Source of the DNA: a virus
Virus record (IMG/VR): IMGVR_UViG_3300045988_099805
Coordinates: 1-61,173 of that record
Length of the DNA: 61,173 bases
Direction: 5' to 3' (one strand)
Both the position numbers and the translations under genes were made by a program. Below, piece after piece: positions 1 to 61,173 of this stretch (position 1 is its first letter; every line of letters begins with the position of its first letter). Below the pieces are notes generated by a model. The model did no database searches and had not been told where the DNA came from. It was given only the letters and a program-made list of their open reading frames with translations.

Positions 1-55
1 TGCCTACGGCATTAAGTTAGTGCTAACGCCGTATTTATCACTATTTCAAAATACT
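1..55. repeat. terminal direct repeat, left copy (circular-assembly overlap)
   Basis: tgcctacggcattaagttagtgctaacgccgtatttatcactatttcaaaatact is identical to 61119-61173. Confidence 0.9.
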
Positions 56-146
56 TAATATTATAGTATGTCGCTAAAAAGTCATTTTTTTGTCGTTTTT
101 GGCGTCTTTTTTTATGCAAAAATTTAATCAAAGGAGGGAACGGCAG

Positions 147-323
147 ATGATTACAGATGCAATGCGAGAACGCATTTTCGGCAATGAAACAGTAATGAAG
201 CGAGTTGACCTTGTCACGCTGTCCCTTATTTTGAAAGCAATAGACGAAGTTTTGGAGGAGGGCGAAATAAATGCAGATGAATCCGTATCAGACATATCAG
301 CAGGCTCCGGCTATGACTTATAA
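147..323 (+). CDS. hypothetical small protein (58 aa)
   Basis: ATG 147 follows AAGGAGGG (131-138). The track ORF 90..323 starts at a TTG with no RBS. It overlaps the next gene by 53 nt, so the call is uncertain. Confidence 0.35.
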   Translation: MITDAMRERIFGNETVMKRVDLVTLSLILKAIDEVLEEGEINADESVSDISAGSGYDL

Positions 324-786
324 TCCGGGTTTTAACGCTTATCAATACAATCCGATGCAAAACGTACAACAGAGGTTGCCGCAAGAGCAGATGCAACCAC
401 AGCAAGTACAGCAACCGGCACCTATGTCCGGCATGGTAGGTAAAATGGTCGGAAGAATAGAAGATATAGCTCCACAGGATGTACCAATGACCGGAGCCCC
501 GGCATTTTTTCCAAAACAGGACTTATCAGAAATCTATGTCAAGGCATGGAACAGCAACGGCACACTCGATACTGTCGTTTTTAAGCCTGTTCCTATGACA
601 GATGGTATAAATCCTATGGATGGTGATAAAAAACTCGAAATAGGGTTATCTGACGATGTTACAGGGGCATTTATGAAACGATTTGACGAATTGGAAAGCA
701 AAATATCATCTATTGAATCGTCATTGACAAAAAATACAGCGAAAAGCACAAGATCTTCAACTAAAAAGGAGAGTGATGCTGAATGA
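271..786 (+). CDS. hypothetical Gln/Pro/Asn-rich protein (171 aa)
   Basis: ATG follows GGAGGAGGG. The N-terminal third is Q/P/N/Y-rich low complexity. No family recognised. Confidence 0.55.
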   Translation: MQMNPYQTYQQAPAMTYNPGFNAYQYNPMQNVQQRLPQEQMQPQQVQQPAPMSGMVGKMVGRIEDIAPQDVPMTGAPAFFPKQDLSEIYVKAWNSNGTLDTVVFKPVPMTDGINPMDGDKKLEIGLSDDVTGAFMKRFDELESKISSIESSLTKNTAKSTRSSTKKESDAE

Positions 787-1022
787 ACCCAATTAACATT
801 ATTCAAATGATGACAAGCGGAAATCCGCAGCAGGCAATTCAAAACATAATTGAAAGCAATCCGAGTATTCAAAACAATCCGCTTGCGCAAAACGCCATGA
901 AAATGTATCAAAACGGAGATACAAGGGGTTTGCAGAATATGGCTGAAAATATGTGCAAAGAGCGTGGAATTACGGTAGATCAAGCCAAACAACAAGTTAT
1001 GGGTATGTTTAACAAACATTGA
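783..1022 (+). CDS. hypothetical protein (79 aa)
   Basis: ATGA start/stop overlap with the upstream gene suggests translational coupling. Confidence 0.55.
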   Translation: MNPINIIQMMTSGNPQQAIQNIIESNPSIQNNPLAQNAMKMYQNGDTRGLQNMAENMCKERGITVDQAKQQVMGMFNKH

Positions 1023-1092
1023 TACATTTTGGGTCGTGCGCACAAAAAAGACCGGTTACCCGATGTAAATAAATTTACGGAGGTAAACCAAA

Positions 1093-1884
1093 ATGTTTAA
1101 TGGAAATTCACCAAGTCTTGCCGATATTGCGGCAGTGACAGGAAACAACAGGAACAATGATGGTATGTGGGGCGGTGATGGCTGGTGGGCTATTATCATC
1201 TTCGCTATGATCTTCGGCTGGGGCGGCTTCGGCGGTAACGGCTGGGGTGGCAATGGCGGCGGAATGGGATCTACAGCAGCCGCATACACAGACAGTGCAA
1301 TTCAGAGAGGATTTGACACGCAGTCTATCATCGGAAAGCTTGACGGAATCAACAACGGTTTATGTGATGGTTTTTATGCGATGAATAATGGTATGCTTAC
1401 CGGTTTCAATGGCATTAACACCAATGTAATGCAGACTGGATACGGCATTCAGCAGGCTATCAATGCTGATACAGTCGCTAATATGCAGAACACCAACGCT
1501 TTACAGTCGCAGATTGCTAGTTGCTGCTGTGACGTAAGAGAGGCTATTCAGGGTGTAAACTACAATGCTGCTCAAAACACATGCGCTTTGCAGAACACAA
1601 TGAATAACAACACGAGAGACATTATTGACAGCCAGAACGCAGGAACACGCGCTATTCTTGATTATCTCTGCAATGAGAAAATCTCTAGCTTACAGGCAGA
1701 AAATAGCGATCTTCGCAGAGCAGCTTCGCAGGATCGACAGTCTGCACTTCTGACAGCTGCAATGAACACACAGACACAGCAGATTATCAATTCTGTAAAT
1801 CCTACAGCTGTGCCGGCATATGTCGTTCCTAATCCTAACGCATATGCTTATGGTTGCGGATGTAATACGGGTTGTAACTGCTAA
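1093..1884 (+). CDS. Gly/Trp-rich membrane protein with Asn/Gln-rich core and Cys-rich C-terminus (263 aa)
   Basis: GGAGG RBS. One hydrophobic segment (WWAIIIFAMIFGWGGFGG) is followed by a GNGWGGNGGG tract, an internal CCC, and the C-terminal sequence YGCGCNTGCNC. Confidence 0.6.
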   Translation: MFNGNSPSLADIAAVTGNNRNNDGMWGGDGWWAIIIFAMIFGWGGFGGNGWGGNGGGMGSTAAAYTDSAIQRGFDTQSIIGKLDGINNGLCDGFYAMNNGMLTGFNGINTNVMQTGYGIQQAINADTVANMQNTNALQSQIASCCCDVREAIQGVNYNAAQNTCALQNTMNNNTRDIIDSQNAGTRAILDYLCNEKISSLQAENSDLRRAASQDRQSALLTAAMNTQTQQIINSVNPTAVPAYVVPNPNAYAYGCGCNTGCNC

Positions 1885-1925
1885 CAACTAAATAATTGAG
1901 TATCTTAATTGAATTAACTCAATCT

Positions 1926-1955
1926 AAACCGATTTAAACCGATTAAAAACCGTTT
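1926..1955. repeat. three direct AAACCG(A/T)TT repeats at 10-11 bp spacing
   Basis: aaaccgatt at 1926 and 1936, aaaccgttt at 1947, in the intergenic region. Confidence 0.7.
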
Positions 1956-1956
1956 T

Positions 1957-2000
1957 TAGTCCAAGTTTAGTCCAAGTTTAGTCAAGAGTTAGTCGAGATT
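1957..2000. repeat. four TAGTC-core repeats phased exactly 11 bp apart (iteron-like)
   Basis: tagtccaagtt / tagtccaagtt / tagtcaagagt / tagtcgagatt, with the cores starting at 1957, 1968, 1979 and 1990. Confidence 0.75.
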
Positions 2001-2053
2001 ATGTCTGCTAAGCAGTATTACTTGATGTTACCGACACAAATGTCGGGAAGATA

Positions 2054-2086
2054 AAGGGCAGACTATAATGTTTGCCCTTATTTTTA
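2054..2086 (+). terminator. intrinsic terminator
   Basis: Stem aagggca/tgccctt followed by a T-run (ttattttta). Confidence 0.6.
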
Positions 2087-2106
2087 TGAAAGAGAGGTAA
2101 AAAACT

Positions 2107-2526
2107 ATGGAAATAACAGGAATTGCGTTACAAACAGTTGCCGCCGGAGAAGATGTTGCATTTACAGAAACACCAGTATGCGGAACTAAATGTATAGTCC
2201 ACAGACAGGGGAGCGGAATCATTAAACTTAGAGGAATAACTAATCAATGCAGGGCTAGGTTTTTGGTATCGTATTCCGGCAATATTCAGATACCTACAGG
2301 CGGTACAGTTGAAGCTATTTCCCTTGCCATTACAGTAGACGGAGAACCATTGCAGTCAACACGGATGATCGTCACTCCTGCGGCTGTAGAGAATTTCTTT
2401 AATGTCTCCGCACAGGCTTATATTGACGTCCCTTGCGGTTGCTGTAGCACTGTTGCTGTGCAGAATACGTCAGCACAAGCTATTGAGGTCCAGAACAGTA
2501 ATTTGATTGCTGTCCGTGAAGCATAG
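2107..2526 (+). CDS. small beta-rich Cys-containing protein, possibly BclA-C/C1q-like jelly roll (139 aa)
   Basis: RBS agagagg. The alternating beta-strand pattern and the C-terminal ...VQNTSAQAIEVQNSNLIAVREA resemble exosporium/C1q-type domains. This is recognition only. Confidence 0.5.
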   Translation: MEITGIALQTVAAGEDVAFTETPVCGTKCIVHRQGSGIIKLRGITNQCRARFLVSYSGNIQIPTGGTVEAISLAITVDGEPLQSTRMIVTPAAVENFFNVSAQAYIDVPCGCCSTVAVQNTSAQAIEVQNSNLIAVREA

Positions 2527-2538
2527 GGGGTGTTGGTT

Positions 2539-3153
2539 ATGGATATCAAAAGAATGCACAGTATGATCGAAAAGCTTACGGAAGTGGCTTGTTGCGAGTT
2601 TGACAAAGGCATTGAGAATATCAATGTCGAAGAAATGGGCGAAGCTACGGACATGATGAAAGACCTTGCCGAGGCTATGTATTATCGCACTCTGACAAAG
2701 GCAATGGATGAATCTGATTCAGAGGAAATACTTGCAATGATGGAAAAATACGGTGATAGACGTCATTATGACCATTACCGGTACGCTGACGGCAGATTCG
2801 CCCCAAAGGGCAGAGGTACACGCCGGGGATATGATGAACCACCGTATTACCATATGGACCCGGAGTGGGATCGTGATATGGATAGACACGATGGTAAAAT
2901 GCATTACACCGACACCGGCATGAACCGTCCGGAAATGAAAGAAAGCAATTACGACCGTGCAAAACGTCATTACACAGAAACAAAAGATATGCACAAGGCT
3001 GACACGCCGGAGGATAAGCAGAAAAAGATGGAGTCTCTTGACAGCTATATGAAAGAGATTACCGGAGACGTGACAAAGCTTATGCATGATATGACGGCAG
3101 AAGAAAAGAATTTACTTAGAAACAAGCTTTCAACACTGGTTTCTAAAATTTGA
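2539..3153 (+). CDS. hypothetical His/Tyr/Asp/Arg-rich protein (204 aa)
   Basis: ATG 2539 lies 8 nt after TAGGGGG. The centre of the protein is Y/H/D/R/M-rich low complexity. Confidence 0.55.
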   Translation: MDIKRMHSMIEKLTEVACCEFDKGIENINVEEMGEATDMMKDLAEAMYYRTLTKAMDESDSEEILAMMEKYGDRRHYDHYRYADGRFAPKGRGTRRGYDEPPYYHMDPEWDRDMDRHDGKMHYTDTGMNRPEMKESNYDRAKRHYTETKDMHKADTPEDKQKKMESLDSYMKEITGDVTKLMHDMTAEEKNLLRNKLSTLVSKI

Positions 3154-3171
3154 CAGCGAGGTGATGGCGTG

Positions 3172-3489
3172 ATGTTTACAATCAATGATACGGCATGGGA
3201 TGTTGTGATTGTTCCGCCGGATGATTACCGGCTGCTTCGGAGTGATGGGACTATGAGTATAGGTGTTACCGACAGCAATACTCATGAAATTTATATTTCT
3301 AACCTAGTAAAAGGTGGATTTTTCAGAAAAGTGCTTACTCACGAAATATGTCACGCCATTTGCCTTAGTTATGACATTTATCTGCCGCTTGAGCAGGAAG
3401 AAGTTTTATGTGATTTTGTAGCAACATACGGAGCGGAAGTCTTTGAAATCGTTGATATGTTGCTATCGTCTATGAGGAGGGTTGCGTGA
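3172..3489 (+). CDS. putative zinc metallopeptidase (HExxH)
   Basis: LTHEICHAI motif. RBS gcgaggtga. Confidence 0.5.
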   Translation: MFTINDTAWDVVIVPPDDYRLLRSDGTMSIGVTDSNTHEIYISNLVKGGFFRKVLTHEICHAICLSYDIYLPLEQEEVLCDFVATYGAEVFEIVDMLLSSMRRVA

Positions 3490-3650
3490 TGGATATCAAA
3501 CAGCTACTTGACTACGTTCGCCGGACGAATCCGGATATTACAGAGGAGAAATTGGTCAAAGAATTATCGGTAAACGGGTATGCTTCACGTTCTCTGATTA
3601 TGACCGCAGAAAATAATACTTGCAAAAATGTTAGAGATATGATATTGTAG
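3489..3650 (+). CDS. hypothetical small protein (53 aa)
   Basis: The ATG overlaps the upstream TGA (gtgATGg). The ORF is below the track cutoff and was read manually. Confidence 0.4.
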   Translation: MDIKQLLDYVRRTNPDITEEKLVKELSVNGYASRSLIMTAENNTCKNVRDMIL

Positions 3651-3688
3651 TTATACAATTTAATATATTCTACAAGTTATCCATAAAA

Positions 3689-3726
3689 GCTATCGGGCAT
3701 TCAAGCGGCGTCCGGTAGCTTTTTTG
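3689..3726 (+). terminator. intrinsic terminator
   Basis: gctatcgg ... ccggtagc stem (8 bp, one G-U pair) followed by TTTTTT. Confidence 0.7.
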
Positions 3727-3755
3727 TTGCAAATTATTTTTAACTATGGTATAAT
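3727..3755 (+). promoter_or_regulatory. strong sigma70-type promoter with extended -10
   Basis: TTGCAA, 17 nt, TGgTATAAT. Palindromes ACATTTATAAAATGT and ACATTTTATGT lie immediately downstream and look like operators. Confidence 0.65.
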
Positions 3756-3863
3756 ACATTTATAAAATGTAAATTAAAATACATTTTATGTTTTTTTACA
3801 CAATTTATAATTTGAAGTACACGACACACATTGTGCAAAATGACGAAAGCGAGGTGCGACGAT

Positions 3864-4538
3864 ATGGTCAATAACTTCGACAACACGAATGGAATCTGCG
3901 TGAACACGAAGGATGATGTTTTGCGTGAGCGTTTTATTTTCGGTGCGGAGCTGACCGGCAAGTATGGTTTTCCGAAGTTGCCACCGATAAATGCATCCGC
4001 AGACGGATTGCGACCGGTTCCGTTTAATTCATCATCGAGAGAAAAGCATCCGGCAGACTGCCTGTGCCATTTCTTCATAGACGATAATTTGTTTGAGCGT
4101 CTATGGAACAATCCGCAGAAATATTTTGATATGCTTGGCAATTTCAAATACATCGCCGGTGTTGACTTCAGTTTTTACGATGATATGCCGGTAGCATTGC
4201 AGATATACCAGGTATACCGATCACGGGCGTTGTCTTGGTGGCTGACGCTAAACGGTATGGACGTGATACCGGTTGTCGGCTGGGGATCTGCGGATACATA
4301 CGGCTTTTGTTTTGACGGTCTGCCGATGCACAGCACTTTAATTGTCAGCACGAATCGTTGTTTTACAGACGCCGGAAAGCATTGTTATATAGTCGGATTC
4401 CGTGAAATGGTCCGGCGGCTGGAGCCGATCCGGGTCCTTGTGGTTGGCAGACCGATAGAGACAGGAACAGAAGGAGCAACAGAAATAATATATCTTGACA
4501 GCTTCGGGCAGGAGCTGACACAAAAATTAAGGGGGTGA
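3864..4538 (+). CDS. DUF4417-family protein
   Basis: HFFIDDNLFERLWNNP...DFSFYDDMP...YRSRALSWW...VIPVVGW matches my memory of DUF4417. ATG 3864 follows gcgaggtg. Confidence 0.6.
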   Translation: MVNNFDNTNGICVNTKDDVLRERFIFGAELTGKYGFPKLPPINASADGLRPVPFNSSSREKHPADCLCHFFIDDNLFERLWNNPQKYFDMLGNFKYIAGVDFSFYDDMPVALQIYQVYRSRALSWWLTLNGMDVIPVVGWGSADTYGFCFDGLPMHSTLIVSTNRCFTDAGKHCYIVGFREMVRRLEPIRVLVVGRPIETGTEGATEIIYLDSFGQELTQKLRG

Positions 4539-4542
4539 AAAG

Positions 4543-4704
4543 ATGGGCAGCAGATCCGGAACGAATAAGGGCGGTTATGTTTTCGGTGCTGACGCTATCG
4601 CCGAGACTTACACCGTTGAGCGTGACGGCGTGAAGATCATCCGCCTACGGTGGCATTTCAAACATTACAAAAAGAAATTGAAAGAAATCAAAACAAAAAA
4701 ATAA
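4543..4704 (+). CDS. hypothetical basic small protein (53 aa)
   Basis: AAGGGGGTG RBS. Read manually because the ORF is below the track cutoff. Confidence 0.45.
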   Translation: MGSRSGTNKGGYVFGADAIAETYTVERDGVKIIRLRWHFKHYKKKLKEIKTKK

Positions 4705-4730
4705 GGGGCTGTAATGCCCCTTTTAAACAC

Positions 4731-4759
4731 TTGACTTTTTTTAAATAAATAATTATAAT
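4731..4759 (+). promoter_or_regulatory. sigma70 promoter driving the mini-CRISPR unit
   Basis: TTGACT (4731-4736), 17 nt, TATAAT (4754-4759). Confidence 0.7.
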
Positions 4760-4777
4760 ATATTATGCAATTGCATA

Positions 4778-4867
4778 AATGTCCCCGCAACTGCGGGGGT
4801 GAACCTGATATGTTGAGAGGTTTATTTTTCGCGCTTTTGCATTCCCCGCGGTTGCGGGGGTCTGGTT
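4778..4867 (+). CRISPR. single-spacer mini-CRISPR array with type I-E-like repeats; no cas genes
   Basis: Repeat 1 is aatgTCCCCGCaactGCGGGGGTGAACCT (4778-4806). A 32-nt spacer follows (4807-4838). Repeat 2 is gcatTCCCCGCggttGCGGGGGTctggtt (4839-4867). The period is 29+32 nt. The stem, tetraloop and tail resemble the E. coli I-E repeat GAGTTCCCCGCGCCAGCGGGGATAAACCG. Confidence 0.5.
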
Positions 4868-4895
4868 TGTGCTTTTAAAAGCACAAACCTTTTTT
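4864..4895 (+). terminator. intrinsic terminator
   Basis: Perfect 9-bp stem ggtttgtgc/gcacaaacc, loop ttttaaaa, then TTTTTT. Confidence 0.8.
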
Positions 4896-5331
4896 AATGG
4901 GTGCAAACGCAGTATCCGTTGTTCAGCAATTCATTTTCTATTTCAGAAATATCTTTTTTTGCGTTTTCTGTTTTTTTTGACCAAGCATTTTCCCAACTGA
5001 AACCGTTGGATTTTGCGATTTTACGAAAATCGTCTTCTTTTTTGTAGAAAAGAAAGATCCTTCCGTCTATTCCGACAACCTCAACGACTCCATCATGCTT
5101 GATTTCCTCTGGCTTTTCAGAAACTAAAAAAACCATTTCTTTGTACTTTTGGAAGTCCTCATAATCTTTTACATTTGCGGGAGAAATTACATTTCTCCCT
5201 TCTATCCAAAATTCCGCAGAAGTTTCTTTTTTTACGATGATATCCGGGTGAACTCCACGTTTTTCACACCACACGAAAAATTTAGTTCTTATAGAGTCAG
5301 CCCATGATATTTGCTTTTCCGTTCCTGTCAA
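4894..5331 (-). CDS. hypothetical protein (at least 145 aa); start uncertain
   Basis: The track start is a TTG with no RBS. The frame stays open and protein-like for 35 more codons upstream (to about 5437) without an ATG, GTG or TTG. Confidence 0.5.
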   Translation of the reverse strand: MTGTEKQISWADSIRTKFFVWCEKRGVHPDIIVKKETSAEFWIEGRNVISPANVKDYEDFQKYKEMVFLVSEKPEEIKHDGVVEVVGIDGRIFLFYKKEDDFRKIAKSNGFSWENAWSKKTENAKKDISEIENELLNNGYCVCTH

Positions 5332-5437
5332 CTGTGGGAATTCAAAATTCTCTAGTCTTTCCTGCGCTTTTTCTTCTAGATCGGCAACGAGCTTCTTGCC
5401 ATCCTCTATAATCTTCGCCTCTCTTTCTCTGCGGCGT

Positions 5438-5647
5438 CTAGTTTAAACAATTTTCGATTTCTTTCGCAAGGTGTGGGAAAGCTTCTTTTATATCCTGCAC
5501 ACTGTCGGCGTAATAGTCGCCAACAATTTTTCCGAAAATTCTAAGATTTCCGAAATAAAAGCCACCAAGATTATTAAAGTTAATATCTAAACCTGTCACC
5601 TGTTCCGCCTTGTCTCCATACCACATATCAATATTTGCTTTTTCCAT
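5438..5647 (-). CDS. hypothetical small protein (69 aa)
   Basis: AGGAGGAAT RBS on the minus strand. Part of the leftward operon. Confidence 0.55.
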   Translation of the reverse strand: MEKANIDMWYGDKAEQVTGLDINFNNLGGFYFGNLRIFGKIVGDYYADSVQDIKEAFPHLAKEIENCLN

Positions 5648-5738
5648 TTTTTTATTCCTCCTTTTTTTTAATTTTTTTGCTTTGCCTCATCTGTGCAGGT
5701 GGGGCAGTTCCTACAGACCGCCGTGCGGCGGTTTTGAA

Positions 5739-5948
5739 TTAAACAATTTCTAAATATCCTAAGATTTCCACATCAGCGGGAATACAGAAGAACATCACCC
5801 CGGATGGTCTGTATTTCGGAACGTATGAAGCATGATAGCTTTTCCCATTGTTGCCGATTGCTAAATATTCCCCGGCTATATGCTTCTTTGCTATTTCCTC
5901 AAAACTTATTAAATCCTCTGTAGTTATCTTTCTTTCTGTAACTGTCAT
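5739..5948 (-). CDS. hypothetical small protein (69 aa)
   Basis: RBS aaaggaaac on the minus strand. Part of the leftward operon. Confidence 0.55.
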   Translation of the reverse strand: MTVTERKITTEDLISFEEIAKKHIAGEYLAIGNNGKSYHASYVPKYRPSGVMFFCIPADVEILGYLEIV

Positions 5949-6027
5949 ATCTGTTTCCTTTCTAGTCTGCCATCATCAGCACCGGGAGACCGTCCCGCGG
6001 TGGACGCTCCTTTGTGGAGCGTTTCGG

Positions 6028-6297
6028 CTAATATCTACAAGGATTTTCATAGCGGATTATAACCACCTTTTCGCCTGTGCTTTTTAGCGTTCCGAAGCCG
6101 TTAAACATCGGACCATTTAAGCCTAATAATTTAGGCTGGTTATAAAGCTCTTGCCGCTGTCTTTCTGCATCCCATCCGTTGTTGTAGCCATATATAAGGC
6201 TTTTCATTTGCTCTGCTGTCTTAATCTGTGCCGGCAAATCATAAACGCATTTCTCGCCGCTCTCAAGTGTTCCTATAATCATATCAATTACCTCCAT
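6028..6297 (-). CDS. hypothetical small protein (89 aa)
   Basis: RBS tggaggta on the minus strand. First gene of the leftward operon. Confidence 0.55.
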   Translation of the reverse strand: MEVIDMIIGTLESGEKCVYDLPAQIKTAEQMKSLIYGYNNGWDAERQRQELYNQPKLLGLNGPMFNGFGTLKSTGEKVVIIRYENPCRY

Positions 6298-6324
6298 ATT
6301 TTAAAATTCCCAGTTATCCGGGTA

Positions 6325-6370
6325 AAGCAAGCCGGGGGATTGAACCCCGGAACCGCCTGCCGGTCTTGCT
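6325..6370 (-). other. tRNA top-half mimic (acceptor stem plus T-arm minihelix) in the leftward-operon leader
   Basis: The minus strand reads AGCAAGA-ccggcaggcggttc-CGGGG-TTCAATC-CCCCG-GCTTGCT-t. That is a canonical T-arm and a 6-bp acceptor-like stem, with no D or anticodon arm. Confidence 0.35.
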
Positions 6371-6494
6371 ACTTGATTGACAGCTCCAGACTGTCAATAT
6401 TGCCATTTTCCATTTTCTCAAGAATGGCTGCAACCTCTTCTTTGATAGATCCCTCTGCCGGATGTTCCGGCTCCTTTCTTCTGATCTTTAATAC

Positions 6495-6523
6495 ATTATA
6501 TTCTAATATTAGAATAATGTCAA
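6495..6523 (-). promoter_or_regulatory. leftward consensus promoter with palindromic operator in the spacer
   Basis: The minus strand reads TTGACA, 17 nt, TATAAT. The spacer contains the perfect palindrome TTCTAATATTAGAA (6501-6514). Confidence 0.75.
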
Positions 6524-6608
6524 GTGTTTTTATTCAAAAAATAGAATATTCTCTATTGACTTTTTTTACCTTGTATTATATCATTCATATATAAAGGAGG
6601 TGATCAGC

Positions 6609-6836
6609 ATGATCAAATATAGGGTCGATGTTTTCCGGCTGCTTAAAGAGCATGGTTACAATCAAACAAGGATACAAAAAGAAAGGTTGTTGCCCGGTCA
6701 GACAGCTCAAAATATAAAAGCCGGAAAAAGCATAACGCTTGATACGCTCAATAAAATCTGCATAATGTGCAAATGTCAACCGGGTGATATAATTGAAATT
6801 GTTCCGACTGATGAAGAAAAGATTAAATACTATTGA
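6609..6836 (+). CDS. XRE/Cro-type helix-turn-helix regulator (75 aa)
   Basis: ATG 6609 lies 8 nt after AAGGAGG. The ...ITLDTLNKICIMCKCQPGDIIEIV pattern is typical of small HTH_26/XRE proteins. Confidence 0.65.
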   Translation: MIKYRVDVFRLLKEHGYNQTRIQKERLLPGQTAQNIKAGKSITLDTLNKICIMCKCQPGDIIEIVPTDEEKIKYY

Positions 6837-6861
6837 CATTATTCTAATATTGGAGTATAAT
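6833..6861 (+). promoter_or_regulatory. rightward consensus promoter, mirror copy of 6495-6523
   Basis: TTGACA (6833-6838), 17 nt, TATAAT (6856-6861). The spacer ttattctaatattggag carries the same operator with a degenerate right half. Confidence 0.75.
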
Positions 6862-6892
6862 GTAATCACAAAATTAAAAAGGAGTGATTGCA

Positions 6893-7492
6893 ATGAATGA
6901 TTTATTTGAAATACCAGAAACAGAATCAAATGGAGTATATGCGATCCTTAACGCTGAAGAAAACAGGGTTTACGTTGGTCAAACATCAAATTTAAGAAAA
7001 AGAGCAACGCAACACATGAACGCATTAAAAAACGGAAACCACCAAAACATTTTATTGAATTTTGACAGAAATAAAAAATTTTATTTTAAAATAATATTGG
7101 AAAATGTCAAGAATCCGGAGATTCTGCCGTTTTTAGAAAAAATATACATGCAGGTATATATAAATTTGGGATATCAGTTATACAATCTTTCCCCAAAAAA
7201 TTCATTAAAATCTTGCAGGCTATATGATGAAATAGGTTTATCTTCATACGAATATTTCAGATCTCCAGATTTTGCGAAAGATGTATTTTGCAATCCTAAT
7301 ATTGCATATTTCATTGTTGAAAAAGGTGAAAACGATGAGTTTGTTTTTTCTGAACCGATAGAAAAAGCGTTACCAGCAATAGAAAAAGCCGATAAAATGT
7401 ATTTATCCGGCAAAGATATTTATGCTGTCGTGTTATCGACCACAAAAAACAATGAGCCGTTTAAAATTTTAAAAATGGAAAAATCATATTAA
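6893..7492 (+). CDS. GIY-YIG nuclease-domain protein (homing-endonuclease-like)
   Basis: GVYAILN...RVYVGQTSNLRKRATQH motif. ATG 6893 follows AAGGAG. Confidence 0.65.
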   Translation: MNDLFEIPETESNGVYAILNAEENRVYVGQTSNLRKRATQHMNALKNGNHQNILLNFDRNKKFYFKIILENVKNPEILPFLEKIYMQVYINLGYQLYNLSPKNSLKSCRLYDEIGLSSYEYFRSPDFAKDVFCNPNIAYFIVEKGENDEFVFSEPIEKALPAIEKADKMYLSGKDIYAVVLSTTKNNEPFKILKMEKSY

Positions 7493-7532
7493 ACAACCCG
7501 CCGCAGGGTGAAGCGGAGGAAAGGAGATTATC

Positions 7533-7853
7533 ATGTGCTACAATACAATCAGACTGTTAAAGGGCGAAGGAAGATACGAGAGAAAGGCATTTGAGGATAA
7601 TTTCTCGAAGGGCGACACGATATTTGGGGACGATTGCGAACCTGTCGAGCTCGCAAGATGGAAAGCAGAAGACAAGGAGGAGGCAGAAGCGGCACTCGCC
7701 AAATATAAATGTGAATACAATTACGGCAAGCTTCAAAACACCTACTACGTCACAGAATACGGCTTAGAGTATTGTGACTGCGACGAAGATGGCGAATGGG
7801 AAGCAGTATCAGATTTTGACCTTGCGGAAGAGGTGGAGTCAGAAAATGAATAA
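7533..7853 (+). CDS. hypothetical strongly acidic protein (106 aa)
   Basis: GGAAAGGAG RBS. Rich in E and D, especially in the C-terminal half. Confidence 0.55.
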   Translation: MCYNTIRLLKGEGRYERKAFEDNFSKGDTIFGDDCEPVELARWKAEDKEEAEAALAKYKCEYNYGKLQNTYYVTEYGLEYCDCDEDGEWEAVSDFDLAEEVESENE

Positions 7854-8082
7854 TGGACTTATGGTGATGATGGAGCTTTCGCTTCAACTGCTGAAAATGG
7901 ATGACCGGCAGTTGTTCCGGCTCCATAACCTCATAGAGGAATACGCCCCGGATAACGATATCATAGATATATCAAAGTTCCTCCCGTGTGATAAATGCCG
8001 GGAGAAATACGGGGAATGCAGTGAAGAGGCAAGAGACTGCGAAAGCCGGTTCCTTGAATTTTGCAAAGAAGAAGCACCTTGA
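7846..8082 (+). CDS. hypothetical protein (78 aa)
   Basis: ATG 7846 overlaps the upstream stop. Cys-rich acidic C-terminus. Confidence 0.5.
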   Translation: MNNGLMVMMELSLQLLKMDDRQLFRLHNLIEEYAPDNDIIDISKFLPCDKCREKYGECSEEARDCESRFLEFCKEEAP

Positions 8083-8100
8083 AATATAGGTGCTTTTTTA
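8072..8100 (+). terminator. intrinsic terminator
   Basis: aagcacct/aggtgctt stem followed by TTTTTT. Confidence 0.75.
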
Positions 8101-8145
8101 TTTTGCACCAAAATAATACACTAAAATAAATACTTTTTGCACAAT

Positions 8146-8240
8146 AGGAGAAAAGAAGAAAGAGAAAAGGAAAGAAAAAACGAAAAAGAAAAGAACCAAA
8201 AGAAAAAGATAAAAATAAAGTAAAAGAGAAAGAATAAAAG
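8146..8240. repeat. polypurine (A/G) tract of about 95 nt on the + strand
   Basis: aggagaaaagaagaaagagaaaaggaaagaaaaaacgaaaaagaaaag... contains only a handful of pyrimidines. Confidence 0.85.
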
Positions 8241-8242
8241 AC

Positions 8243-8334
8243 ATATATATTATATTATTTATTATTAAATTTTTTATTTTTAATTATTATATTATTTATT
8301 ATTATATATATATTTATATTATATATATTATATA
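8243..8334. repeat. 92-nt stretch made only of A and T, with internal direct repeats
   Basis: No G or C between 8243 and 8334. ttatattatttattatta occurs twice, about 35 nt apart. Confidence 0.85.
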
Positions 8335-8364
8335 CAGCGATTAAATTATTATTTTTTTAGATAT

Positions 8365-8392
8365 TGACAAAATAAAAATATTGGTTTATAAT
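8365..8392 (+). promoter_or_regulatory. consensus sigma70 promoter
   Basis: TTGACA (8365-8370), 16 nt, TATAAT (8387-8392). Confidence 0.7.
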
Positions 8393-8399
8393 TTCAATT

Positions 8400-8590
8400 A
8401 CAATTTAGATCTGAAGCGCAGCCGGTGCTACCGGCAGAGGATCACCCCGGAGCCGTGAGAGGGGAGTAGATACTTAAAGCGATAGGACGGGACGAGCTAG
8501 GACGGCAATGGAACGCTCACAGGAATGACCAGAGGTGTTATATATGCACCTGCTAGGTTTTTCTTGTGGGCGTTTTTTATTTGATTTTAG
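8400..8590 (+). ncRNA. GC-rich structured leader RNA upstream of the terS-like gene (class unknown)
   Basis: Lies between a consensus promoter and the RBS. It is locally GC-rich in an AT-rich genome, with hairpins gccgg-tgcta-ccggc and aggtg-ttatatatg-cacct followed by U-runs. Confidence 0.4.
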
Positions 8591-8601
8591 GAGGTGAGAA
8601 C

Positions 8602-9267
8602 GTGGAGCGATTAGAGGATGAGCCATTGACCGGCGAGGTATTCGCGAACGAGATTGAGTATTATTTACAAGAATTTTGTGAGCAGAGAAAGCCGCCTATC
8701 GAGGATATGACAACAGCACCGCAGGGAGTATGGAATGCAGCTCTTTTATATATTCAACATCACCTTTTTAAGGGGACAAATAAATTAAAATTAAACAATC
8801 ACCTTAATGGTTATAAAAATAATAATAACTCTGATATTACTAGCAATCTTAATAAGTCAAATTGTAATGCTTATAATATTAGTCTAGTAAATGATATATG
8901 TGATTATTATATATATATGTGTTATCAATACGGTAAAGAAGTTAGTATATTAGGATTTAATAAATTAACTGGGATAGATGATAATACTATATATGCGTGG
9001 AGAGATGAAAAGAATATATTAAGTGATTCGGGTGCGGACATTTACAAAAAATTATCGCAGGAAAGAGAGGAGAGCTTGAGTGCGAAGCTGGTAGACAGCA
9101 AGCAGGCGGTAGCGCAGATAGCAATTCTCAATAAGCATTACGGATGGAATCTTCCAGGCGTAAGCAAGGAGCGAGAAGCGAAGAAAGCACTCACAGCAGC
9201 AGACATCCGAGCGAGGTTGTCTGACAGCAAACACACCGGAACACAAGATATTGTGGATGGCGGATAA
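8602..9267 (+). CDS. terminase small subunit-like DNA-binding protein
   Basis: GTG 8602 follows TAGGAGG. ...ILGFNKLTGIDDNTIYAWRDE... and ...AQIAILNKHYGWNLPG resemble TerS families. It lies 5.4 kb from terL, so the function is uncertain. Confidence 0.4.
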   Translation: MERLEDEPLTGEVFANEIEYYLQEFCEQRKPPIEDMTTAPQGVWNAALLYIQHHLFKGTNKLKLNNHLNGYKNNNNSDITSNLNKSNCNAYNISLVNDICDYYIYMCYQYGKEVSILGFNKLTGIDDNTIYAWRDEKNILSDSGADIYKKLSQEREESLSAKLVDSKQAVAQIAILNKHYGWNLPGVSKEREAKKALTAADIRARLSDSKHTGTQDIVDGG

Positions 9268-9289
9268 GTGGTACAATATATGGTGGTTG

Positions 9290-9545
9290 GTCTATGGGAG
9301 AAACTGCGGTTTATCCAAGAGAGCTAAAAGAACGACGGGAACCGGACGGAAAAGCACCGTTCCGGAACCATCTCACGGCTCCGGATGGGAAAAGGGGCGT
9401 CCCCCTCTGCACCGGACGCCCTGACGGGCGTACTAAGCCCCCAAAATATTCTCAAAAACAAAAAGACCTTGGCGTAGATAGGGTAGCTCCCGACAAGCTG
9501 CAACCTTTCACAGCTTCTACGCCGATTAAAGAAAGGGTATGTCTA
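9290..9545 (+). ncRNA. GC-rich structured RNA element (class unknown)
   Basis: The track ORF 9294..9548 has no RBS and a P/R/G-rich translation. There are many helices, including gggcgtcc/ggacgccc, the alternative pairing acgccc/gggcgt, and ggcgtaga/tctacgcc. Confidence 0.4.
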
Positions 9546-9578
9546 TAGATGCAAGGATAAATGAAAGGTGGTCTATAT

Positions 9579-10313
9579 ATGAACGATTTACAAGTATTCA
9601 GCAGTACAGAGTTTGGTAGCGTACGAACAATAACCATAGACGGGAAAATAATGTTTGTTGGAAAAGATGTTTGTGATATTCTGGAGTACCAAAACGGTAG
9701 TCGAGATATAAACAGACATGTTGACGAAGATGACAGACAGAAGATTATGTTGTTTGATGGAACGAAAGAAAACGAAACCATAGTAATAAACGAATCCGGT
9801 CTTTATAGTTTGATATTTTCTAGCAGAATGCCAAACGCAAAGAAATTTAAGCGTTGGGTTACGAGCGAAGTGATACCGAGCATTCGGAAAAACGGATACT
9901 ACGATATGAGAGAAAGTAAAACGGATTCGTACATGATTGAGGATCCGGCAGAACGTGCAAGACGTTGGGCGGAAGAGTACGAAGAGAAAAAGTTGCTAGA
10001 ATGTAAAGTCACGGAGCTTAAACCAAAGGCTGATTATTTTGATGGGCTGGTCGATAGCAAACTTTTAACGACATTTAGAGATGCGGCAAAAGAATTTCAA
10101 ATGTCACCAAAGAGCTTTAATAAGTGGCTGACAGAGCACGGATACATTTACCGTGACAGGCACGGAATTATTAAGCCATATGAGCAGTATAGAAAAAGCG
10201 GTTTATTTCAACTTAAAGATTTTAAGACTCCTCACGGTTATTCTAATGTTCAAACGTATTTAACCATTAGAGGGAAAGAAACATTCCGTTTACTTATGGG
10301 GGTTGAACAATGA
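9579..10313 (+). CDS. antirepressor (BRO-N plus KilAC/ANT C-terminal domain)
   Basis: MNDLQVFSSTEFGSVRTITIDGKIMFVGKDV is a Bro-N domain. It is a paralogue of 40975..41718. ATG 9579 follows AAGGTGG. Confidence 0.75.
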   Translation: MNDLQVFSSTEFGSVRTITIDGKIMFVGKDVCDILEYQNGSRDINRHVDEDDRQKIMLFDGTKENETIVINESGLYSLIFSSRMPNAKKFKRWVTSEVIPSIRKNGYYDMRESKTDSYMIEDPAERARRWAEEYEEKKLLECKVTELKPKADYFDGLVDSKLLTTFRDAAKEFQMSPKSFNKWLTEHGYIYRDRHGIIKPYEQYRKSGLFQLKDFKTPHGYSNVQTYLTIRGKETFRLLMGVEQ

Positions 10314-10468
10314 TAAGAACAACACCGAAAAAATTATTTCTTTTGCCGTATGAGTTTCCAGAAGTAGACATAATACACTTATTCCGTGGCTATTATCTGG
10401 TTAGTAAATACGGCAATGCTGATAGCTGGATAAAGAGACATAGTTACATTTTGGTGAAAGTTGAGTAA
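10310..10468 (+). CDS. hypothetical small protein (52 aa)
   Basis: ATGA overlap with the upstream stop. Read manually. Confidence 0.4.
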   Translation: MIRTTPKKLFLLPYEFPEVDIIHLFRGYYLVSKYGNADSWIKRHSYILVKVE

Positions 10469-10490
10469 TAAACTAAAAATGGAGGAATAT

Positions 10491-10826
10491 ATGTTTGATC
10501 CGATGAGTGGTAAAATGATTGATGCTTCCAAGATTGATCTTGATATTTTTACGGAAGCAGAACAAGAAAAAGTTTTAGAACTGTGCAACGGAATTAAGAA
10601 TGACAACGTAAATCATCCGTCGCATTATGAAACTGGAAAATACCAATGCATAGACGTGATGGAGGAAACGCAAGGCACAGAAGCGGTAAAAGATTTCTGC
10701 ATCTGCAATGCATTTAAGTATATCTACCGGTACCGTCATAAGAACGGCTTAGAGGATGTTAAAAAGGCTGTCTGGTATTTGAATAAATACATTGAATTGA
10801 GTGAGAAAGATGAAAATAGGTCGTAA
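10491..10826 (+). CDS. DUF3310-family protein
   Basis: NHPSHY...IDVMEE...NAFKYIYRYRHKNGLEDVKKAVWYL matches my memory of DUF3310. ATG follows GGAGGA. Confidence 0.6.
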   Translation: MFDPMSGKMIDASKIDLDIFTEAEQEKVLELCNGIKNDNVNHPSHYETGKYQCIDVMEETQGTEAVKDFCICNAFKYIYRYRHKNGLEDVKKAVWYLNKYIELSEKDENRS

Positions 10827-10992
10827 AGAGATTGACGATGAATGTACGAAATGCGGTCGGATGTTTGAATGTGATTTATTTAAAACCGGTCACGGAATTG
10901 ATTGCCAGCGTAGTAATGTCACTGACATGGTTAAATGCCAGTTTGAACATTTAGATAAGCGAAAAGGAGGTAGAATCTATGAGACAGAATAG
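10810..10992 (+). CDS. hypothetical small Cys-containing protein (60 aa)
   Basis: ATG 10810 lies within track ORF 10801..10992. Confidence 0.45.
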   Translation: MKIGRKEIDDECTKCGRMFECDLFKTGHGIDCQRSNVTDMVKCQFEHLDKRKGGRIYETE

Positions 10993-11117
10993 AAACATTC
11001 GTTGCCCTACTTGTTGATGGGAAAGTAAAAATCAATAGTCTGAAATAAACGTGTCATAATAACCTTTTAATCGTAGTAGTTTACGGGCGTTTGATTGGTC
11101 TCTTCGCCCGTAGGTGA

Positions 11118-11189
11118 TGGGGTATCGCCAAATGGTAAGGCATGGGATTTTGGTTCCCAGACTTCCCGGTTCGAATCCGGGTACCCTAG
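11118..11189 (+). tRNA. tRNA-Gln (anticodon UUG)
   Basis: TGGGGTA-TC-GCC-AAATGGTAA-GGC-A-TGGGA-TTTTGGT-TCCCA-GACTT-CCCGG-TTCGAAT-CCGGG-TACCCTA-G. This is close to E. coli tRNA-Gln. It is 72 nt long and has no encoded CCA. Confidence 0.85.
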
Positions 11190-11459
11190 TTTCCGGCAGG
11201 TTCTTTTGTTCGCTATGCTTTTCATCTCCTGCTGGAACCATGATGCTACATGCTATTTGCATTGTACATCTCCTTTCTAATACCCCTCTAGCGGAAAGCT
11301 GATTAAAGATCCGTCACAAGGATCGGAGGGGGTTACTTGAGCATCTATCCCACGATGCTCAAGCGTGCAAATCAACTTACGCTTTTTGGCATGAGCGTAG
11401 CCGTAACAGGCGGTGTCATTTCATACAAAATCCTCCATTGATAATTGTATGTTTTTGAG

Positions 11460-11525
11460 TGGCAAGCGCGCAGGGCATCCGTTATTCGTGCAGACGGAAA
11501 GATGGTTCAAATCCATCCTTGCCAT
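11460..11525 (+). other. aberrant tRNA-like element (66 nt)
   Basis: Perfect 7-bp acceptor stem TGGCAAG/CTTGCCA and T-arm GATGG-TTCAAAT-CCATC. The 32-nt core lacks a D-arm and holds one hairpin, tccgt...acgga. Confidence 0.35.
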
Positions 11526-11578
11526 TATCCGGCACGGGATTTATTCCTGTGACCGGCTGGTCTTACTGAAAGACTGGT

Positions 11579-11664
11579 GGACGGAGGCTGGAACGCCGGT
11601 TGGAGGTTTTCACTCCTTTACTCCAACATAAAGGAGAATTGCGGTTCGAATCCGCAACCGTCCG
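11579..11664 (+). other. aberrant tRNA-like element (86 nt)
   Basis: T-arm TGCGG-TTCGAAT-CCGCA and acceptor GGACGG(A)/(A)CCGTCC. The core has a D-like stem with a 4-nt loop and mutually exclusive 7-bp pairings: gttggag/ctccaac versus ctccttt/aaaggag. Confidence 0.3.
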
Positions 11665-11873
11665 TTTTGCTTTTGAGAATCAGTTGTGCAGAAACCAATG
11701 ATATCAATGGAAGAACAGAAACTACATGATTTCTTGAAAGTAAGTATTTTACAACAAACTAGGTGATGCAGACCGAAAAGCAGACCTACGACTGCCTGTT
11801 TGTTGTTTTTATTGATCGTAGAGTTTAGCACATAAAGCGTGGTGCTGTTTATGTTTCGTAGGAGGTAAACAAT

Positions 11874-12815
11874 ATGAATTATAATGAGCTGTTTATAAAC
11901 AAAGACGATGTTTTGCTTATCCGAAAAACGCTTGTAAAGGTTTTGGGTAATCTGAATGAAGCTGTTGTTCTTAACCAGATACATTATTGGCTTGAAATCA
12001 ATAAAAAGGCAGATAAAAATTTTCGTGATGGAAGATACTGGATTTTTAATACATATCAGTCGTGGAAAGAAACCGATTTTGATTTTTGGTCAGTAGACAC
12101 GATCAGAAGAACAATAACCAGTCTGGAGAAAAAAGGCATTGTTATTACAGCTAATTATAACAAAATGAAAATTGACAAGACAAAGTGGTATTCCATTGAC
12201 TATGAAAAGCTGCAAAGTCTTGTTGACAATTACGATATGGCAGATTGCGTTCACGACATGGCAAATTGCACAGATGGACATGGCAATCTCAGCAAAGCAA
12301 TACCAGAGACTACTACAGAGAATACATACAAAGACTACATAGAGGATAATACATCATCTAACGATGATGGAAAGGTAAATACATCATTTTCAGAAAATGA
12401 TGAAAAACCAAAACTCACAAAATCGGAATTGCAGAAAAAGCAACAGGACATGTCTAAACGTTTTTATGATATCTGCGATGTATCTATCGGTCATGGTGAT
12501 TTGAAAGAAGCAGTAAATAATGCTTTTAATCTTTACATGGATTTGTTTACAGAGAAAACAGGGAAGACACATCCGATATTGAGAAATGAAACGCTGATTG
12601 ACGTATGTTCAGCTTTATCCCATATAAACGATAAAGAGTTTAATCATTTTGAGGAGTTTGATTTTTCAAAACCAAAAGAAGATGGAACAATGCCGTTGGA
12701 AGAAATGGTAAGATTGCACTTTGCTAGAAGCCACAATGGTAAGACAGATTATAGCATAGCTCATTTTTGTAACAAAAAGTATCTTTTGAAACTGGCACAA
12801 TTTGTAATGAGTTAG
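11874..12815 (+). CDS. putative replication initiator / winged-helix (RepA_N or DnaD-like) protein
   Basis: GGAGG RBS. N-terminal ...EAVVLNQIHYWLE...GRYWIFNTYQSWKE...TIRRTITSLEKKGIV looks like a wHTH domain. The middle region is acidic. Confidence 0.45.
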   Translation: MNYNELFINKDDVLLIRKTLVKVLGNLNEAVVLNQIHYWLEINKKADKNFRDGRYWIFNTYQSWKETDFDFWSVDTIRRTITSLEKKGIVITANYNKMKIDKTKWYSIDYEKLQSLVDNYDMADCVHDMANCTDGHGNLSKAIPETTTENTYKDYIEDNTSSNDDGKVNTSFSENDEKPKLTKSELQKKQQDMSKRFYDICDVSIGHGDLKEAVNNAFNLYMDLFTEKTGKTHPILRNETLIDVCSALSHINDKEFNHFEEFDFSKPKEDGTMPLEEMVRLHFARSHNGKTDYSIAHFCNKKYLLKLAQFVMS

Positions 12816-12822
12816 GAGAAAT

Positions 12823-12975
12823 ATGAATTTTTCTGATATTGCACCAAAAGATTATAGCTGCCACTTCCAAGATTGTCGGTATAACGCTTTTGGATGTTGC
12901 ACCGATGAAGAAAATCGTGAAAAGTGTTTAGAAATTGTGAAATTAGTTTTGTGTATGGAGGAAAACGATGATTGA
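12823..12975 (+). CDS. hypothetical small Cys-rich protein (50 aa)
   Basis: AGGAG RBS. Read manually. Confidence 0.4.
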   Translation: MNFSDIAPKDYSCHFQDCRYNAFGCCTDEENREKCLEIVKLVLCMEENDD

Positions 12976-13204
12976 ATGGATTTTTAACCATTGGCTTTGC
13001 AGAAAAACGAAAAATCTGACGCAAATACCGATTTTTTATATGACATTTGATTACAGGAAGTATAAAAGGTACGGGAAAGAGAATAGCTGCACATTTCATT
13101 GTTTGCCGGAAATTGCTAATGATGAATTTGTAAAAAACAGATTGAGCGAGGTTGTTGATTATGTCAGAGATAATTACGATCTTGACGAAATTGTGAGGAT
13201 TTAG
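12968..13204 (+). CDS. hypothetical protein (78 aa)
   Basis: Track ORF; its start overlaps the upstream stop. Confidence 0.45.
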   Translation: MIEWIFNHWLCRKTKNLTQIPIFYMTFDYRKYKRYGKENSCTFHCLPEIANDEFVKNRLSEVVDYVRDNYDLDEIVRI

Positions 13205-13206
13205 CG

Positions 13207-13404
13207 ATGTTTGGAACAGGAAATGCAATCAAAAAGACGGAAAAGACTTTGGAAAAGATAAAATCTGACCTTTATCCGGAATATAGATATGCGGTGACAG
13301 ATTTTTATACCGGTGAATTTCTTTATGCAACAAAGACTTTCAATAAGGCTATGGAAGATAATTTTGAGAGAATGGTTATCATTACGGATTTGGACGGTGT
13401 TTAA
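13207..13404 (+). CDS. hypothetical protein (65 aa)
   Basis: Track ORF, tightly packed after the previous gene. Confidence 0.45.
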   Translation: MFGTGNAIKKTEKTLEKIKSDLYPEYRYAVTDFYTGEFLYATKTFNKAMEDNFERMVIITDLDGV

Positions 13405-13502
13405 TTTAACCGTAAATCAATTTTAGGACAAAAGCAGGGAATTGCGCATAAAGAATAAAATCGCTTGAATATGAGCGATATACAAGGTGTAGGAGGGATT
13501 AT

Positions 13503-13727
13503 ATGACGGTCAATATAGGAAAAAGCATTTATGAGGGACTTTCTATTGTTCAGTTTAATGAACTTCTGAAAATCGCCAGTGATACCGTTCCGTTTGGAAT
13601 TTATGCTATTGAGAAAAAAGGCGTGGCTATTATGCTAAGAAAGAAATATAAGTCAAAGCCTGCGTTGCGAAAAGCAGTGAAAGAGTATATGGACGGTGGA
13701 TTCACGGTACATTGTAACGGATTGTAA
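13503..13727 (+). CDS. hypothetical protein (74 aa)
   Basis: GGAGGGA RBS. Confidence 0.5.
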   Translation: MTVNIGKSIYEGLSIVQFNELLKIASDTVPFGIYAIEKKGVAIMLRKKYKSKPALRKAVKEYMDGGFTVHCNGL

Positions 13728-13848
13728 AATGGACATGCCGGAGGTGGGGAACTGCGTTGCACCCACGCGCCTTGCGTAAATGACGTAACGGTTAAAAGAG
13801 ATGGAGCAGATTGCAACGGCTCCGCGGCATATTTTAAGGAGATAAAAA
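13728..13848 (+). promoter_or_regulatory. GC-rich structured leader (possible cis-regulatory RNA)
   Basis: Closing helix atgccggag / ctccg(c)ggcat encloses gtggg...cccac and a long-range gcgttgca / tgcaacg pairing. It ends at the AAGGAG RBS of the next gene. Confidence 0.3.
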
Positions 13849-14121
13849 ATGAAAAAAGAAGTTTATCAATGCGATAGATGTGGCACGGAATTTGATAGTT
13901 TTCCAAAAAGCATAAAAACGGTTATTTCCAAGGTTGGAACGAAAGCAGAAATTGATATGCTTATTGAAGAAACGGATAGAGACTATGTTTCTGAAAAAAA
14001 ACAATATGCAAACGGTGCTTGGGGGACTAATATAGTTTACGATACATTCAGAAAACATGTGAGATATGATTTATGCCCTAAGTGTAGGGAAGATTTTGAG
14101 AGGTTTATGAGTAATGAATAA
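13849..14121 (+). CDS. zinc-ribbon protein (90 aa)
   Basis: CDRCG ... CPKC pairs. AAGGAG RBS. Confidence 0.55.
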   Translation: MKKEVYQCDRCGTEFDSFPKSIKTVISKVGTKAEIDMLIEETDRDYVSEKKQYANGAWGTNIVYDTFRKHVRYDLCPKCREDFERFMSNE

Positions 14122-14266
14122 TATACAGGAAGCGATACAGTTTTTAAAAGATATATCATGGAAAATAGGAACTACTGGCGTTGAATATCTTTCGGAAAAA
14201 GACGGGGAAAAAATGAGAAATTGTATAAATATTCTTGAAAAAAGAATAGATGAAGTAGAAAAATAA
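14114..14266 (+). CDS. hypothetical small protein (50 aa)
   Basis: The ATG overlaps the upstream stop. Read manually. Confidence 0.4.
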   Translation: MNNIQEAIQFLKDISWKIGTTGVEYLSEKDGEKMRNCINILEKRIDEVEK

Positions 14267-14299
14267 TTTAATTGCTGATATCAGCGGAAAGGAATTATT

Positions 14300-14578
14300 A
14301 TGAAGAAGAAAATTTTATCTGTAGTATTAGGATTAACATTGTGTTTTGGAATGACTGGATGTGCGTCATGGGACAGAAAGGTAACGGACATAAAGAGTGA
14401 TGTAAATGGTGGTATGAAGAGAACAATTACTGTATATACGGCAGATGGTAAAGAGCTTGCAACATATAAAGGAAAGATTGATATTGATACAAATGATGGT
14501 GGGTATGTTAAGTTTGACTTCGATGGCAAGAGATATATTTATTTACAATTGTTTTGTAGAAAGCATTGCAGACATTGA
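14300..14578 (+). CDS. lipoprotein (92 aa)
   Basis: MKKKILSVVLGLTLCFGMTGC is a signal peptide with a lipobox Cys. AAAGGAA RBS. Confidence 0.6.
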   Translation: MKKKILSVVLGLTLCFGMTGCASWDRKVTDIKSDVNGGMKRTITVYTADGKELATYKGKIDIDTNDGGYVKFDFDGKRYIYLQLFCRKHCRH

Positions 14579-14648
14579 TTAAGTGATATTACCGGCTGCA
14601 TATTGATTGTAGTCGCTACCCTAGAAAAATTATAGGCAGAGGTATATA

Positions 14649-14683
14649 AGCACCTTTGCTGTGAAAGCGAGGTGCTTTTCTTT
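14649..14683 (+). promoter_or_regulatory. terminator-like hairpin that sequesters the terL Shine-Dalgarno
   Basis: Stem agcacct (14649-55) / aggtgct (14670-76) followed by tttctttat. The 3' arm overlaps GAGGTG, the only SD for ATG 14684. Confidence 0.45.
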
Positions 14684-16426
14684 ATGTCTGAATTAGAAAA
14701 TCTGATTTCTGATTGCGAAAAGTATATTACCAGAAATGGAATTGACGAAAACATAATCCAATGTTATATCGAGACGTGCTATGCGGCTCAAGAAGAAAAG
14801 AAAATAGGAATAATGTCAGAATGCACAAAACGGACAAAAAATATTATAAACCAGTTTTGTAAAAATCAGTTTAATTTCGATGTTTGGGAATTGGAAAAAA
14901 TTTCTCAAGAAAAGGAAATGGGATCAATAGAGCTGGTAGATCAAATCTATGAAATGCTTCTTATGGAATCTCACTATAAATTTGAGAGCTTTATGCTTTA
15001 TATGGAAAAAAACAGACCGGTGGAGGAAAGATTTTATCAAAACAGAATAAATCCATTAAGAGAAGTGACACTTTTAATACAGGATTTATACGATGATAAG
15101 TTAGATGAAGGAATGGTTTTTTGCCCTGGTCGTATAGGAAAGACACAAATTGTAAAAATGGGAAATTTATGGTTTGGTTCCAATAGACCAGAAAGAGCGA
15201 ATCTTTATTCTGCATACTCGGACAAGATAACCGGCGGTTTTTATGACGGAACAAAGGAAATGATTACAGATCCGACATACACATACAATGAAATATATCC
15301 GGATAATAAAATAGATGGATTGACTGACGGAAAAGATTTGACTATAGACATAAACAGAAAAAAGACGTATCCGACATTTACGATGCGATCAATATACGGA
15401 ACTTTGAATGGAGCGTGTGATTGTGACGGTTTAGGAATTTACGACGACCTTTTCAGCGGTATTGACGAAGCGTTGAGCGAAAATAGACAAACAACGGTAT
15501 GGGGAAAGTTTGACAATAACTTTATGCCAAGGATTAAACCGGGAAAAGCAAAGCTTATAGGCATAGGAACCAGATGGGCCCCAAAAGATGTGCAAGGAAG
15601 AAGGCTGGATTTGCTGCTTAATGATCCGGAGTATGCAGGAATAAGACACAGGGAAATAATTATTCCGGCATTAAACGAAAACGGAGAAAGTAATTTTGAC
15701 TATCCATACAATTTAGGATTTACAACATTGGATTATAAGAGAAGAATGTCTTCTTTTGAAAATAACGACGATATGGCTTCTTGGCTTGCTCAATATCAGC
15801 AGGAGCCTATAGAAAGAAAAGGACAGATTTTTAATATTGATAATATGGATTTCTATAATCCGAATGAAATCGAAGGGATTAGACCGGATAGGATATTCGC
15901 TGCAAACGATCCAGCATATGGTGGCGGAGATTTTGTTTCAATGCCAATCTGCTATGAGATTAACGGAGATCATTACATAACAGACGTTGTTTACAATGAT
16001 GGAGATAAAGAAGTTACTATACCGGAAGTCACAAGCAGAATGGAAGACCATTTGGATAAATTTAAAAACAAAACAGCAGAAGTGCATTTTGAGGAAACGA
16101 AATCAACATATGGATATCGCATGGAATGTGAAAAAATATGGAATGCTGACGGTTACCCGATCAATGTAACGCATGATCCGGCAGATAATCAGACGGCAAA
16201 AATGGATAGAATAAAAAATCACGCACCAGAAATTAGAAAATTGAAATTTATAAATCCGAAATTTCAGAAAAAAGAATATAAAAAATATTTTCAGAATGTA
16301 ATTTCATGCACTTATGAAGGGAAAATGAAGCACGATGACGGTATTGATTCTACTGCACAGCTTTGTGACATGATTTACAGTCCTAAAAAAGCAAGAAAAA
16401 CTGTAATTATACCAAGTCCAATATAG
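14684..16426 (+). CDS. terL: terminase large subunit
   Basis: 580 aa. ATPase region ...FCPGRIGKTQIV... and C-terminal nuclease region ...DPAYGGGDFVSMPICYE...; lies directly upstream of the portal gene. Confidence 0.85.
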   Translation: MSELENLISDCEKYITRNGIDENIIQCYIETCYAAQEEKKIGIMSECTKRTKNIINQFCKNQFNFDVWELEKISQEKEMGSIELVDQIYEMLLMESHYKFESFMLYMEKNRPVEERFYQNRINPLREVTLLIQDLYDDKLDEGMVFCPGRIGKTQIVKMGNLWFGSNRPERANLYSAYSDKITGGFYDGTKEMITDPTYTYNEIYPDNKIDGLTDGKDLTIDINRKKTYPTFTMRSIYGTLNGACDCDGLGIYDDLFSGIDEALSENRQTTVWGKFDNNFMPRIKPGKAKLIGIGTRWAPKDVQGRRLDLLLNDPEYAGIRHREIIIPALNENGESNFDYPYNLGFTTLDYKRRMSSFENNDDMASWLAQYQQEPIERKGQIFNIDNMDFYNPNEIEGIRPDRIFAANDPAYGGGDFVSMPICYEINGDHYITDVVYNDGDKEVTIPEVTSRMEDHLDKFKNKTAEVHFEETKSTYGYRMECEKIWNADGYPINVTHDPADNQTAKMDRIKNHAPEIRKLKFINPKFQKKEYKKYFQNVISCTYEGKMKHDDGIDSTAQLCDMIYSPKKARKTVIIPSPI

Positions 16427-16437
16427 GAGGTGTTGAG

Positions 16438-16857
16438 ATGAATAGTAAAGAATATTTACAAGAAATAAGAAAAATGAACGATGATATTAACGAAAAAAAA
16501 ATGGATTTACACGAATTAAAAATAATGTCAAAAAGCATACCTGCTATAAACAACGGAGAGAAAGTGCAGTCAAGTCCTAATTTTGATAAAATAGGGACAT
16601 TGATTGCTAAAATAGATGAATTAGAACGAGAAATTGAAAGAATGAAAGATGTGTTTGGTGATAGAAAAAATGAAGCAGTAGATTTTATAATGCTTTTAGA
16701 TAAGCCACGGGATAGGGATTTAATTTTTAGAAAATATATTTTGTTTGAAAAAAACAAAAAAATTTCTCAAGATTATGGAATAAAAGAAAGAGCTGTAAAA
16801 AAAGCACATAAAATAGCGTTGGAGAGATTAGATGAAAAAGCACAAAATATTGTATAA
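16438..16857 (+). CDS. DUF1492 / sigma-70 region-4-like transcriptional regulator
   Basis: C-terminal ...RDLIFRKYILFEKNKKISQDYGIKERAVKKAHKIALERL is an HTH typical of Firmicute-phage late regulators. Confidence 0.55.
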   Translation: MNSKEYLQEIRKMNDDINEKKMDLHELKIMSKSIPAINNGEKVQSSPNFDKIGTLIAKIDELEREIERMKDVFGDRKNEAVDFIMLLDKPRDRDLIFRKYILFEKNKKISQDYGIKERAVKKAHKIALERLDEKAQNIV

Positions 16858-16941
16858 CACTTGACAGTACACCACAATATATGGTAAACTGTATTCTGAG
16901 GAAATTGCAATAGATTGACTCATTTTTGACTCCTGTAATGC

Positions 16942-16971
16942 AAAAAGGACACCGTTTAGGTGTCCTTTTTT
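16942..16971. terminator. intrinsic terminator, probably bidirectional
   Basis: aggacacc/ggtgtcct 8-bp stem flanked by AAAAA and TTTTTT. Confidence 0.8.
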
Positions 16972-16992
16972 CGTTTGAAAAAGAGGTATTTT

Positions 16993-17190
16993 ATGGAGTA
17001 TGTAAAAAGAACGATATATTGTCCTAATTGCGGTCGTAAAGTTGGAACTTATGACGGGAGAGGGACGATGAATATTGTTTGCCGGTGCAATAAATGCGTA
17101 AAGCGTGTTATTTATTATCCGGAAACAGGAAAAAGAGAGATTAAAAAGTTGCCTGTGAGGGAAACTTCGAGCGGTATGACATTTTTTTGA
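16993..17190 (+). CDS. Com-like zinc-ribbon protein (65 aa)
   Basis: CPNCG...CRCNKC, four Cys. AAGAGG RBS. Confidence 0.4.
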   Translation: MEYVKRTIYCPNCGRKVGTYDGRGTMNIVCRCNKCVKRVIYYPETGKREIKKLPVRETSSGMTFF

Positions 17191-17211
17191 TTTAGAAGAG
17201 GTGTTTTGAGT

Positions 17212-18795
17212 ATGCAAATGGGAAGAGAAATTCTTTATACGGATTATCCGGAAATAACAAGTGAAAATGTACTTGATGTTTTGCGGGATGTTTTTGCTAA
17301 GCATACTCAAAACGCAACGAGAATGCAGTTTTTGATTGACTACGACAAGGGGAAACAACCTCTTCAAAGAAAGAAAATGACAAGAACAGACATTGATTGT
17401 CAGTGCGTAGACAATGTGGCGAACGAAGCAACGGAATTTTGGTGTGGATATTCTTTCGGGTCTCCGATGACGCTTGTTCAAAACGGTGACGGGAAAGAAG
17501 AATGGAAGTCGGGTGCTATTTCTGAATTAAATAAAAATTATGAAATGGCTAAAATAAGAACCAAAACGCAGGAATGCGGAAGATTTGTCGTTATATGTGG
17601 TATTTGCAATGTCCTTATTGATGTAAATACAGATTGGAGAGAAGGAAAAAGCTTCTTCACATATGACGTTTTAGACCCAAGAACATCATTTGTTGTTCGG
17701 TCCAGCTATTACACAGATCATAGGGTAATGCTCGGAGTTACATACCGACACGATAGGTTGACGGGAAATAACTATTTTACCTGTTGGACGAAAGACAGAA
17801 GATATGAAATTGTCAATCTGCAAGAAATATCCAATGGAGATATTACAAATCGTGAAGCGTGGCAGCATTCGGAACGAAGCGGAGAAATGAATACTCTCGG
17901 TGTTGTTCCAATGGTTGAATATTTCAGATCGTATGACCGAATGGGGGTTTTTGAAAGACAAATTTCGGAAATGGATAATCTGAATCTTATGATTTCGGAT
18001 TTTTCAAATGACGTTGATCAAAACACACAGGCTATATGGCATGGAAATGATATTGAGTTTCCGGAAATCATAATCAAAAATGAGGATGGAACAGAAACAA
18101 GAAAAATAAGCAAGCCAAAAACAAATGAATGGGTAATGACTTACACATCGGCAGATGGAAAACAGCCATTCATAAATCCGCTTAGCATTGATTATGATTA
18201 TGACGGAATGCTAAATAATATAACAACTCGGCGACAACTGATTTTGCAAAAATGCAATGTTCCGCAAAGAAATGAATCAAGCGGAGGAAGCACCGGTGTG
18301 GCAATGTCTGATGCAACAGGATGGTCACAAGCGGAAACGGCTGCTGCAAAACAGCAGATGTTGCTGGATTCTTCTAAATTAGAAGAAGTAGAAATTGTAT
18401 TAGCAGCGATTAGAGAATCTTCTTTTGTTCCTCAAGATAGTGATTTAAGAAAGCTTACTATTGCGGATGTAGAGCCAAATATTAAGCGGCAAAAAACATA
18501 TGAGATGACAACAAAAGTGAATGCTATGGCAACACTTCTCAGTCATGGAATACGCGGCGATTATGTGCTGAATGGCATTTCGTTCTTTGATGATCCTAAC
18601 GAAGTTTGGGAGGGGAGCAAAGATTTGATTGAAAAATATCAATCAAGCATTTTTGACAAAACAGAAACATCCAAAGCGGATGCTGGAGAAGGAGGAGATG
18701 GAGAAAAACAACCAGACAGCGAAAGAATAATGGGAGATTTGAGCGATCAAATTGGAAATAGCCCTATGATTGATAAAAGCAGGGTAGATAAGTAA
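17212..18795 (+). CDS. portal protein (SPP1 gp6-like)
   Basis: About 527 aa, positioned after terL. The N-terminal REILYTD...ITSENVLDVL...FLIDYDKGKQPL pattern resembles SPP1-type portals. Confidence 0.8.
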   Translation: MQMGREILYTDYPEITSENVLDVLRDVFAKHTQNATRMQFLIDYDKGKQPLQRKKMTRTDIDCQCVDNVANEATEFWCGYSFGSPMTLVQNGDGKEEWKSGAISELNKNYEMAKIRTKTQECGRFVVICGICNVLIDVNTDWREGKSFFTYDVLDPRTSFVVRSSYYTDHRVMLGVTYRHDRLTGNNYFTCWTKDRRYEIVNLQEISNGDITNREAWQHSERSGEMNTLGVVPMVEYFRSYDRMGVFERQISEMDNLNLMISDFSNDVDQNTQAIWHGNDIEFPEIIIKNEDGTETRKISKPKTNEWVMTYTSADGKQPFINPLSIDYDYDGMLNNITTRRQLILQKCNVPQRNESSGGSTGVAMSDATGWSQAETAAAKQQMLLDSSKLEEVEIVLAAIRESSFVPQDSDLRKLTIADVEPNIKRQKTYEMTTKVNAMATLLSHGIRGDYVLNGISFFDDPNEVWEGSKDLIEKYQSSIFDKTETSKADAGEGGDGEKQPDSERIMGDLSDQIGNSPMIDKSRVDK

Positions 18796-19538
18796 TGGAT
18801 ATTGCAAATGCAAAATTAAATATTTTTGATAATTTACCGCCGGTCATAAGAGACAAGGCGGTTTTTATATGTGCAGAGAAGCACGTTAAAAAACACAAGA
18901 TAGCAGAGAAGCTAATAAACACAGAAAGAAACGAGGTAATCAAAATGGAAGAGATCACAGCAACAAAAACTGAACCTAATGTACAAAGCACAAATACCGA
19001 AACCCAACAACAAAGTAAGCCGGAGCAGCAGTCGGAAGACAAAACTCCTACTGTTGAAGAGCTTATGGCTCAACTTGCTACCGAAAAAGCGAATGCAGTC
19101 AAAAATAAGCAGGCATTAGATAAAGCTTTGAGGGAAAAGGGAGAAGTCACAAAGGCTTTGAGGGCAAAGCAGACGGCAGAGGAGCAGGAAGCAGAAGCAA
19201 AAGCGGAAGCAGAAAGACAGCAGAAGGAGCAGTATGAGGAAACATTAAAAGAACTTAATCATATTAAGGCGGTTTCTGCATACAAAAACATTTCTGAAAA
19301 TGCTGTTGAAAGCTTAATTGAAGCCGTCGCTGATTGCGATCACGTTTCCATTGCACAGTTGATTGATAACGAAGTGAAGGCAGCGGTTGCTACCGCTAAA
19401 GCGGAGTGGCAGAAGTCACGACCAAGGGTAAACGCAGGAAGCTACAGCGGTCTTACAAAAGAGCAGATTATGGCAATCACAGACAGAAGTCAAAGAAGAC
19501 AAGCGATTGCCGAGAATCCAGAACTTTTTAATATTTAA
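18795..19538 (+). CDS. capsid scaffolding protein
   Basis: Sits between portal and capsid. Long E/K/A/Q coiled-coil. Its ATG overlaps the portal stop. Confidence 0.55.
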   Translation: MDIANAKLNIFDNLPPVIRDKAVFICAEKHVKKHKIAEKLINTERNEVIKMEEITATKTEPNVQSTNTETQQQSKPEQQSEDKTPTVEELMAQLATEKANAVKNKQALDKALREKGEVTKALRAKQTAEEQEAEAKAEAERQQKEQYEETLKELNHIKAVSAYKNISENAVESLIEAVADCDHVSIAQLIDNEVKAAVATAKAEWQKSRPRVNAGSYSGLTKEQIMAITDRSQRRQAIAENPELFNI

Positions 19539-19549
19539 GGAGGACTAAA

Positions 19550-20458
19550 ATGGCAGCAGAAGAGAATTTAATCAAAAAGGCAGATCTCGCAAGAGCGAGA
19601 GAAATTGAGTTTGTTGAGATGTTTGGATACTCAATTAAGAAACTCATGGAAGCGCTTGGAGTTACAAGAAAGATTCCAAAGACGGCAGGAACCGTGTTAA
19701 AGACATACAAGGCTACCGGAACACTTGAGAGCGGTACCGTTGCAGAAGGAGATCTGATTCCTCTTTCTAAGTATAAGGTAGATCCAGTGTCTTACAAGGA
19801 GATTGTCCTGAAAAAGTGGAGAAAAGCCACATCGGCAGAAGCAATTGTTGAAAGAGGATATGACCAGGCGGTTGAAATGACTACAGATGCAATGCTTCGT
19901 GATGCACAGAAAGATGTTCGTAAGGACTTCTTTGAATTTCTTAAAACGGGAACAGGCGTTGCAACCGGAGTAGGATTGCAGGCTACTCTCGCACAGGCGT
20001 GGGGACAGTTACAGGTGAAGTTTGAGGATGATGAAATTGATTCTGTTTATTTTGTTAATCCTCTTGACGCTGCAGATTATCTTTCTACAGCAGCGATTAC
20101 CACGCAGACTGCATTTGGTATGCGTTATGTAGAAGATTTCCTCGGACTTGGAACTGTTATTTTCAACAGCTCTGTTCCTAAAGGAAAGATCTATGCGACT
20201 GCAAAGCAGAACATTGTGCTGTATTACATCCCTGTTAATGGTGCTGATCTTGACAATGCGTTTGATTTTATGTCTGACGCAACCGGTCTTATCGGCATTC
20301 ATGAAGAGGCGGATTATAAGCATATGACGGCGGAGGATATCGTTATTTCTGGTCTTACTCTTTTTGCGGAGTATATTGATGGAGTTGTTGTCGGTACAAT
20401 TTCAGCAACAGCAGAAGCAAGCACAGCGGGAACAGAGACTAAAAACACTGGAGCATAA
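19550..20458 (+). CDS. major capsid protein
   Basis: 302 aa, strong GGAGGA RBS, positioned after the scaffold gene. Confidence 0.75.
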   Translation: MAAEENLIKKADLARAREIEFVEMFGYSIKKLMEALGVTRKIPKTAGTVLKTYKATGTLESGTVAEGDLIPLSKYKVDPVSYKEIVLKKWRKATSAEAIVERGYDQAVEMTTDAMLRDAQKDVRKDFFEFLKTGTGVATGVGLQATLAQAWGQLQVKFEDDEIDSVYFVNPLDAADYLSTAAITTQTAFGMRYVEDFLGLGTVIFNSSVPKGKIYATAKQNIVLYYIPVNGADLDNAFDFMSDATGLIGIHEEADYKHMTAEDIVISGLTLFAEYIDGVVVGTISATAEASTAGTETKNTGA

Positions 20459-20469
20459 GGAGTGATCTG

Positions 20470-20826
20470 ATGTATCGAGTAATACATTTCTTCACTGACT
20501 TAAAAGATAATTCACATCCCTATAACGTGGGTGATGTTTACCCACGGGAAGGGGCTGAATTTCCGACAAAAAGATACGAAGAGCTTGGAAGTAAATATAA
20601 TTTGCAAGGAAAGCCTTTGATTCAGTATGTGGATGATGAAGATTTTTCACAGTATATGAATCCACCGGAAAATGTCACTGGAGAAAAAAGCTATACAAAA
20701 ACAGAAATCAAACGTATGAGTACGGCTGATTTGAAGAAACTGGCAAAAGAACTTGATATTGAAGAGGCTGACACCTACACGGGGGCAGACCTTAAAAAGC
20801 TTTTGATCGATAAGCTTGGTTTGTAG
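20470..20826 (+). CDS. hypothetical head-associated protein with C-terminal Rho_N/SAP-like motif
   Basis: ...MSTADLKKLAKELDIEEADTYTGADLKKLLIDKLGL. Confidence 0.45.
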   Translation: MYRVIHFFTDLKDNSHPYNVGDVYPREGAEFPTKRYEELGSKYNLQGKPLIQYVDDEDFSQYMNPPENVTGEKSYTKTEIKRMSTADLKKLAKELDIEEADTYTGADLKKLLIDKLGL

Positions 20827-20837
20827 GAGGCATCCAT

Positions 20838-21218
20838 ATGACGAAATACAGCACGTTAGAGCAGGTGAAAATCCGATTAGAACAATTTCATATTGATACA
20901 GTTGATAACGGCGATGATACCACTTCTGACGTTGTTGTTTTTGACAAAAATGAGGAAAACCCTCTTATCGAACAGCTTATAGAGCAGGCAACGGAAGAAA
21001 TAAGGACATTAAGAAATTATCCGGATAGTTATACCGATGAGCGAATAGACGAAGACATGAAGAAATATCAATCAATCATTGTCAACCTTGCTGTGTATGA
21101 TTATTCGCAAGCCGGCGAATCATATATGTCTTCTTATTCCGAAAACGGCATTAGTCGTAATTGGAAGGACAGAAAAGAATTACTGGCAGGAGTTTTCCCG
21201 TTTGCTAAAGTCTTATAG
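20838..21218 (+). CDS. head-tail connector (gp6-like)
   Basis: Assigned by position, size and acidic N-terminus. GGAGG RBS. Confidence 0.45.
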   Translation: MTKYSTLEQVKIRLEQFHIDTVDNGDDTTSDVVVFDKNEENPLIEQLIEQATEEIRTLRNYPDSYTDERIDEDMKKYQSIIVNLAVYDYSQAGESYMSSYSENGISRNWKDRKELLAGVFPFAKVL

Positions 21219-21266
21219 AAGATTGTGCGTTGCGATTTTGTTTAGTCCAACAAAATGGTAGCAGGC

Positions 21267-21306
21267 GGCACGCTTTAAGGGTGGTGGGCGGCGTGCCATT
21301 TTTTAT
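21267..21306 (+). terminator. intrinsic terminator inside the morphogenesis operon
   Basis: ggcacgc ... gcgtgcc stem followed by ATTTTTTAT. Confidence 0.55.
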
Positions 21307-21320
21307 GAAAGGCGGTATAT

Positions 21321-21647
21321 ATGAATATCATACCAATTATTATAAGCGGCGTTTCGGTCGTTTTTTCCGTCTTTTTCGGCTTTTTTAGCTTGAGTTACAA
21401 TGCAAAAAACAGTAAACATACAGACACTAAGGAAATCGAAGATAGAGTAAAAGAGAATACGAGAATCAATATGAAACTTGATACAATCTTAGACACTATC
21501 AAAGAAATGAAAAATGAGCGTTCTGAGATGAAAAATGAGCTTGATGATCACGATAAAAGAATTACGGTTGTCGAAGAAAGCACCAAGCAAGCTCATCATC
21601 GTATTAACGAAATTGCGGAACGTATCAATGGTAAGGGGGCATCGTAA
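21321..21647 (+). CDS. membrane-anchored coiled-coil protein (XhlA-like lysis accessory?)
   Basis: N-terminal TM segment IIPIIISGVSVVFSVFFGFFSL followed by a coiled coil. Lies directly upstream of the holin. Confidence 0.4.
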   Translation: MNIIPIIISGVSVVFSVFFGFFSLSYNAKNSKHTDTKEIEDRVKENTRINMKLDTILDTIKEMKNERSEMKNELDDHDKRITVVEESTKQAHHRINEIAERINGKGAS

Positions 21648-21860
21648 ATGAGAGATTGGAAAGACTGGGCGAAGAAAGCAGGAATCAGAGCGGTAAAGAC
21701 AGTTGCACAAACGGCAATCGGTGTAATCGGTTCAAGTATGGTTCTTAGTGCGGTAGATTGGAAAGTAGTAGTATCGGCTTCTGTTCTTGCCGGACTGGTA
21801 TCTTTGCTGACAAGCGTTGCCGGACTCCCGGAGGAAGATGCAAATGAGCTTAAAGGCTAA
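21648..21860 (+). CDS. holin (LL-H family-like)
   Basis: 70 aa. ...RAVKTVAQTAIGVIG... plus a second TM segment and C-terminal ...SVAGLPEE. Confidence 0.6.
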   Translation: MRDWKDWAKKAGIRAVKTVAQTAIGVIGSSMVLSAVDWKVVVSASVLAGLVSLLTSVAGLPEEDANELKG

Positions 21861-22269
21861 CAAACAGAAAATGAAATATTCCCGTTCCGGTCAGAAAATA
21901 ACCATTTATGAGACGGATGATGACGGAAATCGTAAATTTTACGAAACGTCAGACGGCGAAAAAATCTACTACACAAAAAAAGTGGATGGATTTTCAGATC
22001 CGGTATCGTTTATGGCGAATATTAGCAATAAGCTGTCAGAGGTTCTTGTCAAAGAGTTTGGAATTGATGATAGCACATCTTACTGCCAGATCACGACAGA
22101 CAAGGGTTATTTGCCGATAAAGTCCGGCGATTATATTTGGAAAAAATCTGATGTGGAGCATACGAAAGAAGGTCTTGTTGATATCTTAACTGCTGACTAC
22201 ATCGTCAAAGGTGTGGCTGACGAAGGATTGACAGTAGACCTTTTTCTTTTGCAGAAAACAACAAAGTAG
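21844..22269 (+). CDS. putative head-tail adaptor / head closure protein
   Basis: Assigned by position. ATG 21844 lies 9 nt after GGAGGA and overlaps the end of the holin gene. Confidence 0.35.
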   Translation: MSLKANKQKMKYSRSGQKITIYETDDDGNRKFYETSDGEKIYYTKKVDGFSDPVSFMANISNKLSEVLVKEFGIDDSTSYCQITTDKGYLPIKSGDYIWKKSDVEHTKEGLVDILTADYIVKGVADEGLTVDLFLLQKTTK

Positions 22270-22278
22270 GCGGTTTTT

Positions 22279-22803
22279 ATGAAGGTAAAAATGGGGTTGT
22301 CGCAGAAATCTATTCAAAAAGCGATAAAGCAGATTGAAAAATATAAATCTGATATCAATAGAAAATGCGAAGAGTATGTTGACCGGTTAGCAAAAATTGG
22401 AGAGCAAGTAGCGATACAAGCAATCAATGAAAGCCCCATCGGGAATCAAATAACTCTTAGCATAGACAGAGAACCGTCTAAAATGGGCTGTAAAGCCGTT
22501 TTGATTGCTACGGGTAAAGTACATGGGGTAAAAGACAGAGATCCGTTCTACACGGTTTTAGCGGTGGAATTTGGTGCCGGTATCCATTACAACCCGGAGC
22601 CTAACCCGAAAGCAAACGATATGGGATATGGTGTCGGAACATATCCGGGGCAAATACACGCCTTTGAAGATGGATGGTATTACCTCGGCGAGGATAATAA
22701 GTGGCACTACTCAAAAGGTATTAAATCAACAATGCCTATTTATAAGGCTAGTATGGAGATTATTTCGCAATATGAAAAGATTTTCAAGGAGGTGTTTAGC
22801 TGA
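22279..22803 (+). CDS. HK97 gp10-like head-tail joining protein
   Basis: Position, plus ...LAVEFGAG... motif region. Confidence 0.4.
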   Translation: MKVKMGLSQKSIQKAIKQIEKYKSDINRKCEEYVDRLAKIGEQVAIQAINESPIGNQITLSIDREPSKMGCKAVLIATGKVHGVKDRDPFYTVLAVEFGAGIHYNPEPNPKANDMGYGVGTYPGQIHAFEDGWYYLGEDNKWHYSKGIKSTMPIYKASMEIISQYEKIFKEVFS

Positions 22804-23216
22804 TGGTGGATAACAGTTGGGCGTTTGAACTTGGAAACACGATTTTTTATGTTGTGAAATCCAGAGCAGAGCCTATTTTGCAAAAGAAATTCCCGGATGT
22901 GTATATCACGGATGAAGGAGAAACGAATCAGAAACCTATTTTTCCAACGGTTTACATTCACGAACTGTCGGGATTGGAACAGGGACAAACGCTTGACGGT
23001 CAAACCGTTAATGCAGTTTTGGAAACTATACAAGTCGATATTTCTTCAAATACAAGCGGTTCAGATGTTCGATTGGTAACGGCAACCGTAGCGAATGTTT
23101 TTAAGGAATTGAGATTTGACGTTGTTGGTATGCCGATTTATGGAAAGTCTGACGGCATATATACATGCACGATGCGTTTCAGGCGTTTATATGGTGCAAA
23201 CGACAAGATTTTGTAA
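22803..23216 (+). CDS. tail completion / tail terminator-like protein
   Basis: Position only; its ATG overlaps the upstream stop. Confidence 0.35.
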   Translation: MVDNSWAFELGNTIFYVVKSRAEPILQKKFPDVYITDEGETNQKPIFPTVYIHELSGLEQGQTLDGQTVNAVLETIQVDISSNTSGSDVRLVTATVANVFKELRFDVVGMPIYGKSDGIYTCTMRFRRLYGANDKIL

Positions 23217-23284
23217 CTATGTACCGGGCATTTATTGAAATGTTCGCTGACCGCAATAATTAGCGGTAGAAAGAGAGGTAAATA

Positions 23285-23785
23285 ATGGCAGATAATACAT
23301 CTTATGTGGCTGGTGTTAGTACCAACGGCACCACTCTGTCTTATGGAATTGAAACGGTGGCTGGTCAAAAACCCACTAAATTTACGTTGCTTCACAGAAT
23401 TAACTCCATTGACGAAGTGACGGTTGAGCCGGAAGCTATTGACTCTTCTGCACTGGAAGATAAGCAGACGAGAAATATTGCCGGTAGAGATACCGTAACG
23501 GAAAATTACGTTGTTACGGTAAACAAAACAGACCAAACGGTCAAAGAATGGACTGATCTGATCAGTGAAGCACAGACGGCTAAAGCAGCAGGTAAAAGAG
23601 TTTGGTTTCAAGAAATTACAGAGGGTCTTACAAATGCGGAGTTTATCGTTGCGTCTCCTCCTGCTAGAATCCCAAAGACTGCAAAAGAGCAGAACGGACT
23701 TCTTACAATGCAGATGAATTGTATCACAGACGAGCTTAAGGGAGAGGATGCGGCTGTAACTCCTACCGAGCACTCGGGGGAATAA
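23285..23785 (+). CDS. major tail protein
   Basis: 166 aa, GAGAGG RBS, immediately upstream of the chaperone pair and the tape measure. Confidence 0.6.
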   Translation: MADNTSYVAGVSTNGTTLSYGIETVAGQKPTKFTLLHRINSIDEVTVEPEAIDSSALEDKQTRNIAGRDTVTENYVVTVNKTDQTVKEWTDLISEAQTAKAAGKRVWFQEITEGLTNAEFIVASPPARIPKTAKEQNGLLTMQMNCITDELKGEDAAVTPTEHSGE

Positions 23786-23933
23786 ATAGCCAGTCTGAAA
23801 CAAGTAGTGAAAAGGCTGTGGCTGGCTATGACGAATCAGCCGTAGATGATACAGAGCTTAATAATTAGTTTATAAGGGGCGGTTTTCGGACTGCCCCTTT
23901 CCCTTATAAAAAGGGAGGGAAAGGATAGGTAAA

Positions 23934-24401
23934 ATGTATAAGGTTTTAAATATTTCTGGAAAAGATTATAAGATTGAATTTTCTGTAGAAGCTTCGCTGT
24001 ATGGTGAGTGTACAGAGAAAGTAATCAATCTTATGACGGCAGTTAATGAAGATGGCGATAATGCTGATAGCATTAAGGCAAAATTCAAAGGAATTTCTGA
24101 CATTCCTCAAGTTGCTCTTTCTATGTTCTATGCAGGTCTTATGGAGCATCACGGAACGGAAGAGGGAGACGGCGAGGTGCCGGATAAGAAAACGGCTAAA
24201 ATCCTTTTGAAAAGTTATATCAAGGAAAACAACGGAAATTTCTGGTCTGTTATGGAAATGTTGTTAGATCAGATGGGTGAAGATGGTTTTTTCAAACTGA
24301 TCGGTCTGGAAGAGATGATGTCTCCGATGACCGAGGAGAAAGAGCCAAAGAAACCACAGGATCACAAGAAGAAGCAGCCAAAAGTTTCCGAGAGCGAGTA
24401 A
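23934..24401 (+). CDS. tail assembly chaperone (gpG-like)
   Basis: Position upstream of the TMP, with an acidic C-terminus. Confidence 0.6.
   Translation: MYKVLNISGKDYKIEFSVEASLYGECTEKVINLMTAVNEDGDNADSIKAKFKGISDIPQVALSMFYAGLMEHHGTEEGDGEVPDKKTAKILLKSYIKENNGNFWSVMEMLLDQMGEDGFFKLIGLEEMMSPMTEEKEPKKPQDHKKKQPKVSESE
24287..24293 (+). promoter_or_regulatory. candidate -1 programmed frameshift site T TTT TTC
   Basis: The heptamer is in the correct X XXY YYZ phase of 23934..24401. The -1 frame is open from 24281 through 24778. Confidence 0.5.
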
Positions 24402-24409
24402 TTGAAGAT

Positions 24410-24778
24410 TTGTTGCCGGCAGCATTGAAAATCGGATTGACAGAGTATGATTTTTTTCATATGACTCCGGCGGCGATAAATCGAAGAATTACAGCATATA
24501 ACGACAAATTAAAAAGTGAAAACGATGATAAAGAGTTTTTAGCTTGGCTTATTGGTTTTTACACGCAATTTTCAATCGGAAGTGCATTTAATGGTGACAA
24601 GATAAAATATCCGGAGAAGCCTTTTTATTCAAACGTTGAAGCAGATAAAGATTCTGACAAAACCAAAAATAATGAAGAAGAAGCGGAAATGAGAAGGCTG
24701 GATGCACTTACAAGACGTGCAAATCATAAGCTTGAAATTCAGAGTAAAAAACTAATGGAAAGTAACGGCGAGGTGTAA
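24410..24778 (+). CDS. tail assembly chaperone frameshift extension (gpT-like part)
   Basis: Lies in the -1 frame relative to 23934..24401. The track start is a TTG without an RBS, so it is probably expressed only as a G-T fusion. Confidence 0.5.
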   Translation: MLPAALKIGLTEYDFFHMTPAAINRRITAYNDKLKSENDDKEFLAWLIGFYTQFSIGSAFNGDKIKYPEKPFYSNVEADKDSDKTKNNEEEAEMRRLDALTRRANHKLEIQSKKLMESNGEV

Positions 24779-24798
24779 AAGCCCCGCCGTCTTTTTTT
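24765..24798 (+). terminator. intrinsic terminator between the chaperone genes and the amidase gene
   Basis: acggcg...cgccgt stem followed by CTTTTTTT. Confidence 0.55.
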
Positions 24799-24817
24799 GA
24801 ATGGAGGAATAATAAAG

Positions 24818-25387
24818 ATGGCAAAGATTACAGCGGTAACAGTACACGGTGGTCATAATCCGCAAGGAAAGATTGCCTGCGGTGCCAGTGATTACATTGA
24901 CGAAAGTAAGGAAGACAGAGTCATTACAAAAAAGGTAGTAAAGCTTCTGAAAAAGAACGGAATTAAGGCTTACAACTGTACAGTGAATAACGGAACAAGT
25001 CAAAATGACGTTCTTCGTAAGATCTGTGCAAAGTGCAATTCAAAGAAAAGAGACGTTGATATTTCTATTCACTTCAACGCAGCTAATCATCAAAAAATGA
25101 GAGATAAGAAAAATGTTGGTACAGAGGTTTGGGTAAGAAATACAGACGGCGTTCGTGGCGATTTGGCTAAAAGAATTTGTAATAAGATTTCCAAAATTGG
25201 ATTTACAAATCGTGGAGTTAAGGCTACGCAGAATCTTTGGTTCCTTAACCAGACAAACAGACCGGCATTGTTGATTGAAGTTTGTTTTGTGACTGATCCG
25301 GACGATTTCGACCTTTACAAAAAGTCAAAGGATAAGATTGCACAGGCAATCGTAGATTCTGTTTTGGCATACAACAAGGCACAGTAA
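24818..25387 (+). CDS. N-acetylmuramoyl-L-alanine amidase (Amidase_3) endolysin
   Basis: VTVHGGHN...GA...E...ISIHFNA...GTEVWV...LLIEVCFVTDPDD. ATG 24818 follows GGAGGA. Confidence 0.8.
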   Translation: MAKITAVTVHGGHNPQGKIACGASDYIDESKEDRVITKKVVKLLKKNGIKAYNCTVNNGTSQNDVLRKICAKCNSKKRDVDISIHFNAANHQKMRDKKNVGTEVWVRNTDGVRGDLAKRICNKISKIGFTNRGVKATQNLWFLNQTNRPALLIEVCFVTDPDDFDLYKKSKDKIAQAIVDSVLAYNKAQ

Positions 25388-25405
25388 TGAAAGTGGGGTG
25401 CGGTA

Positions 25406-28400
25406 ATGGCTACAGAGGAAAGCTTAGAGTTAGAAATTGAAGCGAGTGCGAAAAAGGCAAATGCCGCACTTGATAGCCTTATAAAAAAGCTTGGTGCGGT
25501 TTCTTCCGCGATCGGAGGAGTTAATACATCTGCACTTGGCAATTTTGCTAAAAATATCAATGGTATTGCTAAAAACGGCGGTCTGAAAGACACCAAAGCC
25601 GCTATCGATGGGATTGATAAGTCTGTAAAAAATCTCGGAAAGAGAAAGACAAAAGTCAGTGTAGACACAAAAACCGGCATGGCTGCCATTAGCGCATTAC
25701 AAGAAAAGTTTTCCGAAATCGGAAAGGACACTAAATTTGAGGGTTCTACCGTACAATTACAGAAAGAGTATGACAAGCTTTCTGCGAAGCTGGATAATTT
25801 ATCAGAAAAAGAGAAAAAGGCACTGGCTACCGGTAGTGCATCTACTGGTAAAAGCTCCTTTGTGAATATGCAGTACGATATTGCTGAAACCATTAACAAA
25901 ATGGATGCTCTTTCAAAGAAAATGAAAGAAATGGCGACCTCGCAAAAGCAGATTCAGATTAACCGCAGTGATAATGGCAGTCTGAAAGATACCAAAGCCG
26001 CACAGCCAAAGACTTCCTATATTCCGAAATCAGCGGTTGGATATTCTGATTCTTTGATGCAGACCATTGAAGAAACTAAAAAAGCGGAAAAGAGTACAAA
26101 TGAGTACGGCGACGCTCTTAATAATGCAAAGCAACGTCTCAAGGAATTATCAAGTCAAGGATATTCTGCCGGAGATAAAGAGTGGAACGATGCCTATTTA
26201 GCTGTTGAAAAGCTTGATAAAAAGGTAAGAGACTATAAGGAAGAGTTAAAATCCGGTCTTAATCCTAATTTGGATGGCATTTCGAGATATACCGCTATGG
26301 TGCAGGATGCTAAATCGTATTTGGCTAGTGTTGAGCAAAGCGGTCTCGGAATGGGTACATCTGAATGGGATACTGCATATATGGCTTTGGCAAAAGTTAC
26401 GGACGAAGCAAAGAGGTATAAGGCGGCGCTTAATCAGAAAGCAAAAGGAATCACTACCGACATTACAGAAACAGACAGTTTAGATGCAAAAGTAAGCAAA
26501 TTAAGGGCGAACCTTAAAAAGATGCAATCTGCAGGTATCGGCTTCGGAAACGAGGGCTTTGATAAATCATATCAAGAGCTTGTAAAAGCGGAATCAGAGC
26601 TTAAGACTTATAAAAAAACACTGAATGATACTGGAAAAGATGCCGGTTCTTTCCAAAAACGTATGATTGCGGCTTTTTCTAATATCGGGAAAAACATAAA
26701 AGCTTCCAGTGCTTCTATCGGCTCTTTCTTTTCCAGAATAAAAAACGGATTTTCTTCTCAAAGAAAATTAAGCAGTGGATTCGGCGGCATTGCATCCAAG
26801 CTTACAAAACTTGTTATCGGGGTAAATGCGGCAAAGGGAGCTTTCAACGGTCTAAAGTCTGCAATGGACTATTCCTCTAATTTGACAGAGGTTCAGAATG
26901 TCGTTGATGTTGGATTCGGAAAGTATAAAAGCAAGATTGAAGATTTGGCAAAAACGTCTATTCAAGACTACGGTATGTCTGAATTGACAGCAAAGCAGAT
27001 CGCCGGACGTTTCCAAGCGATGGGAACAGCAGTCGGATTTTCACAAAAGAAAATGTCCGGAATGTCTGTAGAGTTGACAAAGCTGTCTGCGGATATGGCA
27101 TCTTTTTACAATGAAGACCAAGAAAAGGTAGCCAAGTCTATGCAGTCCGTGTTTACCGGGACAACACAGCCGCTAAGAAAATACGGAATCGACCTTACGC
27201 AAGCAACTCTTCAAGAGTGGGCGCATAAGCAGGGCATAGATGCCAATATTAAATCTATGTCACAAGCGGAAAAGACAATGCTCCGCTATCAGTATGTGAT
27301 TTCACAAACCGGTGCCGCACAGGGGGATTTTGCTAGGACATCTAATACCTGGGCGAACCAAACCCGTATGTTGCAGCAGAATTTTCAACAGTTAGGCTCT
27401 ACGATTGGTCAAATTGCGATTAACGCTTTTAAGCCATTTGTAAAGGCTATGAACAGCACTTTGATTCAGCTGGATAAGTTTGCAAAGTCAGCCAGAGACG
27501 CACTTGGAAAGATTTTCGGATGGGAATACGAAGAGGGCGGCGGCGTTACCCAAAATTACAAGGATGATATGGAAGATGCCGCTGACGGAGCAAACGATAC
27601 AGCTGATGCCACCAAAAAGGCTACAAAAGCACAGAAAGAGTTTAATAAGCAGTTGCAGGGTTTTGACCGTCTGAATAACCTTACATCCTCAAAAGACAAG
27701 GATAATGACGGTGCCGGAAAGGGTAGTGGCACTAGCGTTGGTGAACTATCCAACATTGGCTCTGGAAGTGGAGGAAAATGGAAGCAGAAAGACAGTATTT
27801 TCAAGAAATTTGAAAGTGATATTGATACACTTGAAAAGCTTGGTAAGAAGATTTCTACAACATTGTCAAAGGCTATGGAGGATATTGACTGGAAATCCAT
27901 TTATCAAAAAGCGGCAGGATTTGGAACGGGGCTGGCATCGTTTCTTAACGGACTTTTTGCAGGAGGCGAGGGAGCAAGACTTTTTTCTGATTTAGGAAGC
28001 ACTATTGCAAATTCTCTGAATACAGTCCTTACTGGCTTAAACAGCTTTGCGACAACTTTTAGTTGGGATGAATTTGGAAGAAACTTGGGAATTGGCATCA
28101 ACGGATTTTTTACGACTTGGGATGCCGGTCTTACTGCTGATGCATTTAATAATATGGCAAATGGCGTTCTTACAGCAATGACATCAGCATTAAATCGCAT
28201 TCACTGGGATTTGATTGCTAAACGCATAGGAGAGCTGATAAAGGGGATTGATACTAAAGGAATCGGGGAAAATTTCGGAAAACTTGTCAATTCTATGGTG
28301 AATGCTCTTTATACTTTGGTATCTAATAAGGAGACTTGGAAAGATTTAGGCACAAAGATAGGCGATGGAATAAACGGATTTTTTAAAGGGTTCGGAAAAA

Positions 28401-29746
28401 GCGGATGGAAAAAGCTCGGAAAAACGATAAGCAATACTTTCAGTGGATTTGTGACCACGATAACAACGGCTCTTAATACTGTTGATTGGGATTATGTCGG
28501 TCAATGCATCGGTGATTTTCTTTCCGGAATAGATTTCGGAAAGGTTGCTATCGACTTGGCGAAACTTGCACTTGCTATAGGAAAAGCTATTGCAAAAGCG
28601 ATTAAAGGGTCTATGGAAACGGCTCCTATTGAAACATCAATTATTGGCGTTCTTGCAATACTTAAATTCACTGGACTTGGAAAAGAAATTTTTAAAACGC
28701 TTGCAACAAAAGTGATGACCAAAATAGCGGAAGCTATAGGCGTAGAAAGCGTAGGCGTTGGAACGATTGCAAAAGCGGCGGCAAAAGGAATAGGAAAAGC
28801 AATATTAAAAGTGCCATCAGTAATTGGTAGCTTTATTTCAAGCGGCGCAGCGGCTACAGCAGCAAGCATTTTTGCAAGTGTAGCAGCAGCTGTTGGTGCA
28901 GCGTTTTTAGGATGGAATCTAGGAAAATTAATCGGAGACGCTATTATGTCCGATGAGCAGAAAAAATATGCCTACAAGTTTAAATTCAAAGATTTATTTA
29001 CATACGATCCGGAAGAGTGGAAACAAGGTCTTGCAGACTGGTGGGTTGACGTTGAAGATTACTGGGGCAATAAAACACTGAAAGTAAAAACAAAGTTTGA
29101 AGCAACAAAAGAAAAAGTTGCAGGATGGTGGAGTAACGTAAAAGACTGGTGGGGAGATAAGGCTGTATCGGTCAAGTCGAAACTTTCGACAAAAGCCAGC
29201 GAAATATCTAAATGGTGGAAAAATGTTAAGGATTGGTGGGGAGATAAGGCTTTAAAAATTAAAAGCATATTCTCTATGGACACTTTAAAAAGTGGAATTA
29301 ACGCGCTGATACGATGGATCAACAGCAAAATCATTGATAACCTCAATAAGATTTCATTGAAATTGCCAAAGGCTTTAGGCGGTGGAACTCTTGGGTTTAA
29401 CATCAATCACATTGCTACGTTTGAAACCGGTGGTACTCCAAAAATGGGTGAGCTTTTTTATGCGAGAGAAAACGGCAAACCGGAGCTTGTCGGTAGGCAA
29501 GGCAATAGAACAAAAGTAATCAACAATGACCAGATTATTGCATCGACATCTAAGGGCGTTGCGGATGCTGTTTACAATGTAATGACTCCGGTGCTTACAA
29601 GTCTGGTTGTTGCCATCAACAAAATGAACAGCGGAAACGGACAGGCTCTTTATGTCGAGGGCGTATCTGACGGTGACATTGTCAGAATTACGACCGATGC
29701 AAACGAAAGATTTAAGAAATCAAACGGCAGACCGCTTTATGCATAG
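25406..29746 (+). CDS. tail tape measure protein
   Basis: 1446 aa, coiled-coil N-terminal half, TMP core region (...RYQYVISQTGAAQGDFARTSNTWANQ...) and Gly/Ala-rich TM-like segments. Confidence 0.85.
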   Translation: MATEESLELEIEASAKKANAALDSLIKKLGAVSSAIGGVNTSALGNFAKNINGIAKNGGLKDTKAAIDGIDKSVKNLGKRKTKVSVDTKTGMAAISALQEKFSEIGKDTKFEGSTVQLQKEYDKLSAKLDNLSEKEKKALATGSASTGKSSFVNMQYDIAETINKMDALSKKMKEMATSQKQIQINRSDNGSLKDTKAAQPKTSYIPKSAVGYSDSLMQTIEETKKAEKSTNEYGDALNNAKQRLKELSSQGYSAGDKEWNDAYLAVEKLDKKVRDYKEELKSGLNPNLDGISRYTAMVQDAKSYLASVEQSGLGMGTSEWDTAYMALAKVTDEAKRYKAALNQKAKGITTDITETDSLDAKVSKLRANLKKMQSAGIGFGNEGFDKSYQELVKAESELKTYKKTLNDTGKDAGSFQKRMIAAFSNIGKNIKASSASIGSFFSRIKNGFSSQRKLSSGFGGIASKLTKLVIGVNAAKGAFNGLKSAMDYSSNLTEVQNVVDVGFGKYKSKIEDLAKTSIQDYGMSELTAKQIAGRFQAMGTAVGFSQKKMSGMSVELTKLSADMASFYNEDQEKVAKSMQSVFTGTTQPLRKYGIDLTQATLQEWAHKQGIDANIKSMSQAEKTMLRYQYVISQTGAAQGDFARTSNTWANQTRMLQQNFQQLGSTIGQIAINAFKPFVKAMNSTLIQLDKFAKSARDALGKIFGWEYEEGGGVTQNYKDDMEDAADGANDTADATKKATKAQKEFNKQLQGFDRLNNLTSSKDKDNDGAGKGSGTSVGELSNIGSGSGGKWKQKDSIFKKFESDIDTLEKLGKKISTTLSKAMEDIDWKSIYQKAAGFGTGLASFLNGLFAGGEGARLFSDLGSTIANSLNTVLTGLNSFATTFSWDEFGRNLGIGINGFFTTWDAGLTADAFNNMANGVLTAMTSALNRIHWDLIAKRIGELIKGIDTKGIGENFGKLVNSMVNALYTLVSNKETWKDLGTKIGDGINGFFKGFGKSGWKKLGKTISNTFSGFVTTITTALNTVDWDYVGQCIGDFLSGIDFGKVAIDLAKLALAIGKAIAKAIKGSMETAPIETSIIGVLAILKFTGLGKEIFKTLATKVMTKIAEAIGVESVGVGTIAKAAAKGIGKAILKVPSVIGSFISSGAAATAASIFASVAAAVGAAFLGWNLGKLIGDAIMSDEQKKYAYKFKFKDLFTYDPEEWKQGLADWWVDVEDYWGNKTLKVKTKFEATKEKVAGWWSNVKDWWGDKAVSVKSKLSTKASEISKWWKNVKDWWGDKALKIKSIFSMDTLKSGINALIRWINSKIIDNLNKISLKLPKALGGGTLGFNINHIATFETGGTPKMGELFYARENGKPELVGRQGNRTKVINNDQIIASTSKGVADAVYNVMTPVLTSLVVAINKMNSGNGQALYVEGVSDGDIVRITTDANERFKKSNGRPLYA

Positions 29747-29806
29747 ACAATCTGTTGTTTGTAGTGTATAATAGGGTAAATTTTAAAAACAGGAAGGAGA
29801 AATACT

Positions 29807-30859
29807 ATGATTATTAAATGTAAGGAGTGCGGCGGGGATGTATCAGATAAAGCGGCAACGTGTCCTCATTGTGGATATTCTATGAAAAGTAATCAGAAAA
29901 CAGATGATGGGCTGAAAATTAATCCGAAAAGTGATTGGAAGCCATCGCCAACAAAACAAAATGTTGCACCGAAAATCAAAAAAGAGAAAAAGAAGCATGG
30001 TTGTCTTTGGAGCATCGTTTTAGTTATTTGTGTACTTGGATTTTTTTGTTGGATAACAGACGATAACGATAATGACGATGCAGGGAAAAACTATAATCAA
30101 GAGACAGTTTCCGATAATCAGCAAACAAAGAACGAAGAAAAGAAGAAAACAGAATATGATTTGAAAAAAATATACAGCGGTCACAAGTGCAATATAGCAA
30201 TAACAAGTGGCGATGATGAAGGATTTTCTTTTGAAATAGAAAACAACAGCAAAAAAGACTTTTCTTTTGACATTCATTCTATGGCTATCAATGGAGTAAT
30301 GACTAACTGTAATATATACAGTTTTTCTACAAGTGTTCCAAGCGGTAAAAAAGGGACAATGGATGTTGACTTTGAAGATGGATGGCTGTCTAAAGGTGAT
30401 AAAGTACAGTATGTAGATTTGGTAATATGGGCGTACGATGATGCGAAAAATTACAGAGATTTTTACACTAAAAAGATAAGAATCAAAACGAATAATTTCA
30501 AAGGAGAAAATAAATTCTCTGGCGGTAAAGGATCCAAAAAGAAATCCGGATTTGTAATTTTGAAAGAAAAATTAGATTCTGATAAATTTGTTTTCTCGGT
30601 TATAAATAATAATAACTATTATGCGAATTTGGATTTTACAAACGCTTCCGTTGATGGATGGGCTTTGGAAACAGACTATTTATTCGACACACAAGATGTA
30701 TGCGTATATCCTAAATCAGTAACAACTATAACAGCAGATATTTCGGATCTGACATCCAAGAAAGGCATTGAAAATCCGAAAAGCGTAGAGTTTTCTTTGA
30801 AATACAGAAAAAATGGAGATTATTTCAAGGAAAAAACAATAAAAAAATTAAAGTTTTAG
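29807..30859 (+). CDS. zinc-ribbon / single-pass membrane protein (moron)
   Basis: CKECG...CPHCG, then a TM segment LWSIVLVICVLGFFCWI and a 260-aa beta-rich ectodomain. It has its own RBS and terminator. Confidence 0.6.
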   Translation: MIIKCKECGGDVSDKAATCPHCGYSMKSNQKTDDGLKINPKSDWKPSPTKQNVAPKIKKEKKKHGCLWSIVLVICVLGFFCWITDDNDNDDAGKNYNQETVSDNQQTKNEEKKKTEYDLKKIYSGHKCNIAITSGDDEGFSFEIENNSKKDFSFDIHSMAINGVMTNCNIYSFSTSVPSGKKGTMDVDFEDGWLSKGDKVQYVDLVIWAYDDAKNYRDFYTKKIRIKTNNFKGENKFSGGKGSKKKSGFVILKEKLDSDKFVFSVINNNNYYANLDFTNASVDGWALETDYLFDTQDVCVYPKSVTTITADISDLTSKKGIENPKSVEFSLKYRKNGDYFKEKTIKKLKF

Positions 30860-30884
30860 AATTTGATTTCAAAAAAGCATTAAA

Positions 30885-30915
30885 AGAGTGGATAACAATA
30901 TCCGCTCTTTTTTAT
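30885..30915 (+). terminator. intrinsic terminator
   Basis: 10-bp stem agagtggata/tatccgctct (one G-U pair) followed by TTTTTT. Confidence 0.75.
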
Positions 30916-30967
30916 TTCCGGCTATGTCTATTCAGAGCCGCTAACCTTTAATAATTGGAGGTAGAAA

Positions 30968-31420
30968 ATGGCAGGATTTGAGAAAGCAAAAGGTCTTGTT
31001 TCGATAGCAACCGGTTATTCCGGCAGTGATTATCAGTACACAAAAATTGATAAGTACATTGCCGCCGACAATCTTAATATCACTCCCGGCAGAGCGCAGG
31101 ACTTAGACAGCTATGTTAATGCAAACGGTCGCCTTAAAAGAAATGTGCTACAACACATGCGTGACGGAATTGCATTTTCGACCATTTACATGAAAAACAC
31201 CACTATGCGTTCTTTTATGAATATACTTACCACCGGTATGAAACAAAAAGATTGTGCCGGATTGCCAGAAAAGAAAATAAGGATACGGTATTTCAACGAA
31301 TGGACTAACGATTATGACCACGGATTTTTTTATGTTCCGGACGTTCAATTTCAGTACGGAGGTACTTATGAGGGCGTTCCAACATATATGCCTATTTCGT
31401 GGGAGTTTATTGAGTATTAA
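30968..31420 (+). CDS. distal tail protein-like (150 aa)
   Basis: Position after the TMP. GGAGG RBS. Confidence 0.4.
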   Translation: MAGFEKAKGLVSIATGYSGSDYQYTKIDKYIAADNLNITPGRAQDLDSYVNANGRLKRNVLQHMRDGIAFSTIYMKNTTMRSFMNILTTGMKQKDCAGLPEKKIRIRYFNEWTNDYDHGFFYVPDVQFQYGGTYEGVPTYMPISWEFIEY

Positions 31421-31431
31421 GGAGGTGCCGT

Positions 31432-33771
31432 ATGCTTAATCTGACAGACGAACAAAAAGCTATGTTTTATTCTTCTGGATATTACAAGGGATACAGGATG
31501 GTTTTTGATGATATCAACTTGACGATTGATAACGAAATCATCCATCAAGAAAGTGTCACAATCACTCAATCTATCTGTAGCGATGAAGAGTTGTCTTTGG
31601 GCGGTTGCATCGCTTCTAGTATTGAATTTGAAGTATCAGAAGTAATGGACAAGGACGTAACCGGCTTGGAATTTAAGTGCTATATGGATGTGGAAGATTC
31701 AGAAGGGGAAACTGTTTTAACAATCCCTATGGGTGTATATCGTGTCGATAGCGCAAAGTGTGTAGATGATAAGGACTATAAGAAAATAATCGCATATGAC
31801 GCGCTCTACGATGCGTCAGAAGATGTGTCGGAGTTTTATAACAACATTTTTGCGGAAAATGAAACGATTTCATATGCCGAGTTTCGATTGAAGATTTTAA
31901 ATCATTTGGGGATTGATTTCGTGGGACGGAATTATATAAATGACGATGAAACAGCAAAAAAGACATTGTCTCCACAAGGGAATTTGACTGGAGTAATGAT
32001 TTTGAAGAGCATTTGCGAAGCAAACGGAGCATTTGGTTACATTGATAGAAACGGTAAGTTTGCGGAAGCAATCGCAAGGGAAGCGGCAGGGTTATTCCCG
32101 GAAGAAGATTTATACCCGGCAGAGGATTTATACCCGGAAAGCGGAGCGAACGTTCAATATGTCGGCGCAGAAACAGACAAAGCGCAGTATATCAATACAA
32201 AATTTGAAGAATATGAAACGATGCCTATCACATGCGTGACGATTAAGTCGTCCGCCGATGACATCGGTGTTGCTTCTAGTGATGACGAAAGTAACCCGTA
32301 TATCATTTCTTCAAATTTTTTATTTTACGGAAAAACTAAAGAAGAGCTTAAAAGTATCGGAAAAGGAATACAAAGCGTGTTAAGTGGCTTTGTTTATCGA
32401 CCGAACGAAACTACGCTTGAGGGGTTGCCTTATATGGATGTTGGCGATTGGTATTCTCTTGTAAAAAATAGAGATGGAGTTGTCTCGCCTATTCTTTCAA
32501 GAACGCTTACGGGCGTTCAGGGATTAAGAGATACGTTTTATTCAAAGGGAAATAAGGTTAGAGCTAATGAGCAGACTACGAGGGATGAGCTTATTCAAAA
32601 CATGGGTAAAAGCCTTGAAATCCAAAAATCAATAGACAGCCTGTCTGTCGATGTGATTGATCTAGGAAAAAAAGAGCAGAGCCATTTTGAGCAAACTTCT
32701 AGCGCGATTGTCCTTAAGGTTGATAAAAATGGTCGGATGGTCGAAGTCGGGCTTGGCGTAAATGCTGATGACGGAAAAAATTATTTTACCGTCACTTCTG
32801 ACAACATAAGCTTGACAGCGGAAGAATTACTTGAGCTTGTAGGCGGTCAACTTCACCTTGAAAGCACGAAAAGTGCAGAAAGTTTAATAAAATTATCCAA
32901 TTACAACGTAAGCGCAAAAATAAACGGAGAAGATTTAGCCATAAAATTCTTTGGCGAAGGAAGACCTAAAGATATTTCTGTCCCCGGTGGAACGGTAGAA
33001 TTAGATTCTACTCCGCAAATAGGAGACTATTACTTCAATCTGTCTGCATCCGAAGTTTTTCAGTTTAAGCTTGGGAACGGGGCACATTGGGTTGACGTTA
33101 CGGATGACTTAGATTCTGTTCCTGATGTCGAGTGGACTGACACGGAAATGAACACAGAAAACGGTTTTTCTACGACAAAGTATAAGACAGTTTACCTTGA
33201 TGATAATTCAGGAACCGGAAGTAAAAGCGCATATCAAAACGGAGACGAAACAAAGGTGTCTTATGATGGCATAAGTTTGAAAAAGACTGTTTATACAACC
33301 AAAATGGGTACGCCGACACAGCAAGAAATAGAATCGAAAATTCACGTTGAAGAAAATGGGTATGATGCATCGCTAAACCCAATGTCTATAGTAAAAATTG
33401 ATTCTGCCGTTTCTGCTGATGGTGATTTATCCGTAAATGGCTCGGTTAATGTAGATGGAGACGGGGTTTTTCAAGGAGATATGGCTTGCGGTGGTACGAT
33501 GTCTGGAAATTCATTGGTAATCAACGGAAACCAACTCATATGCGGAAGCATAGTAAAAGAACTAAGCTCTAATAGCATGGTTTTAATTATTTCAGCACCC
33601 GGAGTGGATCAAACAATGCCTGCATCTATGTGCAATGGAGATTTGGAATCGGCAGATTTTGAAATAGGAACCGTTGCCATAGCACCTACGAACCAAACGA
33701 TAAGCGCAGTTGTTAGCAGTAAAACATTGGCAACAATTAGAGTTAATTACTCATATTGGAAAAAACTTTAA
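31432..33771 (+). CDS. tail-associated (Tal-like) minor structural protein
   Basis: 779 aa. Assigned by position and an N-terminal region typical of phage minor structural / tail endopeptidase proteins. Confidence 0.55.
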   Translation: MLNLTDEQKAMFYSSGYYKGYRMVFDDINLTIDNEIIHQESVTITQSICSDEELSLGGCIASSIEFEVSEVMDKDVTGLEFKCYMDVEDSEGETVLTIPMGVYRVDSAKCVDDKDYKKIIAYDALYDASEDVSEFYNNIFAENETISYAEFRLKILNHLGIDFVGRNYINDDETAKKTLSPQGNLTGVMILKSICEANGAFGYIDRNGKFAEAIAREAAGLFPEEDLYPAEDLYPESGANVQYVGAETDKAQYINTKFEEYETMPITCVTIKSSADDIGVASSDDESNPYIISSNFLFYGKTKEELKSIGKGIQSVLSGFVYRPNETTLEGLPYMDVGDWYSLVKNRDGVVSPILSRTLTGVQGLRDTFYSKGNKVRANEQTTRDELIQNMGKSLEIQKSIDSLSVDVIDLGKKEQSHFEQTSSAIVLKVDKNGRMVEVGLGVNADDGKNYFTVTSDNISLTAEELLELVGGQLHLESTKSAESLIKLSNYNVSAKINGEDLAIKFFGEGRPKDISVPGGTVELDSTPQIGDYYFNLSASEVFQFKLGNGAHWVDVTDDLDSVPDVEWTDTEMNTENGFSTTKYKTVYLDDNSGTGSKSAYQNGDETKVSYDGISLKKTVYTTKMGTPTQQEIESKIHVEENGYDASLNPMSIVKIDSAVSADGDLSVNGSVNVDGDGVFQGDMACGGTMSGNSLVINGNQLICGSIVKELSSNSMVLIISAPGVDQTMPASMCNGDLESADFEIGTVAIAPTNQTISAVVSSKTLATIRVNYSYWKKL

Positions 33772-33783
33772 AGGAGGTAAATA

Positions 33784-36384
33784 ATGGACAGTAAATATTC
33801 GATAAGCGAACCTCAAGAAGTGCTTTCTTCTGATTATTTAGGGACTTTTCTTATAAGGCAGAATGCTAATCAGTATGCTTGTAAGAAAAAAACGGATACA
33901 GAAGAATGGTGGGCGATTGGAATGATTGCTAATGACGGAACGTATTGGCATCCTCTGATTGTTTCAAACACAGAAGCTTATTGCTATTCATATAGCGATA
34001 ATTACAATAACGGAAATCCGCTTTCTAATAAAACGGCGAGCTTTGATTATAACGGGACAATGTATTATGCTTCATTTGGCGCATATGGTTCTGTTGGCGG
34101 CAGTGTGTCGACAAATGTTTCGATACCAGTTTATTCAGAAACAAAATCTTCTGACATTTCGCATATGGCACAAATCCTTTTAGGACTGCATTTGCAGGAT
34201 GGTGGTACGTTGCCTAGCGGGGACGATTCTTCTGGAAACTATCAAAAAGTCGATTATTTGAGAATCAACTGGGAAAACAAGTCTGAAAGCTTGAAAACTC
34301 CAATTGATAAGGGCAATCTCAATAAAATGGATAAAGCTATTGCTGATTTGTGTGCCAATCTCGATATTGCTCATACAGAATCGGAGGTTAAAAAGCTTGA
34401 TAAATCTTCAGCAAATAAGCTTCTTTCCGAAACGCCAACATGGGATGCAGAAACAGGAATTTTGACATTTAAGTTTTTTGACGGAACAAGCTTCAGCGTT
34501 GATTTTAATGTCGAAAAAATCCCTGTTTCTTTTTCAATGGATAGTAATGGCGTTATCACAATGACTACCGATGATGGAACGGAGTGGACTGCAGATGTTA
34601 GTAAACTCATTCAAGATTACAACTTTAATAACGGTCTTAGAATTTCTTTTACAAAAACGAAAAATGAGGATGGTTATGAGGTTAGCGCAGATCTTGTAAA
34701 GGGGAGTATAACGGAAGAGTATCTTGAGGAGAATTATCTTGCAAATATAATTAGTAATGTAAATGCTTCTAACACCAATGCTTCCAACGCCGCTACAAGT
34801 GCTACAAACGCCGCTAACGATGCTAAATTGGCTCAAAGCTATGCGATAGGCAGTAGCGGTATTCGTGATGGAGAGGATACCGATAACGCAAAATACTATT
34901 CACAGCAAGCGAGTAAGGCGAAGCAGGAGATTTTAGATTCTATGAATATTGCTGGTCGTGGGCTTACTGTAGAATACGATGCAGATTCGAAAAGAAATGT
35001 TTTTGCGTTGGCGAGAGAATGTGTTCAGATTACAGATTGGAATACACAGTTTTACACAGGATTTTATGGAAGTAGCGTTTCGGCAAATGGTGTTCCTAGC
35101 GATGCCGCAAATTATGGGACTGCATTTTTTGGGATTGTATTGCAAGCTACGGACAGCGCAAATCGTTCTTCGGTTGTTTATCAAACCGGAATTGTTTATA
35201 AGAACAGCAGAACAGATTTTTCCGGAATTAAGAAGTATGAAAGAGTTTATGCGCAGGGTCAGTGGTCGTCGTGGGAGGATACAAACTCTTTTCGCGATGA
35301 AGATAAAACCAATCTTGACAATCTTGTTTTGCAAATTGGAAATCATTATGTGAAAAAAGATGTACCAGAAAATGCAGTATTTACTGATACAGTATATGAT
35401 GATACAGAAGTAAAAGAAAGCATTTCATCACAATCCACAGAAATAACGGAAATTAAAATGCTGGGGTGGAGTGTACCTAAAGAATGCCCTGTACAGAATG
35501 AAGTGAATGGTAATAAGTTTGTACAGAAGGTTGGTAGGGTTGATTTAGGAAGTTTAGATTGGCGTTATGATGCTACAAGCGATCACGAACGATTTAGGAG
35601 TTCTGCTTTATCTCTTATTAAGTCACCAGAATTAAATAGTGTACTAGCAAATATTTATACCAACGGATATATTACTAATTCAGCAAATGGCACATATTTA
35701 CACGCCAACGATAAGAGTATAGCTGTTGATACTGATAGTACTGTATATGTGTATGATTCTGCCTATACAGATGCATCTGCTTTTAAATCAGCAATGCAAG
35801 GTCAATATCTCTACTATGAGTTTGCAACACCTATCACTACCACGATTGATGGAAATGAGATTGGAGAAACAGTTAGTGATGTAAGAAAAGAAACCACTGT
35901 AAACTTATTAAAGCCTACTTTGGAAACTACTACTAAAAATGGAGTTACTTGCACCAATAACGGGGATGGTACTTATACTTTAAAAGGTACTGCTAGTGCA
36001 GGTGCAAACTTTTTTTTACAAGGTAGTTATGGAGGTCATACGCCTATTATAAATAAAGTAGGACGCTTTAAATTAACGCCCCTTACCGGAACTTATGTTA
36101 ACCTACGCGTACAACTATACCACAATGTAACCGCTTTAACTGTAACAGATAATATAGTTACAGTTACGCAAGACACATTGATTACTCTATTTAATGTACG
36201 AACTGTAGAGGGCGTCACATATAATAATGCAATTATTAAACCAATGATTACAACAAACTTTTCAGCTACCTATGATGACTTTGTCCCATATACAGGTGAT
36301 ACAGGTAGCCTTAATGGAGATGTGGCTGAGTTGAGAGAAAATGTAGACAATTTAGTAGAACTTGGAGAAGATATTACAGATTAG
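33784..36384 (+). CDS. tail fibre / receptor-binding protein
   Basis: 866 aa, with an NASNTNASNAATSATNAAND stalk-like repeat. Assigned by position. Confidence 0.5.
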   Translation: MDSKYSISEPQEVLSSDYLGTFLIRQNANQYACKKKTDTEEWWAIGMIANDGTYWHPLIVSNTEAYCYSYSDNYNNGNPLSNKTASFDYNGTMYYASFGAYGSVGGSVSTNVSIPVYSETKSSDISHMAQILLGLHLQDGGTLPSGDDSSGNYQKVDYLRINWENKSESLKTPIDKGNLNKMDKAIADLCANLDIAHTESEVKKLDKSSANKLLSETPTWDAETGILTFKFFDGTSFSVDFNVEKIPVSFSMDSNGVITMTTDDGTEWTADVSKLIQDYNFNNGLRISFTKTKNEDGYEVSADLVKGSITEEYLEENYLANIISNVNASNTNASNAATSATNAANDAKLAQSYAIGSSGIRDGEDTDNAKYYSQQASKAKQEILDSMNIAGRGLTVEYDADSKRNVFALARECVQITDWNTQFYTGFYGSSVSANGVPSDAANYGTAFFGIVLQATDSANRSSVVYQTGIVYKNSRTDFSGIKKYERVYAQGQWSSWEDTNSFRDEDKTNLDNLVLQIGNHYVKKDVPENAVFTDTVYDDTEVKESISSQSTEITEIKMLGWSVPKECPVQNEVNGNKFVQKVGRVDLGSLDWRYDATSDHERFRSSALSLIKSPELNSVLANIYTNGYITNSANGTYLHANDKSIAVDTDSTVYVYDSAYTDASAFKSAMQGQYLYYEFATPITTTIDGNEIGETVSDVRKETTVNLLKPTLETTTKNGVTCTNNGDGTYTLKGTASAGANFFLQGSYGGHTPIINKVGRFKLTPLTGTYVNLRVQLYHNVTALTVTDNIVTVTQDTLITLFNVRTVEGVTYNNAIIKPMITTNFSATYDDFVPYTGDTGSLNGDVAELRENVDNLVELGEDITD

Positions 36385-36397
36385 GAGGTAAACAACT

Positions 36398-38020
36398 ATG
36401 GCTTATAAAACAGGATGGATGAAGAAAATCATTAACGGAGTTTCAACAAAGGTATTTGCCTTTGCTCATGCAAAGACGGTTTATTCGGATTTTACGAACA
36501 AATTGACATTAGAAGATAAGGTAAAAACAAAAAAGATTCAAATTTTCGCAGACGCTACCATCGATTACTACAGAGAAATAGAACCAATAGCAGGAGACGT
36601 TTCGATTCTTACCCCTCCGATTGTCGTGAACGGTTCTGAAAGCTCATATGATCCTAACGGTGGAGAATCAATTAGCGGCGAAAATTACACATATAGCCAA
36701 AAAAATGAAACAAACTTAAATATTCTTGATTCGCTTATTTCATCCGCTCAAACAACATCGGGGATTAAAGTGACGCCCAGAAATTCAACTGGCTTTGGTG
36801 GTAATTACTATCGAGTTAGCGGGACGGCTACGGAAGACGTTACCATTCCGCTTTACTCCGTATCAAACCCGTTGAGTGACGCACTTTGGTTTGCTGGGAA
36901 TATCAGTTCATCAATGTCAGCAAATACATTTTATTACTTGATTTCTGACACGGCAGGTAATAGCGTAGAAATCGGAACGGATGAAGCTAAAACGCAAAGC
37001 GTAAAGCTGGGAACTCACAGCGGAACAGTGACCGTATCGCTGGTTGTTAAGAGCGGAACCAAAGTAACTCTTAACGCAGTCGTTAGGGGAGGATACAAAA
37101 AGCAATATACCTTTTACGATGTTGGAAGTAAAAAATATTCGGACAAGATCGACAATGTTGTAGATGCAGTGCTTGACGTGAAAAATACAGCTAATTTTTC
37201 ACATAACATTCCGAGAATTGTTCAAAAAGACATTACATCGTATATTACAGACGGTACTTTTTATAAGCGTTTGAACGGAACGGATGGTTTTGATCTTTTT
37301 GAAGATATTTACGTTGGAGATTATATTAAAATGTCCCGTGCAATTACTTGTCCAGATTCGACTAATGGAACTGTTGGTAGCCAGTATGTCACAATCGCTG
37401 GTTTGGATACTATGATGTATAATGGTGAAGATGGTAAATATGTAAATTATCACCATGCAGTTATGGTTCCTGGTCAAGGCTTTGAAGGAATACAGCATTT
37501 CGGTAGACACGCTATGAACGCAACAAACACAACGGAGGGTGGATATGTTGCGTCAGTGATGGATCAATCGGTTTTAGGGGCAGTTGCAACAGAAGGTTCT
37601 ACTGCTAGTGGAGCAACAATCAATCAGCAATTATATGCCGAGTTTGGAAGTCATCTGAAAACAACAGATGAATTACTATCGAGTAGCATCAACGCAACCG
37701 GCATAAATCGTTTTGGAATGGCTAGTGGGTGCAGTGATAATTGGGGTTGGGCTATGAGACAGGCTGTGCTTATGAGTGAAGTTGAGGTTTACGGTTCCCC
37801 TATTTGGTCATCCAGCGGATATGATACGGGTATTGCGAAAGTGCAGTTGCCGCTTTTTGTTAATAGTAGAAGAGCAATGAATAGTCGGACATCATGGTAC
37901 TGTCTTAAAGATGTAGCGTCTTCTTCTCGTTTCTGCGTTTGCAACGACACTGGCAGTGCGTACTACAGTGGTGCAGGCAATACATGGAATGGTGTGCGTC
38001 CTCGGTTTATACTCTCATAG
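36398..38020 (+). CDS. tail fibre / receptor-binding protein with C-terminal ...GVRPRFILS motif
   Basis: 540 aa. The C-terminus resembles the GVRPFCI ending of the DGR targets at the protein level only. Confidence 0.5.
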   Translation: MAYKTGWMKKIINGVSTKVFAFAHAKTVYSDFTNKLTLEDKVKTKKIQIFADATIDYYREIEPIAGDVSILTPPIVVNGSESSYDPNGGESISGENYTYSQKNETNLNILDSLISSAQTTSGIKVTPRNSTGFGGNYYRVSGTATEDVTIPLYSVSNPLSDALWFAGNISSSMSANTFYYLISDTAGNSVEIGTDEAKTQSVKLGTHSGTVTVSLVVKSGTKVTLNAVVRGGYKKQYTFYDVGSKKYSDKIDNVVDAVLDVKNTANFSHNIPRIVQKDITSYITDGTFYKRLNGTDGFDLFEDIYVGDYIKMSRAITCPDSTNGTVGSQYVTIAGLDTMMYNGEDGKYVNYHHAVMVPGQGFEGIQHFGRHAMNATNTTEGGYVASVMDQSVLGAVATEGSTASGATINQQLYAEFGSHLKTTDELLSSSINATGINRFGMASGCSDNWGWAMRQAVLMSEVEVYGSPIWSSSGYDTGIAKVQLPLFVNSRRAMNSRTSWYCLKDVASSSRFCVCNDTGSAYYSGAGNTWNGVRPRFILS

Positions 38021-38075
38021 TAGCCGCTCACCACTTTGTATAAGGAATTTAATGAAATGTTTGGAGGTAACTATT

Positions 38076-38375
38076 ATGGAAAAAGAATTTGAAGAAATGA
38101 TGAAGAAACAGGCAAAAAGACAGGAGTTAGAAGCGGAGCTTCGATGCTTGCAGTCTGATTTACAGCATAACACATCCAATTGCGGTGATTGGCGAATGGC
38201 AAAGGCTATGGAAAAACTTATTGTTGGCTTGCAGGATTGCGAAGCGGATAATGTTGGTAAATTTGTAAAGGACTGGGCTTCGGACACATACACTTCCATC
38301 TGTGATGAGATTCAGAACCGTGTAGAAAAGAGGAAACGTGTAAATGAAATCGAAGAAGCACTGAATGAAATTTAA
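38076..38375 (+). CDS. hypothetical coiled-coil protein (99 aa)
   Basis: ATG 38076 follows GGAGGT. The track ORF 37956.. is an upstream run-on. Confidence 0.5.
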   Translation: MEKEFEEMMKKQAKRQELEAELRCLQSDLQHNTSNCGDWRMAKAMEKLIVGLQDCEADNVGKFVKDWASDTYTSICDEIQNRVEKRKRVNEIEEALNEI

Positions 38376-38378
38376 TTA

Positions 38379-38406
38379 AGAGGGGGCATCTGCCCCCTCT
38401 TTTTTA
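38379..38406. terminator. strong intrinsic terminator between convergent genes
   Basis: agagggggca/tgccccctct stem followed by TTTTTT. Confidence 0.85.
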
Positions 38407-38420
38407 TTGCCAAAATTCAA

Positions 38421-39215
38421 TTACCGAACGCCCCATTTTCCGTTGCTGTCGATAAATCCGACCACATAGCCTATCTTATCGTCAATTTTGCTGTCTGGGA
38501 TAATGTCAGAATCGCCAAAAAGCGATATGTAATGTTTTTCTTTCCTGCCGTTCCGGACGCTGATTTCTTTCTTGACAATGTAGATACCGCCACCACTGGT
38601 AATAATGCAATGCTCACCTTTGACAGCTTCACGGTCGCAGGCAACCAGTACAATCTCATTTTCCATATAGTATGGCATATAACTGTCATTAGGAATTTTA
38701 ATTCCCGTATAAGCCTTGGATTTCACATTTGACGGAAAATTCTCTAAATTGACCATTTCAGATACGTTTGTAGTTGCTAGGATTCCATTTTCATACTTCG
38801 GAACGAATACAGAGATATAATTAGATTTATTACTTACTTTTGAGTATAGCATTTTCTGATGGCGTATAAAGTATCGAACTAACAGCAGTGCATTTTCGGG
38901 TAGTCCACGGCAGATTTCCACGCTTTCCCGCATTTCCTTTGTCATAGTCTGACAGCCGACCAATTCATCAATGCTGACTTGTAATGCCCTTGCCAGTGCT
39001 ATGACGGTAGACAGCCGTATTCCCTGCTTGTCTTTGTATAGCAGATTGTTTATCGTTGGTATCGGTACTCCCGACTGTTCCGAAATATCCCGTATCGTAA
39101 TATCAGGGTCCTGAACGTACATTTCCACGTTACGGCGTAGCGTGGCGATATCGTCCACTTTGTCAGAGCGAATCAACTTTGTCGAAATTTGTTTCAATTT
39201 TTCATCCCTTATCAT
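38421..39215 (-). CDS. CI/LexA-like repressor (HTH_XRE plus S24 peptidase-like C-terminal domain)
   Basis: ...IRLSTVIALARALQVSIDELVG is an HTH. The C-terminal ...EIVLVACDREAVKGEHCIITSGGGIYIVKK is S24-like. Confidence 0.7.
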   Translation of the reverse strand: MIRDEKLKQISTKLIRSDKVDDIATLRRNVEMYVQDPDITIRDISEQSGVPIPTINNLLYKDKQGIRLSTVIALARALQVSIDELVGCQTMTKEMRESVEICRGLPENALLLVRYFIRHQKMLYSKVSNKSNYISVFVPKYENGILATTNVSEMVNLENFPSNVKSKAYTGIKIPNDSYMPYYMENEIVLVACDREAVKGEHCIITSGGGIYIVKKEISVRNGRKEKHYISLFGDSDIIPDSKIDDKIGYVVGFIDSNGKWGVR

Positions 39216-39373
39216 ACTTTCTCCTCCTATTAAGCGTGCTATGATATATGTACCCCCCTACAAAGAGGGGGACTTCAAGTTTTGGCATAGGGGCGGTAGT
39301 TATTGGCGTTTCTGCCGTCCCGAAATTTTAAGCACATAAAAATTTTACGATGATTTACGAATGAAGTCAAGTA

Positions 39374-39402
39374 TTGACATACAAGAACATACGTTCTATA
39401 AT
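39374..39402 (+). promoter_or_regulatory. consensus promoter with GAAC-N4-GTTC operator in the spacer
   Basis: TTGACA (39374-79), 17 nt (tacaaGAACATACGTTC), TATAAT (39397-402). Confidence 0.7.
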
Positions 39403-39443
39403 GGGGTAAATCGTCACTGGGAGATTGGCTATGGAGGTATTTT

Positions 39444-39590
39444 ATGGAAAAGGATGAATTGAAACAGGAAATTGAAACGGAAGAAAAGAAAAAGGAACAT
39501 ATCGACAAGATAAATAATATCCTCGATATGCTCCCTTGTAATGAATGTGAAAGAATGTTACACTATATGTTAGTGTTATTCTTTTCTTGA
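39444..39590 (+). CDS. hypothetical small protein (48 aa)
   Basis: GGAGG RBS. Read manually. Its 3' end overlaps the convergent XRE gene by 28 nt. Confidence 0.4.
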   Translation: MEKDELKQEIETEEKKKEHIDKINNILDMLPCNECERMLHYMLVLFFS

Positions 39591-39937
39591 GCAGATAACA
39601 AATCGTCAATCAGATGTAGTACAGCTTTCTTATGAGCATTTGAAAGGTTTCTGTACTTAGATACCAAATGAGCATCGCCACCGCCTACGGACGTGTGGCG
39701 ATTTGCTTCTTCATATTCGCTTTCCCACCCAACTAATACTTCGCTTTTAACTGAAAGTGCATTTGCTATTATTTCAATAGTCTTTACATCTAATTTCTTA
39801 ATGTTGCCAGCTTCGTATTTTTGAATGGTAGCTTCTGTTAAGCCAACTTTATCGGCTAACTCTTTTAATGTCAAAGCCCGTTCTTTTCGGTATTTCTTAA
39901 TTCTGTTACCTACTTCTACACAAAAGTCGGATGCCAT
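39563..39937 (-). CDS. XRE-family HTH repressor (124 aa)
   Basis: ...RALTLKELADKVGLTEATIQKYEAGN... Confidence 0.7.
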   Translation of the reverse strand: MASDFCVEVGNRIKKYRKERALTLKELADKVGLTEATIQKYEAGNIKKLDVKTIEIIANALSVKSEVLVGWESEYEEANRHTSVGGGDAHLVSKYRNLSNAHKKAVLHLIDDLLSAQEKNNTNI

Positions 39938-40089
39938 AAAATCACCTCCTTCCTGTTGTGATGTTATAATTCTATCGTATTATGATAAAAATGTAAATAA
40001 AGAATATAAAAAACTTTCATAACACGATTGACAAATATATCATCGTATGATAGTATAATATCACGATATGAAAGAAAAGAGGTGATTGT
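39938..40089. promoter_or_regulatory. divergent immunity-switch promoters and operators
   Basis: The leftward promoter (minus strand) reads TTTACA, 17 nt, TAGAAT (39969-39997). The rightward promoter has TTGACA at 40028 with TAGTAT/TATAAT about 40051-59. The repeated TCGTAT..ATGATA / TATCACGATA motifs overlap both. Confidence 0.5.
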
Positions 40090-40290
40090 ATGAATTTACC
40101 AAAACTCAAAGGTGTTATTCGTGAGAAAGGTCAGAATTATATTGCTTGCTCTAACGCTATTGGTAAAAGCGTTGCTTCATTTAATTCCAAAATGAACGGA
40201 AAGGTTTCTTTTACTATTGAGGAGCTAGAAGACCTTGGCAACTTTCTTGGAATGACAGACGGAGAGAAAGTAGAAATTTTTTTGCACTAA
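40090..40290 (+). CDS. Cro-like / DUF739-type small HTH protein
   Basis: 66 aa, first gene of the rightward operon. GAGGTG RBS. Confidence 0.55.
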   Translation: MNLPKLKGVIREKGQNYIACSNAIGKSVASFNSKMNGKVSFTIEELEDLGNFLGMTDGEKVEIFLH

Positions 40291-40334
40291 AACTATCATA
40301 ATGTGATAGTTTCTGAAAGGGGGTGCGAAAGTGA

Positions 40335-40607
40335 ATGGGAATTTATAGTCTTAAGAATTTTTCAAAGGATGAAATCCTTGATATCTACTGGAATCTGAAA
40401 TACGGGATTTGGGATAGGCGTATCGGAAAGATGCCAGCAGGATATAACAAGGTGTATCGTCACAGAGACTTCTCTAAAAAGTACATTGAGTACATAGAGA
40501 AGAAAACAACTCCTAAAGAACGAAAGAGGTATCAAATGGTAGTTATTCATAAGGATTGTACCGAATCGGAGTTTGAGAAATACTGGGAGAATCTAAAAGC
40601 TAATTAA
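40335..40607 (+). CDS. hypothetical protein (90 aa)
   Basis: Track ORF. GGGGGTG RBS. Confidence 0.5.
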   Translation: MGIYSLKNFSKDEILDIYWNLKYGIWDRRIGKMPAGYNKVYRHRDFSKKYIEYIEKKTTPKERKRYQMVVIHKDCTESEFEKYWENLKAN

Positions 40608-40923
40608 GACTGACAACCAGTGCGATTACGGAAATTATAAGGGCTATGAAGTCGATCAATTTGTCGAAAATGTATTTTCGGATGCAATGCCATTGATATT
40701 CTCTGTAATACAACCCTTTTCCTTCTAATAGGAATGCTGTTTTTTCTTTGTTCCCAAAGGAAATTGCACCATTTTCTTCGAGATTTCTCAAAGAAATCAT
40801 ATATTTTTCTGGTGGCATTTTGCATTCTTGGAATATGTCTCTGTAATCATAAAAGTTGTTTGGGAGTTGCGGCTTTTGATTCTTTATTATATTGAGTATT
40901 TTTATATCATTTCTAAAAAGCAT
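40600..40923 (-). CDS. hypothetical wHTH-like protein with C-terminal TM anchor
   Basis: C-terminal LIDFIALIISVIALVVSL. AGGAGGA RBS on the minus strand. Confidence 0.5.
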   Translation of the reverse strand: MLFRNDIKILNIIKNQKPQLPNNFYDYRDIFQECKMPPEKYMISLRNLEENGAISFGNKEKTAFLLEGKGLYYREYQWHCIRKYIFDKLIDFIALIISVIALVVSLN

Positions 40924-40974
40924 ATGAAATCCTCCTAAATTTTTTAGGACATTATATCACAGAAAGGAGATTAG

Positions 40975-41718
40975 ATGGAAGATTTACAGATTTTTCAAAA
41001 CAGTGAGTTTGGAAATGTACGCACACTTCAAATCGAAGGAAAGCCGTATTTTGTAGCAACGGATGTGGCTACAGCACTTGGATATTCCAATCCTAGAAAG
41101 GCTATAAAAGACCATTGCAAGGGAGTAACGAAACGTGACACCCCTACATCTAGTGGTACACAATCAATGTCATACATAAATGAGGGAGATTTGTACCGAT
41201 TGATTATGAAGTCGAAATTGCCGTCAGCAGAGCGATTTGAAAGTTGGGTTATGGACGAGGTATTGCCGTCAATCAGAAAGAACGGCGGTTACATTGACGG
41301 GCAGGAGCATCTATCTGATGAAGAACTGATGGCAAAGGCGTTGGTCGTTGCCAATAACAAAATCGCAGAGAGGGACAGGATTATTCAGCGTATGAAACCA
41401 AAAGAGGTTTTTGCTGATGCGGTTGCAACCAGTAAGACGTCAATCCTTGTTGGCGATTTGGCAAAACTGATTTGTCAGAATGGCTACCAGATAGGGCAGA
41501 AACGATTGTTTGAGTGGTTACGGAGCAACGGCTACTTAATCAAAAGTGGTTCGTCAAGGAATATGCCGCAACAGCGGTATGTCGAGCAGGGGCTTTTCGA
41601 GGTGAAAGAAAGCAATTTTCAGAATCCCGATGGCAGTGTGAGAATTACCCGAACCACAAAGGTTAGCGGTAAAGGTCAGATTTACTTTATCAATAAGTTT
41701 AAGCAGATGGAAATTTAA
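40975..41718 (+). CDS. antirepressor (BRO-N plus KilAC/ANT C-terminal domain)
   Basis: MEDLQIFQNSEFGNVRTLQIEGKPYFVATDVATALGY... A paralogue of 9579..10313. Confidence 0.8.
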   Translation: MEDLQIFQNSEFGNVRTLQIEGKPYFVATDVATALGYSNPRKAIKDHCKGVTKRDTPTSSGTQSMSYINEGDLYRLIMKSKLPSAERFESWVMDEVLPSIRKNGGYIDGQEHLSDEELMAKALVVANNKIAERDRIIQRMKPKEVFADAVATSKTSILVGDLAKLICQNGYQIGQKRLFEWLRSNGYLIKSGSSRNMPQQRYVEQGLFEVKESNFQNPDGSVRITRTTKVSGKGQIYFINKFKQMEI

Positions 41719-41732
41719 GAAAGGAGACGTTT

Positions 41733-42554
41733 ATGTCAGTTAAAGGTTACAAAGCTTACGAAAAAGGAATGATTTGCAAAGGAAAGCAGTATGAGGAAAA
41801 TACTACTTACGAGGAAAGCGGAAACGAAATTTGTGAATCTGGTGTTATGCATTTTTGCAAGGAGCCGTTCGACGTGCTTAATTATTATCCATTAGTAGAT
41901 GAAAATGGCAATATTTCTGAATTTTCAGAGGTGGAAGCTGTCGGAGATGTATACGAAAAAGAGGATAAATGTGCCACGAACAAATTACACGTCGGTTTAA
42001 AGCTTGGTCTTAAAGGATTTATTAAAGCGTGTGTTGACTTTACAATCGAAAAGACAGGATTTACCTGTGATGATTCAGGCGAAAACGACAGCAAAGGAGG
42101 AAACGCAAAGATTGGTAGCTCTGGAGATTACGCACAGATTGGTAGCTCTGGACATTACGCACAGATTGGTAGCTCTGGAGATTACGCAAAGATTGGTAGC
42201 TCTGGATATTACGCACAGATTGGTAGCTCTGGAGATTCCGCAAAGATTGGTAGCTCTGGAGATTCAGCACAGATTGGTAGCTCTGGAGATTCCGCAAAGA
42301 TTGGTAGCTCTGGAGATTCCGCAAAGATTGAATCGGAAGGAAAACACTCCGTAATAATGGCGGCTGGAATGGACTCTGTTGCAAAAGCAAAAATTGGCAG
42401 TTGGATTACATTGGCTGAATGGGAAAGAAAAAATGAAAACGATAATTCTTATTGGATTCCGGTATGCGTCAAAACAGAATGTGTTGACGGAGAAAAAATT
42501 AAAGAAGATACGTTTTACCGATTAAAAAACGGAGAATTTGTGGAGCTTGAATAG
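41733..42554 (+). CDS. hypothetical protein with eight tandem IGSSGDxAx nonapeptides
   Basis: N-terminal ...GYKAYEKGMICKGKQYEENTTYE...GVMHFCKEPFDVLNYY, then the 27-bp repeats. Confidence 0.6.
   Translation: MSVKGYKAYEKGMICKGKQYEENTTYEESGNEICESGVMHFCKEPFDVLNYYPLVDENGNISEFSEVEAVGDVYEKEDKCATNKLHVGLKLGLKGFIKACVDFTIEKTGFTCDDSGENDSKGGNAKIGSSGDYAQIGSSGHYAQIGSSGDYAKIGSSGYYAQIGSSGDSAKIGSSGDSAQIGSSGDSAKIGSSGDSAKIESEGKHSVIMAAGMDSVAKAKIGSWITLAEWERKNENDNSYWIPVCVKTECVDGEKIKEDTFYRLKNGEFVELE
42111..42326 (+). repeat. 8 x 27-bp in-frame tandem repeat
   Basis: attggtagctctggagattacgcacag units with substitutions mostly in codons 6-9. Confidence 0.9.
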
Positions 42555-42671
42555 AAATTATTTTGGAGAAAGAATATGGACGAGAACAAAATAATTGATC
42601 GTTTGATAGAGATTTTATTTCTATTTGCGATAACGTCGGCACTGGCTAGGCTTTTATGAAAGGAGAAAAAG

Positions 42672-42854
42672 ATGGAAGTTAAAGAGCTGTTGGAGCTTTA
42701 TATGTACGATGATGACGAAGTTTTTGTTTTTGAAACAGGGGAGGAGAAGCAGATATTCAAAGGCACGATAACAGACGTTCCGGAGGATATCGAAAGTAGA
42801 TTTGTTTCGGGCTTTGGTTTCAACGAATTTAATGAGTTTGTTATCAATGTTTAG
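42672..42854 (+). CDS. hypothetical small acidic protein (60 aa)
   Basis: AGGAGAAAAAG RBS. Confidence 0.5.
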   Translation: MEVKELLELYMYDDDEVFVFETGEEKQIFKGTITDVPEDIESRFVSGFGFNEFNEFVINV

Positions 42855-42866
42855 AAAGGAAGAAAA

Positions 42867-43307
42867 ATGAAAAGAAAGAAAATAGCACTGTTTGTGTTTG
42901 CGGTAGTCGTACCGCTGTTGATGGTAGCGGATATCGGATGCCAGTTTGACGGGCTTCTTAATAATAGGGAGGTAATCGTGCAGGCAAAACCGAAAAAGAA
43001 AGCTTCTATCGTTTGGAAGAAGTATAAAGTTACAGCATATTGCCCTTGTCGGAAATGCTCCGGCAGATGGGGAAGATTGACTGCGACAGGAGCGAAAGCA
43101 AAGCAGGGACGTACCATTGCAGTTGACCCGAAGGTGATTTCTTATGGAACGAAGTTACACCTAAATGGAATCGGAAAATTTACCGCCGAGGATTGCGGGG
43201 CAAAAATCAAAGGGAACAAGTTGGACATTTACTTTGACAGTCATAAGGATGCAGAAGAGTTTGGCGTTCAGACGGTCAAAGTTAGGATTTTGAAGAAAGG
43301 AGAATAG
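42867..43307 (+). CDS. 3D-domain (MltA/RlpA-like) cell-wall protein with N-terminal signal/anchor
   Basis: ...YKVTAYCPCRKCSGRWGRLTATGAKAKQGRTIAVDPKVI...KLDIYFDS... Confidence 0.7.
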   Translation: MKRKKIALFVFAVVVPLLMVADIGCQFDGLLNNREVIVQAKPKKKASIVWKKYKVTAYCPCRKCSGRWGRLTATGAKAKQGRTIAVDPKVISYGTKLHLNGIGKFTAEDCGAKIKGNKLDIYFDSHKDAEEFGVQTVKVRILKKGE

Positions 43308-43310
43308 GAT

Positions 43311-43421
43311 ATGTGGATAAATCCGTTTTGGGCTGGAGTTTTAACCGTTGTCGGAATTGAACTGCTGGCATTTGTGGCAATCATTCTGTACATAGGATTC
43401 AAGCACGATGACAAGGAGTGA
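43311..43421 (+). CDS. tiny single-TM peptide (36 aa)
   Basis: AAAGGAGAA RBS. Read manually. Confidence 0.35.
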   Translation: MWINPFWAGVLTVVGIELLAFVAIILYIGFKHDDKE

Positions 43422-43429
43422 TTTGTGGG

Positions 43430-43615
43430 ATGGCACAGTTAAAGAGACCAAAGAAATTGAGCCGACGTCAGCGTGAGTTGTGCAGTTTTAACTTTATGAA
43501 CGCCGATGACTGGCTGTTGTTGGAGGAAATGGAGTTTTATATTCGATTTATCAACAAGACCACAGGAAAGGTTAGATATGTCGATAAGCTCCGGTTTGAA
43601 ATAGAAAGGATGTAG
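43430..43615 (+). CDS. hypothetical protein (61 aa)
   Basis: ATG within track ORF 43418..43615. Confidence 0.45.
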   Translation: MAQLKRPKKLSRRQRELCSFNFMNADDWLLLEEMEFYIRFINKTTGKVRYVDKLRFEIERM

Positions 43616-43619
43616 GAAA

Positions 43620-43748
43620 ATGGTAAATGTAGATTTTAATGATTTATCCATCGTTGACTTGGAAGTTATCAGTGCTTTTACCGGCATTGGTTTTGTGATC
43701 AACAACGGAAAGGTTACAAAGATTGTCTTTCCGGGAAAGGAGAAGTAA
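43620..43748 (+). CDS. hypothetical small protein (42 aa)
   Basis: Abuts the next start codon. Read manually. Confidence 0.35.
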   Translation: MVNVDFNDLSIVDLEVISAFTGIGFVINNGKVTKIVFPGKEK

Positions 43749-44027
43749 ATGTTAGAAGTTACAGGAGTTGAAGAAAAGGTTTGTGAGTGCAAGAAGAATG
43801 TAATTGAGATTGGCAGAAAGCGATACGAGGAGCTTTTAGGTCTTGAGAGCCGTATTGGTGTACTGGTTGAGCTTATCAGACTTGACGGTTACGTGAATGT
43901 CACTCAAATGCTGACAATTATCGGAACGATTGACGCACAGGAAGTAATCGAAGTTTTACAGGAGAAAGAAAGAAAAAGAGAAGAAGAAAGGAGAGCGGCG
44001 GCAAATGAAAGAAATCAAAATCCTTAA
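43749..44027 (+). CDS. hypothetical protein (92 aa)
   Basis: AAGGAGAAG RBS. Confidence 0.5.
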   Translation: MLEVTGVEEKVCECKKNVIEIGRKRYEELLGLESRIGVLVELIRLDGYVNVTQMLTIIGTIDAQEVIEVLQEKERKREEERRAAANERNQNP

Positions 44028-45921
44028 CATTGAAATGACAAATTTTATGGCATATGGCTACGAAAAGGTCAGTTTCAACGATTTGACCAGAATCATCGGT
44101 CGCAACGGAGTTGGAAAAAGCACTATTGCGAATGCTTATATGTGGCTCCTGTTTGATTGTGACTACGATTTGACACCGAAGCCGGTTGTGAGACGGGAAG
44201 AAAGTGGAGTGCCGGTTGATGGAGATGTTATTGTATCGGCTACGTTTGATGTTAACGGTAAAACCTTCACAATGAAAAAGGTTCAGAAGCGGACATTTAG
44301 CAAAGACGGCAGCAGTTACAAGGACGATAACAAGTATTTTATTAACGACGTTCCAAAAACTGCCAAGGACTTTAAGGGTTACATTGGCATTGATATGGAC
44401 ATTGTCAAGATGTGCTGTAACATCAACGCTTTTACCGCACAGAAGCCGGTCGAAATGAGAAAATACCTTTTTGCTCATACGGACAGTATTAGCGATTATG
44501 ATATCGCCGCAGGAAACGAAGATTTGAAAGACCTTTTGCCGTTGTTGTCTGATTACACAGCAGAAGAGATAACGGCAATGAACAAATCCATTGTAAGCGA
44601 TATGAAAAAGGAATTATCAACATATTCCGGTCGTATCGCAGAGAAAGAGCTGGAGATCAAGCAGAAGCAGGAAACGGACGTATCGGCATTGGAATTGCAG
44701 AAAAATCTATTGCTGGAACGTCTGAAAGAAAACAAAGACAAGCAGGCTTCTAATAAAAAGTTGATGGATTCTTATGATAAGGAGACCAACGATATCCTTG
44801 ATATGAAATTCCGGCTTAATGATATGGTTCGTGAGGCAAACGAAGAAACAGAAAAAGAATTGAGTGACATTAAAAAACAGATTGGAAGAAAAGAAGAGAT
44901 TTTTACCAAGCTTAATGTAAAAATACATAAGAATACTTTTGATCTTTCTGGTTACAAAAAAGAAAACATTAAGCTAAACGAGGAAAGAGAAAGACTTTCT
45001 AATGTTTGGCAGTCTGTGAAATCAGAGCAATTCGACGAGAAATCGACTGTATGTCCGACGTGTCACCGGGAGTTCCCGGATGAAGAAATCGAAACTCTGA
45101 AATCTGATTTTGAGAAGTCAAAGAATGATCGGATCGAAAAAATCGAGAGTGACGGTTTGAAAATTAAGAAAGAAATCGAGGAAAACAACAAAGAAATATC
45201 TAAATTAGAGGAACTAAACAAAAATAACGAAGCTGATAAGAAAATTTTGGCAGAAGAGATTGAGCAGCTTGAAAACAATCTGTCCAAAGAAAGAAGCGAC
45301 ATTACCGGCACCGATGATTACAAGAAGTTGGAAAGTGAGATTTCCGAAAAGGAGAAATTCCTTGAGAAATACAATGACATTTCCGCTTTGAAAACTATTC
45401 TAGCCGGAGAAGAGACAGAAATACGTTCGGAATTGGCAGAATGTGAAAAGCTTCTGATGCAGGCAGATACTTCCGATTGCGAGGATAGATTAGAGACTCT
45501 GCGAAAAGAGCAACGTGAAAAATCACAGAAGCAGGCAGACGCAGAGAAGGTTCTTCATTTGATTGAGGAGTTAGAGAAAGCAAAAAACTCAAAATTGGCT
45601 GATGCCGTAAACGCTAATTTTGGAATCGTCAAATGGAAACTGTTTGAGATTGGAAAATCCGGCGGTTGTAAATCGGATTGCATTCCTATGGTGGATGGAA
45701 AGTCAATTCTAACCACTATGAGCAACAAGGGTAACCGCATCATTGGCAGGATTGACATTTGTAATTCGATCCAGAAAATGAGCGGGATCCGTTGCCCTAT
45801 TTGGATCGATGATGTTGAGAGCTTGGATGAAGCGAACCGGGCGAAAGTAATTGATATGATCGAAAGTCAGAAGATTCTTCTGATTGTTGATAACAAAGAT
45901 ATGGAAATTATGGAGGGATAA
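44005..45921 (+). CDS. SMC/SbcC-like AAA ATPase (recombination-associated)
   Basis: Walker A GRNGVGKST at the N-terminus, a 350-aa coiled coil with a CPTC hook-like motif, and a C-terminal ...PIWIDDVESLD Walker B region. Confidence 0.65.
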   Translation: MKEIKILNIEMTNFMAYGYEKVSFNDLTRIIGRNGVGKSTIANAYMWLLFDCDYDLTPKPVVRREESGVPVDGDVIVSATFDVNGKTFTMKKVQKRTFSKDGSSYKDDNKYFINDVPKTAKDFKGYIGIDMDIVKMCCNINAFTAQKPVEMRKYLFAHTDSISDYDIAAGNEDLKDLLPLLSDYTAEEITAMNKSIVSDMKKELSTYSGRIAEKELEIKQKQETDVSALELQKNLLLERLKENKDKQASNKKLMDSYDKETNDILDMKFRLNDMVREANEETEKELSDIKKQIGRKEEIFTKLNVKIHKNTFDLSGYKKENIKLNEERERLSNVWQSVKSEQFDEKSTVCPTCHREFPDEEIETLKSDFEKSKNDRIEKIESDGLKIKKEIEENNKEISKLEELNKNNEADKKILAEEIEQLENNLSKERSDITGTDDYKKLESEISEKEKFLEKYNDISALKTILAGEETEIRSELAECEKLLMQADTSDCEDRLETLRKEQREKSQKQADAEKVLHLIEELEKAKNSKLADAVNANFGIVKWKLFEIGKSGGCKSDCIPMVDGKSILTTMSNKGNRIIGRIDICNSIQKMSGIRCPIWIDDVESLDEANRAKVIDMIESQKILLIVDNKDMEIMEG

Positions 45922-45924
45922 AGA

Positions 45925-46533
45925 ATGAGTAGTAAAACATTGGAAATGGCAAGGGAACTGGTAAAAAGACTTGAAGAAGAGGAGAAAAAAAGCAAAGTCA
46001 AACTTTGTGAATTGCATCCGGGCGATACATTCAAAATTGGAGATCATGATTTTATCGTCCTCTTTCAAGATGATTTCACGGAAACAACAAGAGTAATCTC
46101 AAAAGGATTCATGGCAGAAAATATCGTATTTGATGATGATACGAGAGACTACAGCAAATCTAATCTTAGAAAGGTCATCGAGGGAGATATTCAGCCTATT
46201 ATCGAAGCGGAGGTTGGTGAAGAAAATATTGCTGAATATTCTGTTGACTTGACAACGGTTGATATGCAGGAAGAATTTTCTCATTTTAAATGCAAGGTCA
46301 GACCTATTACATTTGATGAAGCAAGAAAGTACAATGATCTTCTTGTGAATAACGAGTTAAATGATTGGTGGTGGACTTGCACACCGTGGTCTACAGCTGA
46401 AAGAGGATGGGAGTATTCAATCGCCGTTGTTGCTTCGTCCGGCAATTTCAACTACTGGGGCTGCAATGGCAACTGCGGTGTTCGCCCATTTTGTATCTTG
46501 AAATCTAATATCTTTGTATCGAAGGGAGAATAA
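45925..46533 (+). CDS. DGR variable protein 1 (202 aa)
   Basis: Its C-terminus carries VR1. A paralogue of 46536..47144. ...WWWTCTPWS...VVASSGNFNYWGCNGNCGVRPFCI. Confidence 0.8.
   Translation: MSSKTLEMARELVKRLEEEEKKSKVKLCELHPGDTFKIGDHDFIVLFQDDFTETTRVISKGFMAENIVFDDDTRDYSKSNLRKVIEGDIQPIIEAEVGEENIAEYSVDLTTVDMQEEFSHFKCKVRPITFDEARKYNDLLVNNELNDWWWTCTPWSTAERGWEYSIAVVASSGNFNYWGCNGNCGVRPFCILKSNIFVSKGE
46422..46496 (+). repeat. DGR variable repeat VR1
   Basis: Compared with the TR: 11 substitutions, all at TR adenines, plus C69->T. Confidence 0.85.
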
Positions 46534-46535
46534 TT

Positions 46536-47144
46536 ATGGCTAATTTAACAATGAAAATTTTACAGGAGCAGATCAACGACCTTAGAAATGAGGTTGCCAT
46601 TTTGAAAGCAGAAAAAAGTTTTTCTAAAATCCATACCGGTCTTAAAATCGGAGACACTTTTAAAATCGCAGGTCTTGACTGGAAGATTATTGACATTACA
46701 GACAAGGGTTATTCTTGCCTTTGTGAAATTTTGGAAGAAGAGATGAAGTTTGACGATTCTTCTAACGACTGGAGATCGAGCGTTTTAAGAGAATATTTGA
46801 ATGGGGATTTTCTCAAAAAGATATCCGATGAAGTTGGAAAAGAAAATATCGTTAAGTTCGAAAGAGATCTGTTATCTCTGGACGGTCAGACGGAATATGA
46901 AAAGTACGAGGATTTTATTTCTCTTCTTACTGTAGATGAATACAGGAAATATCGAAGTCTTATTCCAAATGAGGGAAATTGGTGGTGGCTTATTACTCCT
47001 TGGAGTACACCTTGCAACGATTATGAATATTCGGTTACCGTTGTTGCTTCGTCCGGCAGTATCGACAGCGGGAACTACAATGGCGACTTCGGTGTTCGCC
47101 CATTTTGTATCTTTTCTTCTTCAATCTTTGAATCAGAGGAGTAA
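46536..47144 (+). CDS. DGR variable protein 2 (202 aa)
   Basis: Its C-terminus carries VR2. ...WWWLITPWS...VVASSGSIDSGNYNGDFGVRPFCI. Confidence 0.8.
   Translation: MANLTMKILQEQINDLRNEVAILKAEKSFSKIHTGLKIGDTFKIAGLDWKIIDITDKGYSCLCEILEEEMKFDDSSNDWRSSVLREYLNGDFLKKISDEVGKENIVKFERDLLSLDGQTEYEKYEDFISLLTVDEYRKYRSLIPNEGNWWWLITPWSTPCNDYEYSVTVVASSGSIDSGNYNGDFGVRPFCIFSSSIFESEE
47037..47111 (+). repeat. DGR variable repeat VR2
   Basis: Compared with the TR: 9 substitutions, all at TR adenines, plus C69->T. Confidence 0.85.
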
Positions 47145-47148
47145 TTAA

Positions 47149-47520
47149 ATGGCTGGAACGGAATTAAAGGTAATCTTGAAAGCAAAAGACCTTGCTGAAC
47201 ATACACTGCGGATAACTTCAAACTGCAATAGATATCCGAAGAAATACAGATTTTCTCTTGTGGATAAAATGCAAAATAAAGCACTTGAAATCTATGAGTA
47301 TCTGTATGAATCTAATCGAACGGATTTGAAGTTGTATCGCAGGGAGCGGTCGGAGCTTCAAACCAAAGCAATAACGCATTGTGACGAACTTTTGTTTTAC
47401 ATTGAATTATCAACGAAACTAAACATCATAAATGCAAAAAGCACGGAATATTGGTCGAAGATGGTTTCTGACATTAAGCATATGGCGATTGCTTGGAGAA
47501 CTAAGGACAAAGAAAGATAA
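47149..47520 (+). CDS. avd: DGR accessory variability determinant (Avd-like four-helix-bundle protein)
   Basis: 123 aa, basic. ...RYPKKYRFSLVDKMQNKALEIYEYLYESN... pattern. Positioned between target and TR. Confidence 0.75.
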   Translation: MAGTELKVILKAKDLAEHTLRITSNCNRYPKKYRFSLVDKMQNKALEIYEYLYESNRTDLKLYRRERSELQTKAITHCDELLFYIELSTKLNIINAKSTEYWSKMVSDIKHMAIAWRTKDKER

Positions 47521-47545
47521 ATTTATTAGGTTGCGCACTGCATAA

Positions 47546-47620
47546 ACCGTTGTTGCTTCGTCCGGCAATATCAACAACAGGAACTACAATAACAACAACG
47601 GTGTTCGCCCATTCTGTATC
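47546..47620 (+). repeat. DGR template repeat (TR)
   Basis: accgttgttgcttcgtccggcaatatcaacaacaggaactacaataacaacaacggtgttcgcccattctgtatc. It is non-coding, rich in AAC/AAT codons in the VR frame, and has 22 adenines. Confidence 0.85.
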
Positions 47621-47718
47621 ACACAGACAGTTATAGTAGGTAGTAAGCCGAAATCGGAAAAAGATACAAAAAAGTGCACGACCTTTCCTAAAAGGATAAA
47701 TACAAAGGAATTTTTACT

Positions 47719-48747
47719 ATGGATAAAGATATTATTTGTGATTATGAAAATCTGTATAAGGCTTATAAGAAAGCTAAATACGGTAAAAAATTCAATGGCA
47801 GCAGTGCAAAATTTCAGACAATGAGCCTTGAAGGACTGCATCTTTTAAAAGAACAGCTTGAAAATCAGACATACCGGATGAATCCGTACAATGAATTTAA
47901 GGTCTATGAACCTAAGGAGAGAGTGATTAAATCGTGTTCTTTTAAGGATAAAGTTGTTCAACATTGTCTGTGCGATAACATATTGTATCCGAGATTGGAA
48001 AGCGAGTTCATCAAAACCAATTATGCAGGGCAGAAAGGAAAAGGAACTCATTTCGGAATGGATTGTCTAAGAGATCAAATGCTTGAGTTTTACGTAAAGC
48101 ACGGTCTTGATGGCTGGATTCTTAAATGTGATATTAAGAAGTTTTTCTACCAGATAGATCACGAAATCTTAAAAGATATTGTTGACTATCATTTTCCAGA
48201 CGAATATGTGAAGTGGTTAAATCATTTGTTTATAGACAGCACAGATGGTTTGGGACTTCCGCTTGGAAACCAAGTTGCACAGGTTTATGCTTTGTTGATG
48301 CTTAACGGGTTAGATCGTTTTATTACCGGAGAATTAGGTATAAAACTATACGGACGATATATGGACGATTTCTACTTAATCCACCAAGATAAAGGTTATT
48401 TGATGTGGTACCTTGACTGCATAAGGGAATTTGTTGCCAGTCTCAGATTGTCGCTGAATGGGAAAACGCAAATATTGCCGTTTAAAAACGGGATACTGTT
48501 TACCGGTTTTCATCATTACATTGCGAAAGACGGAAAATACATAAGAAAACTTACAGGATCGAATAAACGTAAAATCCGCAAGAAGATTAGAACATGGGTA
48601 AAGCTTGTGAAATCTGGAAGAATGACAGAAAAGAAGTTTTATGAAAAGTACAATGCCTGGAAAAATCATGCATTACACGGAAATTGCGTAAAACTTTGTT
48701 ATTCAATGGATTTATATGTAAAAGAATTATTTGAAAGCGAGGAATGA
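47719..48747 (+). CDS. DGR reverse transcriptase
   Basis: 342 aa. YGRYMDDF catalytic motif. LPLGNQVAQ resembles the DGR-RT (I/L)GxxxSQ signature. Confidence 0.9.
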   Translation: MDKDIICDYENLYKAYKKAKYGKKFNGSSAKFQTMSLEGLHLLKEQLENQTYRMNPYNEFKVYEPKERVIKSCSFKDKVVQHCLCDNILYPRLESEFIKTNYAGQKGKGTHFGMDCLRDQMLEFYVKHGLDGWILKCDIKKFFYQIDHEILKDIVDYHFPDEYVKWLNHLFIDSTDGLGLPLGNQVAQVYALLMLNGLDRFITGELGIKLYGRYMDDFYLIHQDKGYLMWYLDCIREFVASLRLSLNGKTQILPFKNGILFTGFHHYIAKDGKYIRKLTGSNKRKIRKKIRTWVKLVKSGRMTEKKFYEKYNAWKNHALHGNCVKLCYSMDLYVKELFESEE

Positions 48748-49634
48748 ATATGGAGACAGAAATTAAAGAAGCAGAAAGCAAAGAACTGGTTGCAAAAGAT
48801 TTTACAGAGGGAATGGTCGTAAAGATCAAGCAGAAAGAGCAATTCGGCTTGACGTTTCCTAAAGATTACAACTATACCAATGAGTTTATGTCGGCAATGC
48901 TTATTTTACAGGAGACTACTGACAGAAATAAAAAGCCTGTTTTGCAAAGTTGCAGCAGAGCAAGTATCGAAAATGCCCTTATTGAAATGGTCACTGACGG
49001 TTTGTCCATGAGAAAGAAGCAGTGTTATCCGGTCGCATACGGTGGTAAATTACAATGTCAGCGTTCCGTTTATGGAAACACCTGCATTGCGAGACGTTTT
49101 GGTCTGAAAGATATCAATGCTTCTGTTATTTATAAAGGCGATATCTTCAAATTTCATAAGGAAAACGCAAAGACTGTGATTGATTCTCACGAGCAGTCTT
49201 TTGAGAATATCAACAACGATAACATTATTGGTGCATATGCCGTTGCTGTTATGGATGACGGGGAAATTATTTCGGAAGTAATGACGATGGATCAGATTAA
49301 GCAGGCTTGGCAGCAGGGGTACGGATACAAAGAGAATGGTAATGGCACTCACCAGAAGTTTCCGGATCAGATGGCAATGAAAACAGTGAAAAACCGGCTT
49401 CTGAAATATATCAATAATTCACATACCGGCACGGAAAACGACATTGACGATTTGAATGTTGTCAGTGAGCAGGAAATGATTGAGAAAGATGTAGAGTACG
49501 ATATCGAGCAGAACGCCAACAGCGTTGATTTTGACGAATCAGACATTATCGACAGCGTTGCGACCGATGTTGACGATGGAGAGGCAGAGAAAAACGATGA
49601 TTTGCCGGAATTTATGAAAGTGGAGGAAGCGTAG
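48744..49634 (+). CDS. recT: RecT-family single-strand annealing recombinase
   Basis: ...NALIEMVTDGLSMRKKQCYPVAYGGKLQCQRSVYGNTCIARRFG..., with an acidic C-terminal tail. Confidence 0.7.
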   Translation: MNMETEIKEAESKELVAKDFTEGMVVKIKQKEQFGLTFPKDYNYTNEFMSAMLILQETTDRNKKPVLQSCSRASIENALIEMVTDGLSMRKKQCYPVAYGGKLQCQRSVYGNTCIARRFGLKDINASVIYKGDIFKFHKENAKTVIDSHEQSFENINNDNIIGAYAVAVMDDGEIISEVMTMDQIKQAWQQGYGYKENGNGTHQKFPDQMAMKTVKNRLLKYINNSHTGTENDIDDLNVVSEQEMIEKDVEYDIEQNANSVDFDESDIIDSVATDVDDGEAEKNDDLPEFMKVEEA

Positions 49635-49635
49635 T

Positions 49636-49962
49636 ATGAGAATTATATCACAGGATGGGAAATGCGATTATCCATACGAAAATAGAACTTTGTTTATTGA
49701 TTATATGGATGGACGTGCAATAAGGATTTTACCGTCTGCAACATGTGAACTGAGTGCAGAGATAGCCGTTTATTCAACGGAGGAAAAAGCAAAAATGGCT
49801 ATGGAGATGTTTAGAGAAGCATACGAAAACAACGAGTATTATCATCATATAGCAAATTCAGAATCATTTGCGGAAACAAAATTGCTTATGAGTAAAGAAC
49901 AATTTCATAAGGCTACGACAGAATATTTTCAATTTCCGCAGGATGAGGAGGTTGGATTGTGA
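49636..49962 (+). CDS. hypothetical protein (108 aa)
   Basis: Track ORF, tightly coupled to its neighbours. Confidence 0.5.
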   Translation: MRIISQDGKCDYPYENRTLFIDYMDGRAIRILPSATCELSAEIAVYSTEEKAKMAMEMFREAYENNEYYHHIANSESFAETKLLMSKEQFHKATTEYFQFPQDEEVGL

Positions 49963-50279
49963 AGAATGTCGAATTTATAAGCTATACGGGAAAATTTCCA
50001 GATTTGTGTTGCGGAGTTTTGACATTGAAGATTAACGGAGAAGTCGTTAAATTTGGACATGAAATTGAAGATTTCGACTTGAAAACAGGAAAGTACAACG
50101 ATTCTAATTTTGACGAATGTTGGCTTGGGAATAAATCCGATTCTGTTTGTTGCTCGTATGCTGGGTATTGGAAAGTTACTCCGGAATCGTTGCCAGAAAA
50201 ATATCGAATTTATTCTAAGGAAATCGAAGATTTATTTAACAAATTCGTTCCGGAGAGTAATTGCGGAGGTTGCGAATAA
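49959..50279 (+). CDS. hypothetical Cys-rich protein (106 aa)
   Basis: Track ORF; its start overlaps the upstream stop. Confidence 0.5.
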   Translation: MKNVEFISYTGKFPDLCCGVLTLKINGEVVKFGHEIEDFDLKTGKYNDSNFDECWLGNKSDSVCCSYAGYWKVTPESLPEKYRIYSKEIEDLFNKFVPESNCGGCE

Positions 50280-51004
50280 TGATTTTACGAACGATAGCAA
50301 CAGGATCAACCGGAAACTGCCATGCACTAATCAGCAATTCAGGAGAAATTCTTCTGTTAGATTTGGGAGTTTCCATAAACGAAATTAAGAAAGGCATTGA
50401 TTTCAAGATTTCTGATGTATGCGGAGCAGTTGTTACACATTGCCATAAAGATCATAGCAAATCCGTAACTAATTTTGAACGCATGGGAATACCGGTATTT
50501 ACCCCATACATAAGCCGTGAACCTATGGAAATAGGCAAGGAATTTGCGATCAAGGCATTTGACCTTACGACAGCAGACGGAAGATTTACACACACAAATT
50601 CAGACGGTAGTGAATGTCCTTGTTATGGATTCCTGATAGCTCACCCAGAGATGGGAAGATTGCTTTACATAACCGATTGCGAAGTTATCAAATGGAGATT
50701 TAAGGATATTGACCATATTCTTCTTGGTGTCAATTACGACAAGGATATGGTTGACTGGAGCAACCCTGCTAAAAACAATCATGTTTTCCGTGGTCACTTG
50801 GAAATCGGTACAGCTTGTGATTTTGTAAAGGCGAATTATTCAGACCGCCTGCAGAACGTCATAATGTGCCATTTGTCGGAAGGAGGTGCGGATTCTGATA
50901 GTTTTATCGGTCGGATGAAAAAATCGGCTCCTGCGGCAAATGTGAACGTTGCAAAACCTAACAAGGAATGGATTTTAATGAGAGGAGATGAACCACCATT
51001 TTGA
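50279..51004 (+). CDS. metallo-beta-lactamase-fold hydrolase (putative nuclease)
   Basis: ...VVTHCHKDHSKS is an HxHxDH-type motif. ATG 50279 overlaps the upstream stop. Confidence 0.65.
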   Translation: MILRTIATGSTGNCHALISNSGEILLLDLGVSINEIKKGIDFKISDVCGAVVTHCHKDHSKSVTNFERMGIPVFTPYISREPMEIGKEFAIKAFDLTTADGRFTHTNSDGSECPCYGFLIAHPEMGRLLYITDCEVIKWRFKDIDHILLGVNYDKDMVDWSNPAKNNHVFRGHLEIGTACDFVKANYSDRLQNVIMCHLSEGGADSDSFIGRMKKSAPAANVNVAKPNKEWILMRGDEPPF

Positions 51005-51012
51005 AAGATGAA

Positions 51013-51177
51013 ATGAAGTATTACGGAGAAAAAGATGCTATATCGTATTTTGAATCAGCAAAAGTAGTTTACAAAAATGAAGCAAGCAATTATTTACGTC
51101 ATTTTTGTAACAAGATTTTGGAACTTAGGGCAACGATTGGGACGGAGGAGAAAAATGACAGAATTTCAAAGAATTAA
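51013..51177 (+). CDS. hypothetical small protein (54 aa)
   Basis: Read manually; overlaps the next start. Confidence 0.35.
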   Translation: MKYYGEKDAISYFESAKVVYKNEASNYLRHFCNKILELRATIGTEEKNDRISKN

Positions 51178-51332
51178 GGGAATGTCGGTAGAAGAGCTGG
51201 CAGAATTTCTTTACGGTGTATCAGAGGGAACAGCTAAATTTGTTTCCTGTGATGATGAGTGCGACAGTTGCAGCGGTACAGAGGAAATTTGCGTACCGAG
51301 AATTATTGAGTTTTTGAAAAGCGAGGTAGACG

Positions 51333-51340
<8 letters not shown>
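51155..51340 (+). CDS. hypothetical small protein (61 aa)
   Basis: ATG follows GGAGGAG. The MSVEELAEFLYG motif is shared with 58830..58997. Confidence 0.5.
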
Positions 51341-52527
<1,187 letters not shown>

Positions 52528-52540
52528 GAGGTAAAAAATT

Positions 52541-52789
52541 ATGATTAAATCAAATATGGGAGAAGTTGAAATCAGCGGGACAACTACAATTATTTTGGCA
52601 GAATTTTCAGCACTTACAAAAGGTATGGTTGAAAGTCTGACTGAAAATTACGGAAAAGACGAGGCGAAAGAAATGGTGGAAGAATCTTACAAAAGAGGTC
52701 TTATGAGCGAAAAGGAAATCAGAAAAGAATCGCTTGACATTCTTTCCGACATTCTTGAAAACCTCAAAAATCACATTAAGGAGGATTGA
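52541..52789 (+). CDS. hypothetical protein (82 aa)
   Basis: GGAGGT RBS. Confidence 0.5.
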   Translation: MIKSNMGEVEISGTTTIILAEFSALTKGMVESLTENYGKDEAKEMVEESYKRGLMSEKEIRKESLDILSDILENLKNHIKED

Positions 52790-52793
52790 TTTT

Positions 52794-52997
52794 ATGCGAG
52801 AATGTAAAAGCTGCGTCCATTATGTAAATAGCAAATGCAGTAGTTGGGATTGCTTGCACGAAACTTTGCAGGACTTTGAAAACCGCTGTTATGACAAATT
52901 TTCGGAGGAGCTTATGGAAGTTCTCGAAAAAGGTGATTGTATCGAAGAAAATACAATCAAAGAAATTTCGGATAAGCTGAAAGGAGCCGTGGAATGA
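52794..52997 (+). CDS. hypothetical Cys-containing protein (67 aa)
   Basis: ATG 52794 follows AAGGAGGA. Confidence 0.5.
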   Translation: MRECKSCVHYVNSKCSSWDCLHETLQDFENRCYDKFSEELMEVLEKGDCIEENTIKEISDKLKGAVE

Positions 52998-53584
52998 GCC
53001 AGCATAAAAACATAGCACAGATTAAGGCTATCGAGAAGAAAAACCGAGAGCGGCTTCTGAAAGTGAATCCTAATCTGAATGACCGTAGCGGCATTTACTT
53101 TCTTACCCGTACAGACGAAAACGATATTTCGTATTTTTATATCGGGCAGGCAGTGAACATTATTCAGAGAATGTGCGGACACTTAACAGGGTATCAGCAT
53201 ATTGATCTTTCCGTCAAAAAAAGGGGATTTTTCAGTGAGGAAAACCCTTATGGATGGAAACTGAATTTTATCAATTATCCGAAATCAGAGCTTGACAAAA
53301 TGGAACAGTATTGGATTTTGGAGTACACAAAAAGAGGTTATCAATGCCGGTATAACAAAACAGCAGGCGGTCAAGGAGAAGGCAAGGAAAAGATAAATGA
53401 GTTTAAGCCCTCCAGAGGATACAGAGACGGTCTAAAACAGGGCGAAAAGAACCTAGCAAGGGAATTATCCTCTATTGCAGAAAAACACCTTAAAATCGAA
53501 ATTAGAGAGGACAAGAAGAACAACAAAATTTCTCAAAGGCAGTATGAGAAGTTTATGGATTTATTGAAAGTAGGTGAGGAATAA
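52994..53584 (+). CDS. GIY-YIG nuclease-domain protein
   Basis: SGIYFLT...YFYIGQAVNIIQRMCGH...EQYWILEY. Confidence 0.65.
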   Translation: MSQHKNIAQIKAIEKKNRERLLKVNPNLNDRSGIYFLTRTDENDISYFYIGQAVNIIQRMCGHLTGYQHIDLSVKKRGFFSEENPYGWKLNFINYPKSELDKMEQYWILEYTKRGYQCRYNKTAGGQGEGKEKINEFKPSRGYRDGLKQGEKNLARELSSIAEKHLKIEIREDKKNNKISQRQYEKFMDLLKVGEE

Positions 53585-53889
53585 TGAGCGGTGGAAGTTG
53601 GAGCTATCTGTATTCCAGAGAAGCTGATGAACTTATACAGTCTGGAAATATTGAATTGTTGGAAGAAATGGCTGATTATCTCAACCAAAACGGATATGAA
53701 GATGTGGCGAAAGATACAAGGCGGTTAGTTGAATATATCAAATCAGCTAAAATAAGAGTGGAAACACTCTTTGAAATGTTAAGTCCTGTTTTTAAAGCTG
53801 TTGAATGGTACTATAGTGCAGATTGGGGCAAAGACAAAGTTGACGAGGCAATAGAAGAATATAGGAACGGAAAGGGTGATTCAAAATGA
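53584..53889 (+). CDS. hypothetical protein (101 aa)
   Basis: Track ORF with an ATGA-type overlap. Confidence 0.5.
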   Translation: MSGGSWSYLYSREADELIQSGNIELLEEMADYLNQNGYEDVAKDTRRLVEYIKSAKIRVETLFEMLSPVFKAVEWYYSADWGKDKVDEAIEEYRNGKGDSK

Positions 53890-54161
53890 AGATTTTAAGT
53901 AAGAATAAATATAATAAACTCATTGAAGATTTAGAGGAATTACAGGAAAATCTAGAGAAACTCAAAAGGACAAACGAGAGTATCGGGAAAAAGCTGGAAG
54001 ATAAAAAGACAAGTTGCAAGCTGAATAGTGGCAGTGATTTCTGCTTTAACTGCAAAAACTCTTACAGATATAAGACATATTATGCAATGGGAGAAAGCGA
54101 ACAATGCGGTTGCTTGCTTAATGTATCTTGCGAGGATTTTGAAAGAAAAGAAGATAACTAA
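53886..54161 (+). CDS. hypothetical coiled-coil/Cys protein (91 aa)
   Basis: Track ORF with an overlapping start. Confidence 0.5.
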   Translation: MKILSKNKYNKLIEDLEELQENLEKLKRTNESIGKKLEDKKTSCKLNSGSDFCFNCKNSYRYKTYYAMGESEQCGCLLNVSCEDFERKEDN

Positions 54162-54515
54162 CTAAAAATCAAAGAAAGGAATAGGTTGTCCGGACATAAA
54201 ACCGAGGTTTCCTTTTTGTAAGAGAAAATGAATTTTGAAAATTATTCTTGTGATAATCAGATGTCTATATTTGACTTCACAAGAGAACCAATTAGCATAA
54301 CAAAGCCTATCCGATTGATAGAATTATTTGCCGGATATGGTTCGCAGGCTATGGCGTTAAAGAGAATAGGTGCTAAGTTTGAACATTACAGAGTTGTGGA
54401 GTTTGATAAGTATGCTATTGCAAGTTATAACGCAGTACACGGAACGAATTTTCCTACAATGGATATAACAAAGGTCCACGCAGAAGATTTAAACATTTGT
54501 GACACAGCAGCATTC

Positions 54516-54538
54516 ACTTACTTACTTACTTACTTACT
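54516..54538 (+). repeat. (ACTT)5.75 tetranucleotide microsatellite
   Basis: acttacttacttacttacttact, immediately 5' of the motif IV codons. Confidence 0.95.
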
Positions 54539-55011
54539 CATTTCCTTGTACGGATTTATCAGTTGCTGGAAAATAAGCCGGAATGTCTAAGGGCAGTGGC
54601 ACAAGAAGCGGTCTGTTGTGGGAAGTCGAGAGAATACTAACAGAAATCAGAGATAGTGACGGAGAATTACCACAGATTTTATTTATGGAAAATGTACCAC
54701 AGGTACACGGAAAGAAAAATATTGATGATTTTAAAAAGTGGTTGGAGTTCTTGGAGAGTTTAGGGTACAAAAATTATTGGCAAGATTTGAATGCTAAAAA
54801 TTATGGAGTGGCGCAGAACAGAAACAGATGTTTTATGTTTTCGTTCCTTGGTAATTACTCATATGATTTTCCGAACCATATACCACTCAAAAAGAAGTTG
54901 AAAGACTATCTTGAGGATAATGTGGATGAAAGGTATTACATCCACAACGAAAAGGCTGACAAGCTGATAAAACAGCTTATTGACAACGGCACATTACCAC
55001 AACACAATATT

Positions 55012-55062
<51 letters not shown>

Positions 55063-55271
55063 TTGGGTTGTCGAGAATGAATGCAATTCTTAATTATAAT
55101 CATGTAAATAAAATTGATAATGGTGTAGCCAAAACATTGTGTGCTAGAGATTATAAAGGCTTTGGAACAGGCTTTGATACAATGAATGGAGTAATTGAAT
55201 GGAAAAATTAACAGACGCTATCGGAATAGTGCTTTTTGAAAGTGAAAAATTCGGTGGCGAAAAGGTACTTA

Positions 55272-55278
55272 GGGGGGG
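55272..55278 (+). repeat. G7 homopolymer at a frame junction inside the methyltransferase
   Basis: Two frames overlap open only across 55273-55291. G8 would read VLRGGICPTLRS. Confidence 0.8.
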
Positions 55279-55965
55279 ATTTGCCCTACCCTAAGATCCA
55301 ATAAAACAAGTAGTGGAGTGATTGAAGTAATGGCAGATGTAAAGGTAATAGGACAAATGGATAACACGATAGACAACACTTTTGAAAGTGCTAATCGTGT
55401 TTATGGCATAGAGGGTGTGGCACCAACCATGAATACTTGTGGAGGTGGTGGATTGCATCCTAAAATTTTGGAAAACAAGATAGTTGCTATGCGTGGCAGA
55501 AATCCTGATAATCCGTCAGACAGAACCGCGGGAAACCCAACGGAGCAGAGATTAGAGGTAAATATGCAAGGTACAAGTAATTGCTTAACAAGTGTGCAGA
55601 AAGATAATTTTGTGCTTGAAAAACCTTTATTGCTAGGAGGTGTCGGAAAAGAAAACGAGTTTGGCACACAATACAGGCAAGGAAACAGAGTGTATAGTTC
55701 CAATGCTTGCGCTATGGCATTAAATTCTCAGCCGGTTGGAAATGCTGGAGGAAATTCATACTTATACAATGTTGACTATCGTATCAGAAAGCTAACGCCG
55801 AGAGAATACGGACGGCTGATGGGTGTATCCGATGAAGACATATCTAAAATGGCAGCAGTAAACAGCAATACGCAGTTGTATAAGCAATTCGGAAACAGCA
55901 TTGTTGTGGATGTTATGTGTGCTATGTTTGAAAATTTGAATATCGAACAGAAATGAGGTGGAAAA

Positions 55966-56204
55966 ATGGAGTATAAGAAAATGTCATTATCAGAAGTTTT
56001 GCAAGACTTAAAAAAGAGCTTGCAGAAACCGGAATTACAGATGAATCGTATCGTGCTTATGATGATTTTGTTTCCGGGGAATTTTTCGGAATCGACTATG
56101 CAATACGGCTCATAGAGGAAAATCTTATGCCGGAAAACAAAAATAGGTGTATTGACGTTAAATGTCCTAATTGCGGTACTGTATCTAAGGTGGTGTTGTT
56201 ATGA
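55966..56204 (+). CDS. small zinc-ribbon protein needing a -1 shift at A AAA AAG (56010-56016), or a 1-nt indel
   Basis: Frame 1 gives MEYKKMSLSEVLQDLKK, then junk and a stop at 56115. The -1 frame continues as ELAETGITDESYRAYDDFVSGEFFGIDYAIRLIEEN...CPNCG and ends in an ATGA overlap with the next gene, but it has no start of its own. Confidence 0.4.
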
Positions 56205-56413
56205 ATATTCACGGAGTGAACGAAAGACAGATGCGGATTGTTGAAATATTGAAACGTGAAAAATTTTGCACGGCAACGGACTTGCAAGAAGTTTTCGGTG
56301 TTACTACACGCACGATCCGTTACGATATGGCGTATTTAAAGAAGGTTTACAAAGATAATATTGTTTGTCACCGTGGTGGTCACGGTGGTGGTATTGAATG
56401 GGTAGACAGATAA
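56201..56413 (+). CDS. DeoR/HTH_11-like winged-helix regulator (70 aa)
   Basis: ...RQMRIVEILKREKFCTATDLQEVFGVTTRTIRYDMAYL. Confidence 0.5.
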   Translation: MNIHGVNERQMRIVEILKREKFCTATDLQEVFGVTTRTIRYDMAYLKKVYKDNIVCHRGGHGGGIEWVDR

Positions 56414-56427
56414 AGGTGGTGTGAATT

Positions 56428-57225
56428 GTGGACGGATGGATAAAGCTTTACAGGAAAATGGTTGACTGCTGTATTTGGCAATCTAACGAACCGTTTGACA
56501 AAAGAAGTGCTTGGGTGGATTTGCTTCTTCTTATGCAACACAAAGAAAAGAAGATGATGGTTGATGGAGTTGTTAAGTCTGTGAAGCGTGGCTCATATAT
56601 GTTCAGCATTGACAAATTGGCGTCACGTTGGCGTTGGTCTCGTAACAAGGTTAAGCGTTACTTGAGTGAACTGGAAAGTGAACAAATGTTGTACACAGAA
56701 CGAACCAACAAAGGAACGCTCATAACCGTAGTAAATTACGGGGTTTATCAAGGGTGTGAAAAATTTGGTGAACCAACAGACGAACCAACAGACGAACCAT
56801 CAGACGAACCATCAGACGAACCATCAGACGAACCATCAGACGAACCACAAAACAAGAATATAAAGAATGTAAGAAGTAAAGAAAGAAAGAAATATATATG
56901 TGCATTTGAGGAATTTTGGAAAATTTACCCACGGAAAATCAACAAGGGTAAGGCGTATGAGTGTTACTGTGCCAGAGTAAACAGCGGTTATTCCGAGGCG
57001 GAGCTTTTAGAAGCCGTCAGAAATTATGCGGATGAATGCAAAAAGAAAGGCACGCCTACGGAGTACATAAAGCATGGAACGACATTTCTTAGTGCCGCCA
57101 CACCGTTTGTTGATTATTTAGACAAGAATTACAAGGGAGGCAATGATGGATGTAATAGACAGGACAATAGACAAAGTGATGGCGGATATTCAGATTATGA
57201 GAAATTCTTCCGAGAGGCACATTGA
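56428..57225 (+). CDS. phage replication initiator / replisome organiser (DnaD-like)
   Basis: GTG start after AAAGGTGG. N-terminal WIKLYRKM...WVDLLLL...SIDKLASRWRWSRNKVKRYLSELE wHTH. (EPTD/EPSD)n linker. C-terminal FEEFWKIYPRK domain. Confidence 0.55.
   Translation: MDGWIKLYRKMVDCCIWQSNEPFDKRSAWVDLLLLMQHKEKKMMVDGVVKSVKRGSYMFSIDKLASRWRWSRNKVKRYLSELESEQMLYTERTNKGTLITVVNYGVYQGCEKFGEPTDEPTDEPSDEPSDEPSDEPSDEPQNKNIKNVRSKERKKYICAFEEFWKIYPRKINKGKAYECYCARVNSGYSEAELLEAVRNYADECKKKGTPTEYIKHGTTFLSAATPFVDYLDKNYKGGNDGCNRQDNRQSDGGYSDYEKFFREAH
56770..56841 (+). repeat. 6 x 12-bp tandem repeat GAACCA(A/T)CAGAC inside the initiator gene
   Basis: Counted from the sequence, plus a partial seventh unit. Encodes the EPTDEPTDEPSDEPSDEPSDEPSD linker. 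Confidence 0.9.
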
Positions 57226-57991
57226 TGAAGAACCAAAGCATTCCTGCCCGGTATGTCACGATACTGGGTGGGAAGAATATGAAAAAGACGGTTACACATT
57301 CTGCAGGGAGTGTAAGTGTGGTATCCGCAGGAGGCAGATTGAAGAAAATCGGATGCGATTTGCTAATTTGCCATCGAATTTTAGTAAATTACGCATCAGC
57401 AGTTTTGATATTACCGCCTACAATAGCCCTAATTGCCAAAATGCGGCACGAAATGCCGTTAAAGGCATAAACTATTACCTAAACAATTTTAACGCCTTAA
57501 AAGGGCAAGGAAAAGGACTGTACATTTATTCGCAAACTAAAGGGAGCGGGAAAACAAGAATGGCGGTTAGTCTTGCTAATGAATTGATGGACAAGGGGGT
57601 ACAGGTTAAATTTGCTACTTCCCTGCAAATTCTGGCAGAAATCAAGAAAAGCTGGGATAAAAATTCAGAGTATCAGAGTGAAAGCGAGCTAATTAACCAG
57701 TTATCCACAACGGAAGTGCTGATTATTGACGATTTTGACGTGGAACAGGGTAGCAAGGCTTGGATAAGCGAAAGATTTTATCAAGTGATCAATTCACGCT
57801 ATATGGATAAAAAGGTGACGATTTACACCAGCAATTCCGGAATAGAAAGTCTTGGATACGATGATCGTATTGTGAACCGTATCAAGGAGAGGTCTTTTGT
57901 ATTGCCGTTCCCGGAAGAAAGCGTGAGAGATAGGATTGCTAAAGAAAATATGTATGAGTTGATAAACGCTATTAGGAGACAGGAGGGATAA
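57143..57991 (+). CDS. DnaC/IstB-like AAA+ helicase loader
   Basis: Walker A SQTKGSGKTRMA, Walker B LIIDDF, and an N-terminal CPVC...CREC zinc motif. AAGGGAGG RBS. Confidence 0.7.
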   Translation: MMDVIDRTIDKVMADIQIMRNSSERHIDEEPKHSCPVCHDTGWEEYEKDGYTFCRECKCGIRRRQIEENRMRFANLPSNFSKLRISSFDITAYNSPNCQNAARNAVKGINYYLNNFNALKGQGKGLYIYSQTKGSGKTRMAVSLANELMDKGVQVKFATSLQILAEIKKSWDKNSEYQSESELINQLSTTEVLIIDDFDVEQGSKAWISERFYQVINSRYMDKKVTIYTSNSGIESLGYDDRIVNRIKERSFVLPFPEESVRDRIAKENMYELINAIRRQEG

Positions 57992-57992
57992 T

Positions 57993-58652
57993 ATGTCGAC
58001 GAAGCATTGTGAAGCTGTGAAATCGCTTTACAAAAGAAGAGTTGAACAGGGTCTTTGCGGAAAATGCGGAAAGCCATTGGACAGAAATGGATCGGTTTGC
58101 GTTTCATGCAATGAAAAACATAAGAAATACGAAAATGAATCACGAAAATGGTATAAAGAACACGGTATATGCCCTACTTGTGGTAAAAATCAGCTTTTCG
58201 GAGACGAAAAGAACTGCCCGGAGTGCAGAGCCAAAAAAGCGGAATGGATGCAAGAGGCAAGAGGAAGGAATGGAGAAAAAATTGCCGAGCAGCATAAAAT
58301 TTCTCAAAACAGAAGATATCACGAGCTGATAGATGCCGGTATTTGCCCTAACTGCAAAAAAAGACATGCCGAAAATGGAATGAGGTTTTGCAGTATATGT
58401 CGTGCTAAACGAATTGAACAGCGTAGGATTAAAAGCGGATTTTATGCAAAGCCGAGAAAATCGGAGCGTTACACTTTTGGACTTTGCGCTTTTTGCAGCA
58501 ATCCGATAAAGCCCGGATACAAGATTTGCGAAACGCATTATCAAAAATGCTTAGAAACTGCAAATTCCGAAAATACTAAAAAAGCAAGAGAAAAATTAAA
58601 ACAGCAAGGAGTATTTATGATATGGGGGCTAAAAGATCATGATAAAGTATGA
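57993..58652 (+). CDS. multi-zinc-ribbon protein (219 aa)
   Basis: Five or more CxxC...CxxC units, such as CGKCGK...CVSC, CPTCGK...CPEC and CPNCKK...CSIC. Confidence 0.55.
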   Translation: MSTKHCEAVKSLYKRRVEQGLCGKCGKPLDRNGSVCVSCNEKHKKYENESRKWYKEHGICPTCGKNQLFGDEKNCPECRAKKAEWMQEARGRNGEKIAEQHKISQNRRYHELIDAGICPNCKKRHAENGMRFCSICRAKRIEQRRIKSGFYAKPRKSERYTFGLCAFCSNPIKPGYKICETHYQKCLETANSENTKKAREKLKQQGVFMIWGLKDHDKV

Positions 58653-58827
58653 AGATGAATGCTTGCATTGTGATACGGTTTGTATCGGTGATGGTTGTTC
58701 TAACCGCATGGTTCCGCATTGCTACTGCGATAGGTGCGGAGACGAAGAAAAGCTGTACGAATTTGACGGCAGGCAGTTGTGTAAAGATTGTGTTATTGAT
58801 TTGTTGGACGAAGTGGAGGTGGATTGA
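58639..58827 (+). CDS. zinc-ribbon protein (62 aa)
   Basis: CLHC...CDRCG...CKDC. Confidence 0.5.
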   Translation: MIKYEDECLHCDTVCIGDGCSNRMVPHCYCDRCGDEEKLYEFDGRQLCKDCVIDLLDEVEVD

Positions 58828-58829
58828 AA

Positions 58830-58997
58830 ATGAATGATAAGCAGACCAATGCCGACAGGATAAGGAATATGTCGGATGAAGAACTAGCAGAGTTTCTTTG
58901 CAAAGTAAAATCAGATTATCAGTGGATGGAACATGAATTTCCGAGCGAAGAAGAACACGGAGAGTGGGAAGAATGGCTTCAATCAGAAGCAGAATAG
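58830..58997 (+). CDS. hypothetical small acidic protein (55 aa)
   Basis: Read manually. The MSDEELAEFL motif is a paralogue of the one in 51155..51340. Confidence 0.4.
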   Translation: MNDKQTNADRIRNMSDEELAEFLCKVKSDYQWMEHEFPSEEEHGEWEEWLQSEAE

Positions 58998-59115
58998 GAG
59001 GACGCTTATGAGCAAATTAACTTTTTTCATAATTTTTATTGGAATTGTTATCATTGGAATTAGTACGACAGATTAGGAAATATGAAAGAAGTGATGAAGA
59101 AAGGAGATAAAGGAA

Positions 59116-59345
59116 ATGGAATATAGATATTTATTCAAGGCAAAGAGGATTGACAATGGAGAATGGGTTTTGGCTATATTATAAGATATGGACATACAGG
59201 GAAAGAAAAATACTATATAATTCCAAGCTATGCATCTGATTTATATTCTTTTTTAATAGACAAAAATACAATTTGCCAATGTACAGGCTTGAAAGACAAG
59301 AATGGCAGAAGAAGAAAGAAGGTAGTGATAAATCAGAGAAATTAA
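59116..59345 (+). pseudogene. YopX-family remnant (frameshifted and C-terminally truncated)
   Basis: MEYRYLFKAKRIDNGEWV (stop at 59182-84) continues in the +1 frame as FGYIIRYGHTG...QCTGLKDKNG. The junction is at a T4 run (59168-71). The usual ...EIYEGD continuation is lost. Confidence 0.55.
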
Positions 59346-59367
59346 AAAAATAATAGGAGATTGGCTT

Positions 59368-59586
59368 ATGAAGTTATCAAAACTGACTAAGCCAGAGCTT
59401 GAAGAGATACTTGAAAACGCCAATTTAACAGAAGATGAACAGATTGTTTTCGACCTTTTGTCTAAAGGGAAAACAATAACTGAAATATCGTTGGAAATTT
59501 CCGTTTGTGAAAGAACGGTAAATAGAAGGATATCAAAAATAAAAAATAAAATAAACAGGCTGGAGGGAATCGGATGGTTAAAGTGA
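59368..59586 (+). CDS. sigma-70 region-4 / LuxR-type HTH protein (72 aa)
   Basis: ...LTEDEQIVFDLLSKGKTITEISLEISVCERTVNRRISKIKNKI. Confidence 0.5.
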   Translation: MKLSKLTKPELEEILENANLTEDEQIVFDLLSKGKTITEISLEISVCERTVNRRISKIKNKINRLEGIGWLK

Positions 59587-59740
59587 CTATAGACGGAGAA
59601 GAGGTAGATATTTCCAAAATAGAATTACCGGAAGGCACTGTTAAGCTTATTGCAGAGGTAATTGACAATCAGAACTAAGGCTAGTAGAATGTGCTGTATG
59701 TGATAAATACGGCGCATTCTAATTTTTTGGAGGGATAATT

Positions 59741-61102
59741 ATGAAATGCGTAGCGTATATAAGAGTATCAACAGAAAAGCAAGCAGAGGAGGGAAACGGA
59801 TTAGATAGTCAGATAAGAGACATTAAGAATCATTGCAGAAAAAATGGAATGATTATTGAGGACTGGTATGTAGATGACGGATATACCGGATCAAATATGG
59901 ATAGGCCGGAATTGCAAAGGTTGGTAAACGATTGCACAAGAAAAAGAGTTAAATGTGTAGTTTCTTTTAAGTTAGACCGCTTGTCAAGGAGTATGATTGA
60001 TGGATTGTATTTGATTGAGAGAGTCTTTCAGCCGAACAATGTGAGATTTGAATGCGTTCATGACTCGGTAAGTTATGACAGCCCTATGGAGCAGGCATAT
60101 ACGCAGATGATGGCAGTATTCGCTCAGCTTGATAAAAACACCATGATGCTTAGAATGCGTGGAGGTATGTTGGAGCGAGTGAAGCAAGGATATTGGATGG
60201 GAGGAGGAAATTTGCCATACTGCTATTCGTATGATAAAAATAGCGGAATTTTGGTTCCCATTCCCGAAAAAGCTGATAAGGCACAAAAAGCTCTGGATTT
60301 ATTCTTGGACGGTTACTCTGATGTTAAAATAAAAAATATGTTAGGGTTTAAGTCGGAGCCGGTAGTAAAAAGCATACTAACTAGCGTAGTAAACATTGGA
60401 AAAATACCATACAAGGGTAATATCTATCAAGGTAGACATACTCCGATTTTTGACCAAGAAAAATTTGAATTAGCGCAAGAAATGAGGAAGACACGAAGTA
60501 AGTCAAAAATTTGTTGTCAAACGGAGCCAAATCTTTTGACAGGTCTTTGTTATTGCGGTGTTTGTGGATGCAAAATGAGATATCAAAAATGGACGCACGG
60601 AAAGCATAAGATATACTGTTGTTCAAGGAGTAAAGATTTGTCGTACATACCTAATTATGATGAAAATTGCGATAATTCAATAGAGTGGTCGGACGAAATT
60701 GAGGAGCAAGTCGAGAAAGAAATAATACGCATATCGCTTGACCTTTCTTCGTATAAGCCAAAAGAAAAAGAAACCAAACTTGATATTATGAGATTTCAAT
60801 TAAAAAAAGATAAAAAAAGGTTAAAAAGACTTTACGCTCTATATGCCGATGGTAATGATACTGTAATCGAAATGATCAAAGATTTAGAGTCTCAAATAGA
60901 AAAAACGAAAAAAAATATATCTGACGAAGAAAAAAACAATGCCAATAGTCAGAAAAAAGAATTTGTTTACGAAAATATAAAAAAAATTGCCGATGTATGG
61001 AAGTACACCGACAAAAAACATAAAAATATGATATTAAAGACTATAATAGATAAAATCGTAATAGTCAATGGAAATATCGAAATTCAGTTAAAAAAATTTT
61101 AG
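59741..61102 (+). CDS. int: large serine recombinase (integrase)
   Basis: N-terminal resolvase domain (AYIRVSTEKQ with the catalytic Ser, ...LDRLSRS), a recombinase domain, a Cys-rich zinc-ribbon (CYCGVCGCKM...CC) and a C-terminal coiled coil. Confidence 0.9.
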   Translation: MKCVAYIRVSTEKQAEEGNGLDSQIRDIKNHCRKNGMIIEDWYVDDGYTGSNMDRPELQRLVNDCTRKRVKCVVSFKLDRLSRSMIDGLYLIERVFQPNNVRFECVHDSVSYDSPMEQAYTQMMAVFAQLDKNTMMLRMRGGMLERVKQGYWMGGGNLPYCYSYDKNSGILVPIPEKADKAQKALDLFLDGYSDVKIKNMLGFKSEPVVKSILTSVVNIGKIPYKGNIYQGRHTPIFDQEKFELAQEMRKTRSKSKICCQTEPNLLTGLCYCGVCGCKMRYQKWTHGKHKIYCCSRSKDLSYIPNYDENCDNSIEWSDEIEEQVEKEIIRISLDLSSYKPKEKETKLDIMRFQLKKDKKRLKRLYALYADGNDTVIEMIKDLESQIEKTKKNISDEEKNNANSQKKEFVYENIKKIADVWKYTDKKHKNMILKTIIDKIVIVNGNIEIQLKKF

Positions 61103-61118
61103 CATAAACATAATGCCA

Positions 61119-61173
61119 TGCCTACGGCATTAAGTTAGTGCTAACGCCGTATTTATCACTATTTCAAAATACT
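61119..61173. repeat. terminal direct repeat, right copy
   Basis: Identical to nt 1-55. Confidence 0.9.

Follow-up and report, generated by a model that had tools for sequence, protein, structure and literature searches.

Phage-borne relatives of CRISPR arrays have been described in several forms. Viral mini-arrays carry one or two spacers between near-identical repeats behind host-like leaders, and they show spacer turnover and spacers that match related viruses (Medvedeva et al., 2019, PMC6858448; Faure et al., 2019). Racrs, among them the type I-E RacrIE1 and RacrIE2, inhibit CRISPR; a Racr consists of a single repeat and assembles an aberrant subcomplex, and interference also drops, through competition, in the presence of a non-targeting crRNA (Camara-Wilpert et al., 2023, PMC10651486). 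Cracrs have partial complementarity to the cas or creT promoter, or similarity to host CreR or CreA, and phage I-E crRNA-like arrays have been shown to be processed in a Cas-dependent manner and to inhibit immunity (Liu et al., bioRxiv 10.1101/2024.10.29.618823). Viral mini-arrays, Racrs and Cracr arrays, those of type I-E included, are already described, and the element reported here, which opens no new category, adds a case from a phage of human-gut Lachnospiraceae.

The element lies in a viral sequence of 61,173 nt, analyzed over its whole length and referred to below as the window (IMG/VR record IMGVR_UViG_3300045988_099805). The window represents a temperate phage with an SPP1-type portal, a Bro-N/ANT antirepressor, a CI-like repressor, and a large serine recombinase; relatives occur inside a 290-kb contig. 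We read the element as a phage gene whose crRNA-like small RNA would hijack the type I-E effector of the host, with an anti-CRISPR (decoy) purpose, and we give this reading a probability of roughly 0.4.

Anatomy of the element

A preliminary description of this locus, made from the sequence alone, had recognized a self-contained, cas-less unit with a single spacer, type I-E repeat architecture, and its own promoter and terminator. Re-reading of the sequence verified this layout, including the promoter, both repeats, the spacer, and their coordinates. The sigma-70-type promoter on the plus strand (TTGACT-17-TATAAT, 4731–4759) agrees with the consensus at 11 of 12 positions, which is the joint-best score within 3500–6500, and it is 100% conserved along with the element in six other contigs. 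Transcription would start at about 4766. The first repeat-like sequence, psi-R1 (AATGTCCCCGCAACTGCGGGGGTGAACCT, 4778–4806, plus strand), comprises a hairpin at 4783–4798 and an 8-nt 5′ handle (GTGAACCT) at 4799–4806. [quoted passage not shown]

The unit closes with an intrinsic terminator on the plus strand (4864–4895) that consists of an 11-bp stem (4864–4889), a 4-nt loop, and T6. The terminator first described is real, but its stem has 11 bp rather than 9 bp and overlaps the last 4 nt of psi-R2. Likewise, the unit had been placed between two terminators, which holds for the downstream one; the upstream hairpin (4703–4722) belongs to the preceding 53-aa gene, has its better T-run on the minus strand, and forms the left border of a variable slot.

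Promoter, repeat polarity, and terminator all run in the same (plus) direction. psi-R1 and psi-R2 constitute a 19-nt direct repeat, the sole CRISPR-like repeat in the window; their 61-nt repeat–spacer period and the 17 of 29 nt that they have in common are as first reported. The pattern CCCCGC-N4-GCGGGG occurs twice in the 61 kb, both times in the element, where 0.21 occurrences would be expected.

Folding analysis showed that the element is far more stable than shuffled sequences on both strands (z −6.5 and −6.8). Its minimum-free-energy fold is a 17-bp helix between psi-R1 and psi-R2 rather than two local hairpins (−62.7 versus −56.3 kcal/mol). As pairing of this type was likewise found in 19 of 19 repeat–spacer–repeat units of the genuine host array described below, the long helix was dropped as an argument against a CRISPR reading.

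By the established processing rule of type I-E systems, Cas6e cuts behind each repeat hairpin. Applied to this anatomy, the rule predicts a mature crRNA of 61 nt (4799–4859, plus strand), which would consist of the 8-nt handle, a 32-nt guide, and a 21-nt 3′ hairpin handle.

Derivation of the repeats and the host type I-E system

GTDB species representatives were scanned for CCCCGC-N4-GCGGGGGTGAACC, and many true arrays were returned. Low-GC repeats ending in GTGAACCT were present in Lachnospiraceae, Ruminococcus, and Selenomonadaceae MAGs, and repeats of the form CCCCGC-N4-GCGGGGGTGAACCT with a period of 61 nt in Lachnospiraceae and Ruminococcus MAGs. Hosts with matching I-E arrays, for which the preliminary description had suggested a search, were found among these Lachnospiraceae and Ruminococcus MAGs, and one of them carries spacers against the phage family. 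This host is a human-gut Lachnospiraceae MAG (locus L076), whose repeat, ATATTCCCCGCGTATGCGGGGGTGAACCT, recurs with a period of 61 nt and is identical to that of a second locus (L057). The L076 array lies immediately downstream of cse1-cse2-cas7-cas5-cas6e-cas1-cas2(DEDDh). A locus that is 99% identical (L135) adds cas3, which gives the order cas3, cse1, cse2, cas7, cas5, cas6e, cas1, cas2-DEDDh; the period in the L076/L135 array is 61 nt in 18 of 19 units. A tblastn search of the window with the eight Cas proteins of the matching I-E locus returned nothing (all E > 0.1), in agreement with the earlier statement that the phage has no cas genes.

To relate the element to these arrays, a covariance model was built from 16 genuine low-GC type I-E repeats taken from arrays of the host type. 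psi-R1 was the top match of the window (30.4 bits, E 3.6e-7, plus strand), and psi-R2, located exactly 61 nt past psi-R1, was the third-best (13.4 bits). Both repeats scored lower on the minus strand. Another match, at 8438–8469 on the minus strand (15.2 bits, E 0.04), lies antisense to a 5′ UTR whose promoter fits the consensus at 12 of 12 positions; it is not unusually structured (z −0.8) and was taken as chance.

In its last 14 nt (GCGGGGGTGAACCT), psi-R1 coincides with the end of the L076/L135 repeat. Over the full length, psi-R1 agrees with this repeat at 23 of 29 positions (stems 12/12, handle 8/8, 5′ flank 2/5) and psi-R2 at 20 of 29 (stems 12/12, 5′ flank 3/5, tail 3/8), so that the stems of the two repeats together match at 24 of 24. 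The parts that a mature crRNA needs had been called intact and the outer flanks degenerate, and the comparison with the host repeat bore this out: outside the stems and loops, 11 of 13 crRNA-needed positions match, versus 5 of 13 dispensable ones (Fisher p = 0.02). The loops of the element have diverged from the host repeat while stems and handle are perfect, and loops vary freely among genuine arrays, even inside single arrays. A 3′-degenerate last repeat also occurs in natural arrays, as at locus L109; this locus had been considered as a candidate pair of solitary repeats, which was rejected, because it is an ordinary array with variant repeats.

With the chromosomal L076/L135 array, the element shares the stem, the handle, the 29 + 32 = 61-nt unit, the polarity, and a 3′-degenerate terminal repeat. 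Unlike that array, it has one spacer, no cas genes, and no acquisition-competent leader–repeat junction, its loops differ, and the 5′ part of its first repeat is degenerate. By eye, the short GCATAAAT was the only evident resemblance between the region upstream of the element and the L135 leader. The hairpin and repeat match cas-adjacent type I-E arrays, and the period of 61 nt with a 32-nt spacer falls within the host periods of 61–62 nt. Judged from its sequence, the element is one repeat–spacer–repeat unit of a host-type I-E array and not a chance pair of hairpins. We consider it probable that it is a CRISPR-derived RNA gene directed at host Cascade.

These data also bear on the view that the element has nothing to do with CRISPR and provides tandem terminators or a 3′-UTR stabilizer for the convergent 145-aa gene downstream, or is some unrelated structured sRNA or attenuator. 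Its position between convergent genes, its constant association with the 145-aa gene, and the strong folding of both strands would suit such a role, and no Rfam family matches the element. The genuine L076 host array is likewise unmatched in Rfam, so the miss on the element is uninformative. Moreover, the 23-nt hairpin-plus-handle pattern is present in only nine stretches of IMG/VR, where each one inspected proved to be a mini-array or a solitary repeat; I-E-like repeats with the same handle, single or in mini-arrays, also exist in other, unrelated viral contigs. Against the 14-nt identity to the end of the host repeat, the exact 61-nt period, and the strand-specific model scores, an origin outside CRISPR is very improbable.

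The array of the host connects this system directly to the phage, because its spacers match sister phages of the window perfectly. Three L076 spacers have 0 mismatches in sister phages. The leader-proximal one matches two of them (L145 and L147), and its protospacer in the window (4632–4663, minus strand) has a flank of AAT and 3 mismatches, at spacer positions 2, 5, and 17, of which positions 2 and 5 are in the seed. Two further spacers match a third sister phage (L146) with 0 mismatches, and one of these also matches the window at 8935–8967 with 5 mismatches. Two of the perfect protospacers, including that of the leader-proximal spacer, are flanked by AAT (AGT in variants), which is consistent with a repeat that ends in T; the third perfectly matching spacer is 33 nt long, and its protospacer has an AAC flank. 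We infer that AAT is the PAM of the L076-type system. As read from these spacers, the phage family is attacked by human-gut Lachnospiraceae of a lineage that has this I-E system, and the repeat of this system is the one that the element mimics. The element thereby ties the phage to a host type, namely Lachnospiraceae with a type I-E system, the repeat ATATTCCCCGCGTATGCGGGGGTGAACCT, and the inferred PAM AAT.

A variable cargo slot

The element sits between two convergent genes, a 53-aa ORF (4543–4704) that ends at 4704 and an orphan 145-aa ORF on the minus strand (4894–5331) that ends at 4894 and is convergent with the element. The 145-aa protein has no match in Pfam, PHROG, or PDB and no homologue, IMG/VR included, and its single-sequence AF2 model, with a pLDDT of 38, was set aside as too poor for use. 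It was considered as a possible Acr, for which Pfam, PHROG, PDB, and homologue searches gave no support. The neighbors of the element are small orphan genes without a family match, apart from an HTH_26 gene at 6600–6836, and no known acr gene lies beside it; acr genes are common, though not required, neighbors of Racrs. The operon on the minus strand is convergent with the element, and read-through from it could yield an RNA antisense to the element.

Carriers of the element were found by exact-protein look-up in ENA and Logan assemblies, and 24 contigs were read. Among those listed, all contigs that encode the exact 145-aa protein also carry the element, base for base (L139–L143 and L150). 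This constant co-occurrence marks the element and the 145-aa gene as a single cassette, which several samples contain in the form of one clonal phage strain. The carrier contigs are ~100% identical to the window across kilobases, and the element-bearing strain was recovered, essentially identical, from at least six sequencing samples. Because the carriers are clonal, they permit no covariation or selection analysis and their comparison gives no sign that the element is under purifying selection. Every carrier has the same spacer, with no turnover, and a psi-R2-specific pattern, used to look for family members with other spacers, had 0 matches in IMG/VR.

Relatives showed that the slot is hypervariable. 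Five IMG/VR relatives, in which the flanking DUF4417 protein is 92–94% identical, are without the element and carry different minus-strand cargo genes past the terminator of the 53-aa gene; most ENA and Logan relatives also lack the element. In the index of public assemblies, 437 blocks contain the 53-aa gene itself. The hairpin at 4703–4722 is common to sister phages in position, not in sequence, and divergence starts after it.

In three sister phages (L144, L148, and L149), the same slot contains, on the opposite strand, a TTGACA-17-TAAAAT promoter (11/12) and, 13 nt behind it, GTTTTCCCCGCGTTAGCGGGGG. The latter matched the repeat covariance model with 21.8 bits (E 4e-4), is without a proper handle, and runs as a solitary repeat into a bidirectional terminator. 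By its sequence it has the published Racr, or solitary-repeat, architecture, to which it is a close fit, and it cannot serve as a guide. One cargo slot can thus hold either of two RNAs that mimic the same CRISPR repeat, namely a crRNA unit or a Racr-like repeat.

The element of the window resembles Racrs in being a promoter-proximal repeat mimic in a phage intergenic region, with a promoter at most 250 bp upstream, and in corresponding in subtype to the CRISPR system with which a host targets the phage. Unlike Racrs, which are solitary repeats like that of the three sister phages, it has two repeats, spaced as in an array, and its 5′ handle is correct. With these features, a complete, normal-looking Cascade would be expected to form, unlike the subcomplex formed by a Racr.

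The slot also informs the view that the element is passive, either the decaying relic of a host-array fragment that ran from mid-repeat to mid-repeat and was acquired by recombination, or a mere patch of homology for recombination with host arrays. The degenerate outer ends could be the break-points of such a capture, and the copies are all clonal. However, the 11/12 promoter 23 nt upstream and the strong terminator directly after the repeats are both correctly oriented, the divergence is found in the loops and not in the stems or the handle, and the same slot of sister phages has an independent promoter-driven repeat. Promoter, polarity, period, and model scores make both the relic and the non-CRISPR explanation unlikely; for a relic we consider the chance low.

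The predicted guide and the possible use of the RNA

Guide pairing in type I-E systems tolerates a mismatch at every sixth base. Searched with every sixth base free, the spacer 32-mer had no match in IMG/VR, GTDB species representatives, or JGI metagenomes, and BLAST against INPHARED phages and PLSDB plasmids gave nothing beyond chance. A relaxed search with spacer positions 1–23 returned 1 match in IMG/VR and 19 in JGI, all of which agree with the spacer at 21–26 of 32 positions and lie in unrelated AT-rich contigs with non-AAT flanks. The best partial matches, one at the start of a marine-type phage gene (L138, with six near-identical copies; flank TCC or TCA) and one in a non-coding stretch (L164, flank TAG), were attributed to chance. 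Such partial matches were rejected because the pattern is AT-rich, 19 is about the expected number, and the PAMs are wrong. The sister phages and all loci that were retrieved likewise contained no match to the spacer. The search of phage, plasmid, and prophage databases that the preliminary description had called for thus yielded no protospacer in five collections, by exact-pattern or BLAST searches that leave room for divergent targets in unsampled elements. Most CRISPR spacers lack matches in databases, and for this reason a missing protospacer is weak evidence against a functional guide.

The preliminary description had proposed that the phage uses its spacer to exclude rival phages or plasmids. 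A true interference guide of this kind would, as a crRNA in host Cascade, direct Cas3 against a competing phage, plasmid, or prophage, and would amount to superinfection exclusion or lysogenic conversion by a temperate phage. The canonical 32-nt guide, the perfect 5′ handle, and the 61-nt unit agree with this use, and so do the moron-like promoter-to-terminator organization and the serine recombinase and CI-like repressor of a temperate phage; precedent exists in archaeal viruses and other phages (PMC6858448; 10.1101/2023.03.03.530964). It is opposed by the lack of a protospacer in IMG/VR, GTDB representatives, JGI, INPHARED, PLSDB, and the sister phages, by the low identity and wrong flanks of the relaxed matches, by the presence of the same spacer in all copies, and by the guide-less repeat that fills the slot of sister phages. 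We regard interference as a less favored use, and an anti-CRISPR one as at least as likely.

Like viral mini-arrays, the element is intergenic, has one spacer, no cas genes, host-like repeats, and a promoter of its own, and would rely on host Cas proteins. In contrast to viral mini-arrays, its outer repeat halves are degenerate, its spacer is invariant, and no target was found: the five collections and the sister phages held no spacer match to a rival element with a valid PAM, and the clonal carriers show neither spacer turnover nor a host-like leader.

A further candidate use is that of a Cracr-type regulatory guide, in which partial PAM-proximal pairing to a host promoter (of the cas operon, a CRISPR-guarding toxin, or another defense gene) would turn Cascade into a non-cleaving repressor. 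The element resembles the Cracr of a Salmonella prophage I-E array and prophage mini-arrays (Shmakov et al., 10.1101/2023.03.03.530964) as a phage psi-R/psi-S/psi-R unit of type I-E, outside a CRISPR–cas locus, in which the crRNA-critical parts are kept. This degenerate layout also recalls CreR and CreA, and by analogy, Cas6e would be expected to yield an RNA that bears an 8-nt handle and competes with host crRNAs. Twenty phage I-E Cracr arrays have been reported, one of them validated against Salmonella I-E (10.1101/2024.10.29.618823), and host mini-arrays are anticorrelated with prophage ones (10.1101/2023.03.03.530964); the L135 locus has no host-encoded mini-array and no CreR-like repeat.

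Four distinct Lachnospiraceae I-E loci (L135, L173/L174, L175, and L176/L177), obtained via Cas7 homologues, were searched for sites of such pairing. No PAM-proximal match of at least 10 nt was present, including in the regions upstream of cas3; the best PAM-proximal seeds were 8–9 nt long with wrong flanks. Cracrs are recognized by at least 9 PAM-proximal matches to a cas or creT promoter or to a host CreR or CreA guide, and these four loci yielded no such site. In addition, the guide has the full length of 32 nt, versus 21–24 nt in validated I-E Cracrs, and the host clade is human-gut Lachnospiraceae rather than Enterobacteria. As far as these four loci show, a regulatory guide is improbable in our judgment.

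In these comparisons, the element would behave most like a full-length crRNA that serves as a decoy or a guide. Several observations favor an anti-CRISPR purpose. The spacers of the host array show that the host system targets the phage family; sister phages have a guide-less repeat mimic in this slot; the spacer is invariant, and no target for it was found; and the outer ends of the repeats, being degenerate, look poorly suited to the uptake of new spacers. In addition, published I-E Racrs, non-targeting crRNA, and phage crRNA-like arrays blunt immunity (PMC10651486; 10.1101/2024.10.29.618823). The fixed spacer and the degenerate outer ends fit a hard-wired RNA rather than an adaptive array.

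For the decoy, we propose the following course. From the strong constitutive promoter, a transcript of ~130 nt would be made that ends at the intrinsic terminator. Host Cas6e would bind both CCCCGC/GCGGGG hairpins and cut behind each of them, and cleavage would free the 61-nt RNA (4799–4859), in which a fixed 32-nt guide is framed by the authentic host 5′ handle GUGAACCU and by a 3′ hairpin with Cas6e still bound. This RNA would then be assembled into a complete host Cascade. If abundant, the phage crRNA would draw Cas6e and the Cascade subunits off the host crRNAs that target the phage family, both during infection and in the lysogen. The captured complexes may also be sent to some other target.

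The perfect 8-nt handle and the canonical 32-nt guide would be unneeded by a pure decoy, which argues that the guide is used. Further points against the decoy are the orphan neighbors in place of a known acr gene, the clonality of the carriers, and the potential antisense RNA from the convergent operon. It is conceivable, though doubtful, that the RNA is a fully competent, hard-wired guide by which the I-E Cascade of Lachnospiraceae is reprogrammed against a specific, as yet unsequenced or unrecognized locus of the host or of a rival prophage, for example another defense system. If so, the slot would document a step from a Racr-like guide-less decoy, of the type found in L144, to a complete crRNA unit, and RNA anti-defense cassettes would be swapped in human-gut phages like protein anti-defense genes.

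The element provides a clean example, at the level of sequence, of a phage crRNA-like unit in an abundant human-gut phage lineage. Two features recommend it for bench tests: a single swappable slot in which either a crRNA unit or a Racr-like repeat is found, and the direct evidence from host spacers. A compact construct of ~165 bp could be used to ask whether a full-length phage crRNA acts as a decoy, a repressor, or a weapon. The spacer of the element has CCT rather than the inferred PAM AAT as its own 5′ flank, so no self-targeting would be expected.

Solitary repeats in sister phages and protospacers of the host array

Analysis of the sister phage L144, which lacks the single-spacer element, revealed a promoter (TTGACA-17-TAAAAT) followed by one I-E-like repeat, GTTTTCCCCGCGTTAGCGGGGG, at positions 3202-3269 on the minus strand. 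The repeat scored 21.8 bits with the host-repeat model, a covariance model built from 16 low-GC type I-E repeats. The same promoter-plus-repeat arrangement was also present in the sister phages L148 and L149. In all three phages the unit occupies the hypervariable cargo slot equivalent to that of the window's element; it is limited at its 3' side by a shared terminator and adjoined by an orphan 94-aa gene. This is a solitary repeat unit resembling Racr, the solitary-repeat RNA anti-CRISPRs. Another member of the phage family lies within a 290-kb contig (L147; ENA ERZ28759639 contig_5415, 289.7 kb), and this enclosure suggests that it is an integrated prophage.

Two protospacers of the I-E array of Lachnospiraceae HGM12554 (L076) were located in the window, at 4632-4663 (minus strand; three mismatches, of which two fall at seed positions 2 and 5) and 8935-8967 (plus strand; five mismatches). 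The counterparts of both sites in sister phages match the L076 spacers perfectly; the window's seed mismatches in 4632-4663 look like escape mutations. We inferred a PAM of AAT/AGT.

Possible pairing and antisense transcription at the crRNA unit

Within the crRNA unit, the loop of the first repeat (AACT, 4794-4797) is complementary to that of the second (GGTT, 4850-4853), counting one G-U pair, with a chance probability of about 0.02. At its 3' end (4828-4838), the spacer reads TTCGCGCTTTT, which is similar to the terminator's 5' arm, TTTGTGCTTTT (4866-4876), and is able to pair with the 3' arm of the same hairpin.

A cargo operon of four orphan genes is found on the minus strand at 4894-6297, with no obvious terminator of its own ahead of the element. 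Transcripts reading through from this operon would cover the crRNA unit in antisense and terminate at the hairpin with a T-run at 4722-4703. In this minus-strand cassette region, a type II hammerhead ribozyme (5961-6029, minus strand; Rfam, 64.5 bits) separates two small cargo genes. Otherwise identical contigs show few differences, and most of these fall within the ribozyme (L141, 6011-6013; L150, 5980-6002). The ribozyme is possibly a break-point at which cargo cassettes recombine.

Other RNAs and repeats in the window

Two int-alpA RNA motifs (9471-9537 and 11752-11818), one skipping-rope RNA motif (13734-13831), and one tRNA gene (11118-11189), all on the plus strand, each exceeded the Rfam gathering score. 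A perfect consensus promoter (12/12; 8364-8392, plus strand) precedes the ORF at 8566-9267, leaving approximately 165 nt untranslated (whole region 8364-8565, plus strand). This stretch was not unusually structured (z −0.8), and a weak I-E repeat model match antisense to it (8438-8469) was taken as chance.

A diversity-generating retroelement spans 46364-48747, comprising a reverse transcriptase (RVT_1; 47719-48747), an A-rich template-like repeat (47546-47620), and two variable-like copies (46423-46497 and 47037-47111), with longer repeat arms at 46364-46525 and 46978-47139. In-frame tandem repeats were also observed: nine 27-nt units (42069-42365) within the ORF at 41733-42554, a pair of long (GACA)n runs separated by 3.3 kb (51712-51767 and 55004-55067), and six 12-nt units (56758-56853).

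Follow-up and report, generated by a model that had tools for sequence, protein, structure and literature searches.

The tRNA region of phage T4 contains tRNAs together with co-transcribed small stable RNAs, which are known as species 1 and 2. In E. coli, spacers and trailers from tRNA processing can become small RNAs of their own, as is the case for 3'ETS-leuZ. tRNA-like structures also serve as punctuation within longer RNAs, e.g. in mitochondrial transcripts and in MALAT1/mascRNA. Furthermore, phage tRNAs with changes in the anticodon loop reportedly escape tRNA-cleaving defences, both in mycobacteriophages and in T5. The large RNAs GOLLD and ROOL have been found to adjoin tRNAs in prophages (PMC5737381). 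In addition, Fremin et al. (2023) have compiled 8,495 candidate structured RNAs from IMG/VR, including tRNA-like RNAs and highly expressed small RNAs (PMC10690425), and that catalogue has the same source as the locus described here, namely IMG/VR gut phages of Lachnospiraceae.

The stretch of DNA that was analyzed here (61,173 nt, called the window in the following) is phage DNA throughout, and it includes genes for a terminase, a repressor, and a serine recombinase. The block under study, positions 10993-11873, is flanked by phage genes on both sides. It is situated between early genes (antirepressor, DUF3310) and a replication gene (11874-12815; PHROG 6493/11233, replication initiation / DnaD-like), and all of its modules are read on the + strand. 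The hosts of these phages are Lachnospiraceae/Clostridia. In our view, the block is probably a variable accessory tRNA/small-RNA island of a temperate phage of about 60 kb that infects gut Lachnospiraceae. The typical properties of phage tRNA islands, i.e. co-oriented tRNA genes in a gene-free stretch with a content that varies between related phages, were all found. The island is composed of five kinds of modules with separate histories: a tRNA-Gln, a conserved RNA trailing it, tRNA derivatives, hairpins, and an int-alpA RNA. It resembles T4-like clusters in that co-oriented tRNAs and tRNA-like RNAs, presumably processed by RNase P, lie in a variable, gene-free region. It differs from them in that only one canonical tRNA is present, that the partner RNA (from the junction described below to hairpin P5) is unrelated, and that the island ends in int-alpA. 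When the block was compared with 50,697 phage records using BLAST, only tRNA-Gln gave matches, and the other modules were found in no cultured phage.

The block folds at -288 kcal/mol (z = -4.5 versus shuffles). On the minus strand z is similar, but the fold is 34 kcal/mol weaker than that of the + strand. A check of the sequence recovered every helix that had been listed in an initial annotation of this DNA. That annotation had also described the block as wall-to-wall structure, which is overstated, as positions 11241-11282 are unpaired in the whole-block fold, and shuffled sequences fold just as well as the segments 11366-11459 (z -1.3) and 11665-11751 (z -1.45). Its designation as ORF-free is correct in substance, although mechanical ORFs do exist. 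The longest one, on the minus strand, shifts its frame among close relatives. Two antisense ORFs were considered and rejected: 11032-11262(-) runs antisense through tRNA-Gln, and its SD/ATG arrangement is lost in other lineages, while the frame of 11610-11984(-) differs among close relatives. The SD motif of the former is the reverse complement of a pyrimidine box that is introduced below as box 1. A scan for promoter-like (sigma-70-type) and terminator-like sites on the + strand detected none around tRNA-Gln, the junction, and the two tRNA-like elements. The sole + strand hit in the block was a 9-of-12 promoter-like match at 11673-11702, within a variable spacer, and the number of promoter- or terminator-like sites in the region was within the expectation from shuffles. 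Iterons or repeat families were absent from the block.

The single normal tRNA of the initial annotation was confirmed: default ARAGORN calls exactly one tRNA in the window, a tRNA-Gln with the anticodon UUG at 11118-11189 (+). It is canonical, with a U1-A72 pair and without an encoded CCA, and it reached 56.2 bits with the Rfam tRNA model (RF00005) versus a cut-off of 29. In nearly all relatives this gene is the first tRNA of the island, and its nucleotide diversity (pi) is 0.0185. It is bordered by hairpins on both sides. The leader hairpin (tacgggcg/cgcccgta, 11082-11089 / 11105-11112, +), which can be extended to a stem at 11080-11114, ends 5 nt before the tRNA; for 11082-11112, a folding energy of -14.9 kcal/mol and a z of -2.95 were obtained. 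This hairpin occurs in the close clade only, where its outer pairs change from U.G to U-A or C-G and from A-U to G.U while the stem is kept. The trailer hairpin (ttccggcagg/cctgctggaa, 11192-11238, +; z -3.6) has a 10-bp stem, including one G.U pair, and a large variable loop. In close relatives the stem is kept (G.U to G-C) and the loop is replaced, and at its position every lineage has a different hairpin.

Downstream of the trailer hairpin lies a conserved three-way junction (11283-11331, +), consisting of P1 (CCCCTC/GAGGGG), P2 (AGC-GGAAA-GCT), the joining strand J2/3 (GATTAAA), and P3 (GATCC-GTCACAA-GGATC). Its signature was matched by at least 119 IMG/VR gut-phage contigs. In 29 distinct sequences, 97.5% of the positions were paired, and both sides had changed in 7 of the 14 pairs. 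The covariation score of 0.507 compares with 0.209 in shuffles (none of 500 reached 0.507), and it was at most 0.083 when the structure was slid. P1, P2, and P3, the motif UAGY-loop-GCUG(A)UUAA(A)G, the GUCAnAn loop, and covariation were all found; the fold itself has a z of -1.95. G.U pairs of the junction occur on the + strand only. A covariance model of the junction (R1) yielded 79.1 bits at the site in the window, no other credible hit in the window, and 45-48 bits for divergent members. The tRNA-Gln gene lies 34-92 nt upstream of the junction in 77 of 106 distinct contexts. No Rfam family matches the junction, and a literature search, in which the unnamed models of Fremin et al. 2023 were left aside, retrieved no description of the motif. 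The junction RNA is a real conserved RNA without a catalogued Rfam family. A resemblance to hammerhead ribozymes was considered and rejected (joining strands of 1, 7, and 1 nt; core CUGAUUA and not CUGAUGA; no Rfam hit). The junction matched no self-cleaving ribozyme or riboswitch class of Rfam, and, being followed by tRNA or tRNA-like genes and not by an ORF, it does not occupy a 5' UTR position with an expression platform.

The junction is part of a larger conserved structured RNA of about 145 nt, which extends from pyrimidine box 1 through P5, with box 2 following shortly after, and which is common to well over a hundred gut phages. Box 1, CTCCTTTC (11270-11277, +), is located just 5' of the junction, where the minimum-free-energy fold leaves it single-stranded. 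Its sequence is similar to the 16S 3' tail (the anti-Shine-Dalgarno sequence) and recurs as YCCUUUC in most lineages. Pairing of box 1 with the P2 loop into a pseudoknot (UUUC/GAAA) was considered and discarded; it lacks covariation in lineages in which the P2 loop is GAGA or AAGA. The junction is followed by an optional insertion hairpin (11336-11363, +; z -6.8) with a perfect 10-bp stem and the loop UAUCCCAC. The L009/L023 lineages have another stem with the same AAUCCCAC-type loop, several lineages have no insertion hairpin, and the loop also tops the long central hairpin of an L060-type tRNA-like element. The downstream half of the RNA (11365-11413) comprises three parts. A single-stranded segment, GTGCAAATCAAC (11365-11376, +; consensus GUGRAAAUCAAC), is kept in at least 10 otherwise differing lineages. 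Hairpin P4 (11377-11400, +) always follows the conserved CAAC and has at least 9 unrelated stem sequences across lineages. Hairpin P5 (11401-11413, +) has only 3 bp, with the pattern C-N-G[UNANAGG]C-N-G, and reads CCG-UAACAGG-CGG in the window; its middle pair is C-G, U-A, A-U, or U.G depending on the lineage, and the loop consensus UNANAGG is kept. L024-type lineages lack this GUGRAAAUCAAC-P4-P5 half. Box 2, ATCCTCC (11430-11436, +), is situated in the loop of a predicted small hairpin (11422-11452), and a CUCC/CCCC-rich box is found about 3-20 nt after P5 in most lineages. The condition that would have refuted the initial annotation, a lack of Rfam or covariation support outside tRNA-Gln, does not apply: int-alpA is an Rfam family, and the junction, P4, and P5 show strong covariation. 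A likeness of CCGUCACA, CGUAACAGG, and CCUCC to the 16S 3' minor domain was set aside as speculation, as the loops vary between lineages.

Two further elements have tRNA-like ends. The 66-nt element (11460-11525, +; fold z -2.1) has a perfect 7-bp acceptor stem (TGGCAAG/CTTGCCA), a 3-bp mini D-arm, and a canonical T-arm (GATGG-TTCAAAT-CCATC). Its anticodon region forms a 5-6-bp stem with a 9-11-nt loop and not the canonical 5-bp stem and 7-nt loop with U33 and a purine at 37. The element gave no hit with the Rfam tRNA clan even at E<=10 and was not called by default ARAGORN, but only at -ps80 or in mitochondrial mode. It is confined to the close clade, and its 5' half is deleted in one relative (L005). 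One double change was observed in the D-stem, which is not significant. If a 14-nt gap is placed in the D-arm, the acceptor and the D/anticodon junction can be aligned to the Asn-type scaffold found in relatives, and the best distant hit of a covariance model of the element was the L060-type tRNA-like element. This suggests that the 66-nt element resembles an Asn-type scaffold from which part of the D-arm has been deleted.

The 86-nt element (11579-11664, +; z -3.5) appears to be a degenerate derivative of a class II tRNA, i.e. one with a long variable arm. It has a 6-bp acceptor stem (GGACGG/CCGTCC), a canonical T-arm (TGCGG-TTCGAAT-CCGCA), and a 3-bp D-like arm with GG in the loop. Its centre is ambiguous and forms either a 4-bp stem with the loop GUUUUCA (C at 37) or a 7-bp stem closing a 15-nt loop, neither of which corresponds to a canonical anticodon arm (5-bp stem, 7-nt loop, U33, purine 37). 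The best hit in the Rfam clan was below threshold (tRNA-Sec, 18.3 bits versus a cut-off of 47, E 1.2), and ARAGORN calls the element only when relaxed. Two pattern scans (T-arm plus acceptor; core) gave the same 8 close contigs only, so that no diverse alignment could be built. In two of the relatives (L001/L006), the acceptor contains an A.G mismatch. The interleaved pairing ctccttt/aaaggag that the initial annotation had proposed is broken (C.A) in 4 of 6 haplotypes. Compensatory changes were found neither for the pseudoknot nor for the cloverleaf version of this element; with only 4 to 6 haplotypes for the two tRNA-like elements, absence of covariation does not prove a lack of function. The best distant hits of its covariance model were tRNA-Ser(GCU) genes of relatives, and the sequence suggests a resemblance to a Ser-like class II tRNA. 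The proposed homologies to tRNA families are based on weak scores in searches over 100 loci (22.8 bits for the 66-nt element and 24.9 bits for the 86-nt element). With nhmmer, profiles of the relatives' tRNA families gave only marginal, T-arm-dominated hits in the block.

Both elements keep an acceptor stem, a T-arm whose loop reads UUCRAAU, and a D-loop that contains GG; the acceptor and the T-arm are their best-kept parts. They look like degenerate tRNA copies that have lost the canonical anticodon arm. Armless or otherwise non-canonical tRNAs and tRNA-like domains (nematode mitochondrial tRNAs, the tRNA-like domain of tmRNA, and the bacterial Y-RNA-like YrlA) share the acceptor, the T-arm, and a reduced D-arm with the 66-nt element, and a three-helix unit, a small loop containing GG, and a 7-nt loop with the junction. 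No Rfam model matches the elements, and neither a tag ORF nor a Ro-binding helix is present. In mitochondrial mode, ARAGORN called the 66-nt element and made another, partial call within the 86-nt element; no confidence is attached to these calls. Two stable hairpins (11529-11577, +; -25.5 kcal/mol, z -5.3) separate the two tRNA-like elements. They are clade-specific, and only 2 of 52 sites are variable, both in a loop. The variable spacer after the 86-nt element (11665-11751, +) has this form only in the window and in one close relative (L002), whereas 7 of 8 close relatives have about 37 nt of different sequence instead.

Comparison with more distant phages revealed how the modules are inherited. 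Relatives whose replication protein is 45-54% identical share only tRNA-Gln, the three-way junction, and int-alpA at the sequence level, and therefore the block is not inherited as a unit. At the same site, these relatives have tRNA-Gln, then varying Asn, Ser, Tyr, Val, Leu, Cys, and suppressor tRNAs, and then int-alpA, so that the sequence between the shared modules is replaced by different tRNAs. Relatives carry 2-5 tRNAs at the homologous site, upstream of the same replication gene, and still more distant ones have no tRNAs at all there. Two constant scaffolds recur in the relatives. The first, YGGCAUG..CCUUGCCG, carries GUU, AUU, AAU, AGU, or AAC, and the second, CGGAUAG..CUAUCCG, carries UUA, UUG, UCA, or non-canonical inserts; in both, the anticodon domain is hypervariable across phages. 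The 66-nt element is of the first type. The initial annotation had proposed a set of tRNA mimics and not a simple tRNA array. This is partly supported by the two non-canonical members, which fail with default ARAGORN and the Rfam tRNA models and are closest to tRNA scaffolds, but what corresponds to this locus in relatives, as its homologue, is a real tRNA array. The nucleotide diversity was 0.048 for the 66-nt element and 0.052 for the 86-nt element, compared to 0.015-0.027 for tRNA-Gln, the junction, the hairpin pair, and int-alpA, and to 0.070 at third codon positions of the replication gene, which served as a neutral proxy. The two tRNA-like elements thus evolve about 2.5 times faster than the neighbouring modules, a comparison that is confounded by mosaic recombination, some spacers (pi 0-0.009) being more conserved than the tRNA.

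These results bear on one of the two options offered in the initial annotation, namely a single very large, ornate RNA like GOLLD or ROOL in which a tRNA is embedded. The prophage setting and the adjacency to a tRNA are indeed shared with these RNAs (PMC5737381), and the whole-block fold is better than that of shuffles (see above). However, the Rfam scan of the window yielded only tRNA and int-alpA at threshold, and for the block alone ROOL, GOLLD, tmRNA, and Y RNA gave no hit at E<=10. Neither the roughly 580-nt multi-junction consensus of ROOL (RF03087; window at the gathering threshold, block at E<=10) nor the consensus of GOLLD (RF01998) was found, and the block is not conserved as one unit with long-range covarying helices. 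The only long-range pairing (11431-11443 with 11702-11714) involves the spacer that 7 of 8 close relatives lack. In addition, a comparison of relatives shows that each module can be lost, replaced, or recombined without the others; the conserved unit has about 145 nt and one junction, in contrast to GOLLD and ROOL, and around it the block is a patchwork of independent modules. This explanation is thus largely refuted, and we regard it as extremely improbable. A tmRNA, likewise proposed for checking, was detected neither by default ARAGORN nor by Rfam, and one low-threshold permuted call spans unrelated modules. Dense structure beside a prophage tRNA therefore need not mean a giant RNA of the ROOL/GOLLD type, and here it is a mosaic tRNA island.

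How might such an island function? Since no promoter- or terminator-like sites were found on the + strand around tRNA-Gln, the junction, and the tRNA-like elements, it would be transcribed rightward as one precursor, in line with the sequence and with general tRNA maturation in Firmicutes. Host RNase P and RNase Z would then cut at every acceptor/T-arm unit. CCA is not encoded in any of these units, and each has a U-rich trailer behind it. Cleavage would free tRNA-Gln, which could supply the decoding of CAA, a codon that is used more in late genes; among Gln codons, CAA has a share of 0.53 in structural genes versus 0.35 in others. This codon-supply argument is one-sided, as it considers only the codon use of the phage. 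Cleavage would also free the RNA trailing tRNA-Gln as a stable small RNA, and this conserved RNA would be the functional non-tRNA product. The degenerate tRNAs would no longer decode and, if selected at all, would survive as processing punctuation; judged from their sequences, they are most likely at most RNase P/Z processing signals in a multi-RNA precursor. Similar to 3'ETS-leuZ and mascRNA, a non-tRNA RNA is flanked by a tRNA and tRNA-like units, at which its ends could be set. What RNase P and RNase Z need, the acceptor and the T-arm, is exactly what the degenerate tRNAs have kept. Unlike a simple spacer, the trailing RNA is highly structured and conserved across many phages. If true, the punctuation role would be the counterpart, in a bacterial virus, of the tRNA-like processing signals of mitochondrial and MALAT1-type transcripts.

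A different role of the aberrant elements, and perhaps of the junction, would be that of selected mimics or decoys that sequester or evade the tRNA-targeting defences of the host, for instance anticodon nucleases or toxins that modify tRNAs. The elements retain the tRNA elbow and the acceptor end, which are their best-kept parts, and display non-cognate "anticodon" domains; the constant scaffolds of the relatives with their hypervariable anticodon domains, one of which the 66-nt element represents, recall the phage tRNAs that escape cleavage. However, the elements of the window are not point variants but have grossly non-canonical anticodon domains, and neither a linked defence system nor a defence nuclease or its target was identified. 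Both elements are limited to one narrow clade, one is half-deleted in L005, the acceptor of the other has a mismatch in two relatives, compensatory changes are lacking, and their diversity is near the neutral proxy. The narrow distribution, the absence of covariation, and the fast divergence fit decay at least as well as a decoy role, which we consider rather unlikely. A similarly small chance is given to the idea that the trailing RNA represents a new class of phage effector RNA made from a tRNA precursor, either as a multi-site mimic of the anti-SD/16S 3' tail that reprograms translation, or as a partner of the hypervariable scaffolds in a system of decoys that counters host defences directed at tRNA or rRNA. 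The aberrant elements would then be active members and not pseudogenes. Within the favoured island model, our best guess, albeit a speculative one, is that the trailing RNA acts in trans, with its exposed C/U-rich boxes and loops binding purine-rich SD-like sequences. Anti-SD-like k-mers (C-rich boxes) are modestly enriched over shuffles (P 0.018-0.035), the boxes differ from one lineage to another, and the pairing of box 1 with the P2 loop is without covariation.

It is very unlikely that the 66-nt and 86-nt elements are functional non-canonical decoders, e.g. with expanded anticodon loops for frameshifting or suppression. Relaxed ARAGORN assigns anticodons to both, both could form an elbow from GG in the D-loop and the UUCRAAU T-loop, and suppressor-type tRNAs (UUA, UCA) occur in the islands of relatives. 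Against this, the anticodon loop of the 66-nt element has 9-11 nt, the 86-nt element can fold at its centre in two mutually exclusive ways of which neither is backed by comparison, the scores are far below tRNA thresholds, and the ORFs of the window read through normally under the standard code. The structure might also act as DNA, as a replication origin or a recombination site, because the block is directly upstream of a DnaD-like initiator gene and both strands fold with a similar z. The absence of iterons and repeat families, the + strand fold being more stable by the margin given above, the modules being a tRNA, tRNA-like elements, and a known RNA family, and the junction's G.U pairs, which would be A.C on the other strand, make this highly improbable.

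The reading as a modular island with a conserved trailing RNA leads to several consequences. The three-way-junction RNA, strongly covarying, tightly linked to tRNA-Gln(UUG), present in well over a hundred phage contigs from the human gut, and absent from Rfam, is a testable object. Because it is also present in a prophage of the cultured strain Lachnospira intestinalis CLA-AA-H89B, it is open to experiment. Constant scaffolds with hypervariable anticodon domains, including the UUA and UCA suppressors, are an unusual pattern, which bears on the question of why temperate phages carry tRNAs, whether for codon supply or as part of an arms race against defences that target tRNAs.

The last module of the island, overlooked in the initial annotation, is an int-alpA RNA (RF02996; 11752-11818, +). 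It matches the model over its full length (model positions 1-71) with 46.6 bits versus a cut-off of 35.8. A U-run comes after its closing helix, and the RNA ends 56 nt short of the replication gene. The intervening leader with the Shine-Dalgarno motif AGGAGG of the DnaD-like replication gene (11819-11873, +) is kept together with int-alpA in distant relatives, in which int-alpA has the same place, directly abuts the last tRNA, and scores 43-53 bits. A second copy, also above the threshold, was found at 9471-9537, upstream of the antirepressor gene. Both copies are members of the motif described in the set of Weinberg et al. 2017, without any difference, and both are located just upstream of phage early genes.

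The ORF-free block (positions 10993-11873) of this sequence, which carries phage genes throughout, is flanked on one side by a 63-codon ORF that comes after a DUF3310 gene and on the other by a DnaD-like replication-initiator gene. All helices listed in the initial annotation were found at the positions given there, and its single normal tRNA, tRNA-Gln(UUG) at 11118-11189, was also the only tRNA that ARAGORN called in the 61 kb, with an Rfam score of 56.2 bits. In all long ORFs of the window, the share of CAA among Gln codons was 53% in structural (late) genes versus 35% in the other genes (126/112 versus 73/135), a bias consistent with the phage tRNA serving codon supply. The fold of the block surpassed that of shuffled sequences (z -4.5), and was 34 kcal/mol more stable for the + strand than for the - strand. 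The description as wall-to-wall structure was nevertheless somewhat overstated, because the z values of individual modules ranged from -6.8 for the 10-bp stem (11336-11363) to only -1.3 for 11366-11459. ORFs called mechanically in the block were rejected as genes: the longest shifts frame among close relatives, and a second one crosses the tRNA on the opposite strand. Some 58 nt before tRNA-Gln, TGTCATAAT (11052-11060, + strand) has the form of an extended -10 promoter element (TG-n-CATAAT), which a consensus promoter scan did not flag; the surrounding region is almost invariant in close relatives, and the related IMG/VR locus L024 has TGTCAGAAT at a similar position.

The proposal that the block is a large RNA of the GOLLD/ROOL type was rejected. 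Searches with Rfam 15 revealed no ROOL, GOLLD, tmRNA or other large RNA, neither in the window at gathering thresholds nor in the block alone at E<=10, and the block is a mosaic of modules. ROOL is a single fold of about 581 nt with six multistem junctions (PMC5737381), whereas the block conserves nothing comparable; the single long-range pairing detected in it uses a spacer that is absent from seven of the eight close relatives. These eight were among 38 IMG/VR loci fetched with the replication protein as anchor; their replication proteins were 96-100% identical, and the block itself was present in them, 88-96% identical in DNA and with indels. The remaining loci with 45-54% replication-protein identity had genuine tRNA arrays at this position, starting with tRNA-Gln(UUG), followed by variable Asn, Ser(GCU), Tyr, Val, Leu and Cys tRNAs, and also holding UUA/UCA 'suppressor' tRNAs and odd tRNAs; the final tRNA adjoins an int-alpA RNA. 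The most distant of the 38 loci contained no tRNAs. Outside the close clade, i.e. the window and its nearest relatives, only tRNA-Gln, the three-way junction and int-alpA recurred at the sequence level, which argues that the block is a mosaic accessory island and not a single inherited RNA. Overall, it belongs to a known type, the phage tRNA island, as a variant that includes RNAs derived from tRNAs.

The result of greatest value is an RNA linked to tRNA-Gln that has strong support and no name. The signature of its three-way junction (11283-11331, helices P1, P2 and P3), GGAAAGCTG-N4-9-CCGTCACAAGG, was matched by at least 119 viral contigs. Five matches in bacterial genomes were also genuine, in Lachnospira intestinalis isolate CLA-AA-H89B and in MAGs of Faecalimonas, Lachnospiraceae and Clostridia; six further bacterial-genome matches were attributed to chance. 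In 29 distinct sequences, P1/P2/P3 were 97.5% paired, and both-sided changes occurred in 7 of the 14 pairs. The covariation score was 0.507 versus 0.209 for column shuffles (0 of 500 reached 0.507), and slid registers scored at most 0.083. A covariance model recovered divergent members at 45-48 bits, with GAGA or AAGA as P2 loop and GUCAGAU as P3 loop. In 77 of 106 distinct contexts, tRNA-Gln(UUG) ended 34-92 nt (median 46) upstream of the junction. Downstream, an optional hairpin with the loop AUCCCAC and the conserved GUGRAAAUCAAC precede the hairpins P4, with at least nine unrelated stem sequences, and P5, C-N-G[UNANAGG]C-N-G, the middle pair of which is C-G, U-A, A-U or U.G. Most lineages have pyrimidine boxes, YCCUUUC 5' of P1 and a CUCC/CCCC-rich box 3' of P5, and anti-SD-like k-mers were modestly enriched. 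Rfam contains no family for this trailing RNA in any lineage tested; the 2023 IMG/VR structured-RNA catalogue may contain it. These comparisons indicate that the junction is a real, widespread RNA.

The two aberrant tRNA-like elements of 66 nt (11460-11525) and 86 nt (11579-11664) were confined to the close clade. ARAGORN called neither at default settings, and only relaxed settings yielded calls, with inconsistent anticodons; both failed the Rfam tRNA models, the best Rfam match of the 86-nt element being tRNA-Sec (18.3 versus a cut-off of 47). In both, acceptor stem and canonical T-arm were kept together with a D-like loop that contains GG; the anticodon domain was non-canonical. Comparative support for their structures was nil in the aligned sequences. 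The D-stem of the 66-nt element showed one non-significant double change and has a C.A mismatch in the window itself; six haplotypes of the 86-nt element contained no compensatory double change, and four of them broke the ctccttt/aaaggag helix that had been proposed. An acceptor mismatch was present in loci L001 and L006, and in L005 the 66-nt element is missing its 5' half. Values of pi were 0.048 (66-nt) and 0.052 (86-nt) versus 0.015-0.027 for tRNA-Gln, int-alpA, the junction and the pair of hairpins at 11529-11577, and 0.070 for third positions of replication-gene codons; mosaic recombination blurs this comparison. Allowing for a 14-nt D-arm deletion, the 66-nt element has its acceptor (YGGCA../..CUUGCCR) and D/anticodon junction in common with the relatives' Asn-type scaffold, and its best covariance-model match was the positionally equivalent tRNA-like element of the L060 lineage; that of the 86-nt element was the relatives' class II tRNA-Ser(GCU), both with weak scores. 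The Asn-type scaffold and class II tRNA-Ser(GCU), respectively, are the likely ancestors. A segment of the 66-nt element from anticodon stem to T-arm (11495-11521, + strand, CGGAAAGATGGTTCAAATCCATC) is about 75% alike to 11292-11318 (+ strand, CGGAAAGCTGATTAAAGATCCGTC), from the P2 loop to P3 of the junction; the junction itself may have arisen from the 3' half of a tRNA.

All modules of the block are co-oriented, the tRNA-like units lack an encoded CCA and have U-rich trailers behind them, and a scan of the + strand found no promoter-like or terminator-like site except a weak promoter-like match within the variable spacer (11665-11751). We infer that the island would yield one rightward precursor, which host RNase P and RNase Z would cut at every acceptor/T-arm unit, releasing tRNA-Gln and the free trailing RNA; the degenerate tRNAs would be punctuation at most. 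Speculatively, the exposed C/U-rich boxes of the trailing RNA might target purine-rich sequences. The view of the two elements as tRNA mimics is partly supported as a description, and not as a function; a role as decoys or mimics is kept alive by the relatives, in which constant scaffolds bear hypervariable anticodon domains, and not by direct support for the window's elements. That the elements are non-canonical decoders is unlikely. It is also unlikely that the block acts at the DNA level as an origin, because it contains no iterons and the G.U pairs of the junction are specific for the + strand.

Among the relatives, a tRNA scaffold CGGATAG...CTATCCG directly abuts int-alpA (L011 3806-3877, L014 3456-3529, L017 3813-3884, L106, L139 and L019/L022); the scaffold is constant and its anticodon domain hypervariable, with UUA (ochre suppressor type), UCA (opal type), UUG (Gln) or non-canonical inserts, depending on the phage. 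The tRNA-Asn scaffold YGGCATG...CCTTGCCG (L009 2792-2864, L023 3054-3126, L078, L083 and others) carries GUU, AUU, AAU, AGU or AAC. Anticodon forms with A34 are unusual for bacteria.

The module inventory of the initial annotation, correct for the listed helices, had missed the int-alpA RNA at 11752-11818 (+ strand; Rfam 46.6 bits, cut-off 35.8). This RNA has a U-run after its closing helix and would be a leader 5' of the replication gene. A second int-alpA RNA of different sequence (9471-9537, + strand, 41.4 bits) ends 24 nt 5' of a Bro-N/KilAC antirepressor gene (9561-10313), so that a single phage has the motif in front of two early genes. The early region also contains a type II hammerhead ribozyme (5961-6029, - strand; 64.5 bits, cut-off 37) near a GIY-YIG homing-endonuclease-like gene (6884-7492). 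A skipping-rope RNA was found at 13734-13831 (+ strand; 38.6 bits, cut-off 36.7), and locus L062 has one (1016-1100, 58.2 bits) after a tRNA-like element. Within ORF 41733-42554, about 12 copies of a 27-nt unit form a tandem repeat (42049-42372, + strand) encoding a 9-residue repeat. A diversity-generating retroelement (46423-48747, + strand) comprises a reverse transcriptase (RVT_1, 47719-48747), an adenine-rich template repeat (47546-47620) and two variable repeats (46423-46497 and 47037-47111). The variable repeats form the 3' ends of two ORFs of 202 aa that are paralogues, and most of their differences from the template are at A positions.

Follow-up and report, generated by a model that had tools for sequence, protein, structure and literature searches.

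A gut-phage diversity-generating retroelement that probably diversifies two small lectin-fold proteins from the early recombination module

The window, meaning the whole 61,173-nt stretch of viral DNA that was analysed, very probably carries a canonical and apparently working diversity-generating retroelement (DGR) that diversifies two small lectin-fold proteins. The phage is a temperate, siphovirus-like gut phage of approximately 61 kb whose host is probably a Lachnospiraceae species. A blastn search against annotated phages returned no close relative, and for this reason no annotation was borrowed. The original prediction of a complete DGR was upheld, as a template repeat (TR), two variable repeats (VRs), an accessory protein (Avd) and a reverse transcriptase (RT) were all found.

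45925..46533, plus strand: target 1, 202 aa, N-terminal helix and DUF6273 / C-type-lectin-like region (predicted); phrog_9958, E = 3.7e-30
46423-46497, plus strand: VR1, the last 25 full codons preceding the target 1 C-terminal tail
approximately 46444-46476, plus strand: variable codons of VR1
46536..47144, plus strand: target 2, 202 aa, helix at residues 4-28 and DUF6273 / C-type-lectin-like region (predicted); Pfam DUF6273, 45.5 bits
47037-47111, plus strand: VR2; variable codons are residues 175-185, approximately 47058-47090
47149..47520, plus strand: avd, 123 aa, accessory four-helix-bundle protein; phrog_3206 ("Avd protein of DGR"), E = 2.8e-22
47546-47620, plus strand: TR, 75 nt with 22 adenines, 20 of them within positions 1-54
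47719..48747, plus strand: DGR reverse transcriptase, 342 aa, YMDD; phrog_1423, E = 3.7e-99; Pfam RVT_1

The repeats were resolved with MAFFT and a repeat finder as one three-copy family of 75 nt (46423-46497, 47037-47111 and 47546-47620), with similarity ending sharply on either side. The coordinates proposed earlier for the TR and VR2 were reproduced, while those for VR1 (46422-46496) proved to be 1 nt too low. VR1 differs from the TR at 12 positions and VR2 at 10, corresponding to the 11 and 9 TR-adenine differences that had been counted by hand, plus a C-to-T difference at position 69 common to both. The share of differences at TR adenines was therefore 20/22, and the hypergeometric p for this concentration was 1.5e-6 for VR1 and 3.3e-5 for VR2. 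Non-adenine mismatches spread throughout the repeats, named beforehand as evidence that would speak against a DGR, were absent; such mismatches sit at fixed 3' positions alone. Each of the two 202-aa ORFs has a VR, in frame, at its 3' end, and translation of the TR in the VR frame gave TVVASSG-NINNRNYNNNN-GVRPFCI, confirming the predicted N-I-N-N-R-N-Y-N-N-N-N core. Three copies of the 20-nt 5' anchor were counted in the window versus zero expected by chance, and no further TR or VR copy was found there. A second TR was considered and rejected since a both-strand scan tolerating template-adenine mismatches gave A-rich junk only, as did the same scan in the relative L173/L002. A 75-nt TR is short, yet inside the known DGR range. 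The TRs of relatives include versions of 78-81 nt, and that of one relative (L019) has 15 adenines only, as though decaying.

For 110 TR/VR pairs from related phages, mismatches were observed at 54% of adenine sites versus 3.8% of others. Among the 220 non-adenine mismatches in these pairs, 165 fall at fixed positions 67 and 69: the TR-C / VR-T difference at position 69 was found in 102 of 110 pairs and the position 67 difference in 63, both being located 3' of GGTGTTCGCCC. Positions 55-65 of the TR form a GC-rich block and positions 66-69 hold the fixed difference from the VRs, an IMH*-like arrangement that may confer IMH/IMH* directionality. Orthologues of the targets are hypervariable in their VR codons only. 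Compared with target 2, the public proteins P0002 and P0004 carry changes in 9 of 11 VR codons and in none of the other 191, so the VR-confined heterogeneity that had been proposed as a check is present, between genomes, among near-identical public sequences. This between-genome comparison argues for ongoing diversification confined to the VR, and activity in this particular genome would be expected from its relatives.

It is, by contrast, highly improbable that the repeats merely record past activity of a system now dead in this genome. That explanation could draw on the window being a consensus sequence alone, on the adenine-poor TR of L019 and on the cultured Faecalibacterium phages with homologous small targets, for which no read-level VR variation was seen. 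Every ORF is intact, however, the TR retains its 22 adenines with AAY codons, compensatory changes maintain the RNA helix described below, and 9 of 11 VR codons have changed in proteins that are otherwise identical. The target-target-avd-TR-RT order was found in most of 80 IMG/VR loci examined, and the cassette also occurs in genomes of Clostridia, where RT identity falls as low as approximately 54%. The lineage counts at least 572 contigs in IMG/VR, with further relatives in genomes across the Clostridia, and the target protein family is present in the early regions of at least six phage backbones.

The RT was assigned to the DGR lineage, alongside the BPP-1 enzyme, from its best structural-database match. 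Its closest PDB relative was bRT (8ub7), the Bordetella phage DGR enzyme, with E = 1.1e-37, whereas retron-type, group II and other RTs gave E values of 7e-8 or worse; a grouping with retrons or group II introns, which would have counted against the prediction, was thus not observed. R74, Q187 and the catalytic Asp residues align with bRT, and identity to annotated phage RTs was 48.5% at most. The predicted YMDD and LGNQVAQ motifs were both present, the latter departing from the usual DGR form, which ends in SQ. The predicted Avd-like gene was likewise recovered, in the order target, avd, TR, RT, and provides the accessory protein (Avd or HRDC) characteristic of a DGR; its matches to NCBIfam DivGenRetAVD (E = 9e-12) and Pfam bAvd (E = 2.8e-4) were both under the curated cutoffs.

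The non-coding sequence around the TR contains the following candidate RNA elements.

47528..47539, plus strand: 5' arm of a long-range duplex (candidate cPRT Stop duplex), pairs with 47673-47684
47663..47668, plus strand: spacer GATACA, candidate template:primer duplex; exact reverse complement of TGTATC at 47615-47620 (TR 3' end)
47673..47684, plus strand: 3' arm of the long-range duplex
47686..47696, plus strand: short stem-loop, 3 bp and a 5-nt loop, with two of three pairs covarying
47697-47710, plus strand: conserved A-rich tail 3' of the stem-loop

The 12-bp duplex brackets the TR, shows compensatory changes in 9 of 12 pairs and is paired in 98.7% of cells. The covariation comprised 71 compensatory cells, with a score attained by none of 500 shuffles, and the signal for the duplex and stem-loop collapsed when the pairing partners were slid. 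The proposed structure is based on this covariation rather than on folding energy, as the minimum free energy fold of the TR region alone was not significant (z = −1.4). No Rfam family reached threshold; a candidate RT-2 RNA over the spacer was rejected, since it scored 19.8 bits against a threshold of 40 and was gone in a narrower scan, and none of the other matches was convincing. For the priming duplex, a compensatory TGCAT/ATGCA change was found in the relative L074, a single such example for a duplex of 6 bp, and GATACA:TGTATC may serve as the primer pairing. The cPRT Stop of BPP-1 is published and has been predicted also in 207 other DGRs, and the element order here (duplex, stem-loop, adenosines) matches it.

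By analogy with BPP-1, a transcript of approximately 47528-47710 would fold so that the 12-bp duplex, stem-loop and adenosines enclose the TR, and this template RNA would be bound by an RT-Avd complex. Pairing of the GATACA spacer with the TR 3' end would cis-prime cDNA synthesis; the RT would copy the TR from approximately position 69 to position 1 with misincorporation at adenines and would halt on meeting the duplex that lies 6 nt 5' of the TR. The cDNA would replace VR1 or VR2 with its 3' junction in the GC-rich block at positions 55-65, and as a consequence the fixed differences at positions 66-69 would never be transferred and the TR would stay invariant. Randomisation of 20 adenines in 12 codons could yield approximately 5e11 possible peptides per target, displayed on a surface beta-hairpin of each signal-less 202-aa paralogue. 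The scheme builds on the observed parts, adenine-specific divergence, RNA covariation, predicted fold and VR-confined variation, while its priming, stop and junction positions are presumptive.

The two adjacent 202-aa paralogues predicted to share one TR are indeed 37% identical (E = 8e-42). Against DUF6273 (PF19789; cutoff 23.5 bits), target 2 scored 45.5 bits and target 1 scored 23.0 bits, just under the cutoff; target 1 was nevertheless placed in the family because of its 37% identity to target 2. The AlphaFold check suggested earlier indicated a C-type-lectin-like fold, the AF2 model of target 2 (pLDDT 93.7) having been obtained from an alignment of 76 diverse sequences; it superseded an unusable model (pLDDT 51) from a shallow alignment of 23 near-identical sequences. 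The expected N-terminal helical segment was modelled as a helix at residues 4-28, and the variable codons map to a beta-hairpin with strands at 176-180 and 184-186. Using Foldseek, the top PDB match of this model was the T. ramosa IgA peptidase (9qa6), the N-terminal domain of which its authors annotated as DUF6273, and C-type lectins and BFVD DUF6273 phage proteins came next. Both targets were classed as DUF6273 / C-type-lectin-fold DGR variable proteins. Neither has a hydrophobic N-terminus or TM segment, in agreement with the predicted lack of a signal peptide, and ten longer homologues carry DUF6273 only. Each target, at 202 aa, combines a helix with a single C-lec-like domain, carries its VR at the C-terminus and lacks an Ig-like domain, an architecture that places neither in the tentaclin class. 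They also do not resemble an Mtd-like tropism determinant, the model being without a beta-prism or beta-sandwich and the genes being outside the tail module.

The proposed position of the cassette between an SbcC-like ATPase and RecT was substantiated by profile matches on both flanks.

39374..39402, plus strand: consensus early promoter TTGACA-17-TATAAT, adjoining a divergent CI-like repressor
44005..45921, plus strand: SbcC/Rad50-like ATPase; phrog_77, E = 5.7e-53, Rad50 zinc hook
48744..49634, plus strand: RecT; Pfam RecT, E = 2.1e-36; start overlaps the RT stop

A gap of 3 nt separates the ATPase stop from the start of target 1, the cassette is operon-like, with intergenic gaps of 2-4 nt and the RT/RecT overlap, and no strong terminator was found between the early promoter and the cassette. 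Co-transcription of the targets with the early recombination genes seems likely. Gene position says little about when the targets are expressed or whether they are excluded from the virion. Lamassu was considered for the neighbouring ATPase, which matched LmuB (E = 1.5e-24), and was rejected: no LmuA effector was present among five neighbouring proteins scanned, and the match was judged to be Rad50-family cross-similarity, phrog_77 being the better fit. PADLOC models gave no match for the targets, Avd or MBL hydrolase and generic matches alone for the RT.

Phage DGRs are usually explained as tail-fibre tropism switches. The targets might be virion-borne receptor-binding proteins like Mtd that dock to the tail or capsid through their helix, with the DGR serving host-range switching; we regard this as plausible but less likely than not. 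The predicted C-type-lectin fold with its hypervariable surface hairpin would suit such a role, as would the strong conservation of the N-terminal helix in orthologues and the weak similarity of the model to collectin neck-plus-CRD trimers, and the same role has been hypothesised for nd4 and nd12 tgt2, homologues that are 35-36% identical. Furthermore, the TR in published relatives also diversifies tentaclins, virion- or secretion-type proteins, which would favour an extracellular role. Set against these points, the target genes were located in the early replication/recombination module in all lineages examined, never in the tail module, and are translationally coupled to the SbcC-like and avd genes. 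The targets are without the Mtd beta-prism and beta-sandwich or an Ig-like anchor domain, Mtd was absent among the top 50 PDB matches listed for the target 2 model, and the phage already owns a tail fibre with a lectin-like tip.

37914..38007, plus strand: VR-like 3' end of the tail-fibre gene (36398-38020), outside this DGR; no cognate TR

The tail fibre ends in ...NGVRPRFILS, so the related GVRPRF motif without a TR match was as predicted in the window. The domain family to which it belongs is a genuine target of a DGR elsewhere: a phage contig in L166 carries a tail-module DGR, absent from the window, whose target (P0334, 325 aa) is 65% identical to the C-terminal 206 aa of the window tail fibre and whose 94-nt TR/VR pair has 18 of 19 mismatches at adenines. 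The window tail fibre is static among close relatives. Target 2 and the tail fibre gave no match by BLASTP or by hhalign with a shallow profile, and Pfam found nothing on the tail fibre; their relationship was visible solely in profile-profile comparison with deeper alignments.

From these data we infer that the targets are soluble ligand-binding proteins rather than tail components, probably oligomeric through the N-terminal helix. More specifically, they could be early intracellular binders, diversifiable against host defence proteins or competing phages, acting in counter-defence or superinfection exclusion, although we consider this unlikely at present. It would be consistent with a location in the early operon, 3' of a consensus early promoter, the recurrence of early placement on unrelated phage backbones, the lack of a signal peptide or TM segment, and the fact that the DGR of this phage family serves these proteins only. 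There is also a precedent in the Bacteroides phage Quimbyvirus, where a DGR target outside the structural module, in a defence island, was taken by the authors to be non-structural and to serve in conflict (Benler et al. 2021; PMC8008677); Quimbyvirus shares the placement with the present phage but differs in host phylum, in its frameshifted RT and in having one of two targets structural. However, no PADLOC defence model matched the targets, their longer homologues show no informative domain fusions, the several conserved cysteines may indicate an extracellular fold, and the documented or proposed roles of DGR targets in the literature compared are extracellular or at the cell surface. A broader form, in which the targets are an intracellular or lysis-released binder repertoire rather than adsorption proteins and the DGR-type domain of the tail fibre is left static, is held with similarly low confidence. 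If true, hypermutation would here serve counter-defence or exclusion instead of tropism.

The DGR machinery itself is ordinary. The system shares with BPP-1 (mtd-avd-TR-brt) the gene order target, avd, TR, RT, the adenine-specific TR-to-VR transfer, a C-type-lectin fold with a C-terminal VR, fixed TR/VR differences past a GC-rich block (IMH/IMH*-like), and a primer duplex, upstream:spacer duplex, stem-loop and adenosines at nearly the same spacer positions; the two RTs are 35-40% alignable (E = 1e-37). It differs in TR length (75 versus 134 nt), in the RT motif (AQ versus SQ), in its position in the early recombination rather than the tail module, and in having two tandem 202-aa targets, without the beta-prism and beta-sandwich domains of Mtd, in place of a single trimeric tail-fibre tip protein of 381 aa. 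The original prediction was correct that one TR serves two targets and that these are small, signal-less and encoded outside the tail module, but it overstated how unusual this is. Small DUF6273-only DGR targets have been published for gut Clostridia phages, namely nd4 and nd12 tgt2 (PMC10743442), Lelie and CP11 (PMC11792537) and a Toutatisvirus core gene (bioRxiv 10.1101/2024.10.15.618418), and multi-target DGRs, including one homologous target pair, are already described (PMC11792537). The small targets of nd4, nd12, Lelie and Toutatis are 30-36% identical over 76-94% of target 2, and such targets share with ours a single helix-flanked C-lec-like globule, a VR on the C-terminal beta-hairpin and a gene in the early region. 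In that group, however, the small gene carries a second VR at a distance of 10-40 kb from the RT and TR, and the main cassette target is a tentaclin with Ig-like domains; here there is no tentaclin and avd-TR-RT directly adjoins two tandem small paralogues. The distinctive feature is thus a whole cassette beside two tandem small targets with no structural target.

In this very common lineage of gut phages, a complete DGR is retained for just two small, predicted lectin-fold proteins of the early module. At approximately 2.8 kb, with a 75-nt template and a defined RNA scaffold, the cassette would be a compact, self-contained model for studying non-tail DGR targets, and its short template may suit targeted-mutagenesis engineering.

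The region 45925-48747 was found to consist of four closely spaced plus-strand genes and one 198-nt gap, as follows.

45925-46533, + strand, target 1 ORF (202 aa)
46536-47144, + strand, target 2 ORF (202 aa)
47149-47520, + strand, avd ORF (123 aa)
47521-47718, non-coding stretch of 198 nt holding the template repeat (TR)
47719-48747, + strand, reverse transcriptase (RT) ORF (342 aa)

MAFFT and a repeat finder gave three copies of a 75-nt direct repeat, at 46423-46497 (variable repeat VR1), 47037-47111 (VR2) and 47546-47620 (TR), and no further copy was present in the 61 kb. The VR1 start in the original prediction was one base too low; its other repeat coordinates agreed with these. The non-coding copy has 22 adenines. 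VR1 differs from it at 12 positions, 11 of them TR adenines (hypergeometric p 1.5e-6), and VR2 at 10, with 9 at adenines (p 3.3e-5). As had been claimed from the sequence, the sole non-adenine difference is a C-to-T change at position 69, common to both VRs. Similarity is lost sharply on both sides of the 75 nt, both VRs are in frame with their ORFs, and the TR translated in that frame reads TVVASSG-NINNRNYNNNN-GVRPFCI. The region is thus very probably a diversity-generating retroelement (DGR), and the prediction that it is complete was borne out, as repeats, targets, avd, RT and template RNA elements were all identified.

The RT matched Pfam RVT_1 and phrog_1423, and its best solved relative was bRT, the DGR RT of Bordetella phage BPP-1 (8ub7, E 1.1e-37), followed by a retron-type RT (7e-8) and a group II RT (4e-5). 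R74, Q187 and the catalytic aspartates highlighted in the bRT papers have aligned counterparts in this protein. The 123-aa Avd matched the phage Avd family phrog_3206 (E 2.8e-22) as well as the NCBIfam and Pfam Avd models, for both of which it fell under the curated cutoffs.

The template RNA was analyzed by covariation in an alignment of the avd-RT spacer from 25 relatives. A 12-bp long-range duplex pairs 47528-47539, directly 5' of TR, with 47673-47684 in the spacer. Compensatory changes were observed in 9 of the 12 pairs, 98.7% of cells were paired, and two G:C pairs at one end were invariant. The observed covariation was reached by none of 500 shuffles, and the signal was lost upon sliding the partners by 1-3 columns. 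On the 3' side come a stem-loop of 3 bp (47686-47696), which also covaries, and then an A-rich tail that is conserved. This arrangement matches the cPRT Stop of BPP-1 (Handa et al.), in which an 11-bp avd:spacer duplex (spacer positions Sp59-70) is followed by a stem-loop (Sp71-78) and by adenosines that dock into G:C pairs. Those authors predicted it in 207 other DGRs; the counterparts here are at Sp53-64, Sp66-76 and Sp78-80, respectively. Four nt upstream of the duplex arm lies the spacer hexamer GATACA (47663-47668, Sp43-48), which is perfectly complementary to TGTATC at the 3' end of TR, paralleling the template:primer duplex of BPP-1 (Sp47-56 with TR117-129); a compensatory TGCAT/ATGCA change in this pairing was observed in a related locus, L074. 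By analogy with BPP-1, the RT would begin cDNA synthesis close to TR position 69 and terminate it roughly 6 nt beyond the 5' end of TR. If so, the part of the cDNA that covers the fixed TR/VR differences at 66-69 would not be transferred, and information flow would stay one-way. Rfam gave no family at threshold for the template RNA region.

Natural diversification was apparent among relatives. From 572 IMG/VR matches to the RT, 80 loci with RT identities of 77-96% were kept, most of which have the order target, target, avd, TR, RT. Their 110 distinct TR/VR pairs were mismatched at 54% of template-adenine sites versus 3.8% elsewhere, and 165 of the 220 non-adenine mismatches fell at the fixed 3' positions 67 and 69. 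Hypervariability among target 2 orthologues (84-96% identical overall) was limited to 11 VR codons; two public proteins, P0002 and P0004, show changes relative to target 2 at 9 of these 11 codons and at 0 of the 191 other positions. The 20 adenines in TR positions 1-54 occupy eight AAY codons plus ACC, ATC, AGG and TAC, from which about 4.9e11 peptides per target were computed to be reachable, with a stop codon possible in none.

Variation in the cassette itself was also seen. A protein scan found one small target in L022 and L048 and three in L054, and a separate VR scan gave several additional loci with just one in-register VR. Both targets of L032 are target-2-like, and their VRs (565-639 and 1182-1256) differ at one adenine site, which suggests a very recent duplication, gene conversion, or one cDNA homed into both. 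TR is 78-81 nt in L046, L052 and L065 by one or two extra AAC codons, and some target 2 orthologues (P0004, P0010 and other 203-aa proteins) have a one-residue VR insertion. The L019 TR (216-290) has just 15 adenines and looks VR-like (AATGTCAGCATC...TACTACGACATC), which would suit an overwritten or decaying template; the upstream targets are not part of that locus.

The two targets are paralogues (37% identity, E 8e-42) of the Pfam DUF6273 family, target 2 scoring 45.5 bits and target 1 23.0 bits against a cutoff of 23.5. Neither sequence has a hydrophobic N-terminus or transmembrane segment. AlphaFold modeling of target 2 with 23 close homologues was unusable (pLDDT 51), and these were replaced by 76 diverse representatives, giving a pLDDT of 93.7 and a pTM of 0.81. 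In the model, a helix at the N-terminus (residues 4-28) precedes a globule of mixed alpha/beta structure. The top Foldseek PDB match was entry 9qa6, the Thomasclavelia ramosa IgA peptidase (E 5e-6), a protein whose N-terminal domain is annotated as DUF6273 by its authors; C-type lectins came after it. Among viral models, 24 matched at E <= 0.001, 9 of them named DUF6273. Variable residues 175-185 form a beta-hairpin (strands 176-180 and 184-186), the same arrangement as in the DUF6273 DGR targets of Baykov et al. One 6979-aa representative, P0134, has 17 separate stretches matching target 2, mostly residues 35-98, and seems to be a giant protein in which part of the domain is tandemly repeated.

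The tail fibre (36398-38020) had been noted as related to the VR ends and lacking a TR match, and both points held. A total of 932 homologues match its C-terminal 206 aa, weak precomputed DUF6273 hits being recorded for a dozen of them, and the last ~49 columns of the family matched the small targets in a profile-profile comparison (probability 78%, E 1.8e-5). The alignment is hypervariable between 'FC' and 'VRPRF'. P0334, 65% identical to this domain, is encoded in a tail module beside an RT (L166, 10001-13437), where adenines account for 18 of the 19 mismatches of a 94-nt pair (TR 12177-12270, VR 10872-10965). The domain family is thus a bona fide DGR target in the L166 phage. No cognate TR for the fibre was found in the window, and its VR-like stretch (~37914-38007) hardly varies among five close relatives; that of L173 is divergent, with no detectable TR. 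Thus the tail of this phage bears a DGR-target family member that has no TR, while two early-region proteins are what its DGR acts on.

The window holds an entire temperate phage. Its late genes run from terminase (14672) through portal, major head protein, tape measure and tail genes to 38020, and are followed by a classic lysis-lysogeny switch.

38378-38401, strong bidirectional terminator, end of the late operon
38421-39215, - strand, CI-like HTH repressor
39374-39402, consensus promoter (12/12, TTGACA-17-TATAAT), one of the divergent promoters

Downstream lie Ant, a 3D-domain protein, an SbcC/Rad50-like ATPase, the DGR, RecT, an MBL hydrolase, replication genes and a serine integrase. Gaps of 2-4 nt or overlaps separate the DGR genes from their neighbours; the SbcC-like neighbour is kept across most of the family and the RecT side is variable. 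That ATPase (44005-45921) has a zinc hook and a full-length match to the Lamassu LmuB model (E 1.5e-24); since no LmuA-like partner was found among the five neighbouring proteins scanned, a Lamassu assignment was rejected and the match was taken as Rad50-family cross-similarity. The large serine recombinase at the extreme end (59741-61102) fits a temperate phage or prophage-ordered sequence. Two paralogous Bro-N/KilAC anti-repressor (Ant) genes are far apart (9561-10313 and 40975-41718). A perfect (ACAG)x10.8 repeat (51717-51759) sits where a PAPS-reductase-like gene splits into overlapping ORFs (51333-51863 and 51646-52527), both frames reading TDRQTDRQ...; it may reflect phase variation through a slippage-prone frameshift, or else an artefact of assembly. 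The host is only a guess, because the nearest GTDB matches to the RT (Lachnospiraceae, Mediterraneibacter and Dorea MAGs) are just 66-74% identical.

Published DUF6273 DGR targets include the Ig-like-domain tentaclins and small tgt2 proteins of gut Clostridia phages nd4/nd12 (PMC10743442), large and small proteins of Faecalibacterium phages Lelie/CP11 (PMC11792537), and one of Toutatisvirus (bioRxiv 10.1101/2024.10.15.618418). Target 2 is 29-36% identical to proteins of nd4, nd12, Lelie, Toutatis and Brigit, where the small gene is likewise an early-region gene (in Brigit, directly 5' of exonuclease and RecT genes). There, however, RT and TR adjoin the tentaclin, 10-40 kb away, whereas in the present family the cassette adjoins two tandem small targets and a tentaclin is absent. 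The compact cassette also occurs in other backbones, again within replication modules, beside RecT, a replication initiator, a methyltransferase and a PAPS-reductase-like gene (L100) or a DnaD-like loader, a DnaB-like helicase and a methyltransferase (L131). Given the published DUF6273 targets and Quimbyvirus, for which a DGR target outside the structural module was reported (PMC8008677), this is a known kind of element in a layout that is distinctive, not unprecedented, and of modest novelty.

The targets' position across at least six backbones, their translational coupling to early genes, their lack of anchor domains and the presence of a separate tail-fibre tip argue for non-tail, early-expressed proteins. 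The same features count against virion receptors, which we regard as possible though doubtful; the lectin fold, the conserved cysteines and the fact that in relatives a single TR serves tentaclins as well would suit an extracellular or virion role. An intracellular conflict role was judged rather unlikely, and release at lysis or other roles take up what likelihood is left. The interest of the family is as a clean, abundant example of a phage DGR that serves only targets outside the tail.
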